A DNA stretch of 64,000 nucleotides from a virus (Duplodnaviria; Caudoviricetes). A model generated the notes under the pieces. The model saw only the letters and a program-made list of their open reading frames with translations, searched no databases and was not told the DNA's origin. Positions 1-64,000 of this stretch are shown here, piece by piece; within the stretch, counting starts at the first letter, position 1; the number at the start of each line of letters is the position of its first letter. Both the position numbers and the translations under genes were made by a program. The DNA lies in IMG/VR virus record IMGVR_UViG_2706795240_000001, positions 1 through 64,000 of that record; one strand, 5' to 3'.

Positions 1-95
1 CATGGTGATCCCATGACCGGGTTTTTTCTTGCCCAAAAAGCCTTACAAGCTGCAAAAATGCCTATCACTGGTGCGCGCGCTCTCACGCTGCTAAC

Positions 96-1739
96 ATGAC
101 TGGCATGGTAAAGTTTCCCGGTAGCGACTATCAGTTCTTTTTTCGGTTCAGTAAAATAGATTCCGTCAGGGCATATAGCGAACTTGGAATTAGAAGGTTC
201 TGGCTAAAAACCCAGGCAGACGCAATCTTCTGGAACAAGAATCGAAAAATTCTAAACAATCAATGGGACGAAATCATTGATTGTCGAACTCTGCCGTCCG
301 GCAAGGATAATCCAAAGTACTGCGACACTCAGGTGCCGCTCCTTAGGAAAAACGGAGAGGTAGAGCAGATCGGCGTGTGGAGTATCGCAAACCACGACGA
401 GAATGCGTTGTATGTGGCGTGCGCCAAATTTAAGACTGTCATTATCAACTACGACGTTCATAATAAGACGTGGGGGCGGCTGTACTTCACTCGATATGCG
501 GAAAAACAGCGCTGGGTCTATGACGCTCGTAATCTTTTCCCAGAGGTGAGGTTCCTCTTTTTCGGCGTCATGCAATTCGACTCCGCCTACAACTTCGGCA
601 TGGATGGTCAAATATGCGCGTTTGTTCCGACAATGATTGTCAGAGCTTTTCGACCAGATGGAAGTAAAACGGTGTACGAGCGCCAACGCAGAACGGTGTC
701 GCTGGAGGAAATTCTTGGGCAGTGGAAGTACCTTCTGGACGATCATCCAAACAAAGATATCAACTGGTATCTATACAAGATGATCCTGCTTACTCCAGAA
801 TTTCAGAAAGAATTCCACTCGGAGAAGAACAGACAGATCGGCGTATTCAATCCGTGGGATTTCTCCGATGCTGATTATTTTTACGGGTACATCTTCCGGA
901 ACTCTAAGGATCGCCTGGAAAAGCGCCGTCCCGACAGTATGATCCGCAGAAAAGCAAATGGCGAGCCGTACGGCCCCGGCAGGATAGCTGGACACCTACA
1001 GGTAAAAGATGTTTTCTCAAAGAAAATGGCCTTTGATGACGGCGTTTTCTGTGACCGATGTACTTTGAATTATTGCTGTCTTCTATACACGAAAGGTGGT
1101 GCATGTAGGGTGCCGAATACAAAGGGCTCGAATTTCGCCAAGAAATTTTCATCCGGTAATGCCCAGGATATTCTTGATGGAATGGGTAAGTTGCTTGAAC
1201 GCAAGGCGACAATTCTCGATAAACGCCTTGAGGTGGCCGAGAAGGACAACGAGTCGCTAACCAAGGAAGACTTGTCTATGATGAATAGTCTTTTTAAGGA
1301 CGCGACCCAGCTAGCCAAGTTGCGTGATCCCGCATTGGCGCGTCCGCAGCTTGCCATTCAGGTCAATAACAATAATCAGCTAGGCCACGGTGAATCCGAC
1401 AAGCAGATGGAAATCACTGAACGCGATTATTCCAACGCCGTGCGCGAGCTGGAGGCGGCGGGGCTTGATCGTGATCACATTACTCCCGATATGGTGGAGC
1501 ACTTTATTAAGGTCGGCGAAATTGTCGAGGCCGATCAGCCGCAACTGGGCATGTCTGACTCGTCGCAATTTGACGTGACCGAAGCCGAGATTGTCGACTA
1601 CGAGTATGCAGTTAATGCACCGGAAGAAAAGAAGCCAGAGCCAGAGCCGGAAATCACAAACCTGGATAGTGGCGGACCGGTTATCGAGGGTGACGTAGAG
1701 GAAAGCCCGGTACTTACTGGGATTGAAGAGGTGTTCTAA
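96..1739 (+). CDS. Large hypothetical protein directly upstream of terminase large subunit (possible terminase small subunit-containing fusion)
   Basis: 547-aa ORF whose stop abuts the TerL ATG. It has a globular N-terminal half, a Cys cluster (FCDRCTLNYCC...GACR), a helical segment and an acidic tail. Function inferred from position only. Confidence 0.6.
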   Translation: MTGMVKFPGSDYQFFFRFSKIDSVRAYSELGIRRFWLKTQADAIFWNKNRKILNNQWDEIIDCRTLPSGKDNPKYCDTQVPLLRKNGEVEQIGVWSIANHDENALYVACAKFKTVIINYDVHNKTWGRLYFTRYAEKQRWVYDARNLFPEVRFLFFGVMQFDSAYNFGMDGQICAFVPTMIVRAFRPDGSKTVYERQRRTVSLEEILGQWKYLLDDHPNKDINWYLYKMILLTPEFQKEFHSEKNRQIGVFNPWDFSDADYFYGYIFRNSKDRLEKRRPDSMIRRKANGEPYGPGRIAGHLQVKDVFSKKMAFDDGVFCDRCTLNYCCLLYTKGGACRVPNTKGSNFAKKFSSGNAQDILDGMGKLLERKATILDKRLEVAEKDNESLTKEDLSMMNSLFKDATQLAKLRDPALARPQLAIQVNNNNQLGHGESDKQMEITERDYSNAVRELEAAGLDRDHITPDMVEHFIKVGEIVEADQPQLGMSDSSQFDVTEAEIVDYEYAVNAPEEKKPEPEPEITNLDSGGPVIEGDVEESPVLTGIEEVF

Positions 1740-4700
1740 ATGGCGCGCGAATTTGTGCCGAATACGAGAAAAAATACTGGCCATTCAGCACCTCAGCAGC
1801 GCGGAATGAGCAATCTCGGTATAGGCGGCAGGCCAAAACACACCGAAGAGGACAAGCTGCCTGGTGTTTCAGCGGTAGGCAAGCCGACTCGGACCGTTAC
1901 TGGTAATAACTGGGGCGCGCAATCTAGTGCCGCTCAGCGTCGTCAATGGCTGCTCGTCAATCCTGATTTCGATGAAAAACCGGCTACCATGGAGGAATTT
2001 CTCGGTCCGCGATATCTGAATATCGATCCGGCTCAGAATCCCAATTTGCCGCAGAATGTGGGTATTCGCACTGGCGTTAAGCAGGCTTTGGTCGATATCT
2101 TTGGCGATTCGATTGATCCTACGAGCATTTCTAAGATCAAACGAGGCATGTTTACCGGCGGAATTGGTGTCGGAAAATCGACTCTGGCGTCTATTGCGTT
2201 GACATATATGGTTCACTGGGTAGAATGCCTGCACGATCCGCAGACATATTTTGGCCTTCTGCCAGGCTCTCGCATCGCATTTATGCTTATGTCGACCCGC
2301 GCTCAGCACGCACAGGAGGTCATGTTTGGCGATATCAAGGCTCGCGTCGAGTCGTGCAAGTGGTTCCAGGATAATTGTAGGCATGACGAGCGGCTGAAAA
2401 AGCAGCTTCGATTCCCCAATGATATCTGGATTATTCCGGGAACCTCAGAAGAGACCTCGGTGGAGGGTTATAACGTTCTCTGCACTGATGAAAAAACACT
2501 GGCACTGACAAAGCGCGGCTGGCTGAGCTATAAGAATATTGACCCGGAGACAGATGAACTTTATACACTGAATCATGAAACCGGGCTGGCCGAATGGAAT
2601 CCTATTCAGCGAATGAACATTTTCCCAGTGGAAGATGTTCCAGTGAAGTCGATGATTGGCAGCGAATTTTCATCTGTCACATCAATGGAGCACAAGTGGG
2701 CGGTGGAATATCGAAGCACGGGCAAGGTTGTGCGTAAGCGGTGGAAAACTTCTGCAACACTGAACTCGGAGGATATGATTCCGATTTCGGCTATCAGCAA
2801 TGATCGTCCACAGGAGCAGAAATACACCGACGCCCTAGTTGAGGCGGTGGCATGGTTCTATACTGAGGGCAGCATCGTTGGTAATGCTGCTGCAAATATT
2901 TACCAGAAGACCGGAACTATTGGTGAGACCAGGATTACAAAGTGCCTGACCGAGGTTTTTGGGCAGGATTCTGTTGAAATGCGAAAGGATTACCGAGTTA
3001 ATGGTCCAATGTGGCGAATTAACCGGAGGGCCGACCGCAATCTCACCGAGTTCCGCCTAAATAAGGCCGCCGGTTCCGTGTTGCTCGATTATGCGCCAGA
3101 GAAGGTTCCAAGTCATGAGTTTTTGCTAAACCTTACGCAGTCTCAGCTTGAGCTGTTTATTAGTGTCTCCATGCTTGCTGATAATCGCGGCAAAGATTCG
3201 TTTGCGCAGAAGAACTATGCATCCGCTGAGGCGTTTGCATTTGCCTGCACTCTTGCTGGCAAGGCTGTGTCAATTCGAGAGCAGTGGCAACCAACGGGCG
3301 ATGACGGCTACGAAATGCTGATCGTGCGTATGCTTAAAAAGCATTGCGTCAAGCCGATTCATGCTGCAAATCAGCCTACCGCGAGAATCGTTGTTGAGAA
3401 CAAAAAGCACACCGGAGTGCTGTGGTGTCCGACTGTTGAGAATTCTACATGGCTTGCTAGGCGTGAAGGGTCGGTTTATTTCACCGGAAACTGCGGGATC
3501 ATTGACGAGGGCGATAGCCATAAAGTCACGCAGGACAAGGATTATGCCTACGAGGCGTGGTCTACGATTCACGGACGTATCTCTTCTCGATTCACCGATC
3601 CGAAAACCAAGGATCATCGTGGGCTGCTGCTTGCAATTGGGCAGATGAAGAAGTCCACCGGCTTCATGGCGAAGAAGAAAAAGGAACTACTTACTGACGG
3701 TAAGCCCAATCAGCTTGTGGTTGAAATGTCAATCTGGGATTCGCTGGGTTGGCACAGATTTCTTAAAGACGACGGAAGTCGGGATTCATTTTGGTTCAAT
3801 ACAGTCCGCCGAAAGGTGGCAAGCCCTGCCGAGGTAATTGGAGGCGGAAAAAATGTCATCGAAATTCCTATGGCATATCGGAAGGATTTTGATAATGATC
3901 CGTCTCGCGCTCTTAAGGACCACGCAGGAATTCCGCCAGCGGTTGATGACCCGTTTATCACGATGATCGATCGCGTCGACGAGGCGCAGGATAAATGGAA
4001 GACTCGTTACGAACCGCTGTGGAGCTACGCTGTTGATTCGAGTTGCACCAACCCGCAGTTCCATCCCGATTTCAAGGCAACCAATATCCTCAAGCGTGCC
4101 GTTCACGTTGATATTGCGTACGCTCCCGGTGGCGATGCCCTCGGAATGGCGATGGGCCATATTCCAGAGTTGGTCGAGATTGACGGCGAATTGAAGCCGA
4201 TCATTGTGATCGACTTCTTGCTCAGAATTAAGCCGAGCGGTGGTGACGCCCTGGAGCTGGCAACATTCCGACGAATTCTGTACGATCTACGTGATGAAAT
4301 GAAGTTCAAAATTGGCGTGGTGACCTTTGACGGCTTCCAATCTCAGGACTCAATTCAGATTCTTCGCAAGAAGCATTTCAACGTTGGTGAAATGTCAGTG
4401 GACCGAAATAAGGCTCCGTACGAAGAATTGCGTGAGGCGATCTACGAGCGGCGTATTGAGCTACCGAAATACATGACATACGTCAATCGTGGAGACGCCG
4501 AGAAGGTGAATATCTCGCGGGTTGAGCTATCGGAACTCCAGGATACCGGTCGGAAAATCGATCACCCAGAGAAGGGATCGAAGGACGTTGCGGACGCAAT
4601 TGCCGGTGTCGTGTTTGATCTGATGAGCAATATTTCATTCCGTCGTGGATCATCCAGGCCGGTGTCGAAAGCCGAGGCAATCAACGAGCAGGAGATTGCC

Positions 4701-4886
4701 GACGAAATGCGCTACGGGTCGATTGTGCGCGGGGAAACGATTGATATATCGGGCGAGCTGCCGGTGGACGCACTAGACGGACTGGTCGAGCTTGGCGGCA
4801 ATCGCTACCCGACAGCAGAGCGCAGCGGCATGGGTCTGCCAGCGCTCGAACGCGACCCGTTCGGCCTGGGGGCAGGGGCAAGTTAG
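1740..4886 (+). CDS. terL: Terminase large subunit containing an intein
   Basis: Walker A GGIGVGKST. Walker B (C)GIIDE is restored after intein removal. RNase H-like nuclease motifs VHVDIAY, VTFDGFQS, KDVADAIAG. Lies upstream of portal. Confidence 0.93.
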   Translation: MAREFVPNTRKNTGHSAPQQRGMSNLGIGGRPKHTEEDKLPGVSAVGKPTRTVTGNNWGAQSSAAQRRQWLLVNPDFDEKPATMEEFLGPRYLNIDPAQNPNLPQNVGIRTGVKQALVDIFGDSIDPTSISKIKRGMFTGGIGVGKSTLASIALTYMVHWVECLHDPQTYFGLLPGSRIAFMLMSTRAQHAQEVMFGDIKARVESCKWFQDNCRHDERLKKQLRFPNDIWIIPGTSEETSVEGYNVLCTDEKTLALTKRGWLSYKNIDPETDELYTLNHETGLAEWNPIQRMNIFPVEDVPVKSMIGSEFSSVTSMEHKWAVEYRSTGKVVRKRWKTSATLNSEDMIPISAISNDRPQEQKYTDALVEAVAWFYTEGSIVGNAAANIYQKTGTIGETRITKCLTEVFGQDSVEMRKDYRVNGPMWRINRRADRNLTEFRLNKAAGSVLLDYAPEKVPSHEFLLNLTQSQLELFISVSMLADNRGKDSFAQKNYASAEAFAFACTLAGKAVSIREQWQPTGDDGYEMLIVRMLKKHCVKPIHAANQPTARIVVENKKHTGVLWCPTVENSTWLARREGSVYFTGNCGIIDEGDSHKVTQDKDYAYEAWSTIHGRISSRFTDPKTKDHRGLLLAIGQMKKSTGFMAKKKKELLTDGKPNQLVVEMSIWDSLGWHRFLKDDGSRDSFWFNTVRRKVASPAEVIGGGKNVIEIPMAYRKDFDNDPSRALKDHAGIPPAVDDPFITMIDRVDEAQDKWKTRYEPLWSYAVDSSCTNPQFHPDFKATNILKRAVHVDIAYAPGGDALGMAMGHIPELVEIDGELKPIIVIDFLLRIKPSGGDALELATFRRILYDLRDEMKFKIGVVTFDGFQSQDSIQILRKKHFNVGEMSVDRNKAPYEELREAIYERRIELPKYMTYVNRGDAEKVNISRVELSELQDTGRKIDHPEKGSKDVADAIAGVVFDLMSNISFRRGSSRPVSKAEAINEQEIADEMRYGSIVRGETIDISGELPVDALDGLVELGGNRYPTAERSGMGLPALERDPFGLGAGAS
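2481..3491 (+). mobile_element. Intein (337 aa) with LAGLIDADG-type homing endonuclease domain in TerL
   Basis: Starts Cys (TGC 2481, CTDEKTLALTKRGW) and ends YFTGN (AAC 3489-3491), followed by +1 Cys. Block B-like SMEH, block C-like AVAWFYTEGS, block E-like FISVSMLADN. Confidence 0.9.
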
Positions 4887-4910
4887 AGGGCGCAACGAGG
4901 CCCGTTGTGG

Positions 4911-4919
4911 TGATACTCT
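4911..4919 (+). promoter_or_regulatory. Candidate extended -10 promoter (TG-A-TACTCT) upstream of portal
   Basis: Matches TGnTAnnnT in the 108-bp intergenic gap. Preceded by a small inverted repeat caacg/cgttg. No clear -35. Confidence 0.3.
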
Positions 4920-4994
4920 TCTAAAGGTGTGGAGCAGCTTTTTGCACAAGCGCATTTCGCTGTTTCTGCCTGACGACTAGGAGAATAAATCATC

Positions 4995-6896
4995 ATGACG
5001 GGCCTTGTTGATGTTCATGGAAAGCCGCTAACATCTGAATTCGCTCGCCCACGTAAGCAAATGTCTGACAACCCTTATGTTTCAAAGGAGGGTGAGGAAA
5101 TTGCGCCGGGCTGGAACGCTGAACAGAAGCGGTATGGATATACGATTCCGTTTGGGAATCAACTGACGTTTGATACGAGTAAGCTCACAATGAGTGACTA
5201 CCGTATGATGCGCGATCATTATCAGATCAACTCTAGTCTTAGTATTCTGTCGTTTATGATTCACCAAATGGATTGGCGAATTTCCGGCGGAAATAAAAAG
5301 ATTGAAGATCATGTTGACGAGAATCTTCGTCGTTTGTGGCCCTCGCTTGTTCGAGCAATGTCTCAGGCTTTTTGGTCCGGTTACGCGCCTTGTGCCACTC
5401 AGTGGGAAAATCAAGGCGACAAGGTTATTTTGACCAAGATCAAAGATTTGCCTCCAGAGGAATGCGAAGTTCGCTGGAAGTCCGTCAAGGAAACTAAGAC
5501 GGATGACAGAAGCACCCAGCGCGCAATGCCTATTGATCATCCGCAGGAGGGAACTCTTCGACAGATTCGAGATAAGGTCGAGCGTCGATCTGGTGGTGCA
5601 AAGGTATTTGACGGAATAAACCAGTTCGGCTACGGCTCGATTCCGGTTGGTAATTCGTTCTGGTACCCGTGCCTCATGGAGTACGGAAACTTTTACGGGA
5701 AGAAGCTCCTGAATACGGCCTTCCAGCCGTGGTTCTTTTCGTTGCTCATCCACATGTACTCGAATCGATACTTTGAGCGATTTGGTGAGCCGGTCCCGGT
5801 TGCGCGTGCGCCTTATGACGAAGAGATTGACGTCAACGGCACGCCGGTAAAGGGTCATAAGATGATGCAGACCCTTGCTCGACAGTTCCGTAATGGTGCT
5901 GCCGTCGTTCTCCCGAATAACCGGGTCATGAATGGCACGCAAGACACGGACATGTTTGAGTACTCGCTTGAATTCCTTGAGTCTCAAATGCGTGGAGCGG
6001 ATTTCGATCGTTATCTCCAGCGACTCGATGAGGAAATCTCATTGAGCCTGTTTACGCCGATTCTCCTGAATCGTACAGGCTCTGGCGGATCGTTTAATCT
6101 TGGCGTTACTCACATGCAGCTTTTCCAGTGGCAGGTTAATGCCATTGTCAGCGACATGGTTGGCTACATTAACAAGTTCATCATTCGCCCGATGGTCCGA
6201 ATGAATTTTGGCGAGAAGGCGGAAATCCCTCAGATGGTATTCCGTTCTCAGGGGCGAACCGATCCCGAGACACTACGAGCCGTTGTTTTGGAGCTTGTTC
6301 GTGGCGGCAAGGCTAAGCCTGATATCAATGAACTTGGCGATGCTCTCGGATTGAAGCTGGAGGAAATCGAAGAAATTATCGAACCACCGGCTGACCCCAA
6401 TATCGATCCGGAAGCCGATCCGGAAGCCGACACGGAGGCCGACCCCAAAAACAAGGGCAAGGTGGTGGTTGATCCGGCCAAGAATAAGACCGGACCTAAG
6501 AATGGTAACGGAACGCGAGATAATCGTTCCGGTCGTCCCGAGCGTTCTGCTCGACCAAAGGGTTCGGAAAAGCGCGGCAAGCTCGCAGCCGGTATTGCTG
6601 ATCGTGTTACGGATCAGTATAAGGCCGGAAATGACGTTCCGGACGTTGGATACTGGAATAAGTTCCGATCGCTGCTCATGGAAGAGTTTAATCTTGAATG
6701 GGAAGACGATTCCATTGGGATTTATTACAACAATATGTGTAGCCTGATTGGAAGCCTGTATTCCAATTGCCTTGGAATTAGCGAGGAATCCGACGTATTC
6801 AATAGCGTTATTCAAGACGCTGTGGTGGATTGCCTGGAAAGGGCGGATGAATATTATGGCGGACAAACTGTCAATGGAGAAGGAACCGAGGACTAG
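4995..6896 (+). CDS. Portal protein (DUF935 / Mu gp29-like)
   Basis: Follows TerL. Motifs YGNFYGKKLLNTAFQPWFF, RYFERFGEPVPVARAP, GGSFNLGVTH resemble the DUF935 family. RBS AGGAGA. Confidence 0.85.
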   Translation: MTGLVDVHGKPLTSEFARPRKQMSDNPYVSKEGEEIAPGWNAEQKRYGYTIPFGNQLTFDTSKLTMSDYRMMRDHYQINSSLSILSFMIHQMDWRISGGNKKIEDHVDENLRRLWPSLVRAMSQAFWSGYAPCATQWENQGDKVILTKIKDLPPEECEVRWKSVKETKTDDRSTQRAMPIDHPQEGTLRQIRDKVERRSGGAKVFDGINQFGYGSIPVGNSFWYPCLMEYGNFYGKKLLNTAFQPWFFSLLIHMYSNRYFERFGEPVPVARAPYDEEIDVNGTPVKGHKMMQTLARQFRNGAAVVLPNNRVMNGTQDTDMFEYSLEFLESQMRGADFDRYLQRLDEEISLSLFTPILLNRTGSGGSFNLGVTHMQLFQWQVNAIVSDMVGYINKFIIRPMVRMNFGEKAEIPQMVFRSQGRTDPETLRAVVLELVRGGKAKPDINELGDALGLKLEEIEEIIEPPADPNIDPEADPEADTEADPKNKGKVVVDPAKNKTGPKNGNGTRDNRSGRPERSARPKGSEKRGKLAAGIADRVTDQYKAGNDVPDVGYWNKFRSLLMEEFNLEWEDDSIGIYYNNMCSLIGSLYSNCLGISEESDVFNSVIQDAVVDCLERADEYYGGQTVNGEGTED

Positions 6897-7179
6897 AAAT
6901 GAACTTCGGTGCCGGTGTAGATTCAGTCCGCTTCTCGGAATTTACGGGCTGGATCACGCTGGGAAAGGCTACGTGCATATTCTCGTTTATAAACGAGGAC
7001 GGCTATACGGCGAAGTTGTATGTAAGGACGGGACGGCAGAAATTCGGTGCCGAGACTGTTATCGGTGGACCAGGCTATTCCTGCGCTCGCAACATGCCGA
7101 GGCAGATACCCCCGAGCCAGCTGAAGCAGACGGGTCGTCAAAGCTCGTCAGAGGCCGTTCCGATTCTAAGCTGGCATGA
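6874..7179 (+). CDS. Small zinc-ribbon protein (Mu Com-like)
   Basis: ELRCRC...AEIRCRDCYRW gives paired Cys knuckles. Likely start is ATG 6874 (or 6856) within track ORF 6748-7179, overlapping the portal stop. Confidence 0.6.
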   Translation: MEKEPRTRNELRCRCRFSPLLGIYGLDHAGKGYVHILVYKRGRLYGEVVCKDGTAEIRCRDCYRWTRLFLRSQHAEADTPEPAEADGSSKLVRGRSDSKLA

Positions 7180-7210
7180 TGAGCACTAGGCGAAGTAAGG
7201 TAACAGCATT

Positions 7211-8362
7211 ATGAGCACAGCTACAGAAGATCGAATTCTGCTCTTCCAGTCTGAGCAGTTTTCGGCAGTGAAAAAGCAGTCGCTTTCGCGATTTGACCGT
7301 GGGGATAAGTCCATCCTTGCGGTCAAGGACGTTCCGGTATTTCGGTCCGGCTCGTTCCGAGATAGCATGGGATTTCCCCATGAATTCGATGACTATGCAA
7401 TGGAGTCGATGGTTCGTAATTACGATCATCTTAAGGCTCAGGGCATTTTTTCTGATGTTCCGGTGCGTAATGGGCACCCAAGCCCTTTTCGCTCGCGAAT
7501 GCAGGAGCTTGTCGGCTATGTCACTGCAATGCGAACCGAGAAGCGTACAGCGCCGCATGACGGCAGCGAGTACACTTATCTGATCGCTGATTTTGAAATC
7601 ATTGACGACGATGCTCAGAAGAATATCGAGTCCGGTCTTTGGCGTAATCGCTCGTCAGAGATTGGAACGTACGTCGACAACCGGGAGAATGAATATGGCC
7701 CCGCCTTCATGGGCGTTGCTTATGTAGACATTCCGGCTGTGGAAGGGTTGAATGGCTTCTCGAAGGCAGACGACCGCAGCGATGAAAAAGTCCACTTCAT
7801 TATGGAGGATCAGAAAATGGGTGATATTATCACTCCCCCGAAGCCCGGCGAGAAGACTCCTTTTTCGTTTTCGCTCGGAGGCCAGGACGGTATTACTGAC
7901 GGCAAGGCCGTTCAGGAGTACATCAATAAGATCGAGTCCGAGCGTGACGATTTCCAGAGTAATCTGAAAAAGGTTACCACCGAGCGCGACCGTCTCCAGG
8001 AATTCCGAGATAACATCGTGAATTCGGAGCGCGAGGATTTCGTTACCAGTCTCGTTGATTCCGGAAAGGTTCTCGCTCCCCAGAAGGAGCAGCTTGTCGA
8101 GCTTGCCAAGGGCCTTTCGCCCGAGCAGTTCGAGACCTGGAAGGGTAGCTACGAAAACGTGGCTACCCAGGAGGTTCTTGAGAATCATGGTAATTCCGGT
8201 CAGCAGAAGCCGAACCAGAATGCCGACGACCAGGCTCGCAAGGACTATGAGGACGACGTTAATACCGTCAAGATTCTTTTCGGAAAGATGGATGCCGAAA
8301 AGGTCAAGTCCACCGAGGCGTACAAGCGCGTTCTCGAATACGATCCCAAGTTCGTTCTCTAA
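7211..8362 (+). CDS. Capsid maturation protease / scaffold (Mu gpI-like)
   Basis: VPVRNGH, RSSEIGTY and FMGVAYVDIPAVEGL protease-like motifs, then a coiled-coil C-terminal half. Lies between portal and capsid genes. Confidence 0.8.
   Translation: MSTATEDRILLFQSEQFSAVKKQSLSRFDRGDKSILAVKDVPVFRSGSFRDSMGFPHEFDDYAMESMVRNYDHLKAQGIFSDVPVRNGHPSPFRSRMQELVGYVTAMRTEKRTAPHDGSEYTYLIADFEIIDDDAQKNIESGLWRNRSSEIGTYVDNRENEYGPAFMGVAYVDIPAVEGLNGFSKADDRSDEKVHFIMEDQKMGDIITPPKPGEKTPFSFSLGGQDGITDGKAVQEYINKIESERDDFQSNLKKVTTERDRLQEFRDNIVNSEREDFVTSLVDSGKVLAPQKEQLVELAKGLSPEQFETWKGSYENVATQEVLENHGNSGQQKPNQNADDQARKDYEDDVNTVKILFGKMDAEKVKSTEAYKRVLEYDPKFVL
7817..8362 (+). CDS. Putative nested in-frame scaffolding protein (181 aa)
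   Basis: GGAGG at 7804-7808, 8 nt before an in-frame ATG at 7817 at the protease/coiled-coil boundary. Analogous to Mu I/Z. Confidence 0.5.
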   Translation: MGDIITPPKPGEKTPFSFSLGGQDGITDGKAVQEYINKIESERDDFQSNLKKVTTERDRLQEFRDNIVNSEREDFVTSLVDSGKVLAPQKEQLVELAKGLSPEQFETWKGSYENVATQEVLENHGNSGQQKPNQNADDQARKDYEDDVNTVKILFGKMDAEKVKSTEAYKRVLEYDPKFVL

Positions 8363-8375
8363 GGAGAAATAGAAA

Positions 8376-8843
8376 ATGGCTCATTTTGACAAGCCTGCTA
8401 TCGGTGTTTCGTCTCCGGTCGGGCGTAATCAGTACCTTCGTAGCTCGCGTGGAATTAAGTATGATTCCTACACCGCTGCTGCTGGGGCATTTACCGAAGA
8501 TACCTATGAGAATGGCGTCGGCGTAGACGAAAAGATCAAGGTTCTCCAGTCCGGTGAGGCAATGGCGAAGATTACTTCGGGTGCCGACGCTGGAAAGGTT
8601 GGTCCTTACCAGGTTGGCGCAACCGATGGTCGCGCCGACGCTGCAAATCTCGTCGGACTCTCCGAGTCGTATATTCCGTCGCAGCTTAATGAGCGTGACG
8701 TGGATATCTCGGTCGTTTACGAGGCAACCGCAGTTCAGGGTTGGTGCACCATTCGCCAGGCTGACGGTAAGCGAATTCCGCTTACCGATACGGTCGCTGA
8801 CGCATTGCGGGGCAAAAAGGGTCTCGCAATTACTTTCAAGTAA
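8376..8843 (+). CDS. Head decoration protein
   Basis: 155 aa directly before the MCP. GKVGPY...DG...VGL pattern typical of lambda gpD/HDPD-like proteins. Confidence 0.7.
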   Translation: MAHFDKPAIGVSSPVGRNQYLRSSRGIKYDSYTAAAGAFTEDTYENGVGVDEKIKVLQSGEAMAKITSGADAGKVGPYQVGATDGRADAANLVGLSESYIPSQLNERDVDISVVYEATAVQGWCTIRQADGKRIPLTDTVADALRGKKGLAITFK

Positions 8844-8859
8844 AAGGAGCTTTTGAAAA

Positions 8860-10044
8860 ATGGCTAGCAATGGTTTTGGCCTTGCTCCGAATGCGGCAAG
8901 CGACTTCTCCGGTGGCAACGTTCCTCTTAAGGAATTGCTCGCGCGGCGGACTCATCTTGGCGTTGTTCGGGAGCTTACGCCTCCGGAAGAGCACATTGGT
9001 CTGACGGAAATTCCGTTCATGGAAGTTGATTCCGACGACGTGATCATGGATTATGTTCGAGGAACCGGTTCCGGTCTGGCACCGGCTGTCGCGCCCGACG
9101 CCGAGTCCGAGCTGTTCCAGGATAGCGATGACGTTACCGGCCAGATCAAGGCGTCGATCATGGATTGGCGGCTTAAGAGCCGCTACTCCTGGACTGACAT
9201 TCACCAGTATTTCGAGGCCAAGCAGGTTCTCGAAGATGCTGTGCGAAATGGCAGCACCATCCCGACGACCACTCTTGGTTCGCTGGTTTCAAAGATCGAC
9301 TCGAAGATCGCTCGTGACACCGTTAAGCGCAAGGCATATCTCGACAACCGTCTTGAGTGGCTTGCAATGAAGGGTCTTGTTGACGCCCGTATTCAGTACG
9401 ATGACGGCAAGATTAAGTTTGACGTTAATTACGGTCGACCCGCTGGTAATACCAAGAATAGCATCGGCGGTGCCGCTCTTGATTTCTCAAGCGACACTCA
9501 CGATCCGATCAACTGGCTTATTGCTCAGAAGCAGGAAGCGTTTGACACCCATGGTGTTGACCTTTCTCGGATCAAGTGCTCGCGCAAGTTTGCGAATTCG
9601 CTTTTCCGTTCGAGCAAGTTCATTCCGCGCACCGGTTTTGCACCGGCTGCGGGTGTTGATCCCAAGTACGTTCTTGAGGGCTGGGGTCCGCAGGCTGCAA
9701 TCGATATCGTTCAGCGTGAATGCGATATCACCATGGAGGTTTACGATAGCGTCTTCCGTCAGCGTAATCCGCTGACCGGCGTTATCCAGAACATTCGTTA
9801 CCTGCCCGATGACGAGGTTCTGTTCCTGCCGAATACCGATCAGCTCGCCGCTTACGACGACACCGAGCTTGGTTTTGGCAAGATGCTGACCTCGCCTCAC
9901 CCGATGAACGATTTCAAGGCCGGTTGGTACGCTTGGGAGACCGAGACCACCGACCCGTGGGAGCGTTACATCGGTACGGGAATTAAGGCGTTCCCGGTCC
10001 TTCCGCACATGGAGCTGACCTATAAGTGGAAGGTCACCCTCTAA
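8860..10044 (+). CDS. Major capsid protein (lambda gpE-like family)
   Basis: 394 aa, position, RLEWLAMKGLVDARI...VNYG, HDPINWL and C-terminal GIKAFPVLP motif. Strongly biased codon usage. Confidence 0.88.
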   Translation: MASNGFGLAPNAASDFSGGNVPLKELLARRTHLGVVRELTPPEEHIGLTEIPFMEVDSDDVIMDYVRGTGSGLAPAVAPDAESELFQDSDDVTGQIKASIMDWRLKSRYSWTDIHQYFEAKQVLEDAVRNGSTIPTTTLGSLVSKIDSKIARDTVKRKAYLDNRLEWLAMKGLVDARIQYDDGKIKFDVNYGRPAGNTKNSIGGAALDFSSDTHDPINWLIAQKQEAFDTHGVDLSRIKCSRKFANSLFRSSKFIPRTGFAPAAGVDPKYVLEGWGPQAAIDIVQRECDITMEVYDSVFRQRNPLTGVIQNIRYLPDDEVLFLPNTDQLAAYDDTELGFGKMLTSPHPMNDFKAGWYAWETETTDPWERYIGTGIKAFPVLPHMELTYKWKVTL

Positions 10045-10067
10045 CCTTTTAAAGGGGAGAATTAATC

Positions 10068-10358
10068 ATGGCAACCAAGCCAGACGGTTCAGTTACTAAG
10101 CCGCAGGGCGTAGTTGCACCCGGCGGATCGGCAAAGCCTGCCGTTTCGCCGGGTAATACTAAGCCCAAGGAAACGGGTAAGTCGAGTTCGCCTCTGCTTC
10201 CCGGCACTCCGGAATTTCTCGTCGCAGATGCGAAGGGTCCGGACGAGGTTTTTAACAACGAAACATCCGGCTACATCGGCGTCGATCCGCAGTATCAGAA
10301 TGCTGCGAACGCCACCGATAAGCCCGTCGTTGAGGCCGAAGAGCCAGAAGGGCCTTAA
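10068..10358 (+). CDS. Hypothetical low-complexity protein
   Basis: 96-aa ORF with RBS AAAGGGGAG. Pro/Gly-rich, lies between MCP and adaptor. Confidence 0.7.
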   Translation: MATKPDGSVTKPQGVVAPGGSAKPAVSPGNTKPKETGKSSSPLLPGTPEFLVADAKGPDEVFNNETSGYIGVDPQYQNAANATDKPVVEAEEPEGP

Positions 10359-10389
10359 ACAATAGCAATGAAGAGACCACTTAGACAGG

Positions 10390-11406
10390 ATGCAATCTAA
10401 AATGGCCGATGTATGGAGCAATTCGTATTTTGACGATTTTAGTGGGGACCTGTCTAAGTGGTCTTTTTTGCGCGACAATCCTAACGATCCGCCGTATATT
10501 GTCGGCGGAAATCTTGTGTTCCCCGAAGCTCCATATTCTGGCGCATTTGGTCCCGGTCTTTGGGAAATGACTGGAAGCACGGTCTACCTGAATGTCCTGG
10601 ACTGGGGAGATAAACTAAACTTTGGTCCGCTGACCTTTGATTCCGTTAATGGACTCAGGTCGGCCTATGATCCGTCGACGCTAATTCGTGCAGCGCAGGA
10701 CGCGCCAAATCTGCTCCTGATCGAATTTACAAATACGTCAATCTACATTAGCCAGTCTGGCGATAATGGGTCGACGTGGAACCAGATTTACGCTGGTGAT
10801 GTTTCGCCTACATTCCAGGCCGCAACGGGAATGAATAACCCTTGTGAATGGGAAATCGATACAGCAGGCGCACCGGTAGTCGGGTCGTTTAATGTCGATC
10901 CGGCTGGAGTGACGGTTAACCGATCTAAGTACTGCGAAAACGTTGACGTGACCCAGATGCTTGGTCAGGTTGGCGAAGAAATTCCGCGATGGATCGGCGA
11001 CTCGTATGATGACGCTATTCATCTGGCGTCCGAGGAAATCGACATGATGGTAGGCAGGGTATATTCCTTGCCTCTCGTGTTGAAGCCTGGCTCTACTGAT
11101 CAGCTTCTTATCAAAAAGATTTGTCGTTTCATTACGACCGGTCGCGTTCTCATGGCGGCAAGTTCCGCACAAGAAACAAACCAGGTTCATAAGTATGCGT
11201 CTTATCTGCTGATTCAAGCGCAGAACGCCCTCGACGCAATCGTTGCCGGTAAGCTAAAGCTAAACGATCAGACTCCAGCCGAAAATACTGAACAGGATTA
11301 CGACAGCGGTCCCACCATCTTTTTGTCGGATGAGGACAGCTTTATCCGATGGTTCTATGGATACGGCGAAGCGGAGTTTGATGTTCCGAGTCCAGGGAGG
11401 TCGTAA
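10390..11406 (+). CDS. Head-to-tail adaptor (Mu gp36/DUF1320-like C-terminus) with N-terminal beta-sandwich domain
   Basis: C-half YCENVDV...AIHLASEEIDMMVGRVYSLPL...AQNALDAIVAGKLKL is adaptor-like. N-half (YFDDFSG...SGDNGSTW) is lectin-like. Confidence 0.65.
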   Translation: MQSKMADVWSNSYFDDFSGDLSKWSFLRDNPNDPPYIVGGNLVFPEAPYSGAFGPGLWEMTGSTVYLNVLDWGDKLNFGPLTFDSVNGLRSAYDPSTLIRAAQDAPNLLLIEFTNTSIYISQSGDNGSTWNQIYAGDVSPTFQAATGMNNPCEWEIDTAGAPVVGSFNVDPAGVTVNRSKYCENVDVTQMLGQVGEEIPRWIGDSYDDAIHLASEEIDMMVGRVYSLPLVLKPGSTDQLLIKKICRFITTGRVLMAASSAQETNQVHKYASYLLIQAQNALDAIVAGKLKLNDQTPAENTEQDYDSGPTIFLSDEDSFIRWFYGYGEAEFDVPSPGRS

Positions 11407-11906
11407 TGGCTGTTGCTGGCATTGAGCTAGAAGGCGAACACGTTAATCGCGTAATTGCTGACCTGAACAACAGGCTTGGAACGGTCCTCATGACCGCGAC
11501 ATTGACTACCGTTCATGGGCATTTTCTCAATAAGACCGAGAGAATGTTTCAGGATGAGCGTGATCCTTATGGAAATAAATGGGCACCACTTGCCGAGTCG
11601 ACAATCTCTTTTCGCGAGAGCCTTGGCTATGGTGGCGCTCATCCGATTAACGTGAGGACGGGCGGACTGAGGGATTCGATGACCTCCGCGCCGCCAGATA
11701 TTCTTGGGCATTCAGACGGCGTTGTTACGCTTGCATATCCATCGCGAAAAATGCCAGCAGGCAATGATGGAATGAAGCACAGGCAGGCCGCAGGAATGCT
11801 TAAGGGACCGGCGCGTCCGGTTATTGGAATGGACGAAAAAGACGTGGCATTCGTTCTTGGTACGCTTAGGTCGAATCTTTTTACGGCCCTTGGCAGGGGA
11901 AGATAA
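11406..11906 (+). CDS. Virion morphogenesis / tail completion protein (Mu gpG-like)
   Basis: FQDERDPYGNKWAPLAESTI...RTGGLRDS...PARPVIG motifs. TAATG overlap with the upstream gene. Confidence 0.7.
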   Translation: MAVAGIELEGEHVNRVIADLNNRLGTVLMTATLTTVHGHFLNKTERMFQDERDPYGNKWAPLAESTISFRESLGYGGAHPINVRTGGLRDSMTSAPPDILGHSDGVVTLAYPSRKMPAGNDGMKHRQAAGMLKGPARPVIGMDEKDVAFVLGTLRSNLFTALGRGR

Positions 11907-12410
11907 ATGATTGAGACTGATGCACTTTGTTTTCCAAACAATGTAGTTGATTTTTTGTGCGCAGCACTTCAAGACATTGATCCGGATACGAAGATCGTAA
12001 AGCGTCCGATTAAGGATACGGATAGTTCTCAGACCATTTCGGTACTGCCTGTTGCGTGGAGTCCGGTGCAGGAATCGATGGAAATGCTTGGCCGACGAAA
12101 CGAGCCGACACTCCAGCGATATTCAATCTTGGTTGAATCGTTCATTGCTGACATGGATGAGGCACGCGGCATCCGGAAGCATTCGTTGCTGTCGGCCCTG
12201 GTCAGGCATACGCTTTACCGCAGCCCCGGTGTGCACGTAGGCTTACCGATGTTGAAGGTCGAATTTCAGAATTCGTCAGGGCCAACGATGGAAAGCGTCT
12301 CTCGTTGGGGAGTGGTTAGTCAGAATTACATGAATAATCGCGTACCAACGACGGGGAAATTTCTTTTCCTGTCAAGCACGGAACTGTTCGTGGAAACCGA
12401 GTTTAAGTAA
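11907..12410 (+). CDS. Tail terminator protein (probable)
   Basis: 167 aa in the neck gene position ahead of the major tail gene. Confidence 0.55.
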   Translation: MIETDALCFPNNVVDFLCAALQDIDPDTKIVKRPIKDTDSSQTISVLPVAWSPVQESMEMLGRRNEPTLQRYSILVESFIADMDEARGIRKHSLLSALVRHTLYRSPGVHVGLPMLKVEFQNSSGPTMESVSRWGVVSQNYMNNRVPTTGKFLFLSSTELFVETEFK

Positions 12411-12428
12411 CGGAAGGAACGAGCTAAA

Positions 12429-12743
12429 ATGGCTCTGTCTGAGGAAGATATCAACAGCAAGAAGGCGCGCAACGCCGACAACGAGAAGAAGATTGCCGAG
12501 CTTAACGCGAAGATTGCCGCTGCTGAGGCGGCAGCAAATAATGATGTTCGCGGCGAAAAGCTCGATCGTGAGGACGAAAAGCAACAGGTCGAAATCGCTC
12601 GACTTACTGCCCTTGCGGAGTCGATCAATGGCGGCGGCGCTCAGGAAACGGCTCCGGCGGCGGCTAATACTCGTCCGACTGGAACTCAGCGAAATCCCAC
12701 TAATTTCGGTGGAGCACCCGCTGTTACCGAGAATAAGGAGTAA
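12429..12743 (+). CDS. Hypothetical coiled-coil protein
   Basis: 104-aa ORF with RBS and highly-expressed-type codon usage. Confidence 0.7.
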   Translation: MALSEEDINSKKARNADNEKKIAELNAKIAAAEAAANNDVRGEKLDREDEKQQVEIARLTALAESINGGGAQETAPAAANTRPTGTQRNPTNFGGAPAVTENKE

Positions 12744-12748
12744 GTAAA

Positions 12749-13774
12749 ATGGGTTACGGTTCTCAGAGTGGCCAGATTATCATCGGCTCTCAGACTGGTC
12801 CCGGCGCGACGAATAACGCGCTTGCAACTGATGGAACCTCGCTCAAGCTGACCTCCGGTTCTCTTGCCGGTAACCGCGAGCTTTTGGTTCTTGATCCTGA
12901 AATTGGCGGTAGCCGAGCTACCTCTGATGCGGATTTGGGTCCTGTCAGTTTCTCCGGCGACTACGAAATGTATGTTCGTTTCCGGACTGCCGCGCTTCTG
13001 CTTTATGGCGCGCTTGGCAATAAGGTTTCGACGCCTCATGCAACGGCACCGACTGATACCGCTTTCGAGCATGTCATTACCGCCACCGATTCCGCGCAGC
13101 TTCCGTTCTGGACCGTGTACGAGGAAATCTCGAACGATCTGGAGCGCAATCTCTACACGGATGCGGTCGTTAATACCTTCCATATGGAAGCCGACGCTGG
13201 CGGTCACCTGACTGCTACTGCCGGAATGCTCGCTCGCCTTATGACCGCAAATGCTACGAATATCGATGGTCGAACGCTTGTCGACAATACGTCGACCGTT
13301 GTTGGTACTAACATTCTCGTTAAGTACGACGGCGTTACCGTTCCGGCTAAGTCGTTTTCTCTTGACATTGCCAATAACGTTGAGGACGACGATTTCCGTC
13401 TCGGTTCGTTCTTCCTTGGCGATATGACGGCAAAGTCGCTTGAAGTCACCGGCTCAATGACGCTGCGCCACGAGTCGAACGCTATGATGCGCCAGGCTCT
13501 TTTTGGTTCGGCATCGGCAACTCAGATCGGCGGACTCACCACAAAGGAGGGTCTGGAAATCGAAATGCAGTCGTACATCGATATTCCCGGCGCTACCGGC
13601 GTGAAGTTCTCGATTAATATCGAGTGCCCGTTCACCATTCTCAACCCGTTTGCATTTGAGCCCTCCGGCGACGATGCTCTTGAGAATGACGTCGAGCTGA
13701 CCATGGTCCAGAAGGACCCGGCACAGAGCGTTATCACCGCGACGGTGACTAACGACCTGGAAGAGATTAAGTAA
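12749..13774 (+). CDS. Major tail (tube) protein
   Basis: 341 aa, beta-rich. Sits before the chaperone pair and tape measure and is followed by a strong hairpin. Confidence 0.85.
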   Translation: MGYGSQSGQIIIGSQTGPGATNNALATDGTSLKLTSGSLAGNRELLVLDPEIGGSRATSDADLGPVSFSGDYEMYVRFRTAALLLYGALGNKVSTPHATAPTDTAFEHVITATDSAQLPFWTVYEEISNDLERNLYTDAVVNTFHMEADAGGHLTATAGMLARLMTANATNIDGRTLVDNTSTVVGTNILVKYDGVTVPAKSFSLDIANNVEDDDFRLGSFFLGDMTAKSLEVTGSMTLRHESNAMMRQALFGSASATQIGGLTTKEGLEIEMQSYIDIPGATGVKFSINIECPFTILNPFAFEPSGDDALENDVELTMVQKDPAQSVITATVTNDLEEIK

Positions 13775-13806
13775 GCCTCCTGCGATAATTCGCTACCGTA
13801 GGAAAA

Positions 13807-13853
13807 GGATTATCCCCATGTGCCAAGTGCAGATTGGCACATGGGGATAATCC
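13807..13853. terminator. Perfect 20-bp stem-loop after major tail gene
   Basis: GGATTATCCCCATGTGCCAA (13807-13826), 7-nt loop, exact reverse complement at 13834-13853. Weak U tail. Confidence 0.7.
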
Positions 13854-13893
13854 GTCTCATTTAAATATCATCAAGCCTAGAAAGGGCAATAAG

Positions 13894-14499
13894 ATGACCG
13901 CACCACAGGGCACCACCGATATCACCTCGCTCGACTACGGCAAGACCGCAGAGCAGATTGCAGCAGATAAGAACGCTGCCGAGCAGGGTTTCCAGAGCAC
14001 TCGTCCCGTTTTCGTTGATTACTGGGGCAAGGATATCACCAAGAAGTTTTATTTCCCCGGCCAGGAAGATGTTCCCGAGGAATACAAGCAGTACATCGAA
14101 TACAAGCCCATGACCGAAGGCGCTCGCGCTCGTTTCCAGAAGAAAACGAACCGTGGCGTCGTCATCGAGTCGAGCACCCAGAATGCTCGAATGGGCATGG
14201 ACCCGGCTGGCGACCGTAAGGCCCTTTTTGAAGAGTCGGTTGTCGACTGGAAGTTCGCGAAGGGCCAGACGCTTGTCGACTTCTCGTTCCGCAAGTTCAT
14301 GGAGTGGTACGAGGGCGCAAATCCGAAGATCGTTGATGATCTTGAGCGTGAAATCCGCGAGAATAACGAGTGGATGCTGAACGAGCTTTCGTCTGAGGCA
14401 ATTCAGAAGGAAATCGACAGCCTCTACGAGCGCAAGGCCGAGGCCGAAAAGCGCGAGGCGCGTGAGGCGGATTTCGACAGCAAGCGCAACGCTTTGTAA
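13894..14499 (+). CDS. Tail assembly chaperone (short form, 201 aa)
   Basis: Between MTP and TMP. Likely start is ATG 13894 (MTAPQG) after AAAGGG; the track start at 13834 lies inside the hairpin. Confidence 0.8.
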   Translation: MTAPQGTTDITSLDYGKTAEQIAADKNAAEQGFQSTRPVFVDYWGKDITKKFYFPGQEDVPEEYKQYIEYKPMTEGARARFQKKTNRGVVIESSTQNARMGMDPAGDRKALFEESVVDWKFAKGQTLVDFSFRKFMEWYEGANPKIVDDLEREIRENNEWMLNELSSEAIQKEIDSLYERKAEAEKREAREADFDSKRNAL

Positions 14500-14756
14500 A
14501 GGGCGAAGAGGTTCCAAATCCTGATCCGCGCATCGTAGCATTTATGATGTGCGAATCAATGAAATGGAATCATCTTCCGATTGCCGGTGGAATTTACGAC
14601 CAGGACCCGGTTCTCATGACTTCGTTCATGACAATCTTTTCCGAACGATCTAAGCACCAGGCAGCCGAAGCTAAAAAGCGCGAACGCGAAGCTAAAAAGA
14701 AACCCAGTTCTGGGTCACGACGGGCATCCCGACCTGCGTCAAGCCGTAAAAGGTAA
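13894..14756 (+). CDS. Tail assembly chaperone, -1 frameshifted long form (~287 aa)
   Basis: The -1 frame is open from 14466 to 14756 and contains KWNHLPIAGGIYDQDP. Candidate slip G GAT TTC at 14469-14475. Confidence 0.7.
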
Positions 14757-14763
14757 GACGTAG

Positions 14764-14801
14764 CGAACGGGGTGCCCGTTCGTGTATGGTGTGAATATAA
14801 T
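14764..14801 (+). promoter_or_regulatory. 8-bp hairpin (CGAACGGG-GTG-CCCGTTCG) plus TATAAT upstream of tape measure gene
   Basis: Hairpin at 14764-14782 and TATAAT at 14796-14801 in the intergenic gap. No consensus -35. Confidence 0.3.
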
Positions 14802-14858
14802 TAATTGACTGGTTAAAGGACACAGTGGAGGTCCACTTACCGAGGATAATAAATCCCC

Positions 14859-17800
14859 ATGACTCCAGCAGAACTTAGAATTCTTGTTACGGTTCGATCG
14901 GCTGAGGCTAAAAAGTCTCTTGATGGTCTTCGTCTTATGATGGGCAAGATCGCCGCGCAGACGACGCTTGCCTCTACTGAAATGAAGGCATTCAATGGCG
15001 TTGTCGCCAGCTCGGTTGCTCCGCTTAAGAGTTCCAGTGCAGCAGCCGCAGACCTCGCGGCTCATCTGGCACTAATCGGAAAGAGTAAGGCAGCCGCAAC
15101 CCTTAGCGGAATTGACGCCTCTGCATCCAAGGCTCAGCGTTCCGTTGGGCTTCTTGGTAAAAACGCAACGACAGCAGCGACCGGCCTCAAGGCAATTAAT
15201 ACGGGATCGCAGAATGCAGCCGTTGGCATAAACCGACTCAATAAGAGTTCGGCAGGAATCGAGCGACTTGGCACGGTATTCAAGGGTACCGCAACTGGTG
15301 TCAGGTCGCTTAATACTGCCCTAAACCAGAACACCGTTTCGAGCGCTCGCGCTGTCGGTGGACTGAATTCCGCGAGCGCAGCAGCAGAGCGTGCAGCAGC
15401 CGCCGCGACGGCATCGGCCACCGGGTTTTCCAGCAGCGCAGCCGCCATGGGCGCGATGGGCGCAGCAGGGGCGGTAGCCGGACGGGCAGCCACCGCCGCG
15501 ACTACCGGCGCAGCAGCGGGTGCAGCGGCGCAGGGAACATTTGCACAGCGACTCGCTGGCACGTCCGAGGCGCTGAGAAAACAGGGTTCGCGCGCACAGT
15601 GGGCCGGTCGCCAGATTTCAATGATGTTCACTGCCCCTGTGGCGCTTGCTATTGGCATGGGCGCAAAGTGGCAGCTCGATCTTGAAAAGCAGCAGACTCA
15701 GCTCGCCAAGGTTTACGGTAGAATTGGCGAGGACCAGGACGCCCTCGGAGTCGAGACACAAAAGCTGAATAAATACTTCCGTCTTCTGTCGGATGAGCTT
15801 GGTAATTCTCAGGAAGAAATTACCTCTATCGGTGCGGCATGGGCGCAGGCTGGCAAGAGTGGCGCAGCACTCGCTGAATATACTCGCCTCACTACTGAGG
15901 CAATGATTCTCGGCGATATTACCGCCGATCAGGCTCAGCAGTCGATGACCGCTTTGAGCTTGCAGTGGAATCTTGGTGCAAAGGCATCAAAGATTACCGC
16001 TACAGAATTCATGAACATGAAGGACGCAATTGCAGCGATTAACGTTGCGTCTAACGAGACTCAGGTTTCTTACGCCGACCTTCTCCAAGTCATGGGCCAG
16101 GCCGGTTCAATTGCGCGAACTTCGGGTGCGTCGTTCAAGGAAACCCTTGCAATGGCGACCTCGATTACTCGTGTTACGGGCAACGCTGCAAAGACCGGTA
16201 ATGCGCTTAAGTCGATTTTGACTAATGCCCTTAAGCCGCCAAAGGGTGGCGGCACGGAGTGGATGAAAAAGCTCGGCGTTGACCTGGAAAGTGTTGAGGG
16301 TCGAGCACTCACTTCTTCTCAGCGTATTGAAGTTCTTGCCGAAAATCTTTCTAAGCTGGATCAGCAGGGCCAGGTCGAGGCAATTGGCTCGATGTTTACC
16401 AAGTGGCAGATCAATGCTTTTGCCCAGCTTGGCAAAGATATTCGTCAGGCTCGCATTCAGCTTTTGGGATGGTCGAAAGATATTACGGGAAGCGAAAGGG
16501 CTGCACAGGGTCTATACGACTCCATGACCAGGGCTCTTGGCTCGCCGATGCAAAGTCGTGCAGCGCAGAATGCGTTCAAGGGACTGGAAATCGATATCAA
16601 GGCTGCCGATTACCAGTCCATGAATGCTAATGCCAGGTTCATTCGACTTGCCGATTCTATGCGCGGAATGGATGAGCAGGCACGCAAGGTTAAGCTGGAG
16701 CAGATTTTCGGTCCGGCTAATGTTGGTGCGCTTGATAAGCTGGTTCAGAAGACCAACGAAAATACCGAAGCTCTGGGTAATTATAATCGCGAGATTGCAT
16801 CCACCGGAGATAAGGCAAAAAATCTTGAGCAGTATAAGAAGGAGCTTGACAAGTTCCTAGAGTCGAATCCACAGAAGTTTAAAATTGCTGGCACAATGAT
16901 GAAGAACGCCCTCATGGACGTTGCTGTCATTCTTCTGCCATATATTCTTGCGCTGGCTAAGTCTATTGCGAAAATGGCGCAAGCCTTTGCGAATATGAAT
17001 CCGACTCTCCAAAAGGTCGTTATTGGCTTCCTGGTGTTCCTTGCCCTTGTTGGTCCGCTCGCAATACTGATCGCGAGCTTCAAGGTTCTGTTCGGCGTCC
17101 TCGGCGGCGGAATGGCAAAGCTGATCGGATTTTTTACGGTCACCAGCACGTCGGCAACGGGTGCGACTACATCGCTTTTCCGGTTCAGTGCAGCCGGTCG
17201 CGCAGCCGCGCGCGCCAATAAGGCCGCAGCAGCCGAGATAGCGGGGTCGTCAAAGGTTGGCTTTGGTGCAGCGGCCAAATCTGCAATGACTAGTGCCCGT
17301 ACTACCGTTCGGGAATTTGCAACTGGCGCAAAGGCGGCTGCTGCATCATGGAAGGCCGGAATTCGAGGAATTCCAGTATCTACCAGGATTAATGGCGCTC
17401 AGACCGCCGCTGTTCAGACTCAAAATAATGCAATCATGTTGGCGCGAATCAATGGCGGAATGGCCGCGATTCGTGCTGCACAGGCGCGCGGTGAGCAGGC
17501 TCGCATTTCCACCATCCGCCTTTACGGAAACCTTGCTGCAATTGAGCAGTCGATGGGAATGAAAAAGCAGGCTGCCGCAGTTACCGCCGGTGGCGCAGGT
17601 GTTGTTGCTGCGCAAAAGGGCGTTGGCGCTGCACAGGTTGCTGCTGCCGGTAAATCTGGAACGGCTGCTGGTGCCGCCGCTGGCGCTGGTGCCGCCCGTG
17701 GAATGAAGGGCAAGTTGCCTGGCATTCTTGGAATTCTTGCAACAGTTCTTTTCTTCATTCCTCCAAGCTGGTTTAAGGCCGGTGGCGATGCCGCGAAGAG

Positions 17801-20800
17801 CCTTGGCAAGGGTCTTATGGATGGAATCAAGAATCTTGGTGGAAGCATCAAGAGCCTTATGGGCAGGATGGGAATTACTTCTGCTCGTAGCTTTGGGTCC
17901 GCAATTGCTAGAACGCTTGGCGGAAAGGGCGGTCTGATTGGTGCTGCGATTGCATCAGTTGTTTCCGGCATCGCATTTGCATGGGACGATATCAAGAAGA
18001 TTACCCAAAAGGTCTTTGGCGGGGATTCAAATGTTCCCCTTTTGGCGCGTCCTTTCGTGTGGGCCGTTGAGGTAATCGTTGCTGCTGTTAAGAAGCTGCC
18101 TGACGTAATTGTGGCGGTTTTCCAGGGAATCGTTAGCTTTATCACTAAGGCTGCGAAGAAAATCTACGAGGCATTTAGCTACATTAACCCGTTTGCGCGT
18201 CACTCACCTTCCCTGGTTGAGAATGTGACAAATGGTATGGCTATCGTCACCAGTATTTTTGGTGACGCTTCACGTTCGATTCAGCAGGATATGCGTAATG
18301 CATATGGTGCTATCTACAAGTTCGGTAGTGCAACTGCTGGCCTGAATATGAAGGCCGCAAATATCAAGCGCGATGACGACCTCGGTGCAATAAAAAAGGC
18401 TGATCCTTCTGGCGCAGCAACAAAGGGTTATCTTGAACTTGAGCGCAACGCCAAGAAGCTCGAAGCTAATTCTGTTCGTCTGAACGCGGCATTGCAGAAG
18501 CAGCAGCGAATTGTTGATGCCCTGTCGAACAAGGTGAAGATTGCTGATCGCAATATCGATCAGATGCAGAAGACCATGGAGTCTTTGCAGAAGATTGCAG
18601 ACGCAACCGGCAAGGCTCTTGATTATGCAAAGGAGCAGCTAGAGTACTACGCGAATGCCCCAATTAAGGGTATGCGCGCAATGTCTGACGCTATTTTCGA
18701 GAACGAAATGGCACAGAAGCGTCTACAGCTTGAAATGATGAAGCTGGAAGATGCTGGCGGTAGCATTGATGAAATTACGGATAAGTACGCACGTTTGCAG
18801 GGGCAGATTGAAACCCTGTCCGGCCAGCGTGCGGACCTCCAGCAAAAGGGTGCTGGTAGCGATATTCTTGCCACTTACGACAAGATGATCGCTGATCTTA
18901 AAGCCCAGCAGGGCGCTGCAATTTCCAGCGGACCCGCAAAGGAAATTGAAGAACTGAATAAGTCGCTTGATGATTTGAAGCGCAAGGGTGAAATGCTCGA
19001 CCTTGAGAATTCTCTCAAGTTCGATCCGCTTACGCGACAGATTGATCAGCTCGTAAACACAGAGAAAGAGCTTGACTTCTCGACCATCGTTACCGGTGTG
19101 ACAACCTATAAGGCGCAGGTCGAAGGTCTGACGATTGCAAATAATCTTGCAACCGGCGCTGTTCAGGCTCAGCAGGCTGCAATTGATGCCGCGTCCGCAA
19201 GTCGCGATGCGCTTAATCAGCGGTTGACTCTTGAGCAGGAAAAGCTCGATGGAATCAAGTCTGTTTACGATCAGAATCAGCAGGCCATTACTGACGTACG
19301 CGCAGCAATGGATGAGCTTGTCTCTTCTGCTGGCACGGTTAATCAGAAGATGGAAGAGGTTGCCCAAAAGGCCAAGGATGCCGCCGATAAGGCTGGTGAG
19401 CTTGGTGACAAGTTGGGCGAGCTTGGTGATGCGGATATTGAGGCACCAGACCTTAGCGAGGTTGGTAATTCTCTTGACGACATGATCAGCGACATGGAAA
19501 AGAAGTTTGAGGGCGCTGGACTTTTTGATGGTCTTGGCGAAAAAATCAAGAACTTCTTTGGGGGATTGCCAGGTAAAATTGGCGGATTCCTCGGTAAGGC
19601 CATGGGTGTTATCTGGGACTTCATTAAGAAGCTCCCCGGCGAGCTGGTGCGAGGTATTTCGTATCTGGCAGGCTTCCTGGTTGGCGCAGCCGCGAAACTC
19701 GTCGTGGCTATTATAGTCGGCCTGTACAAGCTGAGCGGAAAGATTGTTGAACTTGTAGACAAGGCTTTTGGATGGATTTGGGAAGTGGGAATTCCCAAGC
19801 TGTGGCAGAAGCTAAAGGACATTGACTGGGGCGGAATGCTGGCCGGTATTTTCACTGGCGAGACATGGGCAAAGCTGGCAATCGCGCTCTGGGATGCCGG
19901 GGTGTGGCTGATCAAGGGCCTGTTCAACGGCATTAAGAGTATGCTGACCAATGTTTGGGACTGGGTCTTTGAAAATATCATCAGGCCAATCATTGACGGC
20001 GTTCGGGACGGCTTTGGTATTGCATCCCCGTCGACGGTCTTTGCCGAAATTGGCAACTGGCTGGTGGAGGGCCTTCTTAAGGGGCTTGTTGACAATATTG
20101 TCAAGGTCTTCACCTGGTTTATGGAGCTGCCTGCAAGGGTTATCACCGCAATTGGAGACTTGGCTGGATTCCTTGGGCGAAAGTTTGGCGAAGCAATTCA
20201 ATGGGTTCGCGATCGACTTCCCGAATGGTGGGAGAAGATCAACAACTTCTTCGGCGGAATTCCCGGAAAGGTTGGCGAACTTCTTGGTGGAATTGGTCGA
20301 GCAATTGGCGACAAGTTCAAGGGTGCCTGGGATTGGGTTTCCAGCAAAATGGAAGACTGGGCGCGCCCGGTTGTGGACTGGTTTAAGCGACTCCCGGACC
20401 TTATCGGAGGAATCTTCGATACGGTCAAGGAAAAGCTCAAGACTCCGATTAACTTTGTTATCGGAACTGTCTACAACAACGGTCTCCGTAAGGTCTGGAA
20501 TAATACAGCTGGCAAGGTTGGTCTTCCGGAAATGGGAGAAGTCCAGCAGCTCGCAAAGGGCGGAAGCGTCGGCAACCGCATAGTCGGACCGGGAACGGGT
20601 ACTAGTGACTCTATTCTCACGACCGCAAAGCCGGGTAGTGAGATTTTCACTGCTCGTGAAGTTGCTAACGCTGGTGGATTTAAGGCACTGGAATCGCTGC
20701 TCGGTCGGATGGGTGTCCGGTCGTTTATGAGCAGCGGCACCGGTGGAGTTCCTGTTGCTCTTAGTAATGGTGAATTCCGTCTTGATCCGACGCAAATTGC

Positions 20801-23800
20801 GCAAATTGGTGGCAGCGCAAAGGTTAAGCAGCTTCGCGCTCAGCTTGCCGCTGGTAATGTTCCTGGTCATGATGTTGGTGGCGATATTATGGACGTCGTT
20901 ACCGGATCGATCAGTAATGTGAAGCAGGGTGCGAAGAACGTTGCGGCATTTGGTGTCGATAAGGCGCTTGATGCTGTTGACGCCCTGATTCCGGATATGC
21001 TGACGCCTCCCGGTGGAGACATTGGCCGTTACCCGCAAAAGGTTTTCGATACGTTCCGCGAGAAGATCATTAATGCGCTTAAGGGTGCGGATGATGTTAA
21101 GCGGTCTGGCAAGAAATTGAATGCGCCTTCTGTTCGGAAATCCGGCTTTGCAACTGGTGGAACCATCCCGTCAACAACCGGCGGAACTGGCGCTACGCCT
21201 TCGACCGCCGATACGTCTACCGGCGCGTCGGCGGCGGCTCCTGGAATTGACCCGGCAACCGGTGCCGGTCTCGTGGAGTCCGTTACCGGCGCAACAGCGG
21301 CGGCGCAAGCAGTCTGGCAGTCGTATTACGCGGCAATTGAGGAAGAACAGCTTACAAATGCAACAACAATGCAGGCTCAGCAGCTTACCGCTGATACTGC
21401 AATGTTGGCGCAGCAGACGGCCACCATCGCCACAATGCAAACTGCGAGCGCGTCTTTCCGTGCCAGCGAAATTGCAGCAGATGCCGCGTATCAAACGACT
21501 CTTGCTGCTCAGGATTTGGCAAGTAAGACCCTGCTGAATTCGCAGCTTGCGACTTTTGTTTCAGCGCAGACCACTCAGTGGGCCGCGTTGCGAAAGTCGG
21601 TTGTGGATACTGCAACCGGAATGAATGCCGACGTTAGCAATCAATTCGAGCTGCTTTCGGAGAACATTCGTAGAACAATTGAAGATGGAATCAACCCGAC
21701 CATCGGTTCGCTGGAGGAATTGCTGAATCGAACGGTTGGCTGGTTTGAGGCTGCATCCAATGATATTGGTGCAATGTGGAGCCAGACTGTTCCGAAGGTT
21801 CAGGACCCGACTCGCGTCATCATTAACGACGTTTACAATAATGGAGTTCGTGTCGCGTGGAGCAAGGTTCATACTTGGCTCGATTTGCCAGAGCTTGACC
21901 AGTTCGTTGCGCCGTTTGCAAAGGGTGGTCAGCTTGGGCCTGAGGGCATGGTTTCGGTTAACTCGCTGAGCAACCCGAATAGCCCGAAGTCCGTGAAGAA
22001 TGGTGGTCCACTTAGGGCCGCTAGCTCGTCGCGAGATTCAACACTGTTCGCTGGTATGCGTGGCGAGTACGTGATGAACAGGAAGATGGTTCAGGGTGCC
22101 GGTGGTATTTCTAACCTGGAGGCATGGCGCAAGGCCACGCTTTCTGGTCGAAAGCCCATCGAGACCGGCGGAACGGTCAATTTCGATGCAGTGCCAGGAT
22201 TCGCTTCTGGCGGTGTTCTCGGAATGGATAAGCGTCCAGAGAACCAGGCCCTTCCCGGCGTTATTCAGGAAGTTCCGGAACGTCTTCGTCCGTATTACAA
22301 CCGCACGTATGACTACGGCGGTGGCGGTCAGCCTGGTCGTGGTTATGACTGCTCGGGCTGGACTGGTGCCGTTCACCAGATTCTTACCGGCGGAAGTCAT
22401 GTCGGTCGAATTTGGTCCACTGAGGTTAATTTCAGTAGCTACGGCTATAAGCGAGGCAATGACGGATACTGGTCGATGGGCGTTCATAACGGCGGCGGCG
22501 GAATGAGTTCGCACACCGCAGGAACGCTCGCTGGCGTTAACTACGAGTCGGGCGGCGCACACAATACGTCCACATGGGGTGGACCTGCCGCCGGTACTAT
22601 TAACCCGCAATTCGAGAATCAGTACTACCTCCCCAGCTTGGGTGGTAAGTTTATCGGAACGCCGGGTGGCGGTGGCGCAGTTGCCATTACTCCGATGCTT
22701 CTCGAAATGTGGGACAAGGAAATGACTCGCGTCAAGGAGGGCATTTCCGGACTCGCGTTTGGGGGAACTATTGGTCAGAATCCGCCTAAGGCATACGATA
22801 AGTTCAATCTTCTCCGTGGGGTTATCGAGAAGAAGGGCAAGGAAAAGGACGCTGCCGCTGCCGCATCCGCAGCAGCTAATTACGGTCAGGGTCCGGAAGG
22901 TTCGTACGGCGGTGGCGTGGAGCGCTGGCGCTCGGTTGTTCATGACGCGCTCGCTCGCGTTGGACAGCCGAAGAGCCTGGACGAAATTACTCTTCGTCGC
23001 ATGAACCAGGAATCGCGCGGCAATCCGCGAGCGATTAACCTGTGGGATTCAAATGCTGCACAAGGAACTCCATCAAAGGGCCTTATGCAGGTTATCGATC
23101 CTACATTCCAGGCTAATCGCGACCCGTCTTTGCCGAACGATATTTGGGACCCAATGGCGAATATCGTTGCATCGATGCGCTACACGCTCGGTCGTTACGG
23201 TTCGCTTCCGGCTGGTTATGGTCGAGCTGGTGGATATGATTCCGGCGGCTGGCTGGAGCCGGGTCTCACGGCGGCGGTTAATGCAACCGGCAAGCCTGAG
23301 GCTATTCTCACGAATACCGACTGGAAGGCCGTTTACAAGGCCGCAATGAAGCCGACGCTTTCCATTGACGATATCGCCAATGGATACGCAAAGGGCATGG
23401 CAAAGGTATTCGGGTTGAATACCGACAAGGAGGTTCAGAAGTCGATTCAGGGCGCAACAGAGGTTGCTCTCCAGGGTCAGAATTCTAAGTGGAATCCGAT
23501 GGTTGTTGACGCAACCGAAGATGTTAAGGCAGAGGCAACAAAGACGACCGAAGCTGTCTATAAGGTGACAGATACGGTTAAGGGTACTGGAAATATCATG
23601 ACCGGTATTCTCGGGGCAACCGAGGATAACAAGAAGGTTCTTGATCAAATGCTCGCGGTTATGAATGCGGGTGCCGGTACTCTTGGTCAAATTGGAGCCA
23701 AGTGGGTTAAGGGCGAAGACGGCAAGGAAGGTAAGTGGGAATATAACGTCACCTTCGGAGCCTTCGCGCCGCTGATCGAATCGATAGCCGGACTGGTCGA

Positions 23801-24419
23801 GAACCTTCCGGATGCAGAGCCGACATATGTTTCTTGGGCTGGTACTAACCGAGAAGTTACCAAGGAAATGCAGCGCGAAAAGCAGATGAATGATCTTGCT
23901 AATAGCTCTAAGGGCTTGTATTACGCCTTTAAGACTATTGCGCCTCCGGTTCTCAGGAGCACGGCAAAGATTGGTGCTGCAATTGAGACGCTGGTTCAGC
24001 AAGACGGTGAAGCATGGGCGATGATTTCGGCGCAGCTTGCGGCAGGTAATCCTACGGCTTATCTTGCGGCGGCGGTGCTTTCGCTCAAGGCTATTCTCAC
24101 TATTCTGCCGCTGGTTATCGAGGCAATCATGTCGATTGGTCCTGCAATTATTGAGTCGCTGATCGCGTACTTCACTAAGTTTGAACCTGACTCGGTCTAT
24201 GCGTATGGTACTTATGAGGCAGCTAACGATGCTGTTGTCAAGAACCAGAACGCGATTCGGAATGGAGCCACCGGCCCCGTTTTCGAGACCCCTTCGGTTC
24301 AGCAGGAACAGCAGAGCTACAATTTCAATTTCTACGGAGATGTTGTGGTTCCGAATGTCACTAATGAGTCCGGCGTCGATACGCTGGTCGGTAACCTTCT
24401 TGGATTGGCAGGTGTCTAG
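14859..24419 (+). CDS. Tape measure protein with NlpC/P60-like and lytic transglycosylase domains
   Basis: 3186 aa, Ala-rich helical. TP901-like core, hydrophobic segments and Trp/Phe-periodic repeats. YDYGG...YDCSG...HTAG (~22300-22640) and NQESRGNPRAINLWDSNA...KGLMQ...ASMRY (~22915-23205). Confidence 0.95.
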   Translation: MTPAELRILVTVRSAEAKKSLDGLRLMMGKIAAQTTLASTEMKAFNGVVASSVAPLKSSSAAAADLAAHLALIGKSKAAATLSGIDASASKAQRSVGLLGKNATTAATGLKAINTGSQNAAVGINRLNKSSAGIERLGTVFKGTATGVRSLNTALNQNTVSSARAVGGLNSASAAAERAAAAATASATGFSSSAAAMGAMGAAGAVAGRAATAATTGAAAGAAAQGTFAQRLAGTSEALRKQGSRAQWAGRQISMMFTAPVALAIGMGAKWQLDLEKQQTQLAKVYGRIGEDQDALGVETQKLNKYFRLLSDELGNSQEEITSIGAAWAQAGKSGAALAEYTRLTTEAMILGDITADQAQQSMTALSLQWNLGAKASKITATEFMNMKDAIAAINVASNETQVSYADLLQVMGQAGSIARTSGASFKETLAMATSITRVTGNAAKTGNALKSILTNALKPPKGGGTEWMKKLGVDLESVEGRALTSSQRIEVLAENLSKLDQQGQVEAIGSMFTKWQINAFAQLGKDIRQARIQLLGWSKDITGSERAAQGLYDSMTRALGSPMQSRAAQNAFKGLEIDIKAADYQSMNANARFIRLADSMRGMDEQARKVKLEQIFGPANVGALDKLVQKTNENTEALGNYNREIASTGDKAKNLEQYKKELDKFLESNPQKFKIAGTMMKNALMDVAVILLPYILALAKSIAKMAQAFANMNPTLQKVVIGFLVFLALVGPLAILIASFKVLFGVLGGGMAKLIGFFTVTSTSATGATTSLFRFSAAGRAAARANKAAAAEIAGSSKVGFGAAAKSAMTSARTTVREFATGAKAAAASWKAGIRGIPVSTRINGAQTAAVQTQNNAIMLARINGGMAAIRAAQARGEQARISTIRLYGNLAAIEQSMGMKKQAAAVTAGGAGVVAAQKGVGAAQVAAAGKSGTAAGAAAGAGAARGMKGKLPGILGILATVLFFIPPSWFKAGGDAAKSLGKGLMDGIKNLGGSIKSLMGRMGITSARSFGSAIARTLGGKGGLIGAAIASVVSGIAFAWDDIKKITQKVFGGDSNVPLLARPFVWAVEVIVAAVKKLPDVIVAVFQGIVSFITKAAKKIYEAFSYINPFARHSPSLVENVTNGMAIVTSIFGDASRSIQQDMRNAYGAIYKFGSATAGLNMKAANIKRDDDLGAIKKADPSGAATKGYLELERNAKKLEANSVRLNAALQKQQRIVDALSNKVKIADRNIDQMQKTMESLQKIADATGKALDYAKEQLEYYANAPIKGMRAMSDAIFENEMAQKRLQLEMMKLEDAGGSIDEITDKYARLQGQIETLSGQRADLQQKGAGSDILATYDKMIADLKAQQGAAISSGPAKEIEELNKSLDDLKRKGEMLDLENSLKFDPLTRQIDQLVNTEKELDFSTIVTGVTTYKAQVEGLTIANNLATGAVQAQQAAIDAASASRDALNQRLTLEQEKLDGIKSVYDQNQQAITDVRAAMDELVSSAGTVNQKMEEVAQKAKDAADKAGELGDKLGELGDADIEAPDLSEVGNSLDDMISDMEKKFEGAGLFDGLGEKIKNFFGGLPGKIGGFLGKAMGVIWDFIKKLPGELVRGISYLAGFLVGAAAKLVVAIIVGLYKLSGKIVELVDKAFGWIWEVGIPKLWQKLKDIDWGGMLAGIFTGETWAKLAIALWDAGVWLIKGLFNGIKSMLTNVWDWVFENIIRPIIDGVRDGFGIASPSTVFAEIGNWLVEGLLKGLVDNIVKVFTWFMELPARVITAIGDLAGFLGRKFGEAIQWVRDRLPEWWEKINNFFGGIPGKVGELLGGIGRAIGDKFKGAWDWVSSKMEDWARPVVDWFKRLPDLIGGIFDTVKEKLKTPINFVIGTVYNNGLRKVWNNTAGKVGLPEMGEVQQLAKGGSVGNRIVGPGTGTSDSILTTAKPGSEIFTAREVANAGGFKALESLLGRMGVRSFMSSGTGGVPVALSNGEFRLDPTQIAQIGGSAKVKQLRAQLAAGNVPGHDVGGDIMDVVTGSISNVKQGAKNVAAFGVDKALDAVDALIPDMLTPPGGDIGRYPQKVFDTFREKIINALKGADDVKRSGKKLNAPSVRKSGFATGGTIPSTTGGTGATPSTADTSTGASAAAPGIDPATGAGLVESVTGATAAAQAVWQSYYAAIEEEQLTNATTMQAQQLTADTAMLAQQTATIATMQTASASFRASEIAADAAYQTTLAAQDLASKTLLNSQLATFVSAQTTQWAALRKSVVDTATGMNADVSNQFELLSENIRRTIEDGINPTIGSLEELLNRTVGWFEAASNDIGAMWSQTVPKVQDPTRVIINDVYNNGVRVAWSKVHTWLDLPELDQFVAPFAKGGQLGPEGMVSVNSLSNPNSPKSVKNGGPLRAASSSRDSTLFAGMRGEYVMNRKMVQGAGGISNLEAWRKATLSGRKPIETGGTVNFDAVPGFASGGVLGMDKRPENQALPGVIQEVPERLRPYYNRTYDYGGGGQPGRGYDCSGWTGAVHQILTGGSHVGRIWSTEVNFSSYGYKRGNDGYWSMGVHNGGGGMSSHTAGTLAGVNYESGGAHNTSTWGGPAAGTINPQFENQYYLPSLGGKFIGTPGGGGAVAITPMLLEMWDKEMTRVKEGISGLAFGGTIGQNPPKAYDKFNLLRGVIEKKGKEKDAAAAASAAANYGQGPEGSYGGGVERWRSVVHDALARVGQPKSLDEITLRRMNQESRGNPRAINLWDSNAAQGTPSKGLMQVIDPTFQANRDPSLPNDIWDPMANIVASMRYTLGRYGSLPAGYGRAGGYDSGGWLEPGLTAAVNATGKPEAILTNTDWKAVYKAAMKPTLSIDDIANGYAKGMAKVFGLNTDKEVQKSIQGATEVALQGQNSKWNPMVVDATEDVKAEATKTTEAVYKVTDTVKGTGNIMTGILGATEDNKKVLDQMLAVMNAGAGTLGQIGAKWVKGEDGKEGKWEYNVTFGAFAPLIESIAGLVENLPDAEPTYVSWAGTNREVTKEMQREKQMNDLANSSKGLYYAFKTIAPPVLRSTAKIGAAIETLVQQDGEAWAMISAQLAAGNPTAYLAAAVLSLKAILTILPLVIEAIMSIGPAIIESLIAYFTKFEPDSVYAYGTYEAANDAVVKNQNAIRNGATGPVFETPSVQQEQQSYNFNFYGDVVVPNVTNESGVDTLVGNLLGLAGV

Positions 24420-24421
24420 TA

Positions 24422-27004
24422 ATGGGTAGATATTACTGGCGACCCAATGTTGCGGCAGCCGTAGATTACGGAAATGTCGATACTGACGGAAGCGGAACAG
24501 TATTGGGGGATAACTCTGATTCTACGCGAAAGAAGTATTTCGATGACTCGGGTTCAATCCTTACCTTTAATCTGCCCTCCCCGTCGGTGATCCCACTCGG
24601 TCGCGAAATTATCGCGGTCCGAGTGGGTCACCGGCAGGTGAATGATCTTCTGCTTTTTAATGGCTGGCCGCGTAGCTACTTGCGTATTAATGGCAAGGCT
24701 CAGGCAAATACGGTCGCATACAAGCAGGACGGTTATTCCGGTTCCGCTCGTGAGATTCTTGGTGCAGCTCTTTATAACAAGAATCTTGCTCCGTGGAGTT
24801 GGGCAGACTGTGACACAATGGGCGCAGAGACCGGTGCAGCCAAGGGTGAAATTGGTCCCAATAAGGGCAATCGCTGGTGCATCGCAACCGAGGTGTTCAT
24901 TCAGCTTGTTTATAACGATCCCGTGCCAGTTCCATCGGCACCCTACCCGGCGAATAATGAAAACATCAACACGAGTTCTGTTCAGTTTTCTGCTAAGGCC
25001 CCTGCGTCTCAGAGTGAACAGCCAGTACGCACAGTTTTTCAAGTCAGTAGAGTTAACACTTTTGACGACGATGATGTTCGCACTTTTGTTGGTGGCTTGA
25101 ATGATAAAACTGCATCCGATTCTCGAAGCTATTATGTCAGCGATCCGCTGGCAGGCGACGGATCGAGCTACACAAATCTCGGACCTGGTACTTGGTTTAT
25201 GCGTATCAAGAACCGAGATTTCCGTAACTCGGAATCGGCATGGGGTGCCACAACATCTTTTAATATTGTTCACGGACCTTTGCCTGGTGCGACGCTTATC
25301 GATCCTGTTCGAGACAGTGTAATCAACTCTCCGTATAAGATGCGTGGCGCTCGAATTGCAACACAGCCTCAAGGTGGCCGAAGGGTCGGTGTTACGTGGC
25401 AGTTTGCAACGGATGAAAATTTCACCGAGAACGTAGTTCAGTGGACTAATTCATCCGGCGGAACGTTCGTAGCAAATGTCGACAACCCGTTCGATATTTA
25501 CTACGACCCTAAGCCAAGGCCGGAAACGGAAAGCGGCAAGCATGGTCCGACTGTGGGTGTTGACGATCCGACGCAATATCTAAAGCAGGGCATCTGGTAC
25601 GGAAGGGTGCGAGCCACCGATGTATATGGACAGTCCGGCACCTGGTCGGGTTCGCTTCCATTTACAGTGACTCATCCCCCGGTTCCGAGGGATTTGATTC
25701 CAACCGGCGGCGTGTCATTTGACCAGGCGGAAGCTCCTGTTAAATGGCAATTTGGTGATCCGTGGACAGAGGATTATCAGACTAGTTACCGTATGCGCGT
25801 GTACGACCAGAGTAATAACCTGGTGCAGGATACGGACAAAACGGTTTCCGGTTTGTCCAGAGCTACAATGTCCGTCCCTGGCACTCTGCATCGACAAATG
25901 CTGACGATCGCAGTTGATATCTGGGATGCGGATGATATTCCGTCGGCCTCGGTCAATCAGTTGGTCGGCATCTGTCGTTTGAGCACCGCGCCGCAGACGA
26001 CGCTTACGTTCCCTGGAATTGACGAGACCATTGTTTCTGGTCAGCCTAATTTCACCTGGACTAGCGTGTTCGCCGCTGCCGGTATCATGCAGAAGAGTTT
26101 TCAGATCAAAGTCAAGGAAATTGCCACCGGAAAGCAGGTGTACGATTCTGGCGTTATAATTACGTCTGCCGAATCACATATGCCGACCAGGCCGATCTTG
26201 AAAAATCTGTTTGGCTACCAGGTCGCACTTACTGTTGTTGATTCCGAGAATCTTGGCAAGACGATCTATCAGAATTTTGCTACGAATTTCGAGCGTCCAG
26301 AGATTGTGGTTGCAACTGAGGATCATTCGAGTTATATGTCCGAAGGATATGTAACGGTGAATTGGCCCTCAGGCAATCCCGATCCATTCTTCAAGGAATG
26401 GCGCATTTATCGGAAGCGTGCTGATGAAACTGATGATCAATACATTCTTGCAGGTGTTGTTAATGACAGTAGCGTGAAGACGTTTGATGATTGGTTGATC
26501 GCAGGAAACGATAACTTCGTTTACTCGGTCGTTCAGGTTGCGTATCGATTCGGCTCTCCGGTTGAATCGGAACACAACCCCACAGCCCAATTCTATGTAT
26601 ATTCGGAGAATTACTGGCTCATCGTTGAGGATAAGCCTGAGCTGAATATTAGGGTTGCAATCTCTGCGGATCGGTACACCGACAACAGGGAAATGGCTGA
26701 CTACAATATCATCAATGGTGGTCGTCGTCGTGCATATGGTACCAAGTACGGCAAGTCCGGTAACCTGACAGCAAAGATTCGACACTCGAATGGAATGTCG
26801 GCAAGCATGTTTATTCGCAAGATGGGCATGGTCGCAGACAATAACCACTCGGTTTACATGCGTGATCCATTTGGTGGAGTGACGCTAATTGGATTGGGTG
26901 AGCTGAGCTTTGATCGGCTTGCCGGTGTCGGCGAAAGTGAATACGGGGACCTGGACATTCCATACATTGAAGTTGGTAGGCCCGACTTTAATGTTCCGCA
27001 ATAG
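24422..27004 (+). CDS. Minor tail protein (distal tail-like with Fn3/Ig-like repeats)
   Basis: First gene after TMP. Repeated beta-rich modules (YGRVRATDVYGQSGTWS, YRMRVYD, YQVALTV) and C-terminal YMRDPFG. Confidence 0.7.
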   Translation: MGRYYWRPNVAAAVDYGNVDTDGSGTVLGDNSDSTRKKYFDDSGSILTFNLPSPSVIPLGREIIAVRVGHRQVNDLLLFNGWPRSYLRINGKAQANTVAYKQDGYSGSAREILGAALYNKNLAPWSWADCDTMGAETGAAKGEIGPNKGNRWCIATEVFIQLVYNDPVPVPSAPYPANNENINTSSVQFSAKAPASQSEQPVRTVFQVSRVNTFDDDDVRTFVGGLNDKTASDSRSYYVSDPLAGDGSSYTNLGPGTWFMRIKNRDFRNSESAWGATTSFNIVHGPLPGATLIDPVRDSVINSPYKMRGARIATQPQGGRRVGVTWQFATDENFTENVVQWTNSSGGTFVANVDNPFDIYYDPKPRPETESGKHGPTVGVDDPTQYLKQGIWYGRVRATDVYGQSGTWSGSLPFTVTHPPVPRDLIPTGGVSFDQAEAPVKWQFGDPWTEDYQTSYRMRVYDQSNNLVQDTDKTVSGLSRATMSVPGTLHRQMLTIAVDIWDADDIPSASVNQLVGICRLSTAPQTTLTFPGIDETIVSGQPNFTWTSVFAAAGIMQKSFQIKVKEIATGKQVYDSGVIITSAESHMPTRPILKNLFGYQVALTVVDSENLGKTIYQNFATNFERPEIVVATEDHSSYMSEGYVTVNWPSGNPDPFFKEWRIYRKRADETDDQYILAGVVNDSSVKTFDDWLIAGNDNFVYSVVQVAYRFGSPVESEHNPTAQFYVYSENYWLIVEDKPELNIRVAISADRYTDNREMADYNIINGGRRRAYGTKYGKSGNLTAKIRHSNGMSASMFIRKMGMVADNNHSVYMRDPFGGVTLIGLGELSFDRLAGVGESEYGDLDIPYIEVGRPDFNVPQ

Positions 27005-27012
27005 GAGTCAAA

Positions 27013-28752
27013 ATGCCTTACCCGCCGAATCGCCTTATTGAAGAGGCATTTCTCGCTCCAACCGTCGAAGTTATTCGACGGGTCGAGATTTACGAGTACG
27101 ACGGCGAGACGCCCTGGAAACCTGAATTGTGGCCTTACATCCTGGTCGGAGGAAATGTTAATGTTTCCTCCGACCAGGATTCTCGGCGTTCTGCCGATTT
27201 TGAATTCTACAATGAGGGCGGGGAACTCACACCAGAGGCCGGTAAATTCTGGTACGATAAAATCATTAAAGCCTATTACGGTATCGTGACTCACAAGGAA
27301 AACGAGGGTCGCGAACCTAGCATTATTATTATCGAAGAAGAGTCGGCACTTAATCAGGGCGTCATGCTTAAAAAGCTGCTGTCCGAGGCTGGCGTTCATT
27401 TCGTAGAATACAACCCATTGATTGATACGCTGGCGGAAGTACAGGATTACGATATTCTCGTGTCCATCAGCGGAGACTACACGCGTAAATTGCCGCTGTT
27501 GACCGCTGCATACACTGCCGGTAAGTCGGTCCTGACGTTTGGCCTTAACTCAACCGCTGCCCAACTACCCCTGTTGATCACCAGCACCTCAGCGGTGCGA
27601 TCTGGGGACGATGCGCGGCACTTCGAGAACGCGGGGGCCGCCGACCCGGCGTCGGCAGGCTGGGACTCGTGGAATGTGGCCACGCCGGGGAGCTATCGGC
27701 CCATCGTGGCCACGCCGGGGGTCACGGTCGCGCTGGAGCAGCGTAATTCGTTCGGACTTGGGGCGGTACTTCGCGAGGGCGCAGAAACCGGCGTATGGAT
27801 TCATACGCAAATGGCCAAGTTCGATAATTCAGTGTTCGCCGATCCTTCTGATCGCGAAGGCTTTATCGAGTATCTTGCAGCCATTGTTAATCGGGCAGAC
27901 ACGTACGATATTGAGAAGAACTGGGAAGCACAGGTTGGCGAATTCATCCCCGAGGCAATCTCGGACGGTGGAGACGTAATCACGAATACAATCACGGTTA
28001 CGGCCAGGGATTATGCAAAGCGTTGCCAGAGCAGCAAGCTGGCTAAGGCAACTCTTTTTCCCGCCGATCAGAGCATCATTGAGATCATCAAGGCTCTGGC
28101 GAATAACTCGAACGTATTCAAGACCAGGTTGCCAGAGACGCTGAATATCAAGCTCGGCAAGGACACGACCTATGAACGGGACCAGGATAGATGGACCGTA
28201 ATGAAGGAAATTGCCGTTGCGAACAATATGGATTTGTGGTTTGACAACGAGGGCTATCTCCGTCTTACGCCACAGAATGATCCGTTGTTGACTCCGGCTA
28301 CACTTCAATTAACAACCGGTGATCGAGGAAACTTGATTTCTCGTGGCAGGAAAACTTCTGATGCCGGACTGTTCAATCATGTGACAGTAGTTGGCGAAAG
28401 CTCCGACAAGAGTGTTCCTCTGGTTTTTGGTGAGGCGGCGAATAATGATCCGCTGTCGCCAAGTTCAATTCAGAGAATTGGTTGGCGAACAAAGAACATT
28501 TCTTCTCCGCTTATTACTAGCGATCAGCAGGCGCAGGAGATTGCGAATACTATGCTATCGGTCTCGTCGCTAGAGGAATTTGAACTCGACTTTTCGAGCA
28601 TTCTTTTCCCGTGGGTAGAGGCTGGCGAAATTCTAGAAATGAACGAAGACATTGCAGGCTGGGCACCGGCGAGGTATTTGATTACATCGTTGACCCTGCC
28701 TTTTGATCTTTCTCCGATGACGGGAACAGGAAAGCGGGTGACCAAGCTATGA
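27013..28752 (+). CDS. Minor tail protein (baseplate hub-like) with internal inserted domain
   Basis: Second gene after TMP. VNVSSDQDSRRSAD, DLWFDNEGYLRLTP and FNHVTVVGES hub-like motifs. Confidence 0.7.
   Translation: MPYPPNRLIEEAFLAPTVEVIRRVEIYEYDGETPWKPELWPYILVGGNVNVSSDQDSRRSADFEFYNEGGELTPEAGKFWYDKIIKAYYGIVTHKENEGREPSIIIIEEESALNQGVMLKKLLSEAGVHFVEYNPLIDTLAEVQDYDILVSISGDYTRKLPLLTAAYTAGKSVLTFGLNSTAAQLPLLITSTSAVRSGDDARHFENAGAADPASAGWDSWNVATPGSYRPIVATPGVTVALEQRNSFGLGAVLREGAETGVWIHTQMAKFDNSVFADPSDREGFIEYLAAIVNRADTYDIEKNWEAQVGEFIPEAISDGGDVITNTITVTARDYAKRCQSSKLAKATLFPADQSIIEIIKALANNSNVFKTRLPETLNIKLGKDTTYERDQDRWTVMKEIAVANNMDLWFDNEGYLRLTPQNDPLLTPATLQLTTGDRGNLISRGRKTSDAGLFNHVTVVGESSDKSVPLVFGEAANNDPLSPSSIQRIGWRTKNISSPLITSDQQAQEIANTMLSVSSLEEFELDFSSILFPWVEAGEILEMNEDIAGWAPARYLITSLTLPFDLSPMTGTGKRVTKL
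27676..27720 (+). repeat. 15-bp direct repeat GTGGCCACGCCGGGG x2 (VATPG) in a GC-rich patch
   Basis: Copies at 27676-27690 and 27706-27720. Confidence 0.85.
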
Positions 28753-31493
28753 GTGGACTTGCTGATCTATATACAGCTCAACAAATCGACAGATACATTG
28801 ACGAGAAGATCGCCAATGGACTAATTAAACAGCGACCCGCACCTAAGTATGCAATTGTCAAGTCGATTGATACCGAGGCGTCGATTGCCGAAGTCTCGTA
28901 CATCGGTGAAGATTCGGTTGTTAAGGTTCCGTTCGGCGTAGCTGCTCCGAGTGAAATTGGTCAAGAGGTGCGCATTGAGGGAGTGCCCGGTGATCGATTT
29001 ATCGCGTCTGTTCGTGGAACCACTGCTGTAGAGCAGGGGATTTCAGATAACGCCGATCAGATCGAGGTCAATAAGCAGGATATTACTGACGCGCTTCTTG
29101 GGACATACGAGGGCGACGATCCTATTTTGAGTCAGCTCATGGGCTGGGCGGGATCGATCGGTCAGGACGTTTCTTTTGACGCATTGCTTGCCGCGCTTAA
29201 GGGCGAATATACTGGCGAAAATCCGGTCCTGATTGCAATTCAGAATGTCACCAAGCCGATTCGCATCATCTTTGATGGTGCCGGTCTTATTCCTGACTGG
29301 CTTCTGCCTGGAATTTCTATTGGCAAGTTGACCGATAATTCGGTGAACCTCATTGCCGATGGTGCGTTTCAGTTGCCCCCGCCGACCAGCAACCCAGCCG
29401 GTAGTTGGTATCACTCGGAGACCGGCGGTCGCGGAGATACCGGTGCGGCGGCATTTGATGCAAATGGAACAGCGGAAGAGATTCTTTCTGCTCCGATTCC
29501 GAGTGCAGATGATTTGACGTTCATTGGATATGCCAGGACAGAGGGCGCATACGCTCCAGGCAGCGGTGACACATTTGTCGTCACCGGATACGCCTATGAT
29601 GGAGCAAACGTCCTGGTCGAAACGAAGACGCTGGTCTCCGGTCGCCCCGGGGACGCGTGGATGGAATTTTCCGGAACGTGGAATCCAACTTCGTCTGCCA
29701 CGAATATTGTTCTTGGACTTAAGGCCACTTCTGTCCTACAGTCAGGAACAATTTTTGTTGATGATGCTCGTCTCAGCCGTCCGCAAAGCATTCCGCAAGC
29801 GTGGGTTCAAAACCTTCTCGATGATTTGCAGGGAATGTTCGGATGGATCGAGACGCTTGTCGACAATCTTTTGGGCAGCTTCGGGCTTCCGGCAATTGGT
29901 GATCTATTCGATAGGATCATCGATCTTGGTGACGAGATAGCCGACTTCTTCGGCCTCGGCCAGGACACGGCAGGCGGACTAGATACGCTGATCGATAAGC
30001 TGCTTCACAACCCTCTGGAGGCTTTGGGTCAAATTCCGCAGAGTCTTGTTACAGGGCTGAATACCGCTTTGAACAATGCCAACAACTTCATTCAGAACGT
30101 GATTAATGTCATCATTCAGGGCATCAAGAAGGTTCCGATTGTCGGAGGCTCAATTGCAAATTTGCTTGAAGCTGTTACCGGTCTGACAAATACTGTCGAG
30201 ACTACTGAAACGAATGTCACGATTGTTCAAACTCAGGTTACTGCTGTCCAGGAAGTTTTTTCGGTTACGTCGACAAAGCCGCTGTGGACCTGTTTGGACC
30301 CTACTGCGGACTCGTCGTTTCCGTTGGCGGAACTTCGTCAGCCGGTTCCGCATACTCACACGTACGGTGAGGGTAGTTTCCCGTCAACAAAGACTTCCGG
30401 CTCTAGCGGTATCTTTGAATTTAATGTGACTGGAACTCAGTTCGTTGGAGCCAATATTCGCGTTGGTGAATCTGGCGTTAGGGATCAAATTAGCATCATG
30501 GCCCGTCGAACGGGAACCGTGAATGACTTTTATGGTTATGCCTTCAAGATGAATCCGGACGGCAGCTTTACGCACTTGACGGTTACCGCAAATATGGCGT
30601 CTGATCTTACTACTGCAAGCTCGTGGATTACGTCGCAGTTCGATCAGCAGGTTATTGTTGAGCCTGGGGATACTATTCTGATAATCTTCTCCGGAAGTGG
30701 AACCGTTAGTATCATGGGAATCCAGACGGTTTTTCCGTCTATTGTCACCGGATTTAGGCCGCGCCAGATTGGATTCGACATTGGAGCGGGAGGTGTTGTT
30801 TCTGACCCCAGTGGAAATCCATTTATCAGTACAATCAACGCCGACTCTGCGTACAGCCAGAAAACGCCTTACGTTGAACTTGGTCGCGATATTGGACAGG
30901 CAGCAAAGCGCAGCTTCTTCGATAACTTCAATAGAAGCAGCCTCGGTAATAGTTGGCTTCTCGGTCGATATGACAGCCTGAATGGAACATCTGGTGGATC
31001 GAACCTGACTATTAAGTCGAATAGGGTCGAGAACGTTAGCTCTCAGCTCACTCAGCAAAGAGCGTGGGGAATGTACACTGTTCCACTTTCCACTGATAAC
31101 ATTTCCTGTGAAGTTGATGTTACCGGCAATGATTCTCCAGAATGTGGGCTGATGGTTTGCGCTAGCTCCACTCAGGGCAATTTCATGGCACTATCTGTTA
31201 CGGAGTCCACGGCAGTTCTGGTTACCGCCAATGACCCCGCAGGAAATGGTGCATCGATTAAGAGTACGACCAGCAATGCCGGTGCCGGTCACTGGTCTTT
31301 GACGTATGATATTGCGGATAACACATTCCGTGCCTATAAGAATGGTACACAGGTAATGCAGTGGGTCGACTCTGGAAATCAAATTAAGCACGGTCAGGGC
31401 CAGAGATTCTGCGGAATGTTCATTGACCACAAGATTTTTAATTCTGGACCAGCGCTAGATAATTGGCACGCTTACGATATAGTGGAGGCATAA
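28749..31493 (+). CDS. Minor tail protein with carbohydrate-binding-like domains (receptor-binding candidate)
   Basis: 914 aa. Galactose-binding-like segment (NLIADGAF...FVDDARL) and C-terminal ConA-like segment (FFDNFNRSSLG...WVDSGN). Confidence 0.7.
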   Translation: MSGLADLYTAQQIDRYIDEKIANGLIKQRPAPKYAIVKSIDTEASIAEVSYIGEDSVVKVPFGVAAPSEIGQEVRIEGVPGDRFIASVRGTTAVEQGISDNADQIEVNKQDITDALLGTYEGDDPILSQLMGWAGSIGQDVSFDALLAALKGEYTGENPVLIAIQNVTKPIRIIFDGAGLIPDWLLPGISIGKLTDNSVNLIADGAFQLPPPTSNPAGSWYHSETGGRGDTGAAAFDANGTAEEILSAPIPSADDLTFIGYARTEGAYAPGSGDTFVVTGYAYDGANVLVETKTLVSGRPGDAWMEFSGTWNPTSSATNIVLGLKATSVLQSGTIFVDDARLSRPQSIPQAWVQNLLDDLQGMFGWIETLVDNLLGSFGLPAIGDLFDRIIDLGDEIADFFGLGQDTAGGLDTLIDKLLHNPLEALGQIPQSLVTGLNTALNNANNFIQNVINVIIQGIKKVPIVGGSIANLLEAVTGLTNTVETTETNVTIVQTQVTAVQEVFSVTSTKPLWTCLDPTADSSFPLAELRQPVPHTHTYGEGSFPSTKTSGSSGIFEFNVTGTQFVGANIRVGESGVRDQISIMARRTGTVNDFYGYAFKMNPDGSFTHLTVTANMASDLTTASSWITSQFDQQVIVEPGDTILIIFSGSGTVSIMGIQTVFPSIVTGFRPRQIGFDIGAGGVVSDPSGNPFISTINADSAYSQKTPYVELGRDIGQAAKRSFFDNFNRSSLGNSWLLGRYDSLNGTSGGSNLTIKSNRVENVSSQLTQQRAWGMYTVPLSTDNISCEVDVTGNDSPECGLMVCASSTQGNFMALSVTESTAVLVTANDPAGNGASIKSTTSNAGAGHWSLTYDIADNTFRAYKNGTQVMQWVDSGNQIKHGQGQRFCGMFIDHKIFNSGPALDNWHAYDIVEA

Positions 31494-31494
31494 A

Positions 31495-33216
31495 ATGACA
31501 GCTCCGTGGTACTCCAGAGGCCCGAAGGGCGACAAAGGAGACAAGGGCGATACCGGAACCGGCGTCCAGGGTCCGCCCGGTCCTGCAAACGTGCTCACTG
31601 CTGGCCCGGTAACAACGCTTGCTCCCGGCGAGGATGCAGCTATTGATCTGGTTACTACTAGTCCCGGTAACCAGCGACTTGACGCATCTATTCCACGCGG
31701 GGCAAAGGGTGACAAGGGTGATCAGGGAAATGTCGGTCCGGCTAGCGCGCTCTCGTTGGGCACGACTAATACCGGCGCTCCTGGAACAAATGCCATTGTT
31801 GAATTGAGTGGCAGTGCTCCGTCTCAGGTTATCTCATTCACCATTCCACGAGGCAGCAAGGGTGATCAGGGAAATCAGGGTGATATAGGTCCGGAGGGGC
31901 CGCGAGGCTACGGCTATTTTGCTAATGCAGGTGTGCCAACTGTTACCGAGCCAAGCGGACCGCCTGATGACGACCTTGTCTGGTATCTGGACACCATCAC
32001 TGGTGAATTTTGGATTTGGGTAGAAACCACTCCTGGAACAAAAGCGTGGGTTCATCAGCCAGCTCGCGGAAGCCTAAAGGGCGCAAAGGGTGATCAGGGT
32101 CTCCCCGGCGGGAAGGGGGATAAGGGTGACCAGGGCGATCCTGGACCGGCGAATTCGCTTGCAATTGGAACGGTCACTGGACTTGGAACCGGGGCAACGC
32201 CTACCGCGAGCATTACCGGTGCCGCGCCGTCCCAGACCCTTAATTTGGGACTGCCTGCTGGCCCAAAGGGCGACAAGGGCGATAAGGGCGATCCTGGAGA
32301 CGACGGGGAAGTGTCGGAGGCAATGCTTAACACGGCGGTCAATAATGCTGTGGCGGCATTGGTTGACGGCTCCCCCGCCGCGCTGGACACGCTAAATGAA
32401 TTGGCAGCGGCTTTGGGCGATGATCCAAATTTCGCAACCACCATGACGAACGCTCTTGCGGAAAAGGTCGGGAATACAGACAGCCGCTTGGCCGATAGCC
32501 GGACCCCTACCGACGGCTCGGTTACTCAGGCAAAGTTGGCTCCAAATGGCGGATTTTTCAACAAGCTAAATTTGAGTGATCTTACTGCACCTGGTTACAC
32601 ATTTGGCAAGGGAAATTGGATCGTTGTCGATGACAGTGATCCAAATCCCGCAAATCACTTCATGATGTACATTGTGTATGGAGCAAACCAGGGTGAGTCG
32701 CCTGGAGACGCTTCTGCGCGTGGGATTATGACTCCGGTAATTGTAAACGTAGGCTCTGCGCTTTCGTTTGCCAATGGCACCATTGATGTCTTTGACAGTG
32801 GTATTACCTCTGCCAAGATCAACGGCGGTGCGGTAACAGCGGCCAAGATCGCTGGCGGAGTTCTTCCGATGGACATGTCATTTATTGTGTTCGGCAAGGA
32901 TACAACGCGAGCGGCGGGGACCGGCGATAATCCTTTTGGTCACAAGTTCCAGAGAAACGTAACGGTTCAGTCTGTAACGTTTCGATGCCTAACCGCTGAT
33001 GCCTCTGGAAATCTGGTAGTCGAAATTTGCAAGAACGGAACAGCAGTAAGCGGAACGAATACCACGCTTTCGGCAGCCAATCAGGTTGGCGGGGTTACCA
33101 CCAGTGGCCTGTCTGCAACCTTTTCTGCTGGAGATATCATCACAATTCAGGTAACCGGCGTTGGCACCACTCCTGGCAAGGGTCTGGTCGCAGATATCAA
33201 GGCGGTTGCTTCATGA
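31495..33216 (+). CDS. Collagen-like tail fibre protein
   Basis: GPKGDKGDKG Gly-X-Y runs, three related ~45-aa modules, and the motif LVDGSPAALDTLNELAAALGDDPNFATT. Confidence 0.8.
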   Translation: MTAPWYSRGPKGDKGDKGDTGTGVQGPPGPANVLTAGPVTTLAPGEDAAIDLVTTSPGNQRLDASIPRGAKGDKGDQGNVGPASALSLGTTNTGAPGTNAIVELSGSAPSQVISFTIPRGSKGDQGNQGDIGPEGPRGYGYFANAGVPTVTEPSGPPDDDLVWYLDTITGEFWIWVETTPGTKAWVHQPARGSLKGAKGDQGLPGGKGDKGDQGDPGPANSLAIGTVTGLGTGATPTASITGAAPSQTLNLGLPAGPKGDKGDKGDPGDDGEVSEAMLNTAVNNAVAALVDGSPAALDTLNELAAALGDDPNFATTMTNALAEKVGNTDSRLADSRTPTDGSVTQAKLAPNGGFFNKLNLSDLTAPGYTFGKGNWIVVDDSDPNPANHFMMYIVYGANQGESPGDASARGIMTPVIVNVGSALSFANGTIDVFDSGITSAKINGGAVTAAKIAGGVLPMDMSFIVFGKDTTRAAGTGDNPFGHKFQRNVTVQSVTFRCLTADASGNLVVEICKNGTAVSGTNTTLSAANQVGGVTTSGLSATFSAGDIITIQVTGVGTTPGKGLVADIKAVAS

Positions 33217-33800
33217 TCATCAGCTTCCCTCCAGCGGCGTCCGCGAGGCCGGTGTATGATAATTCGGCATCCACAAAGGGTGCGTACAATGGCGGATCGG
33301 TAACCCTGACTACTGCGGCAAATGCAACTTTAATCATTTACACACAGGGTGGAGCTTCATCTATTCCAAAGATCGACGGCATTGATGCGACCTTACTTGC
33401 AACATTTTCGTCTAATACTTATCGCCTTTGGCGATCGCCAATTGCTGGAATTACCGCTGGCTCACACACGATTACTGGCACTGGGGACCTAAATGCAACC
33501 GCCGTCGGTTCTTACACTGGAGTTACGACGGTATCTGGGGCGGCAGTCAGCGGCCTGAGCGGGACAACCGCGTTTGCCGTTACTCCTACTGGGTCCGGAG
33601 TCGTTATTGTAGGCGCAGCCTTTGGAACAAGGATTGGGGACACTGGATTTGTTTCAAACGGAACCCAGAGAACCCTATCCAGAAATACGGTTCCATCCAC
33701 GTCGGGCATAGTCCTGACCGACTCTGAGATTGCCACGCAGGCTTCATTCGGGGCGTCCAGTAGTGGTTCTTGGTATATCGGAGCAGTCTGGCTGTCATAA
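33213..33800 (+). CDS. Minor tail protein / fibre-associated protein (195 aa)
   Basis: ATGA overlap with the fibre stop gives start 33213 (MIISFPP). Thr/Gly/Ser-rich beta protein. Confidence 0.65.
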   Translation: MIISFPPAASARPVYDNSASTKGAYNGGSVTLTTAANATLIIYTQGGASSIPKIDGIDATLLATFSSNTYRLWRSPIAGITAGSHTITGTGDLNATAVGSYTGVTTVSGAAVSGLSGTTAFAVTPTGSGVVIVGAAFGTRIGDTGFVSNGTQRTLSRNTVPSTSGIVLTDSEIATQASFGASSSGSWYIGAVWLS

Positions 33801-33804
33801 TAAT

Positions 33805-33854
33805 TGCCAGTCCACGGTAAATCCCCTTTGCTGGGGGCATACCGTGGACTGGCA
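33805..33854. terminator. Long stem-loop between tail genes and lysis cassette
   Basis: Perfect 15-bp outer stem TGCCAGTCCACGGTA/TACCGTGGACTGGCA with an inner CCCC/GGGG stem. No U tract. Confidence 0.6.
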
Positions 33855-33880
33855 CAACCAAGAGGGGATAGGCTGATCGC

Positions 33881-34582
33881 ATGACAAGAACGCTCATTGA
33901 TTCGGGAGCGCGGATCGAGGCTGCCGGTATCAAGCGCGCTGGTCACGTCGGTTCGTTCGGCTATTTGAGCACGTCCCGACCTGGAACATTTTTCAGCGGG
34001 AAACCCATTCGCCAGGATTGGGTTAACGACATGAATTCTCTTGGACTCATGATTGTTTCGTGCTGGCAATTCGGAAAGAACGCGACTGCCGACTGGCGGC
34101 GCGGATTTAATGGTGGAGTAGCAGATGCAAAAGCCGCAGCACGCAAGCACCGTGAGCTTGGTGGGCCGGATGACGCCCCTATTTATTTCGCTGTTGATGA
34201 CGATGTTAATCTTAGCGATTACCGCCTTTTCGTACGTCCTTACCTTCAAGGGGTTAACTCGGTTATTGGAGTTAATCGAACCGGGGTGTACGGACATGAC
34301 GAATGCGTGACATGGGCCGCTACTGATCAGCTTTTGGGTAAAACCCGCGACGGCTCGGGAAAGACTTTTGGCTGGCAAACGCGCGCATGGTCGGAGGGCG
34401 ATATCTCCCGATATGCCTGTGTCTATCAGCGAATCGTGGATACCGCATCGACACCGGGGCCGCCGATTGACGGCAACCCTACTGACGTGAACGACATGCT
34501 ATGTGACGATATCGGCCAGTGGAATTACGGCGGCGGTAAGTGGAATGACATTCTTACTCAAATGCTCGGAACAAAGGATTGA
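33881..34582 (+). CDS. Lysin A, glycoside hydrolase (DUF1906 / Rv2525c-like) subunit
   Basis: GYLSTSRPG...GKPI, GGVADA...ARKHRELGGP...PIYFAVDDD, TGVYG and WQTRAWS are DUF1906-type motifs. Ends WNDILTQMLGTKD. Confidence 0.85.
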   Translation: MTRTLIDSGARIEAAGIKRAGHVGSFGYLSTSRPGTFFSGKPIRQDWVNDMNSLGLMIVSCWQFGKNATADWRRGFNGGVADAKAAARKHRELGGPDDAPIYFAVDDDVNLSDYRLFVRPYLQGVNSVIGVNRTGVYGHDECVTWAATDQLLGKTRDGSGKTFGWQTRAWSEGDISRYACVYQRIVDTASTPGPPIDGNPTDVNDMLCDDIGQWNYGGGKWNDILTQMLGTKD

Positions 34583-34585
34583 GCA

Positions 34586-34939
34586 ATGCAGTATAAGCAA
34601 TTCATTCTTGACGAACTCATGAGCGATGAACTCGCTGAAAAGGTCGAGAATGACGTAATCGATAATCTGCGCGCTAGCTTGGCGGCGGATGACGACCCGT
34701 CTAACGACGACCATGAAATCCTTATTACGCGGGGCGTCGGCGCTGACGCGAGTGGCCGGACCGGAACCTATATCATCGGCACCGTCGATGCTGAGCCGGA
34801 ACCGTATCCGGAGGTTTCCCGTGAAGAGTATGAGATTTCCGAGGCAAAGCCAACGAAGTATATGGACAACGCTCCGACAGATTTCAACATTGATGATGAT
34901 GGATATCTGACGCACATGCTTGGAAAGGTTCAGGGCTAA
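34586..34939 (+). CDS. Acidic hypothetical protein in lysis cassette
   Basis: 117 aa, tightly coupled on both sides. Ends GYLTHMLGKVQG. Confidence 0.75.
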   Translation: MQYKQFILDELMSDELAEKVENDVIDNLRASLAADDDPSNDDHEILITRGVGADASGRTGTYIIGTVDAEPEPYPEVSREEYEISEAKPTKYMDNAPTDFNIDDDGYLTHMLGKVQG

Positions 34940-35589
34940 TGGCATACGTTAATGGTCCGCAGATGATGCGGGATATTGCCAACATGTGCCATGAGCTTTT
35001 CGGCACTACTATCGTTTACTCGAATGGCTGGGAAACTCGTGGTAATGGTCAGGACTGGGCTTACGGAGGTCCAAAAGGATTTATTGATCATCACACCGCT
35101 GGTGGTAATAACATTTACCTTGACGGCAATCTCATTACGGGTGTTCCCGGCCTCTCAGGTCCTCTCTGCAACTTTGCAGGTCTTTATGACGGCGACCTTG
35201 CTGTGGTTGCTGCGTACCCCGCAAATCACGCGGGCGCTTCGGGAGGCTGGGATACGGCACCTCTGCCGGTAACCGGAATGTTCAACCGAGAAGTTCTTGG
35301 TATTGAAATGCAGTACCGAGGCGTAGAGCCTATGAGTCCTGCTCAGTATCAGACGCTTCTCGCGGTGAACTACTGTGCCGCAAAGGTTCTTAACTGGCCT
35401 AGCTTTAACCGGATTAAGAACCACCAGGGCACCAGTATTCAGGGCAAGTTCGATATGGGTTTTGCCCCCGGTAAGACGTACGATATCGCAGCGATCCGCC
35501 GTGATATCGCAGCAAAGGGCGGTACCGCCGGTACCGACGATAAGCTCTGGAATGACATTCAACTCCAGATGATGGGCACGAAAGGCTAA
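34939..35589 (+). CDS. Lysin A, N-acetylmuramoyl-L-alanine amidase (Amidase_2) subunit
   Basis: HHTAGG, ANHAG, LGIEM and KNH...GKFDMG zinc-amidase motifs. Ends WNDIQLQMMGTKG. Confidence 0.88.
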   Translation: MAYVNGPQMMRDIANMCHELFGTTIVYSNGWETRGNGQDWAYGGPKGFIDHHTAGGNNIYLDGNLITGVPGLSGPLCNFAGLYDGDLAVVAAYPANHAGASGGWDTAPLPVTGMFNREVLGIEMQYRGVEPMSPAQYQTLLAVNYCAAKVLNWPSFNRIKNHQGTSIQGKFDMGFAPGKTYDIAAIRRDIAAKGGTAGTDDKLWNDIQLQMMGTKG

Positions 35590-35592
35590 ACA

Positions 35593-36075
35593 ATGGAAGT
35601 TGAGTGGAGAAAGGTTCCATTTGACTTCGACTATTCCGTTTCGTCAGCAGGTGAATTGCGAAATGATTCAACGGGAAGAATCCTAAAGCCTAGGAAATGT
35701 CGAAGATATAATTCATTTGCTATGCAGAATTCCGGCAGAAGGATGGACATATCTGCACACACGTTGATTGCAATGGTATTTATCGGAGAAAGGCCACCAG
35801 GGTACGATGTGTGCCATAAAAACGGAATACCATCTGATAATAGGGTAGAAAATCTGTATTACGGAACCAAGAGTCAAAATCAACTAGACTCGGTTAGACA
35901 TGGCACACACAGGGGGTCAAGAAAAACCCATTGTCCCAGAAATCATGAATATGATCGGGTAGACGTAAATGGCGCCAGAAGGTGCTCGACTTGTCTCAAG
36001 ATTGCAAATGATAAGTCAAACCTTAAAAAGAAGATGCGAAAACAATCTGAAAGAAGGTCGAAGGAAAATGCCTAG
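35593..36075 (+). CDS. Free-standing NUMOD4-HNH homing endonuclease
   Basis: EWRKVP...YSVSSAGELRN (NUMOD4), HTLIAMVF...VCHKNGIPSDNRVENL (HNH), C-terminal THCPRNH...CSTC. AT-richer than its neighbours. Confidence 0.9.
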   Translation: MEVEWRKVPFDFDYSVSSAGELRNDSTGRILKPRKCRRYNSFAMQNSGRRMDISAHTLIAMVFIGERPPGYDVCHKNGIPSDNRVENLYYGTKSQNQLDSVRHGTHRGSRKTHCPRNHEYDRVDVNGARRCSTCLKIANDKSNLKKKMRKQSERRSKENA

Positions 36076-36415
36076 CGCAGCAGATGACGTGAATACCCAG
36101 TTCATGGGCGACAAAGATAAGAATGGAAAATGGGGCTGGACCGGGCTTGCGCCGCAGCCAGACAATAACGATGTTCGGTATTCGCAGTTTGTCAAGAAGG
36201 TTGTGGATCGACAGACTGTTGTCGAGGCTCTGGGAACTCTGGTTTTCGAGGCCACTTACCGCATTAAGGCCGTGACCGATGTAGCGGAGGCTAAAAAGCG
36301 CGCAGTCGATGCCAAGCGCGGCGAGACCGTTCTAGGTCACGCGGCAGTCGCTTCCGGACTCGCGATCACAAATAACGAACTGCTTAAGCAGATTCTCGCG
36401 GAGGTGAAGAAGTAA
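36068..36415 (+). CDS. Stand-alone putative endolysin cell-wall-binding/oligomerisation protein (115 aa)
   Basis: Start 36068 after AAGGA. QFMG...WGWTGL...TVVEAL...ETVLGHA resembles C-terminal helical domains of actinophage lysins (recalled, not searched). Confidence 0.6.
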   Translation: MPSAADDVNTQFMGDKDKNGKWGWTGLAPQPDNNDVRYSQFVKKVVDRQTVVEALGTLVFEATYRIKAVTDVAEAKKRAVDAKRGETVLGHAAVASGLAITNNELLKQILAEVKK

Positions 36416-36849
36416 TGACTTACGATCCCGCAGATGATCCGCGAATTCCCGACCTGTCCGATGACGCGGTAGTCGGACCGAACCTCTTTAACATTCGCAC
36501 CTGGCGAGATGTTATTGCCATGGTGTACGTCATTGTCCCGCTGGCGTCGGCTTCGCTGGTCGGCTACGGCGTTTTCAGTGACCAAGAGTCTGCCGTTATT
36601 GTCGGTGCGGTTCTTGCCGTGCTCCAGGTGATTCTCCAGTTCACTCGTACCGAGAACGGTGTGCGTCGAGCCTTTTATACGGTTCTTCTTGCGGCCAATG
36701 CCGTACTGGTGTGGTACCGGGTTGTTGATGAAAACTTCCTCACCACCTGGTTGCCCCTGATTAACGCTCTCCTGATCGGTGTACCGGCTTCGGTTGCCGT
36801 CCAGAATGTTAATACTTCTGGCGACGACCTCCGAACCAGCTCTGCATAA
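36415..36849 (+). CDS. Holin
   Basis: 144 aa with about four hydrophobic helices, in the lysis cassette, TAATG-coupled. Confidence 0.8.
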   Translation: MTYDPADDPRIPDLSDDAVVGPNLFNIRTWRDVIAMVYVIVPLASASLVGYGVFSDQESAVIVGAVLAVLQVILQFTRTENGVRRAFYTVLLAANAVLVWYRVVDENFLTTWLPLINALLIGVPASVAVQNVNTSGDDLRTSSA

Positions 36850-36860
36850 ATAAGTAACCC

Positions 36861-36903
36861 AAAAGGGCGTCGTACGGACATTTTACTCGTACGACGCCCT
36901 TTT
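36861..36903. terminator. Intrinsic terminator after holin (A/U-flanked)
   Basis: AAAAGGGCGTCGTACG, 11-nt loop, CGTACGACGCCCTTTT: perfect 16-bp stem including A/U tracts. Confidence 0.85.
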
Positions 36904-36943
36904 GCTAGGGTTTTCATTTAATATTCGGGACGGCGGTAGGAAA

Positions 36944-37429
36944 TTGAGTTACAAAGAAAACTTTGATAAAAAATGGAATAGAAGGAACTCTGGACTATTT
37001 GGGATTAAATACCATCTAGAACCAGATGAGCTTTCATCTAAATCCCAGTCACAAGATACCTTGATGCTGTATGCTACCTGGGGATTTTTGTACGGACTCT
37101 CGCTCATAGTTCAGCCAGACTCGGTGTGGACACTTGGGTACTATGATACCGCTAAATATGTGCCGTACTCTCCAGACTCCTGGGGCGTATTCGCCATAAT
37201 TGGTGGGCTTCTCATATTCATAGGAATGTTCAGCGGACGTGGAATATTTGCCGCAATTGGAGCTGGAGTTCTAGCAATATGGAACTTCTTTTTCGCGTTC
37301 AGTTTTGCGAGAGAGTTCATTAGCGGTTCTGAATACGGCTTTTCTCCAGTTATCACATACGGAATTCTGAGCCTCTGGGGGATAATTCTCGTGACGACGT
37401 ATGGAAAGAATAATGTCAATGCCGTATAA
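36944..37429 (+). CDS. Membrane protein (~4 TM)
   Basis: Hydrophobic helices. Start uncertain: TTG 36944 preferred over track start 36902, which lies inside the terminator. Confidence 0.7.
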   Translation: MSYKENFDKKWNRRNSGLFGIKYHLEPDELSSKSQSQDTLMLYATWGFLYGLSLIVQPDSVWTLGYYDTAKYVPYSPDSWGVFAIIGGLLIFIGMFSGRGIFAAIGAGVLAIWNFFFAFSFAREFISGSEYGFSPVITYGILSLWGIILVTTYGKNNVNAV

Positions 37430-37865
37430 ACAACTCCAGAGGGACGCACGAAATCCCTTTGAGTATGCAATCATCCTGTTTGCTGTGGTTATTTCTACCG
37501 CACAGCTCATATTGGACACATACCCTGGAGCTATCTATGAATTCACCAGTGATGGATATCGGTATGCATGGGGAGGGGCGCTATTTCTAGGCTCTATTTC
37601 CTCTGCCGCCGGAGTCACAATGAAAAGGCACTCGATGGGCGTGGGGCTTGAGTGCTGGGGAATGTATGTAATGGGGGGTGCCCTCGCGGTCTATGGTTTG
37701 TCTATTTTTCTGGTAGGCAATGCAACCGGAATGTTCGCGTCGGGATTCTTTTTCACATTCGCAGTTGCATGTATTGTTCGTGCGTTTATAATCCACCGTG
37801 GATTGCGACGCATAGCGAAGGGTCAATACGTTCGACTCAGGGAAGCAGAGAGAAATGAGAAATGA
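37413..37865 (+). CDS. Membrane protein (~4 TM)
   Basis: RDARNPFEYAIILF... with four hydrophobic segments. Confidence 0.75.
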   Translation: MSMPYKQLQRDARNPFEYAIILFAVVISTAQLILDTYPGAIYEFTSDGYRYAWGGALFLGSISSAAGVTMKRHSMGVGLECWGMYVMGGALAVYGLSIFLVGNATGMFASGFFFTFAVACIVRAFIIHRGLRRIAKGQYVRLREAERNEK

Positions 37866-38239
37866 ACCTAGACGAAGCTCAATTCTGGGTACAGCTTGCA
37901 GTCACTCTCCTGTCGACCGGTGGACTATTTGGCGGATATAAAATCTGGAGTGATCGCAAGAAAGCTGATGCAGAAGTAAACAAAGAGGATGCATCCGCAG
38001 CAGATATTATCCAAGGGTCAGCCGCTCGTGAAATTCAGCGAATTAACGAGACCATGGAAAAAATGCGCAAGGAGTCCCTGATACGCAAGCGCGCAGGAGC
38101 AAAGCTGTATTATCATCAGCGATCGCATGAACGCTGGGACCTTGAAATGATGACCAAGCTGCGAGAGCTTGGCATCAGCGTCGATGAACCTCCACGCATT
38201 CTCCTGAGTGTCGAGGAACTAGACGCCCTCGAAATTTAG
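37862..38239 (+). CDS. Single-TM protein with C-terminal coiled coil
   Basis: N-terminal LAVTLLSTGGLFGG then a charged helix. ATGA overlap. Confidence 0.75.
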   Translation: MNLDEAQFWVQLAVTLLSTGGLFGGYKIWSDRKKADAEVNKEDASAADIIQGSAAREIQRINETMEKMRKESLIRKRAGAKLYYHQRSHERWDLEMMTKLRELGISVDEPPRILLSVEELDALEI

Positions 38240-38248
38240 GATATTGTC

Positions 38249-38593
38249 ATGACAGCACCGTCAGTTTATCAGCCTATTCGATTGGTAAATATTCCGATAG
38301 ATAAAGGTGTAGGATTTTACTGGGACTTCAAGGATGACAGCATACCTGGTGACGCGCTAGTTATGATGAGGGTATCGTCCAGGATGAATTTCAAGGGCGA
38401 GAGAACGTATTCCATCTGGACGGCGCACAGAAATCCACTGACTAGATTTTGGGAATTTGATGTACCAGAAGAAGACGTTCTCGCCGCCGATGTAGTGCAA
38501 GGGTCCGTCTACCGGCTGTACCGACAGGACGACCGCACGGATAGCCGGACACGAAAGATAATCCCTCAAGCCGGGAGGCTGGTGTTTAGATGA
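38249..38593 (+). CDS. Hypothetical protein
   Basis: 114-aa ORF coupled to lysin B. Confidence 0.65.
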   Translation: MTAPSVYQPIRLVNIPIDKGVGFYWDFKDDSIPGDALVMMRVSSRMNFKGERTYSIWTAHRNPLTRFWEFDVPEEDVLAADVVQGSVYRLYRQDDRTDSRTRKIIPQAGRLVFR

Positions 38594-39348
38594 GTAAGCC
38601 ACTCGTTATTCTGTGCCGAGGAATCGGCGAGACGTATGGTCGCGGAATTCTTTGGAATCTAGCGCAATATCTTCCAGTGGAAGAATACGATATCATCGAA
38701 GCGAATTGGAAGGCCGAATATGGCCCGGTTCCGTCGATCGGTGGCTATTCGTTTGAAAAGTCACTAGAAGATGGTAAATCCCTTTTGTTAGACCTATGCC
38801 TGACTGAGCACCGAGACAGGGGGATTGTCCTGGTGGGCTACAGCGGCGGCGCTCAGCTCGCAGGCGACGTGCTGGCCGACCTGGCGGCTCGCGGCCACTC
38901 GAACGTGCTCGGCGGCGCACTGCTGTCTGATCCGAGTATGCCCAAGGGGATGCCGGGAACGGGCGGACGCTACGGAATTCGCGGTAGTCGGCAGATCAAA
39001 GAATCAATCCCGGTTCAGTGGTTTTACGAAATCGAGGACGTGATTGCGGTATGCACACCTGCGCCGGATTCGTTGCTGAGGGTTTTCGCAGATGCATCGG
39101 CAGAATTCTCGCTTGGAGGCCCCCGAGCATGGCAGGGGATAATTCCACGATTGCTGAGCAAAAAGCTACAGGCATACGTTCTACCGTGGTGGAACTTTCA
39201 GAAGTTTTTGAGACAATACAACGTCGCCAAATATGAAGCAGAGGGTTATCTGTTCCGTGGCGATCATACTAGCTATACTGTTCGTAAGAATTGGAATGGC
39301 AAAGCATACTTTGAGGATATGGCAGACTGGATTAAGAGTCTTGCTTAG
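38590..39348 (+). CDS. lysB: Lysin B (cutinase-like esterase)
   Basis: LCRGIGE, nucleophile elbow GYSGGA, LLSDP, EDVIA (Asp) and GDHTSY (His). Confidence 0.85.
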   Translation: MSKPLVILCRGIGETYGRGILWNLAQYLPVEEYDIIEANWKAEYGPVPSIGGYSFEKSLEDGKSLLLDLCLTEHRDRGIVLVGYSGGAQLAGDVLADLAARGHSNVLGGALLSDPSMPKGMPGTGGRYGIRGSRQIKESIPVQWFYEIEDVIAVCTPAPDSLLRVFADASAEFSLGGPRAWQGIIPRLLSKKLQAYVLPWWNFQKFLRQYNVAKYEAEGYLFRGDHTSYTVRKNWNGKAYFEDMADWIKSLA

Positions 39349-39353
39349 GGCAC

Positions 39354-39392
39354 AAAAATACCCGGCACCATGAATTGGTGCCGGGTATTTTT
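39354..39392. terminator. Bidirectional intrinsic terminator between convergent genome arms
   Basis: AAAAATACCCGGCACCA-TGAAT-TGGTGCCGGGTATTTTT: perfect 17-bp stem with U tracts on both strands. Confidence 0.92.
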
Positions 39393-39393
39393 T

Positions 39394-39591
39394 TTACTCC
39401 TTATCCACTTCCATCTGCGCTTCTCGGAGAACGATTGACAGGCTGAGGGCCTTGCTTGGGTCTAGCGCCGCGATACCGCCTTCCCCGCCGTCATCCTTTA
39501 CCTCCAGATAGATTTCCGAGTCCAGAATGCTTACGACAATATCGTCGCCGCAAACATCTGTAATGACTCGCCTAAACTCTGCCATTTTCAA
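39394..39591 (-). CDS. Hypothetical protein
   Basis: 65-aa ORF ending at the terminator. Confidence 0.6.
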   Translation of the reverse strand: MKMAEFRRVITDVCGDDIVVSILDSEIYLEVKDDGGEGGIAALDPSKALSLSIVLREAQMEVDKE

Positions 39592-39685
39592 TCATCCTTT
39601 CCAGCTTATCCATGCGCCTGCGGTCAAGATAGAAGTTAAATGCCGCCAGAATAATTGAAATATTCTGAATGGCATCGATTGTCAC
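39572..39685 (-). CDS. Small membrane protein (37 aa, not in ORF track)
   Basis: GTG start via GTGA overlap. (M)TIDAIQNISIILAAFNFYLDRRRMDKLERMIENGRV. Confidence 0.45.
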   Translation of the reverse strand: MTIDAIQNISIILAAFNFYLDRRRMDKLERMIENGRV

Positions 39686-39822
39686 GACTTCGCCTTTTCC
39701 GTGCTACATTCTAGTTCTTTTGTGGATTGATGTACCCACACGATTCGCAGTGTTCCGTCTGGTGCCATAATCGGGATTAGCTTATCCTTGCATCCTTTGC
39801 AAAGATTCTTGTGCTTGGACAT
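39682..39822 (-). CDS. Small Cys/His protein (46 aa, not in ORF track)
   Basis: MSKHKNLCKGCKDKLIPIMAPDGTLRIVWVHQSTKELECSTEKAKS. Fills the gap exactly. Confidence 0.55.
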   Translation of the reverse strand: MSKHKNLCKGCKDKLIPIMAPDGTLRIVWVHQSTKELECSTEKAKS

Positions 39823-39825
39823 GTA

Positions 39826-40110
39826 TTACTTCTTTCCTGGAATCGGGGGCGGAACCATCAGTGGCTTGGGTTGGATGTATTTCTTCTCTTGCGCTGGAGT
39901 AAGAGGCTCTTTGCTGTGTTCATGAGGCTCGGAACTCCTGGGTTCCATTGCGCGTGTGGCTTTGAATTTACGTGACTCTAGTTTCCAGCCAACCTCGACA
40001 TGCGCTGCCCAGTCGCCGAAACCAGTGCCCATGAATTCACATGAGCAAACGTGACCCGATTCGTCTGGAGTATGTTTCAGTAGATACTGGCTCAGCTTGG
40101 GCAATTCCAT
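39826..40110 (-). CDS. Hypothetical protein
   Basis: 94-aa ORF in a tightly packed operon. Confidence 0.6.
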   Translation of the reverse strand: MELPKLSQYLLKHTPDESGHVCSCEFMGTGFGDWAAHVEVGWKLESRKFKATRAMEPRSSEPHEHSKEPLTPAQEKKYIQPKPLMVPPPIPGKK

Positions 40111-40112
40111 GA

Positions 40113-40325
40113 CTAGACCTTTCCGAGCATCTTCATGATATACCAGATTGGCCTTCGTCTGGAGGTGGCATAGGTGATATTATCAAGGTCAAGGTCAACC
40201 AGATTGGGTATAGTGTTTCTCCATGTTGCACTGGCTCCGTTCGAGCGAAGAGTAAATTCTTCCGCACTGAATCGCATTGTTGAGCCATTATTGAACTTGA
40301 TCTTGACTCTGTACAGGCGCTTCAT
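40113..40325 (-). CDS. Hypothetical protein
   Basis: 70-aa ORF, coupled. Confidence 0.6.
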   Translation of the reverse strand: MKRLYRVKIKFNNGSTMRFSAEEFTLRSNGASATWRNTIPNLVDLDLDNITYATSRRRPIWYIMKMLGKV

Positions 40326-40837
40326 TAGCAGACCTTACCGTGCTTATATGGGCGCGTACCGTTGTATCGATTCTTGTTGATCAGCGACAAAATCTGCTCA
40401 CCGATCTTGGAAATATCGCCACCAACTGAATCTCCGATGCGGATAATAACGTCGGTGAACTCGGATGAAATACCCTCGGGCTTTAGGAGGTCTCCATCCG
40501 AATTGATCGAAACGTTAAACTGTTCGTCTGGATGATTCTTGTCGCGATACCAAATAAAAGGCTCGCCGTTGCGGTAGCTTTCCAGTGCCTCAGAAAGCTC
40601 CGAGTGCATGAGCGCAACCTCTTCCGGAAATCCTCGCTCGCTCTCGTGGAATCCCTTTTGCTCGGCCATGGTCCAGCTAGCGGCGAACAGAATGGTGAGC
40701 GCTGAGGCGATCTCAGCGGCCCCCTCATCGGTGAGGACGCCGGTAGCCGGGTCGTAACCCTGGTGGCCGTCGCGCGTGAGCGGAACCGGGTGATTATCGG
40801 TGCGGAAGAACTTTTCGGAAGCGGTGAGGTCAGTCAT
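40325..40837 (-). CDS. MazG-like nucleotide pyrophosphohydrolase
   Basis: EEVALMHSELSEALESYRNG...EGISSEFTDVIIRIGD. Start at ATG 40837 after GGAGA. Confidence 0.8.
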   Translation of the reverse strand: MTDLTASEKFFRTDNHPVPLTRDGHQGYDPATGVLTDEGAAEIASALTILFAASWTMAEQKGFHESERGFPEEVALMHSELSEALESYRNGEPFIWYRDKNHPDEQFNVSINSDGDLLKPEGISSEFTDVIIRIGDSVGGDISKIGEQILSLINKNRYNGTRPYKHGKVC

Positions 40838-41243
40838 TTTTTTCTCCATCTGAGGGGTTATTGGTGTGGAATTCTTGGATAGCGCACTTGAGATAGACCA
40901 ATGCGTCAGCCAATTCATCTAGTGCGTCCGCTAGCTGATTACGGTCATTAAAAGGCTGGAGTACAGTACCGTACTTTTCGAGACCGAAGTTCTTTCGATT
41001 TTCCATCACTCGCGTCGGACTCAGGTTTAGCATTTTTGCGACCCGAACATAGGTATCCAGAGTATTCAGATACATCATGTCTGGGCCGACATTTCTACTG
41101 CCGAAGGCTAGCCTCATGGCATTAAGATCGCGGATGACCATATCATGAGCCGACGGCAATTCATTTGGCTGCGGATTATTCTGAACCGTCAGGCCATGAT
41201 TATCGCGCATCTGGTTGTCAGAGCTGCTTACGGTATCGCTCAT
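40830..41243 (-). CDS. Second all-alpha NTP-pyrophosphatase-like protein
   Basis: FGLEKYGTVLQPFNDRNQLADALDELADALVYL. Start 41243 by ATGA overlap. Confidence 0.55.
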   Translation of the reverse strand: MSDTVSSSDNQMRDNHGLTVQNNPQPNELPSAHDMVIRDLNAMRLAFGSRNVGPDMMYLNTLDTYVRVAKMLNLSPTRVMENRKNFGLEKYGTVLQPFNDRNQLADALDELADALVYLKCAIQEFHTNNPSDGEKND

Positions 41244-41542
41244 CGACCGACCTCTCGGTATTCCGAATGATAAAGGTGCCACACGAAAGTGCCGGATTCA
41301 TTCATGATTGTTCCGATATATTCCTGCGCTGGCGGAATCTCGTGTCCGGTTCCTACGACATGGATATCGACTTCGTATTCAATACCCGCATCTAGTGCTC
41401 GCTTATCTACCTCGTACCAGATCGTTGGTCGGTTGTACTGAAATTTAACGTCCAGTATTGTACCGGCAAACCCAGGAAGTGCGACAGTCTGCCTGTCAAC
41501 AAGGTCGAGGGCTTTTTTGTGAATTGTCTTATTGAGCGGCAT
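41240..41542 (-). CDS. Hypothetical protein (common phage family)
   Basis: 100 aa; IWYEVD...VVGTGHEIP...YIGT...VWHLY pattern. Confidence 0.7.
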   Translation of the reverse strand: MPLNKTIHKKALDLVDRQTVALPGFAGTILDVKFQYNRPTIWYEVDKRALDAGIEYEVDIHVVGTGHEIPPAQEYIGTIMNESGTFVWHLYHSEYREVGR

Positions 41543-41789
41543 TATTGATCCTTTTCATATCTTCGACTGTGGCATACCCATTTGCGACGATTACGCCTTG
41601 GGCATATCCGAGCCAGCGACACGCCTTTTCTCGTTCAAGCTCATGCATACAGGAATCCGTCATTTCGTAATACATGTCCACGAGGTGCTCATGTGAAACG
41701 TCTGGATCATCAAACTCGCAGGCGTCCATTCCCTTCTCTTCGGACAGCTTAAGCGTTTCGCTGAACGCCTTAATAATGCTGAATGTCAT
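41529..41789 (-). CDS. Hypothetical protein
   Basis: 86 aa; EKACRWLGYAQGVIVANG pattern seen in phage hypotheticals. Confidence 0.7.
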   Translation of the reverse strand: MTFSIIKAFSETLKLSEEKGMDACEFDDPDVSHEHLVDMYYEMTDSCMHELEREKACRWLGYAQGVIVANGYATVEDMKRINNAAQ

Positions 41790-41793
41790 GATT

Positions 41794-42519
41794 TCATTCC
41801 TTAGGTGCGGCCTGGGAGAACTGATCGTCCCAGATTTCTCGAACTGCTGGTGCGAATACTTCGGGGAACTCGAACATAAGCTCCGAGTAGATCATTTCGG
41901 CGGCGCGGTACATTTCTGCATCCGCCGCAGGATGGTGGCGCTTGGAGACAAATTCCATCCACGAGCGTAGATTTCCGCTAACTACGATTCTGGTTTCCAG
42001 TGAGCCTGGAAGGTATGCACGAGCGGCCTCACGGGCTTTCTTGCCCTTGATCACCTTGTCAATCGAGAAGAATGAAAGTGCGGCTTTGTATCGATTCTTC
42101 GACTGCTTGAAAGTTTCTTCAAGATCAACGCCTCCAGCCGGGGGATTAATGTAACCCAGACCCGCCTCAAACGGATCGACGTATCGGCCAGACAATTCCG
42201 AGTACGAGAGGTGCCTGTGGCGAACCAGTTCATGCGTGAAATTCCTAGATACTCCGGTGATATAGAACGTGATCGAAACGTGCTCAATAACCGAGTAATG
42301 CTTCTGGCTAATGATGTTCCGAATGTAATCGTGCGTTTTCGCCGTCTTTGGATTGGTCTTCTTGAAAGACTGGTAACAAGCGCGACCAGCGAACTCAGCC
42401 ACGATAGCCGGACTGGGGTTGGGGTACCCGCTGCTCCCGCTATCCATGAACATTTCGATGTTCCCGATTCGCGGCCTAGTGGCACCAATTGTCACTACAC
42501 TAGGGGTAACTGGCTTCAT
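41794..42519 (-). CDS. thyX: FAD-dependent thymidylate synthase ThyX
   Basis: RHRHLSYSELSGRY (RHRX7SXR signature), HYSVIEH, EAARAYLP, SGNLRSW. Confidence 0.95.
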   Translation of the reverse strand: MKPVTPSVVTIGATRPRIGNIEMFMDSGSSGYPNPSPAIVAEFAGRACYQSFKKTNPKTAKTHDYIRNIISQKHYSVIEHVSITFYITGVSRNFTHELVRHRHLSYSELSGRYVDPFEAGLGYINPPAGGVDLEETFKQSKNRYKAALSFFSIDKVIKGKKAREAARAYLPGSLETRIVVSGNLRSWMEFVSKRHHPAADAEMYRAAEMIYSELMFEFPEVFAPAVREIWDDQFSQAAPKE

Positions 42520-42854
42520 TTGTCTTCTTTCTGTGCGTCCATGAACTCTGAAATAGAGTCATAGGTTTTTTGATACACCCTCGGAAAATTAATTGATTTT
42601 CCGTACTTTTTGTAGACCTTTACCAGCTTTCTGACTTTACGTTTTTGTTTTCTCGTGGAGTGGATACCCAGGGCCTCTTTCCATTCGGTCTGAAAAAGTG
42701 TATCCACAACGATCCACGGTTTACGGCAGTCGTCGCATATCCAAACCGTTCCTTCTGGATAAATTGGGGCGTCGTACCAGCCTCTGACCAACGGATATTC
42801 AGGCGGCGAGCAGCGATGCGGCTGTTCCTTTTTGATTATTCCGATTGCGGGCAT
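42516..42854 (-). CDS. Hypothetical protein
   Basis: 112 aa, HRCSPP...WICDDCRKPW. Confidence 0.65.
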   Translation of the reverse strand: MPAIGIIKKEQPHRCSPPEYPLVRGWYDAPIYPEGTVWICDDCRKPWIVVDTLFQTEWKEALGIHSTRKQKRKVRKLVKVYKKYGKSINFPRVYQKTYDSISEFMDAQKEDK

Positions 42855-42943
42855 TACTTGCTCTTTGCAAATCCGAGCGATGCAGCAAGAATCGTTGCCC
42901 AGGTCATGATAATGAGAATTTGAAATAGTGTAGTCCAGGTCAT
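42854..42943 (-). CDS. Membrane microprotein (29 aa, not in ORF track)
   Basis: MTWTTLFQILIIMTWATILAASLGFAKSK. ATGA overlap upstream and TAATG overlap downstream. Confidence 0.6.
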   Translation of the reverse strand: MTWTTLFQILIIMTWATILAASLGFAKSK

Positions 42944-43212
42944 TTTCTACCCTTTTCTTTTCTGTGATTGCTTACATAGTCGGCGGCGGCGCGCTTACAG
43001 GCTGCACATGCCTCTTCGCCTTTTCTGCGATGATTTTGATATCTAGCTCGCGTGCCATGGGGCGGAAGTGGCCTTATTGGTAAACTGATTTCTCCGGATC
43101 GATACTGTCGCATATACTCCCGATGAGCCGCGCGGCACGGTTCACACGGCACCAATCCTTCTCTGACTTCTCTTCCGTACCCCCTCAATGTTCCGTGCTC
43201 AATATCTTTCAC
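42940..43212 (-). CDS. Small zinc-binding repeat protein (putative DNA-binding)
   Basis: Two copies of HGT-x2-Y...C-x2-C-R/K (HGTLRGY..CEPCR; HGTRARY..CAACK). Confidence 0.7.
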   Translation of the reverse strand: MKDIEHGTLRGYGREVREGLVPCEPCRAAHREYMRQYRSGEISLPIRPLPPHGTRARYQNHRRKGEEACAACKRAAADYVSNHRKEKGRK

Positions 43213-44399
43213 TGGCCCTTCTGCTTAAACTTGAGCTTCGGGGAGTACTTTTTGTTGATCAAAGACTGAATCTGCCTCTTCTGGGAGTCGTCAATCTCGT
43301 CACCCTTTAGCAGTCCGTCCAGGTCGGCCATGTTGAACTTGCCAATTCTGGCGGCGATTTGGGGGCCTACAATCTTGGCGATTGCTGGCTGATTTGACAC
43401 GCCGCGCCGACCTTGCGCGGTTACGTCGACAGTGAAAACCTGACCATCGTCGTCGGTAGCAGTGATCTTGGTTACCTCGGTTTCGCGAGCATAGTTGCTG
43501 ATCACATCTTCGCAATGGCTCATAAGCGACTCAAGAGCTTCTTTCTTGCCCTTTAGCTGACCGTACATCAGCAGCGCCTCTTGCTCATTCATGATCGAAA
43601 GAATTCCGCCCTTGTCGACATGCTCTTTCAGCTTGGGGCAGGTCGATTGAATCGGGCAGAATCGGCAACCAACGCCGAGCTTGTATGGTGCCTTTTCTCG
43701 CGGCATGGCAACAATATTCTGAACGGTCTGCTTAAGTTCTCGCCAGGTCTGTTCGCATTCTGCACGAGTAATGTAGTGACCAACCAGTTCATTGTGTCGA
43801 AGAAGGTCGGCAACCACCCAAACGCCTTCCGGCTTGAGGTGCTTGAATTCGATCATCGCGCACATGGCGTAGATACGGAACTGCTTTTTGGTGGCAACAT
43901 CGTCCACGCTCCAGCGTTCAGCAACCGACTTGTAATCCACGACCCGAATTGCCCTCTCGCCGTCCGGACCCTCAATAAGATCACAACGGTCGAAGATATA
44001 GGTCAGAAGAATATCGTCAACCTGAGTTGGCGTTCGCGTCTTCTTCTCGGTAGAAATAATCTCAACATCAGAAAGGTCGGTGCGTTCCCACCAATTGACA
44101 GTGAGCTTGCGACTATCGGTGTACTCTTCCATGGAAGAATCGGCCACATGGAATTCATCAATAAAAGCCTGATGATGAAGGGCCAGAAGGTGATCCTTAT
44201 CGTTCCAGTCGTGAGTCTTGTTGATATACACGTCGACCACGAAGTTCTCGGCAACGGCGTGACATACGGTGCCAACGGCGGCGCGGGTCGACCCCTGGGG
44301 CTTGGGAATGTAATCGACGTATTCTGCCGCCCACTTCTGGGGACACTGGTCCCACACCAATAGCGAACTGGCGGAAACTGTTCCTGATGCCGGTTTCAT
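43209..44399 (-). CDS. Cas4-like / PD-(D/E)XK exonuclease
   Basis: QCP near the N-terminus, DRCD...VVDYKS...QFRIYA, and CRFCPIQSTC Fe-S cysteines. Confidence 0.85.
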   Translation of the reverse strand: MKPASGTVSASSLLVWDQCPQKWAAEYVDYIPKPQGSTRAAVGTVCHAVAENFVVDVYINKTHDWNDKDHLLALHHQAFIDEFHVADSSMEEYTDSRKLTVNWWERTDLSDVEIISTEKKTRTPTQVDDILLTYIFDRCDLIEGPDGERAIRVVDYKSVAERWSVDDVATKKQFRIYAMCAMIEFKHLKPEGVWVVADLLRHNELVGHYITRAECEQTWRELKQTVQNIVAMPREKAPYKLGVGCRFCPIQSTCPKLKEHVDKGGILSIMNEQEALLMYGQLKGKKEALESLMSHCEDVISNYARETEVTKITATDDDGQVFTVDVTAQGRRGVSNQPAIAKIVGPQIAARIGKFNMADLDGLLKGDEIDDSQKRQIQSLINKKYSPKLKFKQKGQ

Positions 44400-44606
44400 T
44401 TAAAATTCCTTAGTATTGTCTAGGTCCTCAAATGTTACAATATTGCTTAGATTCTGCAAACACGTAAGGGCCGATTCTAGCTTTTCTCTTGCAGCCTCGC
44501 GGAACTCTTCAAAGCTGGCGTTAGCATTTCCAATTGCCTCCGGTACTTCGATATCCGTCGAAACAGAATGGGCACCGAAAGACAAGGTGAGCATCATTTC
44601 AGCCAT
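44400..44606 (-). CDS. Hypothetical protein
   Basis: 68-aa ORF with RBS GGAG. Confidence 0.6.
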   Translation of the reverse strand: MAEMMLTLSFGAHSVSTDIEVPEAIGNANASFEEFREAAREKLESALTCLQNLSNIVTFEDLDNTKEF

Positions 44607-44609
44607 TTT

Positions 44610-44762
44610 TTATCTCCATTCCAGTTTTACGCATCCGGAATTCTTCTTGGCCTTGATCGCCGCAACAAGTGCGGCTGCAAGGTATTTACCGAAGTAAACC
44701 TGCTTGTACCCGTACTCGCCGTTTTCCTTGACCCATGCGCTAACTTCCCACTTGTACCCCAT
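44610..44762 (-). CDS. Hypothetical protein (50 aa, not in ORF track)
   Basis: MGYKWEVSAWVKENGEYGYKQVYFGKYLAAALVAAIKAKKNSGCVKLEWR. TAATG-coupled. Confidence 0.6.
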   Translation of the reverse strand: MGYKWEVSAWVKENGEYGYKQVYFGKYLAAALVAAIKAKKNSGCVKLEWR

Positions 44763-44971
44763 TATCGAATCCCAAGAACTTCACGGGCCGCAGACGCGGG
44801 ACTCTGGCCGAAATCGTCTTCGTCAACCAGCGCCATATGCGCGGCGACTTTTTCATTCAGCTTTTCGACACTCGGTGCGTTGACTTCGATTTCAAACTTA
44901 CCGCCGTTGCTTTTCTTGATGACCTTAATGACTGCCTTATATCCGGAATCATCCCGGTAAACGTTTCCCAT
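44762..44971 (-). CDS. Hypothetical protein (69 aa)
   Basis: Start MGNVYRDD immediately after the WhiB stop; within track ORF 44762-45061. Confidence 0.6.
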   Translation of the reverse strand: MGNVYRDDSGYKAVIKVIKKSNGGKFEIEVNAPSVEKLNEKVAAHMALVDEDDFGQSPASAAREVLGIR

Positions 44972-44972
44972 T

Positions 44973-45185
44973 TTATTTAGCCTTTCCAGCCCATATTCCG
45001 TGTTTCGATCCTGTGACATTTCTGTAGTCGTCACACTCGTCAAAGACGGGGCACGATCCACATATTTCTTTGGCTATCCTTCTCAGGTCCGATCTGCCTT
45101 TTCCGGGAAAGAACAGGTCGTCCTCGTCGGCGCTAGCCGGACCAGAACCTGCACATGCCGCGTCACGTTTCCATGACTCGTCCAT
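44973..45185 (-). CDS. whiB: WhiB-family Fe-S transcription regulator
   Basis: WKRDAAC...LFFP...AKEICGSCPVFDEC...GIWAG: four Cys plus the G-W-G turn. Confidence 0.92.
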   Translation of the reverse strand: MDESWKRDAACAGSGPASADEDDLFFPGKGRSDLRRIAKEICGSCPVFDECDDYRNVTGSKHGIWAGKAK

Positions 45186-45223
45186 TATGAAGAATCCGGC
45201 CCTTCCTTCGCCTTCGGGTTTTT

Positions 45224-45505
45224 CTAGCCCTTCTCCGCAGACGCATTCTTTGTTGACGGAACCAGTGGGGAGATCGGCGGCGTCAATGGTGACTTTTCTC
45301 CACCAGTAGAGTCCATGCGGTCCGCACTCTTTATGGGTGACGACAATTGGCTCTGATCGTCTGGCGAGTCGTTTACAGACTCCGGTACAGATGAGCCTTT
45401 TGGGGCCTCATCATTGCTCCGAATAGTGAAGTCCTTAAAGTTTTCGTCTGACTTATCTGTATCGGCTGGGCCGACGAAGCTGACTGGATTAAGTTCCTTG
45501 ACCAT
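45224..45505 (-). CDS. Hypothetical protein; N-terminal 36 aa may be frameshift-fused to WhiB
   Basis: ATG 45505 with AAGGA RBS 10 nt after the RusA stop. Contains in-frame C CCA AAA at 45404-45398. Confidence 0.55.
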   Translation of the reverse strand: MVKELNPVSFVGPADTDKSDENFKDFTIRSNDEAPKGSSVPESVNDSPDDQSQLSSPIKSADRMDSTGGEKSPLTPPISPLVPSTKNASAEKG

Positions 45506-45515
45506 GTTTAATTCC

Positions 45516-46070
45516 TTACCACTTATTTGAAACGTTGACTGTGCCACTTGCTTGAATTGCTCGTTGCTCTTCGTATGCTTTAAGGACTTCGATTCTCACG
45601 TCTGGCGAGACATGATTTGCCCAATTATCTGAACCGACTCCACCGGAAACCGTTTCCAGTTTTCCACGAGCAATAATAATGATCATCGGCTCAGTCTCAA
45701 CAGACTGCTCAATTTGTGTGGTCTTGACTGCGATATTAGTTCGGTCGTCTTCCCACGTAACACCAGTTAGAGCGTCCTCGATTAGCTTCTGCATATTGGT
45801 CGCGTCGACAATATTCTTTGTCCGAGTGCGATTTGCTTTATCTTTGTACTGGTCCCGCCGTCGCCACGTTAGAATCTCTAGCGAGTGACCAGGCTCCATA
45901 ATAAAGCCGCCCTGCTCAATAGCCTGTTCTCTAACGGCCTCCTTGAATGCGGCTCCAGCGGCGTCTACACCGGCAACCGGGATGGTTTTCCCACCCTTTC
46001 TGATCGCAGAAAATGGTGGCACTGTCCACGGGAGCGGGTTGATCGGAATCGCAAAAATCTGAGTGATCAT
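45516..46070 (-). CDS. rusA: RusA-like Holliday junction resolvase
   Basis: VDATNMQKLIEDALTGVTWEDD matches D-x-x-N-x-x-K-x3-DAL-x-G-x-x-W-x-DD. Confidence 0.85.
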   Translation of the reverse strand: MITQIFAIPINPLPWTVPPFSAIRKGGKTIPVAGVDAAGAAFKEAVREQAIEQGGFIMEPGHSLEILTWRRRDQYKDKANRTRTKNIVDATNMQKLIEDALTGVTWEDDRTNIAVKTTQIEQSVETEPMIIIIARGKLETVSGGVGSDNWANHVSPDVRIEVLKAYEEQRAIQASGTVNVSNKW

Positions 46071-46372
46071 AGCATTAGCCCTGCGATTTGCATGGTGAAT
46101 GCGATGACCGCAATTCCAATCACTGCGACCGCTGACACGGAAAGAATAAAAAGCACTGCTGTCATGCCAATCTTTCCTACCAGGAATGCGGTAGAATCGT
46201 TATCTATTTCGTCTTCAAATTTGACGTGAGGCGGAAGTTCGATATCGCCAGTCTGAATTACGTTTCCGTCTTTCGGGTCAAATTTAAGAGTCTCGGATGG
46301 GATTCGCTCGTGTTCATCTAGCGTAAATGGATTGTGGTCAATCCATGGAATCTTTTCGTCAGGATTTGTCAT
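46067..46372 (-). CDS. Membrane protein (C-terminal TM)
   Basis: Acidic N-terminus, long hydrophobic C-terminus. Confidence 0.7.
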   Translation of the reverse strand: MTNPDEKIPWIDHNPFTLDEHERIPSETLKFDPKDGNVIQTGDIELPPHVKFEDEIDNDSTAFLVGKIGMTAVLFILSVSAVAVIGIAVIAFTMQIAGLML

Positions 46373-46542
46373 CGCCCAGTCCTCTTTCGCTTTGCCCTGC
46401 GCTTAGCTTTATCCTTGGCCTTCTTGTCGGCCATTAGTTCCTGGCGCTTTCCTGTCAGCCCCGATGCAATTGCGAGAAACTTCGCAAGCTCCGACGCATT
46501 GCGTCCTGTATTTTGCTGCACCTTGCCTCCGTTCCTATTCAT
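46369..46542 (-). CDS. Small basic protein
   Basis: Start MNRNGG by TGATG overlap. Lys/Arg-rich tail. Confidence 0.55.
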   Translation of the reverse strand: MNRNGGKVQQNTGRNASELAKFLAIASGLTGKRQELMADKKAKDKAKRRAKRKRTGR

Positions 46543-47669
46543 CAGATTGACACCTGAGGTGCGATCCATGCTTCATACCCTGCTCCACCTTGAATATATA
46601 GGAATTTCTTGGAATCCTGAACACCCTGATCAAAGAAAATTTTTGCACTCTGACCAGTGGCGTTTGCAATAGCATCACGAACATACATCGCATTGAGCGT
46701 GATAACGGTAGGAATATCCGGTCCGGCTGTCGCGGGAATTGCCTCTTGGCACTGGTTCTCCGACTCGGACTGAATGGTGAAATTCAGCGCAGACTTAGAT
46801 GCCAGCAATTTCACCTGACCCTTTTCGTCTTTCTTGAGGATTGTGAAGATTTGTTCACATGCATTTCGATAATCATCGGTGTTTACTGTGATGCTGGAGT
46901 CGAAATCATTTACACCAGGCAATCGCTTGTCCAGAGCCTCGCATGGATTATCGGCAAACCTAACGACCTCTACTTGGGTGAATTCATCTGGAGTGATGCC
47001 AAGACCCCTCTTAGTCTTTACGACCAAGGCATCGCCTGCATGATGAATAACACCAGTGAGCGCGTTATGCGGAATGGTGATGTGATTGTCCACTAGCGGC
47101 TCGATCATAAGCGGAACGCGAGCAGCAACATATCGATTGGTCGCCATGACCGTATATCCGTCCATGAATACGCCCTGTAGCTCTGGGAGCGCGTCATCTT
47201 TAGATGCCGCCCATGACACAGATTCGATTTTGGTAGACAGGGAATTCACCGCTACGCCTCCCAGCTCGTCGTACGGTTCCCATTCGGGGAACTGCGAGCC
47301 GACGATTAGCGGGACAGCAGCGAACGTCTCGCCACGCTTGTGTTCCCTCACGACCGAAAGGCTGCCCGGTACCCGCTCGTCGTTAAGCTCGACAACCGAT
47401 CCGCGACCCTTTGGGAGCTTGTCAATAAACTTGGTCGCGAGGCTAGAGATTCGCCAGCTTCCGGTTCCGGAAATGTTCATGCCCGTCATTCGCTGACGAT
47501 AGAAAATCTCCAGGTCGGTAGCGCTTACGAAGATATTCTTGGAATTCTCGTCAACCTCGACCAGGATTCCGTTGGTGAACATTTCTCCAGACGAGTAGTT
47601 CTTTGGCGAAACGCGAGCAGCCTTAACCATGGCATCGGCAATGGTTGACGTTTCGATAATTGCCTTCAC
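46542..47669 (-). CDS. dnaN: DNA polymerase III beta-clamp homolog
   Basis: 375 aa; VSATDLEI, FPEW, LQGVFMDG...ATNRY, LNAMYVRDAI. Length and motifs match a three-domain clamp. Confidence 0.8.
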   Translation of the reverse strand: MKAIIETSTIADAMVKAARVSPKNYSSGEMFTNGILVEVDENSKNIFVSATDLEIFYRQRMTGMNISGTGSWRISSLATKFIDKLPKGRGSVVELNDERVPGSLSVVREHKRGETFAAVPLIVGSQFPEWEPYDELGGVAVNSLSTKIESVSWAASKDDALPELQGVFMDGYTVMATNRYVAARVPLMIEPLVDNHITIPHNALTGVIHHAGDALVVKTKRGLGITPDEFTQVEVVRFADNPCEALDKRLPGVNDFDSSITVNTDDYRNACEQIFTILKKDEKGQVKLLASKSALNFTIQSESENQCQEAIPATAGPDIPTVITLNAMYVRDAIANATGQSAKIFFDQGVQDSKKFLYIQGGAGYEAWIAPQVSI

Positions 47670-48004
47670 TTCCTGGTGCCCTTTCTTGGCTTTGAAACAA
47701 TCTTCACGCTAAAGGCTTCGCAGAATGCGTTAATTACTTCCCCGACGATGCCGATTACCTCCCTGGTTATCAGGGTGCTGGGATTGTCTTCGTCTTCGTT
47801 TTCAAACAACCAATCCGAGCTTACGCCGTCTGACATATCTATGTTTTCTAGGGCAACCAGTGGCGCGATGTATTCTTCAATTAGATTAACTTGTCGCTCG
47901 ATTTCATCGAACGCCGCCTGCAAAGCATTTTGGCTTTCAAGATATTCTTCCGCCGCGGCCCGCAATTCTTGTAGGGCGTTTTCTACCTCTTCTGCGTTTG
48001 CCAT
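47666..48004 (-). CDS. Hypothetical acidic protein
   Basis: 112-aa ORF, coupled. Confidence 0.65.
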   Translation of the reverse strand: MANAEEVENALQELRAAAEEYLESQNALQAAFDEIERQVNLIEEYIAPLVALENIDMSDGVSSDWLFENEDEDNPSTLITREVIGIVGEVINAFCEAFSVKIVSKPRKGTRK

Positions 48005-48009
48005 ATTTC

Positions 48010-48480
48010 CTACCTAAGAATGCAGCCCTTGTGAGGGCTGAAATGAATTCGCGACGACTGCGAGCAGTGATTTGGCTTCACGTCCTCGTCGTGGCCTACC
48101 TTGAAATTCTGCTCGTAGACCTTGACTGGGATGCCCATTTCCATTGCCTTTTTCACGCAGTCAACCGTACCGCGTGAATTGGGAAACGGAAAAGCAAGAA
48201 CGATATCTGCTCCAGCTTCAAGCATCCGCTTATTGCGCTGTGGACCGAGAACCTTGCCGTCTTTCCATTCCGGTTCAAACGATTCGATTTTGTATCCGCG
48301 TCGCTCGGCGTAATTCTTAGCGATCAGATCAGCGCCACCATACGGGCATTCGCCCTGAATGATTACCGGCTTTCCCGAGCATCCTGCAACGATCTGCTCG
48401 ATTGCGTACGGAATAATCACGTCGTCTTCCCAGAAACGGGAACCTGTAATTACGATTCTGGTTTCATTGAGAAGATTCAT
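48010..48480 (-). CDS. SLOG-superfamily (YspA/DUF2493-like) protein
   Basis: IVITGSRFW, IQGECPYGGADLIA, GPQRNKRML, SRGTVDCVKKA...GIPV. Confidence 0.8.
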   Translation of the reverse strand: MNLLNETRIVITGSRFWEDDVIIPYAIEQIVAGCSGKPVIIQGECPYGGADLIAKNYAERRGYKIESFEPEWKDGKVLGPQRNKRMLEAGADIVLAFPFPNSRGTVDCVKKAMEMGIPVKVYEQNFKVGHDEDVKPNHCSQSSRIHFSPHKGCILR

Positions 48481-49106
48481 TACGCAAAGCTCCCGGTCCA
48501 GTCGTCCTGTTGAGGTGCAAGAATCAGATTTTCAAGATAGAACTCAAGCTCGTTGCGAGAGGCCGTACAATCCGCCAAAACCCGGTGAGCAGCTTCGCCA
48601 TTCCAGTTAGCATAGGACTTCTCCATTAGCTCTGGTGCGTAAATCTTGCACAATTCCTTGATCGAAGAGATATCGATGTTCCGGTAATGGAACTGCTCAT
48701 TCAGCTCTGGCATTTGAGCCGAAATGAACTTGCGGTCGAAGTGAATACTCGAACCGGTGAGGGGCTTGAGAATTCTATTCTTTCCCAGTCCATGCTTCTG
48801 GAGCCAATCAATAAGCTCCAGTTCGGCCTCCCGCATGGTCCGACCGGTAGCCGGACTAACCGCCCTAATATCTGCAATCAATCCATTTTTAGTGTGCATA
48901 TTTCGCACGAAATCATCGCCGCCCGGCCCTTCCAGCCAGGCAATGTGGTTGTGTGCAAGTTGATCTGAGATAATCAGCGAAATCTCATCGATCAGCTCCA
49001 GGTGAACGTTGTAAATCTGAATGCCAACCTCTAGAATGATGTTCCTTTTTTCATCAAGTCCAGTGGTCTCGGTGTCGAGGATGATAACTGCTGGCTGGTT
49101 GCTCAT
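48480..49106 (-). CDS. orn: Oligoribonuclease-like DEDDh exonuclease
   Basis: LDTETTGLD, GSSIHFDRKFI...MPEL...FHYRNIDISSIKEL, HRVLADC...EL. Confidence 0.88.
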   Translation of the reverse strand: MSNQPAVIILDTETTGLDEKRNIILEVGIQIYNVHLELIDEISLIISDQLAHNHIAWLEGPGGDDFVRNMHTKNGLIADIRAVSPATGRTMREAELELIDWLQKHGLGKNRILKPLTGSSIHFDRKFISAQMPELNEQFHYRNIDISSIKELCKIYAPELMEKSYANWNGEAAHRVLADCTASRNELEFYLENLILAPQQDDWTGSFA

Positions 49107-49348
49107 TACTGTTCTCCGTACATTTTAATGGATAGCATGATAATATCGTCTTTTGGAATTCGCAGGTCGCGCTTTCCGATACGCATGGTTCCAGGCAGTT
49201 TATTTTCCTTGAACCAAATGCCTAGAGTCTTCCGTGAAATTCGGAAAAAGTCGCACACCTCCGATGCCGTCAGCATTGTCGGCAGATCGCGAGTCATGTA
49301 TTCAGCGCGCTTATACTGCTCACTCTCACGATCAATCTGGGCTGTCAT
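49106..49348 (-). CDS. Excisionase-like HTH DNA-binding protein
   Basis: MLTASEVCDFFRISRKTLGIW...LPGTMRIG...LRIPKDDI. Confidence 0.8.
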   Translation of the reverse strand: MTAQIDRESEQYKRAEYMTRDLPTMLTASEVCDFFRISRKTLGIWFKENKLPGTMRIGKRDLRIPKDDIIMLSIKMYGEQ

Positions 49349-49350
49349 TA

Positions 49351-50868
49351 TTAGTCCCTCTCTTCGAGAACTGCTGCTGCAATTCTCTTTCTAAGAAGCG
49401 GGTCTTCTTCGACAATATCGTCTGAAATCTTTTTCTTGATGGAGACAATTTCATCGACCCGCTCTTCCGCCGTATCCTTGCACAAGTAATCGAGCACGGT
49501 TACTGGCTGCTTTTTATCTGCACCAATTCGGTGAATTCTGTCGACCGCCTGCTGATTGAGCATCGGGGCAAACAGCTTGTCTAGCCTCTGGCAATACCGC
49601 GATGCGGTCATGTTGAGGCCAGTTCCCGCGACCGAGTAAATGCAGACGATCACGCCAGGAATCTTGTGTCTCGTCCAGGCGTCAACAACTTTCTGGCGCT
49701 CATCTGACGGAACGTCGCCATTGAGAACGAATACCGGATGGGGCGGAATGTGCTTCGCGTCTCCGCTTGTCCACGGACCGGCAACGCGATTCTTGCTGAG
49801 ATTAAATTCAGCCACCAGTCGATTGACAAATGCGTCCTGGACCCCACGGTACTGAGTGAACACCACCACTCGCTCGCCGTCGCGGACCAAATTAACCGCG
49901 TCCCATACGGCCGCATCCAGCTTATAGGAAAAATCAGATTTGTCGTCCATGAGTGTCGCCGTGGTGCCACAAATCTGCTTTAGTCGCATAAACTTTGTTA
50001 GGACGTTATCTACGTCTTCTGCTTCAAGTCCGTTGCCCCTATTGAGCCGCAAATCATTCACGACTTCCTTGTACATCTTTTCCTGCTTCGGATGCAGCCC
50101 CACCGTGCGGGTGACGTAGTTAACGTCGGGAAGGTCGAGAACATCCTTCTTGAGACGACGAATCATAATCTCCGCGAGCTTTGCATTAAGCTCTGGAACA
50201 TTCTTCGTTGAAACGATCTGACGATTCTCGTACCCGCCGAACACTGCATATGTATTAATGAATCCGTAGTAGCTACCGAATGCCGCAGGGTCAATCAAAT
50301 GACCTAGCGACCATAGGTCATTGACGTGATTCAAAATTGGCGATCCAGTGAGCAGAAACTTTCGTACACACGTTTTCGCTAGTGCATGAGCCGCTTTTGT
50401 TCGCTCGGACTTGTGATTCTTAATCATGTGCGCCTCATCGCACAGCATGATATCGAAATGCATCGCCCTGAGTGTCTTGATGTGCGGCTTCACCTGCTCG
50501 TAATTTACGATCAGAATTCTAGGACCGGTGATCTGCGAAAACGCGGTAAGCTGTTTCTCTCGGGTTGCCACCTGCTTATTCGGAAGAATCATGTACTGAA
50601 CAACATCGCCCATGAACTTTTGAATCTCGTTCGCCCAGTTCATCTTGAGCGTAGTCGGACAGACAATAATCATCGACTCGCTGCGCTTCATGTACAGATC
50701 AATGCCAAAGATCGTCAAAGACTGCAAGCTCTTTCCGAGGCCCATTTCATCGGCAAGCAGAAAACTTTGCATCGTAGCCCCGCGACGAATTCCGTCGATC
50801 TGATGCTTGTAATACTCGATATCGTCCTTAATATAAGGAGCAATACTTTTCCGATTATTGAGTGCCAC
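49351..50868 (-). CDS. SNF2-family helicase (505 aa)
   Basis: LADEMGLGKS, DEAH, LTGSPILN, QQAVDRIHRIG. Real start likely GTG 50868 after GAGGA; the track start 51117 overlaps another gene. Confidence 0.92.
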   Translation of the reverse strand: MALNNRKSIAPYIKDDIEYYKHQIDGIRRGATMQSFLLADEMGLGKSLQSLTIFGIDLYMKRSESMIIVCPTTLKMNWANEIQKFMGDVVQYMILPNKQVATREKQLTAFSQITGPRILIVNYEQVKPHIKTLRAMHFDIMLCDEAHMIKNHKSERTKAAHALAKTCVRKFLLTGSPILNHVNDLWSLGHLIDPAAFGSYYGFINTYAVFGGYENRQIVSTKNVPELNAKLAEIMIRRLKKDVLDLPDVNYVTRTVGLHPKQEKMYKEVVNDLRLNRGNGLEAEDVDNVLTKFMRLKQICGTTATLMDDKSDFSYKLDAAVWDAVNLVRDGERVVVFTQYRGVQDAFVNRLVAEFNLSKNRVAGPWTSGDAKHIPPHPVFVLNGDVPSDERQKVVDAWTRHKIPGVIVCIYSVAGTGLNMTASRYCQRLDKLFAPMLNQQAVDRIHRIGADKKQPVTVLDYLCKDTAEERVDEIVSIKKKISDDIVEEDPLLRKRIAAAVLEERD

Positions 50869-50870
50869 TT

Positions 50871-51248
50871 TTACTTTTCCTCTGTATCGATTACTCCGGT
50901 TCCGAGAATAATATTGATCATTTGCGGTCCGTCTAGGGCGACGCCTTGCTGACGCGCTCGGACTTCGATTGCACCGGAGGTTTGTGAAATAAGGTTCTGC
51001 ACCATCAGCATTACGCTGTCTGATCCGGAATCCTGCCAACCTGACGGATTGATTCGCATGAGAATGAAATACAGCATCGCAAGATCGCGGATTTCTAGAT
51101 TCTCGATCCACGCCCACATTTCATTTGTGGCCGCTGTATTTCTCATTTGATTGTAGACGTTGCGCTCGTAGTCGTTTTTCAAATGCGCTTCGAGCTTGTC
51201 GAAAGAGCTTGGGTCATTCGGATTGAAAAAGAACGGCTCGTCAGACAT
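50871..51248 (-). CDS. Hypothetical protein
   Basis: 125 aa, coupled on both sides. Confidence 0.7.
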   Translation of the reverse strand: MSDEPFFFNPNDPSSFDKLEAHLKNDYERNVYNQMRNTAATNEMWAWIENLEIRDLAMLYFILMRINPSGWQDSGSDSVMLMVQNLISQTSGAIEVRARQQGVALDGPQMINIILGTGVIDTEEK

Positions 51249-51466
51249 TACTGAACCTTCACCATCTTGTATAGGTCGTAGTTTTCGCTGCTGTCGCCGT
51301 TGGTTGATTCAAGATGATAATTAGCATCCTGCATTTCTCGCTCAGCCTTTGTCTTGTCGAAATGGAAAACTTCGTCCCACATTTCAATGTCGGGGATATC
51401 TGTCGGTCGACCCTTTACCGTTCGGGCGATGACATATCCCTCGACTTCATTGTGCGGATTTTCCAT
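51248..51466 (-). CDS. Hypothetical protein
   Basis: 72 aa, coupled. Confidence 0.65.
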   Translation of the reverse strand: MENPHNEVEGYVIARTVKGRPTDIPDIEMWDEVFHFDKTKAEREMQDANYHLESTNGDSSENYDLYKMVKVQ

Positions 51467-51468
51467 GA

Positions 51469-51882
51469 TTAGTTACCAGCCAGGTCGTCAATATCGTCGC
51501 CGTACTTGGGGCAGTAGGCTCCAACTCCAGCACCTACAAAAAACGGACCATCTTCCCCAAGGCTTTCCAGCGAGAGATTGATAACCGACTCCACAGAATT
51601 ACCGGCATCGAGAGCGTCGCACATTGCGTGCGCCGTGTCGATAGCCTGCTGTGTCGCCGGAAGCCCCTTTTGGCGCATTGCGGCAAGGAATACCTGATCG
51701 ATATCCACCTTTTCCTCGGTCGTCGTCTTGGGGATCACGTTGGTTGTGATATCGGCCTCTTCGACAACGGGCGTATTGGACGCGGTAACCGTACCCTTTG
51801 ACTCATCGATCGGATCGCACGCCGCGATCGGAATAACGAGTGCCGCGATGGAAGTGACTGTGAGGATGGTGCGCTTAAACAT
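51469..51882 (-). CDS. Lipoprotein with DUF732-like domain
   Basis: Signal peptide and lipobox IAA-C. Thr-rich linker, then FLAAMRQKGL...AHAMCDALDAG...FVGAGVGAYCP. Confidence 0.8.
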   Translation of the reverse strand: MFKRTILTVTSIAALVIPIAACDPIDESKGTVTASNTPVVEEADITTNVIPKTTTEEKVDIDQVFLAAMRQKGLPATQQAIDTAHAMCDALDAGNSVESVINLSLESLGEDGPFFVGAGVGAYCPKYGDDIDDLAGN

Positions 51883-51945
51883 TGTATTCTCCTGGTGTTG
51901 TTACTGATTGATGTAAACTAAGATTAATAAAGGGGATTTTGAAGC

Positions 51946-51987
51946 TAAGGCTAAGCCGGGAGAAATTAATCTCCCGGCTTAGCCTTA
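51946..51987. terminator. Perfect 18-bp inverted repeat with 6-nt spacer
   Basis: TAAGGCTAAGCCGGGAGA-AATTAA-TCTCCCGGCTTAGCCTTA. No U tract on either strand. Confidence 0.6.
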
Positions 51988-52078
51988 ATGGTCACTCGGG
52001 ACTGTGTCGCGTGTATCGCGCCCAATACTCGTCACTAGCGCGCAATCCCAGGTCGTTACCGCGAGTTCGACCATATTA

Positions 52079-52285
52079 TTAACTGGCCTTGATCTTGCCT
52101 ACGAACTTGCTCTTCTTATTTTCGCTGGCCTTCTTGGCGCGTGCCGCGATTGCAGTCTTTTCGGCAACCTTGCCACGCTGGCATCGCTTGCACTTGTTTC
52201 GCTTGCACTTATCGCCTCCGCAAGCCTTAAGCTGAGAGATAAGCGAGTCGAGCTTACGGTTGTCGATGGTAACGGTATCAGACAT
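52079..52285 (-). CDS. Small Cys/Lys-rich protein (68 aa)
   Basis: Start MSDTVT after AGGAG. CGGDKCKRNKCKRC motif. Confidence 0.65.
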   Translation of the reverse strand: MSDTVTIDNRKLDSLISQLKACGGDKCKRNKCKRCQRGKVAEKTAIAARAKKASENKKSKFVGKIKAS

Positions 52286-52314
52286 TATTTTCTCCTGTGT
52301 AAAAGTTTGGGGGT

Positions 52315-52378
52315 GCGATCCCCGATAATTGCTAGGCACTTGGGGCCTTAAAGGGGAATGACAATTATCGGGGATCGC
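52315..52378. repeat. Perfect 17-bp inverted repeat with 30-nt spacer downstream of SSB gene
   Basis: GCGATCCCCGATAATTG (52315-52331) / CAATTATCGGGGATCGC (52362-52378). Confidence 0.85.
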
Positions 52379-52396
52379 GGTGATGATGATTAACGC

Positions 52397-53080
52397 CTAG
52401 AAGGGCATATCATCATCGCTTGCTGCCGGTGCTTCCGGTGCTGCCGGTGCCGCAGGAGCGGCGGGTGCTGCCGGTGCTGCATTTCCCGCAGGCGGTGCCG
52501 GGGGCGCAGGCGGTGCCGCATTTCCCGCAGGCGGTGCCGGTGGTGCGGCGGGTGCCGCCGGGGGCGTGGGTGCTGCTGCGCTTGCGCCCATTGCCGAAAT
52601 TCCGCTGTCAGACTTAACAACGCTGGTCTGACCGGCGCGGATTTGCTCTGCCGTAGGAATCTCACGCTCACGTCGCTTGTCGTCAAACAGGTTCGGCTGA
52701 GCGTCAACCCACTGCTGAGCGATAGCAATTTCATCCTCGGTCAGCGGCTCAACAACAACGTACTGAGCGGTGTTATTCTTATTCGGCTTCATGCGAAGAC
52801 GAATCGGAAGAGTTTCACCAACATGGTTGTTGAGGTTGTCCCAGACAATCTTGTTCATCCACATGACGTGAATGAAGACCTCCTGGGTATTGAGGTCGAG
52901 AATATCCAGATAAAGAGCCGTGCCGTCACCATCCGGTGAAAACGCGGTCTTCATACCCTCGCGCTTGTCAACAACATTAACAAGCAGTGCATGACTGGCG
53001 GCTGCAACGTCCGCCGCCTTAAGTCGGTCACCCTCGATCTGCGAAGTCGGCTCAAAAGAACCGAGCGTTCCCATTCCCAT
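52397..53080 (-). CDS. Single-stranded DNA-binding protein (probable)
   Basis: Beta-rich N-domain, Ala/Pro linker, acidic DDDMPF C-terminus typical of SSBs. Start ATG 53080 after AGGAGA. Confidence 0.65.
   Translation of the reverse strand: MGMGTLGSFEPTSQIEGDRLKAADVAAASHALLVNVVDKREGMKTAFSPDGDGTALYLDILDLNTQEVFIHVMWMNKIVWDNLNNHVGETLPIRLRMKPNKNNTAQYVVVEPLTEDEIAIAQQWVDAQPNLFDDKRREREIPTAEQIRAGQTSVVKSDSGISAMGASAAAPTPPAAPAAPPAPPAGNAAPPAPPAPPAGNAAPAAPAAPAAPAAPEAPAASDDDMPF
52479..52540 (+). repeat. 23-bp direct repeat x2 (39-nt period) encoding the Ala/Pro linker
   Basis: GCATTTCCCGCAGGCGGTGCCGG at 52479-52501 and 52518-52540. Confidence 0.85.
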
Positions 53081-53189
53081 TTTTTGTTCTCCTATTTTTT
53101 CGATACCGACCAACATTGTTATTGTCCGGTATTTATTTCTTGCCCTGTGACTCAGCGGTGTGGGACACCGCTCGTCGTTGGCGATCATG

Positions 53190-53219
53190 ACGCTACGTGG
53201 TCACACGTAGCGCTGTCAA
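53190..53219 (-). promoter_or_regulatory. SigA-type promoter for SSB gene overlapped by a perfect palindrome (operator candidate)
   Basis: Minus strand TTGACA (53219-53214), N18, TAGCGT (53195-53190). CGCTACGTG-GTCA-CACGTAGCG at 53191-53212. Confidence 0.65.
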
Positions 53220-53328
53220 GTAGGACGTGTGCCGACATGTGCTGACGTGTCCCAAGCCGCTGGTGAGCCACCTAGATCACCTGGTCACTCAGTGACGGGT
53301 AGGCCCTGAACGGGTCTCTACGTGGCGC

Positions 53329-53586
53329 TCAGAGGGCCGCGCGGGTCAGCTTCTCCCACTCCACGCAGACCGCGCCCGACTTGTTGAGCGCCGCGTGGGC
53401 GCTGGCGTGCCCTTTTGGCAATCCACATTTATCGCCCCAATGATTCCTATTACCGCACACGTTTCTCGTGATGGGCATTGGTGAATCAATTAGCATGTCA
53501 ACTACCGCGCGGACTGCTGTAGCAATTCGATAATCTTCGGACCCCTGTGTAACGAAGTATTTGGTACGATATGTCATTTCTGCCAT
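53329..53586 (-). CDS. Hypothetical protein with C-terminal Cys/His motif
   Basis: CG...W...CGLPKGH...H pattern. Start MAEMTY. Confidence 0.6.
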   Translation of the reverse strand: MAEMTYRTKYFVTQGSEDYRIATAVRAVVDMLIDSPMPITRNVCGNRNHWGDKCGLPKGHASAHAALNKSGAVCVEWEKLTRAAL

Positions 53587-53599
53587 ATCATACGTCTTT

Positions 53600-54439
53600 T
53601 CACGTTCGCGGTCTGAGGGCTGTGATTGCATTAGACTTCACTCCTGTTATGCTTGGCTTTAATGCGGTAATAGTGCTGCTCGACCCACCCATCCTGGGCA
53701 GCCTAGCGGGGTCGGTAAATTCTGCGGTGATTCGTCGCATCCAGTACACAAACATTGGATACATGTACTTCGGGGTCGTATTGTTAGCATAAAACTTCGG
53801 CTTGGAAAAGGTAACCCCATTCTTCATAACCCGTTCCGTGTGAATGCTCCACACGTATTTAAACAAGTAGTTTCCCGTGCGAATGTCATTCAGATAGAAA
53901 TTCTTAAATACGGTAATGCCACTCTGGGTCATGTCTAGAATTGCTGGCTTTTCTTCCCAGGCAATCATATTATCTATCAGCGGAAGCATGGGGACATACC
54001 AGCGCGGCTGGCAGGGTGGCCCAGTTTTTCCATCCTGACTCCACTTTGTAAATGGGCACTCGTGACACCGAATCGTGGGCTTGCTAGCTATCGGACTGGT
54101 TAGTCTATCCCGAAATTCTTGGTACGGAAAATTGGCCTGAGGATGACCTACATTGCCGTCTAGGGATATGCACTGCTTTCCGCCTTTTGCAATTTTGCCT
54201 GCCATTGTTCCGCCTTCATCGCCACTGGGCCACATTTGCCTCTGACGAACCAGGCCAAGCGGAACTGCTTCAACTACCCCGCTCCCGTTTAGGAGTCCCT
54301 GGAATTTGGTATTATCGCCAAAAGAACTAAGCAATTTTCCATGCTTATGGTCGATGTAAATTCGCTCATATCCGTTGATAGATTTAGCGCCCGGCTCAGC
54401 GTTATTTGGCTTGAAGTTGCCGTTGAAGTTAAGTCCCAT
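53600..54439 (-). CDS. Hypothetical protein, possible ssDNA-binding/recombination protein
   Basis: CISLDG...CHECPFTKWS...PPC Cys motif of a recurrent phage family. Function not established. Confidence 0.6.
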   Translation of the reverse strand: MGLNFNGNFKPNNAEPGAKSINGYERIYIDHKHGKLLSSFGDNTKFQGLLNGSGVVEAVPLGLVRQRQMWPSGDEGGTMAGKIAKGGKQCISLDGNVGHPQANFPYQEFRDRLTSPIASKPTIRCHECPFTKWSQDGKTGPPCQPRWYVPMLPLIDNMIAWEEKPAILDMTQSGITVFKNFYLNDIRTGNYLFKYVWSIHTERVMKNGVTFSKPKFYANNTTPKYMYPMFVYWMRRITAEFTDPARLPRMGGSSSTITALKPSITGVKSNAITALRPRT

Positions 54440-54884
54440 CTTGATCGTACCCGAACCTTCCAAATTTCTTGGTATTCCTCACCTTCCGCTTGTGCTGCCG
54501 ATAAAGCTCGGGAAGGCCCTTGCGGAATGCTCCAATTTCAAATGAATAAAAACGACGCGGACGCTCTGCAACCTTGCAAAATCCGATCTGCTCCCATTTC
54601 TTAAGAACGTTCCACACAGAATCGGATGCAGTTGGCCGTCCGTCTATCTCGACGCAGCGACGGGTGATATATTCTGCGGTGCAAATTGTGTCGGCTTGAT
54701 GATTTACGAACCAATCCTTCACGATATGCTCGATCATCGATTCAAGCTCTCCGCGTGCCCGTCGTCCAGATTCGGTAGGCGGAAATTCCATTACCGGCGG
54801 AACCGTAGTTCCGTTCCACGCTTCCGCAAGGGTGGGAATCCCCTTGTCCGTGAAGGTGAAAACGGGTTCACCAGGTCGAGTCAT
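54429..54884 (-). CDS. Hypothetical protein (possible winged-helix)
   Basis: 151 aa. Confidence 0.6.
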   Translation of the reverse strand: MTRPGEPVFTFTDKGIPTLAEAWNGTTVPPVMEFPPTESGRRARGELESMIEHIVKDWFVNHQADTICTAEYITRRCVEIDGRPTASDSVWNVLKKWEQIGFCKVAERPRRFYSFEIGAFRKGLPELYRQHKRKVRNTKKFGRFGYDQDGT

Positions 54885-54996
54885 CGATCATCACTCCAAA
54901 TAGTTTATTGCATCGCGTGCAGCTCATGGATGCCACGCCGCCGTCTACGTGTACCTTGTATTTGTGCTGATTAAGCCAGTATAGAATTCCGATCAT
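54868..54996 (-). CDS. Small CxxC protein (42 aa, not in ORF track)
   Basis: MIGILYWLNQHKYKVHVDGGVASMSCTRCNKLFGVMIDDSTW. ATGA overlap. Confidence 0.5.
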   Translation of the reverse strand: MIGILYWLNQHKYKVHVDGGVASMSCTRCNKLFGVMIDDSTW

Positions 54997-55214
54997 TTCT
55001 TTGACCGTTCAATTGCATTCATGTGTTCGACAACAAACTTTGCAATTAGCGTGAGCGCCTGGTCTTCGGTGAATCCGTTTCCGTACCTGAACAGGGTGTA
55101 CATATCCATGAAGCCGACGGACGCCATTTCCGGATCATCGCTCTTGAACAGTTCTCGGATTTCCTCTGCGATCGCATCCTCATTAAGTGGCTCGTGCTCG
55201 GGCTTGTCAGTCAT
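54993..55214 (-). CDS. Hypothetical protein
   Basis: Start MTDKPEHE. MYTLFRYGNGFTEDQALTL pattern. Confidence 0.65.
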   Translation of the reverse strand: MTDKPEHEPLNEDAIAEEIRELFKSDDPEMASVGFMDMYTLFRYGNGFTEDQALTLIAKFVVEHMNAIERSKK

Positions 55215-55536
55215 TACGTCCAGCCTCTCGGTTGTATTCGTCCTCTTCGGTAACCGGCGGCTCAATGAAATAAGTCTCCCGGTCGATTGCGCGATACACC
55301 TGTCTTTCGAGCGGCATTGATAACGGAACGCGGCACCCATAACTCATGATGAATAGTCGACCATTATTCCAGTTCTTGTCTTTGTAAACGCGCCTGCGGA
55401 ACGGGCCACAAAAGTGGTATGGGTCTAGATGAACAAGGGCAGACTTTCCTCGATAATGTAGCGTCTTGGGGTGAACCATTTCTCTAGTCACCTCAATATC
55501 TACAATTCCAGACGCCTTGATTTGATGTTCCCTCAT
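55207..55536 (-). CDS. Hypothetical protein
   Basis: 109 aa, coupled. Confidence 0.6.
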   Translation of the reverse strand: MREHQIKASGIVDIEVTREMVHPKTLHYRGKSALVHLDPYHFCGPFRRRVYKDKNWNNGRLFIMSYGCRVPLSMPLERQVYRAIDRETYFIEPPVTEEDEYNREAGRND

Positions 55537-55790
55537 AGTTTCTTCCCTAGAACTTCGTACTCGAAGTCTGGTCCGAATACGGTGATTTCCTTGTTGACTT
55601 CGGCAACGTAAATCTTGTCGCCTGGATTCATTTTCAGTCGACCCGCCTCAATGTCTTCCGCCTTTTGACGATAGACCATGATGCAGTATTCAATCGTTCC
55701 GGTGGCAAGCAGCAATACATTGCCGCGCAAATCCTCTGCGATCAGCTTGTGCGTATTGTTGCCGATTCGGTTGAGGTTACTTCCGTTCAT
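55533..55790 (-). CDS. Hypothetical protein
   Basis: 85 aa, coupled. Confidence 0.6.
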   Translation of the reverse strand: MNGSNLNRIGNNTHKLIAEDLRGNVLLLATGTIEYCIMVYRQKAEDIEAGRLKMNPGDKIYVAEVNKEITVFGPDFEYEVLGKKL

Positions 55791-55950
55791 TGATGTACTT
55801 ATCGATCAGGTCTCGCATTTCAATGGCAGTTTCGATTGAATCGACCTTTGCGCTACAGTCGCAACCTTCAATGAACAGTTCGTCATTATAGATGTAAATG
55901 CCGTGAGGCCTGGAGCTATCGCTGTTCGCCCTGACTTCGGCGTCTTCCAT
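55777..55950 (-). CDS. Hypothetical protein (57 aa)
   Basis: Start MEDAEV after GAGG, immediately after the upstream stop. Confidence 0.55.
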   Translation of the reverse strand: MEDAEVRANSDSSRPHGIYIYNDELFIEGCDCSAKVDSIETAIEMRDLIDKYINERK

Positions 55951-55951
55951 A

Positions 55952-56224
55952 TTAATCAACCTCTTCCATGGTCCATGCCTGAACATGCGGATTAAATACT
56001 GACACCATTTCGGTGAAAGTGTCAATCAACTTGATGAGGTCGCCTACCTGGTAATCTTCCTGATTATCGTTGGCCAATCGGCGCAGCATATTCAGGGCCA
56101 GAATTCGCCTACCGGTCAGAATGTATCCGACGAAACTTTGAGCCTTGGATTCAGAAAATCCCATGTCCTCAGCGTCGATTTCGATCTCGCGGACAACCTG
56201 TGACCACTTTTTCTTTTCAGTCAT
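55952..56224 (-). CDS. Hypothetical protein
   Basis: Start MTEKKKW after AGGAGAG. Confidence 0.65.
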   Translation of the reverse strand: MTEKKKWSQVVREIEIDAEDMGFSESKAQSFVGYILTGRRILALNMLRRLANDNQEDYQVGDLIKLIDTFTEMVSVFNPHVQAWTMEEVD

Positions 56225-56240
56225 TTTTCTCTCCTGTGAA

Positions 56241-56648
56241 TTAGTACTTCTCGGACTCAAGGTGGGACTTGTACGCCATTTCCCATATGTCAATGGGCCA
56301 AGCGTTAATAGCGTTTTGCTGAAAATCGCTCACCTTAACGGGGAGGACGCCACGATCTTTTCCAATCTTTACTGCACGCATTCCGATGGACTTGGAAAGT
56401 GCTGTATTTCTCTGTCCGATTTTTTTGCTCACGAACTGCATTGCAGTCATGTATTCGACGCCAACGCGCGGCTCGGAGTCCGCAAGGTTTTCCTGCAATT
56501 TCCTCAGCTCGCCTTCCGCTTCCAGTCGGCTTAAGTTTGCCGCCTTTGCAGATTCTTCCAGCTTCCGATTTTCCGCACTCAGGCTCGCTATCTTAGCGTC
56601 TAGATCGCCAAGGAGCGCGCGAATTGCATCTACTCCGGTGTCAGTCAT
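56241..56648 (-). CDS. Coiled-coil protein with small C-terminal putative DNA-binding domain
   Basis: Heptad N-terminus; YMTAMQF...SIGMRA...VNAWP-like C-terminus. Confidence 0.65.
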   Translation of the reverse strand: MTDTGVDAIRALLGDLDAKIASLSAENRKLEESAKAANLSRLEAEGELRKLQENLADSEPRVGVEYMTAMQFVSKKIGQRNTALSKSIGMRAVKIGKDRGVLPVKVSDFQQNAINAWPIDIWEMAYKSHLESEKY

Positions 56649-56823
56649 TTTTCTCTCCTGTGATTGCTAGTTTTCCGTCGGGGCCGATTTCTAGCGCGAG
56701 CTTTACGTCTCCGTAGTCCACCTCGACCTTGCCTGTGATAAGCACCTCTAGCTCAACCTCTGCCCTGAGGTCGACTATCGGCTTTCGCGTGCCGTCTTCA
56801 TCGAATGCGCTAATAGTTTTCAT
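56641..56823 (-). CDS. Hypothetical protein
   Basis: 60 aa, coupled to the recombinase gene. Confidence 0.55.
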   Translation of the reverse strand: MKTISAFDEDGTRKPIVDLRAEVELEVLITGKVEVDYGDVKLALEIGPDGKLAITGEKND

Positions 56824-57620
56824 CAGAAATTCACCGCCTCGTGGAATGCAGCGTCGGAAATTCCGAGATACTGCTGAGTCTGTGCAACCGAGCTGTGGCC
56901 GAGAAGTCGCTGCACCTTCACTATATCTCCCGTTCCGTTGTAAACCTCAGTGGCGAACGTGGCGCGAAGGTCGTGTGAAGAAACATTCTTGCCGTTCTTG
57001 TGTACCACGCCCATCCTGCCAAAAAGATCGGTGACCTTTTTGCGGGCGCAGCGATCCTGCCGATTAACGTACTTCGACTTCGGATTCTCTGGTGCGTATG
57101 CGGTGAGAATTTGAGCCAACTCACGACTAACCGGAACGTGACGAGTCTTTCCGCCCTTTCCTCGAATCGTGATCAGATTGGTTGACTTATTCCAGTCCAC
57201 CGGGCGAACGGAAAGCGTCTCCGCAATTCGGAATCCGGCAAGGCCACCGAGTGCGAGTGTAAGTTTTGTCTCACGCTCGGTGGCGAATGCGATCGCGGCG
57301 CGGATGATATTTACTCCACCGGGAACCGGGTGTGGCGTAGGCGCACCAACCGTAGGCAGCTTGTACTCATTGAGTGATTTACGCTCGGCATCCAGACCGA
57401 GGTAGTCGGACCAGGATTTCATTGCAGCCGTGCGAGACTTGAGTAGCGATGCCGAAGCGCCGTTATTTCGAGCCTCAATGATCCAGTCAAGAAAATCGCT
57501 ATGCTCGCTCGCCATAAACTGGCGAACAATATTCGAGTAAACCCGAACCGTATTTGCGGACTTCCCCAGTCGGAAAAGACTGGACTCATACCCGTCAAGT
57601 GCCTGCTGATCAATGCTCAT
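56823..57620 (-). CDS. Tyrosine recombinase (XerC/D-like size)
   Basis: GFRIAE (R), RGKGGK (K), SHDLRATFAT (HxxR), LLGH, TQQY (Y). Confidence 0.92.
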   Translation of the reverse strand: MSIDQQALDGYESSLFRLGKSANTVRVYSNIVRQFMASEHSDFLDWIIEARNNGASASLLKSRTAAMKSWSDYLGLDAERKSLNEYKLPTVGAPTPHPVPGGVNIIRAAIAFATERETKLTLALGGLAGFRIAETLSVRPVDWNKSTNLITIRGKGGKTRHVPVSRELAQILTAYAPENPKSKYVNRQDRCARKKVTDLFGRMGVVHKNGKNVSSHDLRATFATEVYNGTGDIVKVQRLLGHSSVAQTQQYLGISDAAFHEAVNF

Positions 57621-57655
57621 TTTAACCTCTCCCGTGGTTCTTACTGACTGATACC

Positions 57656-57684
57656 AGACTACCCCACTTCCCCTTTAAGTGCAA
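57656..57684 (-). promoter_or_regulatory. SigA-type promoter for recombinase gene
   Basis: Minus strand TTGCAC (57684-57679), N17, TAGTCT (57661-57656). RBS GGGAGAGG follows. Confidence 0.65.
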
Positions 57685-57694
57685 CTAACTACGG

Positions 57695-58531
57695 TTACTT
57701 GCGCTCCCATCCCAGGTCAGGGGCATCGGACCGGCGCGGAAGGAGGGACCAGGCCAATCCGGACATACGCGTCAAATACGATACAATGCTTTCTTTTTTG
57801 GTGCCCAGCTTCATTTCCTCTGGTGAAATTCCGCCGTTAAGTTCCACTTTAGAAAAGTCCAGCCCCTCCAATACGGCCTCAACAACTACTGAGCTATCCG
57901 CTGAAATGTGATCATTAACTCCAACATTGTCCAGCCAGGCTGTGCGAATATCCTCCAGAGTCGACGTTCCAAGTCTCGCAGTAAAGAACTGCTCGACAGC
58001 CCGATCGTCCATTCCGCGAAAATATGTAATCCAATCGCCGTTAATTTGCGAGCTTACTGGCAAAAATATTCCAGCTTCTGGAATGATCGGAAGCGCAAAG
58101 GGTGACGCAGCCTCTGCGAGTGCTCCGGATTCTGGACTTTTCATTAGCAGGGGCAGGATTACTGAATCAGACGGAAATGGAACATATGAGTTCGTAGAGC
58201 TTCTATATGGTCTAAACCATGCAACGTTATGATGCGTTGCGTCTTTACTCAATTGAGACTCGTGTTCCCATACGGGTGCCGTGTAATGGACAATTGGAGT
58301 TCCGTGATATTTGACCAAAACTGCCGGTGACCCTATGTGCGTTCTCTCCACCTCAAAGGTGACGTTCTTTTCGTTCATTTCTACTGCGAGCTTGCTGTTA
58401 TCGTGATGCGCGGATACATGAATATCCAGGTCAACAAAGTCCCCGAACATAGAGTCTGGATAAAACTTATGTTCTCCAGTCGTGTAGTAGATTTCTTTCA
58501 TTAGCCGCTCTGAGTTCTGAGTCAGCACCAT
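57695..58531 (-). CDS. Hypothetical protein
   Basis: 278-aa ORF. Confidence 0.7.
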   Translation of the reverse strand: MVLTQNSERLMKEIYYTTGEHKFYPDSMFGDFVDLDIHVSAHHDNSKLAVEMNEKNVTFEVERTHIGSPAVLVKYHGTPIVHYTAPVWEHESQLSKDATHHNVAWFRPYRSSTNSYVPFPSDSVILPLLMKSPESGALAEAASPFALPIIPEAGIFLPVSSQINGDWITYFRGMDDRAVEQFFTARLGTSTLEDIRTAWLDNVGVNDHISADSSVVVEAVLEGLDFSKVELNGGISPEEMKLGTKKESIVSYLTRMSGLAWSLLPRRSDAPDLGWERK

Positions 58532-58540
58532 GTCGCATTC

Positions 58541-58870
58541 CTAGTCTATAAGTCCGAACAATCTGAATACATCGCGAGCCTTTTGAATGCTCCCCGCCGG
58601 TGTATCGAGTGGTTCTGTGGCTGAAATTTTTCCCGGAGTCGCCAAATTCTCCGACGCTCCGACTTGAGGATCGTCACCAGAATCCGCCAAATTCTGGTCT
58701 TCCTCGACTTCAATATTCTCATACGCCGAAGGCGCAGGCTTTGGCAGATTAAATCTGTTAGCCTGCGCCTTCGGGGCTGCCGAATTTTTCTTCGGCCTAT
58801 TCGCTGGTGGTGGGGATTTTTTTACTGGCTTGGCTGGTTCCGGTAATTCGCCACCAAATAGATCGATCAT
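58541..58870 (-). CDS. Hypothetical low-complexity protein
   Basis: 109 aa, coupled. Confidence 0.6.
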   Translation of the reverse strand: MIDLFGGELPEPAKPVKKSPPPANRPKKNSAAPKAQANRFNLPKPAPSAYENIEVEEDQNLADSGDDPQVGASENLATPGKISATEPLDTPAGSIQKARDVFRLFGLID

Positions 58871-59574
58871 GCCTCTTGCTTAAGGCACAATTCGACCTGA
58901 GTCTCGGTAAGGTTCAGCGATCCTGCAATCTGCTTAACGCCGAATCCCGCCGCCGCCACGCCCTTAACCGCCGCTACCATTCCAGCATCGATTACAGGCG
59001 TAGCCGAATTCTGGGTAGGGCCAACGGCTGGCGGGGTTGATGGAACCGCAGATTTCGCAGGCTTCTTTGCAGTTGTCCCAGACGTTGGCGCATTCTGCTT
59101 CGCTGCCACATGCAAAGCATCCCCAGACGCCTGACCCATAAAACCCGGCGTAGATGGAACCTCCGTTCCGGCTTTCATTGCCTTATATCTTTGCACTGCG
59201 AGCTTCACAACCTGATCCGAATTCTCAAAGAACGGAGTGCAGGCAATCATGATTGCAATTGCCAGACCTCGACCAGCGGAAGTCTTTGCCGTTTTATCTA
59301 CCATATCTTCGAGGTATGAGCACCACGCGTTCAAATCGTCCGGAGAGGGCTTGTCCTTAGACGGACCGCTCCACTCAATTGCCTCTGCCGTGTGCTTGTC
59401 GAGTTCGTGCCACATTTGCTGAATAATGGTCGGTGCCATTGGGTTTCTCCTGGTGTCGTGAAATAGGTCTAGATGCACGAGCATCTGTTTGTATTGCTCT
59501 CCCGGCGGATCACTGTAGTCTGCCGACCAATCGCAGGCCAGACAGTCTAGTTCAACCGGAACTTTATCCATCAT
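58867..59574 (-). CDS. Hypothetical protein (N-terminal CxxC..H..H, C-terminal HTH-like)
   Basis: LDCLACDW...HLDLFH; GFGVKQIAGSLNLTETQVELCL. Confidence 0.65.
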   Translation of the reverse strand: MMDKVPVELDCLACDWSADYSDPPGEQYKQMLVHLDLFHDTRRNPMAPTIIQQMWHELDKHTAEAIEWSGPSKDKPSPDDLNAWCSYLEDMVDKTAKTSAGRGLAIAIMIACTPFFENSDQVVKLAVQRYKAMKAGTEVPSTPGFMGQASGDALHVAAKQNAPTSGTTAKKPAKSAVPSTPPAVGPTQNSATPVIDAGMVAAVKGVAAAGFGVKQIAGSLNLTETQVELCLKQEA

Positions 59575-59577
59575 GAC

Positions 59578-59664
59578 TCACCTCTTTTTTACTGCCCCGT
59601 AGGACATAATAAACAGGCAGACTATATATGCTCCGATTCCGCCGATAATCGATGCCGCGATCAT
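59578..59664 (-). CDS. Membrane microprotein (28 aa, not in ORF track)
   Basis: MIAASIIGGIGAYIVCLFIMSYGAVKKR. TAATG overlap. Its end supplies the GAGG RBS for the next gene. Confidence 0.55.
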   Translation of the reverse strand: MIAASIIGGIGAYIVCLFIMSYGAVKKR

Positions 59665-59888
59665 TAATCACCATCCTTCGGTACACAATATCCACGACGC
59701 TGAATGCTTCGCATCAGGGCTTCGGATGGACTATTAGAGTCAAGCCACTCCTGAATGATTGGCTCCTGCTCCGCTTTTGTCAGGTGACCAATCTCCAAGT
59801 TGTTGATAAGCTGCCCGAGACTATACGGAACCGGCTTGCCTTCCCCCTGGTAGAAAATCGAATCATCATAGAGTCGTTCGTTTTCCAT
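59664..59888 (-). CDS. Hypothetical protein
   Basis: Start MENERLY by TAATG overlap. Confidence 0.6.
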   Translation of the reverse strand: MENERLYDDSIFYQGEGKPVPYSLGQLINNLEIGHLTKAEQEPIIQEWLDSNSPSEALMRSIQRRGYCVPKDGD

Positions 59889-60112
59889 TAGTTTTCCTCC
59901 ACTACTTCCAGGCAATCTGGATCGATCTGAATTCCATACTCGATGATCGGGTCTTTTCGTGCCGCGTCATATGCCTCTTTTACCGAGTCATACGGGATAG
60001 ACTTCTCGTCTGGCTCCACGCGTTCCTCGTTCGATGCAAACCCCATGACTGCGGCGAATTTACCGGCCTCAGTAGGGTGCTTGCAGATTCGGTAGTAATT
60101 GTCTGCGCTCAT
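59888..60112 (-). CDS. Hypothetical protein
   Basis: 74 aa, coupled. Confidence 0.65.
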   Translation of the reverse strand: MSADNYYRICKHPTEAGKFAAVMGFASNEERVEPDEKSIPYDSVKEAYDAARKDPIIEYGIQIDPDCLEVVEEN

Positions 60113-60351
60113 GAATGTAGCCCCTTGTCTATCTTTGCCTTCGTATCATACGGCTTGTCTACAGCAAGACTAGGAATTTCCAGCTTTGCCAGACCCTCCC
60201 TTGCCGCCTTGCGAACCGACTTTTCTAGCGTCACCTCTGGGACCAGTTGGTGCTTAACGATATGGTCGCCGTATCGGTCCATCCATTCCGACCTGTCGAC
60301 CTCCACGGTGACGCACACCATGACTCGCATGATGCCGTCCTTATTAGCCAT
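60109..60351 (-). CDS. Hypothetical protein
   Basis: 80 aa, coupled. Confidence 0.6.
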   Translation of the reverse strand: MANKDGIMRVMVCVTVEVDRSEWMDRYGDHIVKHQLVPEVTLEKSVRKAAREGLAKLEIPSLAVDKPYDTKAKIDKGLHS

Positions 60352-60877
60352 TCGCGGACTCCATTTGCCTGTAGTAGTTGTAGCAAATTAGAGCGTGTGC
60401 CCTGACTTGTTCTGCGTCTAACATAAACCTGTTTGCAATGCGCTCGGCAAGGTTGCAATCATTCGATGCGGTAGAGGCTATCAACTGATCGGTCATAAAT
60501 GACATAATTGCAAGCGATTCTTCTGTTCCGGTGTCGGCGAAGTATTCTGGATTAGCGCTTACTGCTCGACAGAAGCACCTAAATACGGTGAGCGTAAAGA
60601 AATTGGACAGCGTATCAGCAATTCCATTTACGCCGGATGAGTTAATTTCCATGACCTCATCGACGGTCCATTTAAGCTCAATATCGGCGTCATCTTTGAC
60701 CATATGAATGACTGTCTGAATATCTGGAACTACTTCTGTACGCTTCGCTTCCTCGATTTGCGCCTCGAAGTAATCGATCACGTCTTCAGTGTCAATTATT
60801 CCTTCATGCCACTCTAACGTCAAGTCCTCGTTATTGTGTAGCCATTCCAGCGCTTCTTCGAGTTGCCTGCTATTCAT
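60344..60877 (-). CDS. Hypothetical protein
   Basis: 177 aa, acidic helical. Confidence 0.7.
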   Translation of the reverse strand: MNSRQLEEALEWLHNNEDLTLEWHEGIIDTEDVIDYFEAQIEEAKRTEVVPDIQTVIHMVKDDADIELKWTVDEVMEINSSGVNGIADTLSNFFTLTVFRCFCRAVSANPEYFADTGTEESLAIMSFMTDQLIASTASNDCNLAERIANRFMLDAEQVRAHALICYNYYRQMESANG

Positions 60878-60882
60878 GCGAC

Positions 60883-61623
60883 TTATCCTTCATCAATTAC
60901 GACATTGCTTTTCATGATCTGATGCATGGTTTTAAGCATGAGGTCATGTGATTCACAATCCTCTAGGCACTGCTCGCCCCAGCACATCTGAAATCCGCCG
61001 GGAACAACCAGATTCGCATAGGAGTCCTTCATTTCCGCGTACTCGGTGATCAGATGGTTGCCCTGGCTAATCCAGATATCGTGCCAAGCAGCATCAATGA
61101 ACGGCATCCTATAGGACTGGGACTTGAACCAGTCCCACGCGTCAGCATGGACGAAATTGAAGTCGATCCCCTTCTCTCGAAGAATATCTGCATAATATGC
61201 CCCAACCATTTTGAAGACCCAGAAATCATCCTCAATTACGGTAATCTGCTTGACGCATGGCGCTAGCCGGACTAACCCCTCAATCACCATTCCAAGGCCG
61301 AGTCCCGTGATGAGAATTCTTTCCGACCCCTCCGCGATGACCTTGTTGATGAAATACAGGTGATCAAAACGCTCAGCTAGCGTGTCACTCATCCATAGCT
61401 TATCGCTGATGAACAGTCCGGTGTACATTCCAGGCGGCGTGTAATCGCGAGCGCCGTTAGGGTTGACGCGCGCCCGAATCGGAATATCAGCCTCGGTGAG
61501 CTCGAACTTTTTGATTACAGTCTTTCCACCATCAGCGCTCTGTTCGGGGATATTCACCTTCATGGTGGAGAGCGCCTGAGCAATGTCATTAAGTATTGCT
61601 TCGGGTCCAGTCAGTGCAGCCAT
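60883..61623 (-). CDS. Class I SAM-dependent methyltransferase-fold protein
   Basis: RILITGLGLG (motif I), ITVIEDD (motif II acidic), VHADAW, DAAWHDIW. Spermidine-synthase-like pattern. Confidence 0.75.
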   Translation of the reverse strand: MAALTGPEAILNDIAQALSTMKVNIPEQSADGGKTVIKKFELTEADIPIRARVNPNGARDYTPPGMYTGLFISDKLWMSDTLAERFDHLYFINKVIAEGSERILITGLGLGMVIEGLVRLAPCVKQITVIEDDFWVFKMVGAYYADILREKGIDFNFVHADAWDWFKSQSYRMPFIDAAWHDIWISQGNHLITEYAEMKDSYANLVVPGGFQMCWGEQCLEDCESHDLMLKTMHQIMKSNVVIDEG

Positions 61624-61625
61624 GA

Positions 61626-61784
61626 TTAATTTTTAACAGCCTTTCGTGCCTGAATTCGTGCGTCACGCTGAGCGCGCAGTCGATCACGTTTTTCGTGATC
61701 AGCATCGATTTCGTTTAGGGTCTTAGGATTCTTGTGCTTGATCGCAGGACTTTCTAGACGATCAGTGTAGTTTCGACGGGACAT
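61626..61784 (-). CDS. Small basic protein (52 aa, not in ORF track)
   Basis: MSRRNYTDRLESPAIKHKNPKTLNEIDADHEKRDRLRAQRDARIQARKAVKN. Fills the gap before the methyltransferase. Confidence 0.55.
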   Translation of the reverse strand: MSRRNYTDRLESPAIKHKNPKTLNEIDADHEKRDRLRAQRDARIQARKAVKN

Positions 61785-62007
61785 AGCCACCATGTGCCTT
61801 CCAGATGTGATTTGAGAAATTGCCTACCGTTACGCGCTTGCCGCATTCCGAGCAAAACCAACCTGCTCGCCCGATCAGCACCAGCCGGGTAGAAATCTCT
61901 TGTTCGAGCGGAGTTCTGAATTCGATGTAATGAAATGGTCCGCATTCTTGAATGTCCCAGCCATTCTTTTTCGCGGACCTAAGCTGAGACTCAACCTTCA
62001 TCGCCAC
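61762..62007 (-). CDS. Small protein with C2H2-type zinc finger
   Basis: WFCSECGKRVTVGNFSNHIWKAH. Confidence 0.6.
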   Translation of the reverse strand: MAMKVESQLRSAKKNGWDIQECGPFHYIEFRTPLEQEISTRLVLIGRAGWFCSECGKRVTVGNFSNHIWKAHGGYVPSKLH

Positions 62008-62260
62008 CGGTATTCACCCGCCCCTTGTTGACAGGATGCTTAAGGTCGGCACCGTAAACAAGAAACACGGCATCCTGAATGGTGCTGATATCCGGCTTGT
62101 TGATCATCACCTTGTACAAGCCACCGCTCTCGGCAATATTCTTCTGAAACTTCGAGTCATACTTAGACGTGTCAATCTTTTCCATGACCCGCACCTCGAC
62201 AGTCTGCCGAAGTCGATCATGATAAGTTTCACGAATGTCATTTGCCTTGATGTTTTCCAT
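61991..62260 (-). CDS. Hypothetical protein
   Basis: 89 aa, TAATG-coupled to the VWA gene. Confidence 0.65.
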   Translation of the reverse strand: MENIKANDIRETYHDRLRQTVEVRVMEKIDTSKYDSKFQKNIAESGGLYKVMINKPDISTIQDAVFLVYGADLKHPVNKGRVNTGGDEG

Positions 62261-64000
62261 TATACAATCCTCTTCTCAATTTCATCGATTACAGTTTTAA
62301 GGTCAGCGCCGTTCTTGACTAGGATGGTATCGAGTCCAAATCTCTTGGGACTGTCAGTACGAACTCCTACGCCAAGAATTCCGATCCGATCTTTTCGGCA
62401 GATATCAATCTCACGATTAATGATATCCACCTCTTCGTCGCGATTCTGTTCTGGAATCTGACCATCTGTAAAGTAGATGATCAGCTTTTTCCTTCCCCTT
62501 CCCTCGTTCTGAATCACCTTGCGATAGAATTCGATGTTGTGTCCGTCTAGCGATCCGCCGCTACCCTTAAGTCGATTAAGCCTTTCCTGTGCTCGATCAT
62601 TCCATCCGGCGCGGAGAGACTTGACCTCAGTAATTTCCTGTGCGTAATACTTATTGTCGCCTTTTGCGGGTCGAGTAGTATGCCCGTAGATAGCAAAGTT
62701 CACGCCCACCTTATTCAGCAGCTCTGCCGTATAGAAAGCAATTTCGCGAATATCCCGGTTGACCGGCCCCGATCCGGTGGAACCGGAACAATCCAGACCG
62801 AGAATCACATCGAATTCGATACCTTCTGCGATATGCCGCTTCTGGAACAAGCGTTCGTCACCCATATTGAATTTGTACAGCGACCTACCGGCAACGCGTC
62901 CGGACTTTTGGTTCCGCTCATATTTATCTAGCTTTGAGTCACCAAAAACCTTGCGCGCTTTCGCGAGCGCGGAGGCGATAAAAGGTCGAGCATCCGACTT
63001 TGTGATCATGTCGCTGTCACGCATGTTATTTACGTGCCTAAAAGCATAGCTGCTATCGTCCTTAACAAGAATTAGCCCAGACACATCGATCGAATAGCTA
63101 TCGAAATTCATGATCTGATTCACGGCATCGTTCATTGCCTCGCCTAAATCGGCTTCCATGATTTTTTGCTCTGGTGTCTTTTTCTCGTCCCCGTGGTCAT
63201 GGCCCATGATCTTTTTCAGGGCCGCTAGCACCTCTTCACTTGTTGCGGGGGCACCCTGACTACCCTGATCGCTAGAACTGCCCTCAGAATCGCCGTCAGC
63301 GCCCTGTTCTTCGTCGTCGGTGCCGCCGTCGCACTGGTCCGACTCGTCGGCGTCGCTGCCGGAGCCAGAATCGCCGTCCTGGTTATTCTGCGCCTGCTCG
63401 CGCTCTTCGTCTGTGAATGGAAATGCCTTGCCGCCGGTAAGGTGACATGCTGCCATTCCAATTGCCATGGCATATAGCGGAGCTTCCGATAGCCCGTTTG
63501 GAATTTCTACCAGCCCCATAGCATCGATCTTGTTGACGATATCCGCCGCCTCTTCGCTGACTGCGCCCTTGAGTTCGATATCATTGACAAGAAACAGGAC
63601 GCCGAGAGCGATCTGACTTTCGAGCGGCGCGGTGTTCCAAAAGACTCGCGAACCGTCGTCAGTTTCGATGCCCTCGTTCGCAATTCTGACGGTCTGCCAA
63701 TGTCGCATTTCTCGGACGCCCGGCCTCTGCTGTGATGCGATTTCATCGATACGAATGTCCTCGGTCATCATGTCTAGCGTCTCGGTACCGGGATACATTT
63801 TCTTTGTGAAGTCTCCGGAAAACTCGAACCTAATGCGCTCAACATTGCGAATTCTTTTGATCAATTCATCTGAATGTCCCGCATCCAGCCCGTCGATCTT
63901 GCCAAGCAATTTCTTGATAAGACCGATATCTTTAGGCTGTATGAAAAGTGGCTCAAATGAGCCGTTCACACAATGAGAAATCTCATGGTAGAGGCCGAAA
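62260..64000 (-). CDS. VWA (CobT-like) domain protein, 5'-truncated by window edge
   Basis: MIDAS LDCSGS, GGSLDG, YFTDG; acidic linker; EDIRID motif. The frame stays open beyond track start 63969 to the window end, adding FGLYHEISHC (HExxH). Confidence 0.85.
   Translation of the reverse strand, partial: FGLYHEISHCVNGSFEPLFIQPKDIGLIKKLLGKIDGLDAGHSDELIKRIRNVERIRFEFSGDFTKKMYPGTETLDMMTEDIRIDEIASQQRPGVREMRHWQTVRIANEGIETDDGSRVFWNTAPLESQIALGVLFLVNDIELKGAVSEEAADIVNKIDAMGLVEIPNGLSEAPLYAMAIGMAACHLTGGKAFPFTDEEREQAQNNQDGDSGSGSDADESDQCDGGTDDEEQGADGDSEGSSSDQGSQGAPATSEEVLAALKKIMGHDHGDEKKTPEQKIMEADLGEAMNDAVNQIMNFDSYSIDVSGLILVKDDSSYAFRHVNNMRDSDMITKSDARPFIASALAKARKVFGDSKLDKYERNQKSGRVAGRSLYKFNMGDERLFQKRHIAEGIEFDVILGLDCSGSTGSGPVNRDIREIAFYTAELLNKVGVNFAIYGHTTRPAKGDNKYYAQEITEVKSLRAGWNDRAQERLNRLKGSGGSLDGHNIEFYRKVIQNEGRGRKKLIIYFTDGQIPEQNRDEEVDIINREIDICRKDRIGILGVGVRTDSPKRFGLDTILVKNGADLKTVIDEIEKRIV

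What the first reader, a model, noticed from the sequence alone, without database searches (positions are those of the whole stretch)
33881..36415. Candidate multi-subunit 'docking' endolysin: two catalytic lysins end with the motif that begins a stand-alone binding protein
Seen: the DUF1906 glycosidase ends WNDILTQMLGTKD (34541-34579) and the amidase ends WNDIQLQMMGTKG (35548-35586). They share 9 of 13 residues and 13 identical nt (TGGAATGACATTC), although the enzymes are otherwise unrelated and neither has a cell-wall-binding domain. A separate 115-aa gene starts with ADDVNTQFMGDKD (36080-36118; 6 of 13 identical to the glycosidase tail). It continues with sequence recalling the helical C-terminal domain of one-piece actinophage lysins. 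Established: PlyC and the CD27L/Lys170-type endolysins are hetero-oligomers of catalytic and binding subunits, and split lysin A genes are known in Gordonia phages. Inference: each enzyme plugs into an oligomeric binding hub through a shared amphipathic helix, giving a mix-and-match lysin complex. I do not know of such a shared-tag system being described.
Basis: partly seen in the sequence, partly recalled or inferred. Interest (0 to 1): 0.85.

Follow-up and report, generated by a model that had tools for sequence, protein, structure and literature searches.

The report
Shared helix tag on split lysins
In this Gordonia-type phage, and in every related split-lysin phage examined, each cell-wall enzyme that lacks a binding domain ends in a short conserved helix copying the first helix of the separately encoded C-terminal domain, which probably lets several enzymes share one targeting module, though binding itself is untested.

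Summary
The window is the lysis cassette of a 77.8-kb Gordonia-type actinophage. Its genes in order are an Rv2525c-like glycosidase, a small acidic protein, an Amidase_2 enzyme, an HNH endonuclease, a 115-aa stand-alone C-terminal domain (CTD), a holin, and further on LysB.

- **Tail motif.** Both enzymes stop 3 residues after a W-x2-phi-x2-Q-phi-phi-G helix. This helix is a longer version of helix 1 of the CTD.
- **Spread.** I examined 23 loci (isolated phages and metagenome contigs). All 36 catalytic subunits without a CTD carry this tail or a close variant. They belong to four unrelated enzyme families.
- **Partner.** In every case the partner CTD is either a free gene or fused to another lysin.
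- **Controls.** One-piece lysins and a bacterial homologue of the glycosidase lack the tail.
- **Covariation.** Tails within one genome resemble each other more than tails across genomes (p about 0.001). In two divergent lineages the near-invariant Q changes in both the tails and the CTD head.
- **Fused CTDs.** All ten examined have a Shine-Dalgarno-like site plus an in-frame start codon just before helix 1, so free CTD is probably always made.
- **HNH gene.** It is a recent insertion, not the cause of the split.

I found no description of such a tag in the literature searched.

The parts
33881..34582 (+). Lysin A subunit 1: Rv2525c-like glycoside hydrolase, 233 aa, no binding domain
   Evidence: PF08924 E 8e-36, residues 17-194. 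phrog_13480 endolysin E 3.8e-120.
34541..34579 (+). Orphan helix-1 tail of the glycosidase (W-x2-phi-x2-Q-phi-phi-G plus 3 residues, then stop)
   Evidence: Conserved in phage homologues and absent from bacterial ones.
34586..34939 (+). Small acidic protein, 117 aa: globular core, flexible linker, terminal helix ending Y-L-T-H-M-L-G-K-V-Q-G
   Evidence: phrog_18568. Always sits just upstream of this amidase type. AF2 model pLDDT 82, core residues 1-75, helix 105-116. Only D36, H110 and K114 are invariant.
34939..35589 (+). Lysin A subunit 2: N-acetylmuramoyl-L-alanine amidase, 216 aa, no binding domain
   Evidence: PF01510. phrog_880 endolysin E 1.2e-44.
35548..35586 (+). Orphan helix-1 tail of the amidase
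   Evidence: W204 is kept in 31/35, Q210 in 34/35 and G213 in 35/35 sequences, after a linker that varies in length and sequence.
35593..36075 (+). NUMOD4-HNH homing endonuclease, a recent insertion at the start codon of the CTD gene
   Evidence: PF13392 and PF07463. Absent from a relative whose amidase is 98.8% identical in DNA. The first 60 nt of the CTD gene are only 63-70% identical between the two, while the flanks are 100% identical.
36068..36415 (+). Stand-alone C-terminal domain (CTD), 115 aa. Its head (36080-36118) is a short helix 1 with the same Q and G as the tails.
   Evidence: phrog_18341 and phrog_6985 C-terminus. 25 stand-alone homologues aligned. AF2 model pLDDT 75 with helices 4-13, 51-63, 72-80 and 88-114. 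No Pfam or PDB relative.
36415..36849 (+). Holin
   Evidence: PF23809 Phage_holin_9 and phrog_565.
38590..39348 (+). Lysin B (cutinase-like esterase); has no tail motif
   Evidence: phrog_102 E 2.7e-44 and weak Cutinase hit. Its C-terminus was read.

Best explanation
This is a split, multi-subunit lysin A. The glycosidase and the amidase have no wall-targeting domain of their own. Each carries, after a flexible linker, a helix of about 10 residues (large aromatic, two hydrophobic positions, an invariant Q, a capping G) that mimics helix 1 of the C-terminal domain (CTD). The CTD is made as a free protein.

The most likely mechanism is that the tail helix occupies the site that helix 1 normally occupies, either on the CTD body or among CTD helices in an oligomer. 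Each enzyme would then be joined non-covalently to the shared CTD, and one targeting module would serve several catalytic modules.

**Shown here**
- The anatomy of the cassette.
- Conservation of the tail.
- Strict co-occurrence of tails with a CTD.
- Concerted variation of tails within genomes.
- Start-site signals for free CTD in fused relatives.

**Inferred**
- That tail and CTD touch.
- The stoichiometry of any complex.
- That the CTD binds the cell envelope.
For: 1. **Universality.** All 36 CTD-less catalytic subunits in 23 loci carry the tail. 33 fit one pattern and 3 are close variants. They belong to four unrelated families: PF08924, PF01510, PF13539 and PF13810.
2. **Island of conservation.** Among 43 short amidase homologues, 39 match the strict motif and 4 have a W-x2-I-L-type variant. 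All stop 0-4 residues after the G. The preceding linker varies in length and sequence.
3. **Specific link to the CTD.**
   - Every tail-bearing locus encodes a CTD, either free or fused to another lysin.
   - A bacterial Rv2525c homologue ends at the end of the catalytic domain with no tail.
   - A one-piece lysin with LGFP repeats has no tail after the same glycosidase domain.
   - The single-lysin phages ReqiDocB7 and GuyFagieri have a fused CTD and no orphan tail in the region read.
4. **Same key residues.** The tail keeps the residues that are conserved in CTD helix 1: Q11 is nearly invariant and G14 invariant in 25 CTDs.
5. **Concerted change.**
   - Glycosidase and amidase tails from the same genome share 6.0 of 11 positions, against 4.6 across genomes (permutation p 0.0009). 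Codon identity at shared residues is 22/40 within genomes against 116/265 across, so there is no clear excess.
   - Tail versus own CTD head: 1.63 against 1.19 of 7 variable positions, p 0.004.
   - In L032 both tails and the CTD head have E instead of Q.
   - In L025 both tails and the head have lost Q.
6. **Free CTD seems to be needed everywhere.** All 10 fused lysins have an in-frame ATG or GTG 6-10 codons before the Q, preceded by a GGAGG-like site. This start corresponds to the N-terminus of the stand-alone CTDs.
7. **Co-transcription.** The genes are packed tightly with no promoter-like site between them.
Against: - No direct test of binding was possible.
- The free CTD keeps its own helix 1, so a tail must displace it, swap with it or bundle with it. 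None of these is shown.
- Covariation between tail and CTD head is weak once the residues after the G are left out (p 0.05). Those residues may be shaped by the ribosome-binding site of the next gene.
- Covariation of the Q position rests on two lineages whose CTD homology is only moderate (hhalign probability 51-53%).
- One case looks discordant: a tail with E alongside a CTD head with Q, assigned to the same contig only by matching contig length.
- The loci are phylogenetically related, so the permutation p values are not exact probabilities.
- Wall binding by the CTD has never been demonstrated.
Confidence: 0.55

Rival explanations
1. The tail is functional but does not bind the CTD. It might bind another shared partner (the small acidic protein, a holin or a host factor). 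It might contact the membrane or the wall directly, or regulate each enzyme by folding back on it.
For: - It is a short amphipathic helix on a flexible linker, conserved under selection.
- The small acidic protein has the same domain-linker-terminal-helix layout, and its tail holds two of its three invariant residues. A common third partner for all terminal helices is therefore conceivable.
Against: - The only component present in every tail-bearing locus is the CTD.
- Perlina, NC1, Yvonnetastic and L031 have tails but no small acidic protein.
- This rival does not explain why the tail keeps exactly the residues conserved in CTD helix 1.
- It also does not explain why tails and CTD head change together in L032.
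Confidence: 0.2
2. The tails are inert relics. They would be leftovers of repeated truncation of enzyme-CTD fusions, or a conserved junction that only serves recombinational shuffling of modules.
For: - Helix 1 marks the module boundary in all fused lysins.
- Lysin modules are clearly shuffled among these phages.
- Tails resemble the local CTD head slightly more than foreign ones, as recent local origin would predict.
Against: - An inert relic would decay or vary in length. Instead W, Q and G are kept in homologues only 45-60% identical, and the stop codon always lies 0-4 residues after the G.
- The tails have a conserved aromatic turn that the CTD heads of this family lack, so they are not simple copies.
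- Conservation is at the protein level, not the DNA level. Codon identity is 55% within genomes against 44% across, which argues against a recombination signal.
Confidence: 0.08
3. The tail is shaped by overlapping translation signals. Its last codons would provide the ribosome-binding site of the downstream gene.
For: The codons after the G contain AAGGA or GAAAGG 7-9 nt before the next start codon. The residues after the G are the part that co-varies most with the CTD head.
Against: This can only constrain the last 2-4 residues. It cannot explain the W-x5-Q-x2-G core, which is conserved with varied codons and before different downstream genes.
Confidence: 0.03
4. The HNH endonuclease (or an intron carrying it) split a one-piece amidase-CTD lysin, and the duplicated motif is a by-product of that event.
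For: The HNH gene lies exactly between the amidase and the CTD. Endonuclease-fractured genes are known in other phages (established knowledge; not checked here).
Against: - A relative with 98.8% identical amidase DNA has no HNH gene, and there the amidase stop is followed 3 nt later by the CTD start.
- Camerico, L014, L015 and L016 have the same split without an HNH gene, and Jumbo and Gmala1 have unrelated small ORFs at that position.
- The glycosidase carries the same tail with no endonuclease nearby.
- No intron-like RNA family was found.
Confidence: 0.02

Closest known systems
PlyC of streptococcal phage C1 (PlyCA catalytic subunit plus eight PlyCB binding subunits, encoded by separate genes)
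   Same: Catalytic and putative binding functions lie on separate genes of one lysis operon (PMC7098653). In C1-like phages an intervening gene, lil, sits between the two genes (PMC10241823), just as the HNH gene does here. The proposed assembly is non-covalent.
   Different: There is no sequence or fold relation to PlyCA or PlyCB. Here two or three different enzymes would share the binding subunit through a terminal tag of about 10 residues, which copies the binding domain's own first helix. Complex formation is not shown.
Two-polypeptide endolysins from one gene: Lys170, LysIME-EF1, CTP1L, CD27L (an internal start yields free binding domain that oligomerises with the full-length enzyme)
   Same: Fused relatives of this CTD have a Shine-Dalgarno-like site and an in-frame start exactly at the domain boundary, in 10 of 10 cases. 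This matches the internal RBS plus Met described for LysIME-EF1 and 36 related lysins (PMC7098653; PMC9430671).
   Different: In the window the CTD is a gene of its own, not an internal product. The known systems join identical binding domains to each other. None is reported to recruit a second, domain-less enzyme through a helix tag.
Split lysin A genes of Gordonia phages (SEA-PHAGES annotations; Pope et al. 2017; Pollenz et al. 2022)
   Same: This window is one of them. It has adjacent genes that each hold one catalytic domain (PMC5559632; PMC9671378).
   Different: Those papers state that the contribution of split genes is unknown. In the passages I read, they mention neither the shared terminal motif nor the stand-alone CTD. 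In Jumbo and Gmala1 the CTD is annotated as 'peptidase', apparently by transfer from M23-CTD fusions.

Membership tests
Split lysin A system of Gordonia-group actinophages | Two or more adjacent lysis genes, each with a single peptidoglycan-hydrolase domain | tested here: met
   PF08924 glycosidase and PF01510 amidase lie on separate genes next to a holin and LysB. The cassette is syntenic with Jumbo, Gmala1 and Camerico.
CTD family (phrog_18341; C-terminal part of phrog_6985 lysins) | Sequence match over the whole domain, with conserved Q-x2-G ... G-W ... E-x-T-x-R ... T-x2-G | tested here: met
   E 7e-60 and 2.7e-23. Invariant columns G14, G23, W24, L27, E61, R65, T87 and G90 in 25 sequences.
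PlyC-type multi-subunit endolysin | Catalytic and binding subunits encoded by separate genes in one operon | tested here: met
   Gene order and tight spacing; no promoter-like site in the region.
PlyC-type multi-subunit endolysin | Stable physical complex of the catalytic subunit with an oligomer of the binding subunit | not testable with these tools
No solved relative exists to infer an oligomeric state.
PlyC-type multi-subunit endolysin | Homology to PlyCA or PlyCB | tested here: not met
   The profile of 25 CTDs has no significant hit in PDB sequences (best E 0.59). There are no Pfam hits.
Internal-start two-polypeptide endolysins (Lys170, LysIME-EF1, CTP1L) | In-frame internal RBS and start codon at the linker before the binding domain of a fused lysin | tested here: not met
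   In the window the CTD is a separate gene. The signal is present in 10 of 10 fused relatives, but only as a sequence signal.
Cell-wall-binding domain | Relation to a known binding fold (LGFP, PG_binding_1, LysM, SH3, CW_7) or demonstrated wall binding | tested here: inconclusive
   No Pfam, PDB-sequence or fold match was found: Foldseek best E 4.7, VIA best Z 5.0 on the last helices only. Its position at the C-terminus of one-piece lysins is the only argument.
Group I intron or homing-endonuclease-fractured gene | The split coincides with the endonuclease or intron, and intron RNA is present | tested here: not met
   HNH-less relatives have the same split. No intron family was found.

The most novel reading that the evidence does not exclude
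Actinophages of the mycolata (Gordonia, Rhodococcus, Nocardia, Tsukamurella) may use a natural tag-and-receptor system. A transferable helix of about 10 residues, a mimic of helix 1 of a lysin C-terminal domain, would plug any catalytic module (glycosidase, amidase, M15 peptidase, DUF4185 arabinanase-family enzyme) non-covalently into a shared, separately translated targeting domain. The result would be multi-enzyme lysin complexes whose composition is reshuffled by moving only the tag.
Probability: 0.5. Interest if true: 0.8.

Novelty: new variant of a known kind. Interest (0 to 1): 0.68.

Why it matters
- **An answer to an open question.** Split lysin A genes are common in Gordonia phages, and the literature says their role is unknown. 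A shared docking tag would explain how enzymes without a binding domain are targeted. It would also explain why the split architecture is stable across many lineages.
- **A third route to multimeric endolysins.** The known routes are PlyC (separate genes, ring of binding subunits) and Lys170-type lysins (internal start). The difference here is that several different enzymes would share one binding module.
- **A practical use.** A 10-residue tag that attaches arbitrary enzymes to a wall-targeting domain would be a ready-made tool for engineering lysins against mycolic-acid bacteria.
- **A hint beyond peptidoglycan.** DUF4185 (D-arabinan-degrading family) enzymes sit in the same tagged system, so the complex may attack arabinogalactan as well as peptidoglycan.

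Tried and rejected
No structural test of docking exists here.
- **Relatives of the CTD.**
  - Pfam: nothing.
  - PDB sequence profile: nothing significant.
  - Foldseek against PDB: best E 4.7.
  - VIA wide: best Z 5.0, covering only the terminal helices.
  - ESM Atlas: nothing usable.
  - A precomputed label, PF27131, on one homologue is not in the local Pfam and appears in no paper.
- **Single-sequence search of 1.8 billion representatives** found only 12 relatives.
- **Prophage search** in 185,579 species genomes found no CTD. IMG/VR added only one new locus.
- **Small acidic protein.** No PDB sequence match, no fold match and no Atlas match.
- **Gene conversion between the two tails** is not supported. 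Codon identity is 22/40 within genomes against 116/265 across.
- **Intron or splicing explanation** is rejected.
- **Frameshift or readthrough** joining the enzymes to the CTD was considered and dropped. The genes between enzyme and CTD differ from phage to phage, and in Woes-type phages the CTD lies at the end of another enzyme.
- **Literature searches** for a described shared tag found none. The library does not hold most subscription-journal papers.
It was redone from locus coordinates.
Full report
**What is there.** The window belongs to a 77,779-bp phage genome. Its closest isolated relatives are the Gordonia phages Jumbo, Camerico and Gmala1; the glycosidase and the CTD are about 60-70% identical in protein, and the amidase up to 83%. 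Positions 33881-39348 form a tightly packed rightward lysis cassette:

| Coordinates | Gene |
|---|---|
| 33881-34582 | Rv2525c-like glycoside hydrolase (PF08924) |
| 34586-34939 | 117-aa acidic protein |
| 34939-35589 | Amidase_2 enzyme |
| 35593-36075 | NUMOD4-HNH endonuclease |
| 36068-36415 | 115-aa protein with no Pfam family |
| 36415-36849 | Holin (Phage_holin_9) |
| between 36849 and 38590 | Three ORFs, two of them matching PHROG membrane-protein families |
| 38590-39348 | LysB |

No promoter-like site lies inside the cassette.

**The observation.**
- Both enzymes end 3 residues after a W-N-D-I-x-x-Q-M-x-G helix.
- The 115-aa protein begins with a shorter version, D-D-V-N-T-Q-F-M-G.
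- A loose form of the motif occurs only three times in all six frames of the genome. Two of these are the tails, each just before a stop codon.
- The 13 shared nucleotides add nothing beyond the four shared residues.

**What the 115-aa protein is.**
- It matches phrog_18341 over its full length. It also matches the C-terminal 100 residues of one-piece or two-piece lysin A proteins.
- By tblastn it is found in 118 phage records from Gordonia, Rhodococcus, Tsukamurella and Nocardia. There it is free or fused behind M23, GH19 or amidase domains.
- I call it the CTD. An AF2 model from 25 stand-alone homologues (pLDDT 75) has helix 1 at residues 4-13, a G-W-containing irregular stretch, and three further helices.
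- It has no relative among solved structures, so wall binding is assumed only from its position in lysins.
- Jumbo and Gmala1 annotate it as 'peptidase'. This appears to be a label carried over from M23-CTD fusions.

**The tail is general.** I read the lysis cassettes of 23 loci: isolated phages from four host genera plus soil and other metagenome contigs.
- All 36 catalytic subunits that lack a CTD end with the same helix or a close variant.
- The subunits belong to four unrelated families:
  - the PF08924 glycosidase;
  - Amidase_2;
  - an M15_4 peptidase in Yvonnetastic;
  - a DUF4185 enzyme in L032.
- In an unselected list of 43 short amidase homologues, 39 fit the strict pattern and the other 4 have a W-x2-I-L-type variant. 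The stop codon lies 0-4 residues after the G.
- In the alignment the linker before the tail varies in length and sequence. Then W (31/35), Q (34/35) and G (35/35) stand out.

**The tail goes with the CTD.**
- Each tail-bearing locus encodes a CTD.
- A bacterial chromosomal homologue of the glycosidase stops at the end of the catalytic domain.
- The one-piece Bibwit lysin continues from that domain into an amidase and LGFP repeats, with no helix in between.
- Phages with a single amidase-CTD lysin show no orphan tail.
- Across lineages the roles are swapped freely. DUF4185 carries the CTD in L025 but a tail in L032. The amidase carries a tail in the window but a CTD in Perlina and NC1.

**Signs of coupling.**
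- The tail keeps the same Q and G that are conserved in CTD helix 1.
- The two tails of one genome are more alike than tails from different genomes: 6.0 against 4.6 of 11 positions, permutation p 0.0009. There is no clear excess of identical codons. Under independent evolution of two old paralogous segments these values should be equal.
- Tails also resemble their own CTD head slightly more than foreign heads (p 0.004). Most of this comes from the residues after the G, and for the helix positions alone p is 0.05.
- In L032 both tails and the head carry E in place of Q. In L025 all three have lost Q.
- Caveats:
  - The CTD homology in these two loci is moderate (hhalign probability 51-53%).
  - One pair looks discordant, and it is linked only by equal contig length.
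  - The loci are not phylogenetically independent.

**Free CTD seems to be the rule.** In all ten fused lysins examined, an in-frame ATG or GTG lies 6-10 codons before the Q. A GGAGG-like site sits 5-9 nt upstream of it, and the glycine- and glutamate-rich linker encodes that site. The predicted product starts exactly where the stand-alone CTDs start. This mirrors the internal RBS and Met of LysIME-EF1-type lysins, whose free binding domains form a tetramer with the full-length enzyme (PMC7098653; PMC9430671). Here it is a sequence signal only. Many CTDs also end in a helix with 3-4 hydrophobic spacing. That is compatible with oligomerisation but does not prove it.

**Most likely mechanism.** The tail is a mimic of helix 1. 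It attaches enzymes without a binding domain to the CTD, either by replacing or swapping with the CTD's own shorter helix 1 or by joining a bundle of such helices in a CTD oligomer. I put this at 0.55. The rivals are:
- a tail with another partner or an autonomous role (0.2);
- an inert relic or recombination junction (0.08), which conflicts with protein-level conservation and the fixed stop position;
- overlap with translation signals (0.03), which can explain only the last few residues;
- a split caused by the HNH gene (0.02), which is refuted.

**The HNH gene.** A metagenomic relative (L023) has amidase DNA 98.8% identical to the window's and lacks the HNH gene. There the amidase stop is followed 3 nt later by the CTD start. 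In the window the endonuclease uses that same ATG and supplies a new ribosome-binding site and start for the CTD. The first 60 nt of the CTD gene are only 63-70% identical between the two phages, while the sequence on either side is 100% identical. This is the usual mark of a recoded homing site. No intron-like RNA was found.

**Comparison with known systems and novelty.**
- The system works like PlyC in having separate catalytic and binding genes. It works like Lys170-type lysins in making extra free binding domain. It is homologous to neither.
- Split lysin A genes are known, and their role is stated to be unknown (PMC9671378; PMC5559632).
- I found no paper describing a shared terminal tag, within the limits of the library.
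- I class it as a new variant of a known kind. The comparative evidence is strong, but binding remains to be shown.

Noticed in passing
window 34586-34939: The small acidic protein always sits just upstream of this amidase type, in the window, Jumbo, Gmala1, Camerico, Woes, Monty, TIN2, Katyusha, L009-L016, L025 and L032. Its model has a confident beta-alpha-beta-beta core (residues 1-75), a floppy linker and a terminal helix (105-116). Two of its three invariant residues (H110, K114) lie in that helix. It may be a further client, a competitor or a chaperone of the same system. No fold match was found.
   Followed up: partly
window 35593-36130, compared with L023 3440-3560: The HNH gene took over the original start codon of the CTD gene and brought a new ribosome-binding site and ATG for it. 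The 60 nt right after the insertion, which code for the CTD head motif, are 63-70% identical to the HNH-less relative, while the flanks are 100% identical. This suggests that the homing site lies in the motif-coding DNA.
   Followed up: partly
L004, L005, L006, L007, L008, L017, L018, L019, L020, L031 (linker before the CTD in fused lysins): All ten fused lysins have a GGAGG-like site 5-9 nt before an in-frame ATG or GTG at the CTD boundary. These are candidate internal translation starts giving free CTD, as in Lys170-type lysins.
   Followed up: partly
L025 4639-6063; L032 5193-6332: DUF4185 proteins belong to a family shown to degrade mycobacterial D-arabinan (PMC10115798). They are part of these lysis cassettes: one is fused to a divergent CTD and the other ends in an orphan tail. 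They are possible arabinogalactan-cleaving lysis enzymes of phages.
   Followed up: partly
window 34568-34588 and 35575-35595: The last codons of each tail contain AAGGA or GAAAGG 7-9 nt before the next gene's ATG. The residues after the conserved G probably double as the downstream ribosome-binding site.
   Followed up: no
L001 6871-7242 (Jumbo gp32); L002 3992-4360 (Gmala1 gp26): The stand-alone CTD is annotated as 'peptidase' or 'lysin A, peptidase domain' in public records. It has no peptidase domain, so the label seems to have been inherited from M23-CTD fusion proteins.
   Followed up: yes
window 31495-33216: A 573-aa protein just upstream of the lysis cassette has long collagen-like G-x-y repeats (K-G-D-K-G-D type). 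It is presumably a tail fibre.
   Followed up: no
window around 40000: GC skew and AT skew change sign near 40 kb. This fits the switch from rightward structural and lysis genes to leftward genes.
   Followed up: no

Follow-up and report, generated by a model that had tools for sequence, protein, structure and literature searches.

Introduction

The tau and gamma products of E. coli dnaX arise through programmed -1 ribosomal frameshifting, which is stimulated by an upstream internal Shine-Dalgarno (SD) sequence and yields two proteins in a fixed ratio with a common N-terminus. An upstream SD-like stimulator is likewise known for frameshifting in the IS3/IS911 family. The rules that the heptamer motif follows in shifts of the IS3/IS911 type are set out in PMC4066793. 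In tailed phages, the tail assembly chaperones G and GT depend on a programmed -1 frameshift, according to the citation of Xu, Hendrix & Duda 2004 in PMC4524720. It is almost only for such chaperones that programmed frameshifting has been annotated in these phages. Regulators of the WhiB-like (Wbl) type (PF02467), such as WhiB of mycobacteriophage TM4, occur in actinobacteria and actinophages and are ordinarily encoded by a single small ORF with its own start; the hallmarks of the family include a bound [4Fe-4S] cluster and an interaction with region 4 of sigma-A.

Here we describe an overlap of two frames on the minus strand of a phage genome, found in a window of 64,000 nt from a complete virus record of 77,779 bp. 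From comparison with the sequences of related phages, we put at about 85% the probability that a programmed -1 ribosomal frameshift at this locus makes a fusion of a four-cysteine (Cys4) module to a WhiB domain. The type of recoding is a known one, and its cargo, a Cys4-WhiB regulator, is unusual.

Results

Layout of the locus

The locus is flanked by a gene for a RusA-like resolvase (45516-46070; Pfam RusA) and one for a RecB/Cas4-like exonuclease (43209-44399). Between them, on the minus strand, the 0-frame ORF (45224-45505) runs from an ATG at 45505 to a TAG at 45226-45224 and encodes 93 aa plus stop. A first-pass annotation of the window had credited this ORF with a good ribosome-binding site and a perfect, in-phase slippery heptamer, and both are borne out. 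An SD sequence, AAGGA (45513-45517, minus), was read 7 nt before the ATG, where it overlaps the RusA stop codon; the heptamer C CCA AAA (45398-45404, minus) is in the X XXY YYZ phase and falls within the 0-frame codons GCC CCA AAA (A34 P35 K36). This heptamer is the proposed site of tandem -1 tRNA slippage.

The WhiB frame, which is -1 relative to this ORF, is shut immediately upstream of the shift site by TGA TGA (45408-45413, minus). After these stops it reads GGC CCC AAA AGG, opening 3 codons before AGG 45398, and no further stop interrupts its 144 codons before that of WhiB at 44975-44973. According to the ORF listing, its first ATG, GTG or TTG is the ATG at 45185, which begins a WhiB-like domain ORF of 70 aa plus stop (44973-45185, minus). 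Upstream of this ATG and in the same frame lies a hidden, start-less extension of 71 codons (45186-45398, minus), from AGG (45398) to ATA (45186), with its first Cys pair in CTGVC (45375-45389, minus) and its second in CVCGEG (45228-45245, minus). The opening of the -1 frame after TGA TGA and the start-less run into the WhiB ATG had also been noted at first pass, and both hold; so does the description of the 0-frame continuation as low-complexity Ser/Pro sequence, the tail 3' of the slip site being rich in Ser, Pro and Glu. A shift at the heptamer would join 36 codons of the 0 frame to 141 of the -1 frame, for a predicted fusion length of 177 aa.

Two further observations concern the end of the overlap. 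The 0-frame TAG (45226-45224) sits two nt beyond the last CxCGEG codon of the -1 frame, and the CxCGEG motif, when read in the 0 frame, gives an ASAEK-like sequence that relatives show as well, a by-product of the overlapping frames.

The arrangement resembles that of G and GT in several respects: a putative -1 shift encoded by the phage falls at a heptamer where two ORFs overlap, the second of these is start-less, the N-terminus is common to both predicted products, and it is the position of the arrangement, more than its sequence, that is conserved. Unlike G/GT, however, the WhiB site belongs to the replication/recombination module and not to the tail module, and its product is a regulator and not a chaperone; nor does the site lie immediately 5' of the tape measure ORF (14859-24419). 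Upstream of the tape measure gene, the phage's own tail chaperone region (14431-14520, plus) has a G ORF at about 13891-14499 and a T frame, -1 relative to it, that is open from 14466. In the 34-nt G/T overlap (14466-14499) no canonical X XXY YYZ heptamer was found, only GAT TTC and GCT TTG TAA; judged by its motif, the putative WhiB shift site is clearer than this phage's own G/T site. The tape measure ORF (plus) encodes 3186 aa, which is unusually long for a 78-kb siphovirus-type genome.

Conservation of the proposed shift site in related phages

Relatives were found by blastn and tblastn against deposited phage genomes, and the same region is present in Gordonia, Rhodococcus and Tsukamurella phages of 73-83 kb. 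Thirteen lineages were read base by base together with the window, giving 14 lineages that reach down to approximately 31% identity over the product of the WhiB frame; they are related to one another, and the counts given here are not fully independent. In all 14, the frame that encodes the Cys-rich segment and WhiB is start-less and lies -1 relative to an overlapping upstream ORF, which does have a start, and a canonical heptamer is in the X XXY YYZ phase with the 0 frame. SD sequences equivalent to that of the window precede the 0-frame starts of Jumbo and Gmala1. The neighbourhood is similar as well: the upstream neighbour encodes RusA in Jumbo, Gmala1, GordDuk1, Camerico, Mbo2 and Reynauld and a DNA methyltransferase in TIN4, GMA7, ReqiDocB7, Demosthenes and Perlina, while the downstream neighbour in relatives is a RecB/Cas4-type exonuclease gene.

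Two heptamers are used. Nine lineages have xxC CCA AAA G (window, Jumbo, Gmala1/GordDuk1, Camerico, Orchid/RobinSparkles, Mbo2, ReqiDocB7, Perlina and Reynauld), and the remaining five have xxC CCT TTA G at the homologous codon (TIN4, GMA7/GTE7, Demosthenes/Katyusha, Woes and L018). The exchange of CCCAAAA for CCCTTTA swaps the amino acids (PK/KR to PL/FR) and keeps slipperiness and phase. CCA and AAA are minor codons in the genes of these phages, with a joint synonymous share of 0.03-0.10, and CCT with TTA is rarer still (0.000-0.013). These minor codons are fixed at the heptamer in all lineages, and the codon before always ends in C. Since the phase of the heptamer and the layout of the frames recur in 14 diverged lineages, using minor codons, the arrangement is more than would be expected by chance; the heptamer is conserved across diverged relatives against synonymous drift. 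A window-wide control of in-frame heptamers was dominated by spurious ORFs that overlap real genes. Both heptamers are on a list of those that shift to -1 in vivo at rates above 0.10% with no stimulator present, and V_VV.A_AA.R is among the most efficient heptamer classes (PMC4066793), these efficiencies being values for E. coli and not for Gordonia.

The first-pass annotation had named a 1-nt indel, natural or introduced by sequencing, as the alternative, which would have split a single longer gene. Such an indel could be a sequencing or assembly error or a recent mutation, the true gene being fused in frame. The shift does lie in a C4A4 run, a type of sequence whose length is miscalled on some platforms. 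Against this stands the tBLASTn survey of relatives that the same annotation had proposed: the slippery site is kept, a -1 shift is needed in 14/14 lineages, those with CCCTTTA included, and none of the 14 carries an in-frame fusion. Every relative examined shows the same need, although these genomes were sequenced independently, in several laboratories and over several years. When tblastn was run with the extension only, 15, 75 and 16 phage records were returned for three sequence types, in partly overlapping sets, so that about 100 phage records match it; among the matches listed, the extension always falls under an overlapping 0-frame CDS. Given the recurrence of the -1 requirement in 14/14 lineages, a sequencing error or indel was rejected as extremely improbable.

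Transcriptional slippage would have RNA polymerase add one base within C4A4, and part of the mRNAs would then encode the fusion in frame. The site does hold short C4 and A4 homopolymers, and the protein outcome would be identical, which means that comparative data cannot fully separate the two mechanisms. Known bacterial transcriptional slippage sites, however, need runs of about 7-9, and the runs here are short for polymerase slippage: in the five lineages with CCCTTTA they are of only 3 (of 4 where the codon before has CC at its end, namely in TIN4, GMA7 and Demosthenes), and strict phase is kept nonetheless. This second heptamer contains no long homopolymer and so speaks against sequencing error as well as transcriptional slippage. 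Moreover, tandem slippage on the ribosome requires the 0-frame phase that is invariant in 14/14 lineages, whereas polymerase slippage does not. We infer that it is the ribosome, and not RNA polymerase, that shifts, and regard slippage during transcription as very unlikely.

In the window, Jumbo, Gmala1 and Orchid, the -1-frame stop lies only 2-3 codons before an invariant Arg, so close that there is no room for another entry point. This bears on the proposal that the extension is started at a non-canonical codon of the -1 frame (e.g., CTC or ATC), or by other unrecognised initiation, without any frameshifting. In these four phages just 3 sense codons (GGC CCC AAA) would be available before the invariant Arg, and the nearby SD-like motifs are unusually placed for initiation. 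Such a start also leaves unexplained both the conserved, in-phase heptamer of minor codons and its swap for a second heptamer; we consider it highly improbable.

Selection on the overlapping frames

The -1-frame proteins of 12 lineages were aligned. The order of invariant elements is P, R, C, G, C, an insert of variable length, P, C-x-C-G-E-G and the WhiB residues, and the invariant residues of the extension are C7, G9, C11, C55, C57, G58, E59 and G60. Among lineages, the Cys codons of the -1 frame switch between TGT and TGC and the Gly codons among GGA, GGC, GGG and GGT; at the same columns the 0-frame reading shifts non-conservatively (E, V or A). In two conserved blocks across the 14 lineages, nucleotide entropy peaks at the third positions of the -1 frame (1.14 and 1.18 bits versus 0.53-0.86), and amino-acid entropy is lowest in this frame.

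Pairwise dN/dS values (Nei-Gojobori) were obtained for the 135 nt of overlap that align without gaps in the window, Jumbo and Gmala1. They are 0.44-0.73 for the -1 (WhiB) frame, 1.08-1.27 for the 0 frame and 1.59-2.27 for the third (+1) frame. The first-pass annotation had listed a 71-aa frame free of purifying selection among the findings that would count against a shift; such selection is present. Because Cys, Gly and Glu are invariant and variation falls at third positions of the -1 frame, the comparison shows a stretch of 71 codons that is evidently under purifying selection and translated in the -1 frame.

The 0-frame tail, by these same measures, is unconstrained at the amino-acid level. 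Synonymous-codon shuffles of the -1 frame gave no sign of selection for a long 0-frame tail (P = 0.07-0.92 per lineage). No clear switch of GC3 to the -1 frame is seen after the site, a measure that is not decisive here because the third position of the 0 frame is the first position of the -1 frame and stays G+C-rich. 5' of the slip site, the constrained frame is the 0 frame, with the motifs NP(V/I)xF and DF(R/T/S)P(K/R) kept in otherwise diverged leaders. These motifs (45398-45505, minus) resemble a short linear interaction motif and are carried by both predicted products.

Predicted products of the two frames

The C-terminal part of the 144-aa frame matches the WhiB family of Pfam (PF02467) at residues 79-141, with 46.5 bits against a cut-off of 23.6, and is also matched by PHROG WhiB families. 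Its Cys pattern is C-x30-C-x2-C-x5-C, with C85, C116, C119 and C125 invariant, and the G(V/I)WGG-type turn reads GIWAG in the window and GIWGG in relatives. The C-terminal 70 aa are therefore like other Wbl proteins in exceeding the Pfam threshold, in the four-Cys Fe-S pattern and in the GIW-G turn. On these sequence features the C-terminus is a bona fide Wbl domain, for which a role as a [4Fe-4S] regulator is predicted. Unlike in an ordinary Wbl protein, the domain would be preceded by a 71-aa Cys4 module and, from a different frame, by a 36-aa leader. Neither among 1.84 billion representative proteins nor among the genomes of 185,579 bacterial species was a Wbl protein with this Cys4 module found.

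The Met at the WhiB start is not conserved, being replaced by A, Q, E or V in other lineages. In the window the ATG at 45185 is preceded by GGAAGGG at 14 nt, which is poor SD spacing; the internal WhiB starts annotated in relatives are mostly without an SD, and a usable WhiB start is absent in Orchid-type and Woes-type phages. Some independent initiation of WhiB at ATG 45185 could in principle take place in this phage, although it would be neither needed nor general. These data also bear on the simplest account of the locus, namely two ordinary genes, a 93-aa ORF and a 70-aa WhiB begun at ATG 45185, with the intervening -1 frame left untranslated. The ATG and the distant GGAAGG would fit this account, and public annotations show the region in this way or leave it blank. 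However, the -1 frame is open in all lineages, its invariant Cys, Gly and Glu and its third-position variation indicate that the 71 codons are translated, and neither the WhiB Met nor, in Orchid-type and Woes-type phages, a usable start is retained. There is consequently very little chance that two separate genes account for the locus. The short forms suggested at first pass fare differently from one another: the 93-aa 0-frame product is to be expected, while WhiB made from ATG 45185 is doubtful, with its SD 14 nt away and its Met not conserved.

The extension itself is a four-Cys module, CxGxC...CxCGEG. Searches with it were negative throughout. Pfam returned only WhiB, at E up to 0.1, and none of the PHROG families covers residues 1-74. 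No called protein with the extension was found by word-indexed search among 5.8 billion clusters, its profile gave only 2 spurious repeat-protein matches in 1.84 billion representative proteins, and the ESM Atlas returned no match. Among the 185,579 bacterial species genomes, matches were to WhiB only and none had the four-Cys module. Against the PDB, the best E of a profile search was 0.43; in fold searches with a model of the extension, the best E from Foldseek was 3.6 and VIA-align gave no Z of 2 or more. An AlphaFold model of the 143-aa product from an 8-row alignment was poor (pLDDT 43). Modelled alone, the extension reached a modest pLDDT of 66, and in this model the two Cys pairs flank a beta hairpin, which is compatible with a small metal-binding knuckle. 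By sequence and by model, then, the extension is apparently an orphan module, matched by no known family or fold. The label "zinc finger", given to the Cys-rich segment at first pass, goes beyond these results, in which the four-Cys module matches no curated profile or solved fold.

The 0-frame product of the window matches phrog_14812, a family without assigned function, and the 0-frame ORFs of relatives likewise belong to PHROGs of unknown function. In Demosthenes (L011:765-1217), TIN4 (L008:768-1193) and GMA7 (L009:756-1169), the 0-frame ORF is called an endonuclease by RefSeq and phrog_6890; the product in these three phages is a short leader with TAF-containing repeats and a low-complexity tail. 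No nuclease domain was found in the window's counterpart of this ORF, and the name endonuclease for the Demosthenes/TIN-type ORF looks unsupported on the sequences compared.

Candidate stimulatory elements

A stimulatory RNA structure would be expected 5-9 nt downstream of the heptamer. No conserved stem-loop or pseudoknot, nor any element of unusual stability, was detected downstream in single-sequence folds of 8 lineages or with RNAalifold for 5. Shuffle z-scores for the folds of 98-nt segments ranged from -2.4 to +1.1. The sole consensus hairpin is weak (-7.4 kcal/mol) and begins right at the heptamer's last A (spacer 0); its conservation is attributable to that of the peptide.

Upstream, an SD-like GGAG (45417-45420, minus) lies 12 nt 5' of the heptamer in the window and is a candidate stimulator. 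GGAG or GAGG occurs 5-18 nt upstream of the heptamer in 9/14 lineages, against 1.6 expected at the same loci, and the lineages without either carry GGGGG or GGTGG. This upstream GGAG/GAGG resembles the internal SD stimulators of dnaX and IS911. Its enrichment is suggestive of an SD-like sequence that may help shifting from upstream; we go no further than suggestive because the spacing varies, from 4 to 13 nt.

In other respects the resemblance to these two systems is partial. As with OrfA and OrfAB of IS3/IS911, canonical heptamers are used, and a short 0-frame product is accompanied by a longer trans-frame fusion that adds a functional domain. In contrast to IS3/IS911, the WhiB locus is without a transposase, an HTH domain, inverted repeats or a mobile element, and no conserved stem-loop or pseudoknot was detected downstream of its shift site. 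In dnaX, it is the shorter of the two proteins that comes from the shift, and a strong hairpin follows the site, whereas at the WhiB site the predicted product of the shift is the longer, functional one and no conserved hairpin was found.

Public annotations and literature

The feature tables of 15 phage records, among them records from 2024-2025, contain no joined CDS at this locus. The 2024-2025 records either leave the WhiB part as a gap without annotation or reduce it to a 33-aa stub; in all, the 15 feature tables and the features under the extension matches listed give a truncated WhiB, a start-less gap or the unsupported endonuclease. In Rhodococcus phage Mbo2 (L007:1283-1486), the annotated WhiB start comes after the first conserved Cys and 3/4 cluster ligands are left, this loss being caused by a start codon forced onto a start-less frame. 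A full-text literature search found no description of a WhiB frameshift, and papers on these phages mention only tail-chaperone or IS3 shifts. Most likely, over a hundred related phage records share the recoding event with this Gordonia-type phage, and public annotations overlook it.

Discussion

The proposition of the first-pass annotation, that programmed frameshifting produces a fusion of approximately 177 aa between a Cys-rich segment and WhiB, is supported by a heptamer kept in 14/14 lineages and by 71 codons that are under purifying selection. In the mechanism that we propose, ribosomes would initiate at ATG 45505 and translate 36 codons. At C CCA AAA, tRNA-Pro in the P site and tRNA-Lys in the A site would re-pair one base back, on CCC AAA, and a fraction of the ribosomes would go on in the -1 frame to make the 177-aa protein. 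This protein would consist of the leader motif peptide, the orphan four-cysteine module CxGxC...CxCGEG and the Fe-S regulator domain of WhiB. Unshifted ribosomes would make the 93-aa protein, in which the same N-terminus is followed by an unconstrained tail rich in Ser and Pro. The long product would be the minority and the short one the majority. By analogy with dnaX and with OrfA/OrfAB of IS3, the shift probably keeps the long WhiB at a low dose that stands in a fixed ratio to the short N-terminal protein.

A different reading of the same data would make the shift a regulated sensor and not a fixed-ratio device, with the Cys4 module as a second metal or redox centre of WhiB. Both types of heptamer put a minor codon, AAA or UUA, in the A site, and these codons are rare in high-GC actinobacterial hosts. 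With a minor codon in the A site, the efficiency of the shift, and with it the dose of long WhiB, could follow the host's tRNA supply or growth state, in a manner that may be likened to bldA/UUA control. We hold this joint reading to be unlikely. If it were true, the orphan Cys4 module would define a phage-only class of Wbl regulators that exist solely by way of recoding.

Taken together, the comparisons point to a second conserved recoding site in tailed phages, one that would control a transcription regulator in a large and well-curated group of Gordonia, Rhodococcus and Tsukamurella phages. The site would hide a protein module that no gene caller has reported and that is hence missing from protein databases, and the phage annotations at this locus would need correcting. 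It would also provide a simple and testable example of how the ribosome can set the dose of a regulator. More generally, start-less conserved frames that lie 3' of in-phase heptamers deserve systematic searching in phage genomes.
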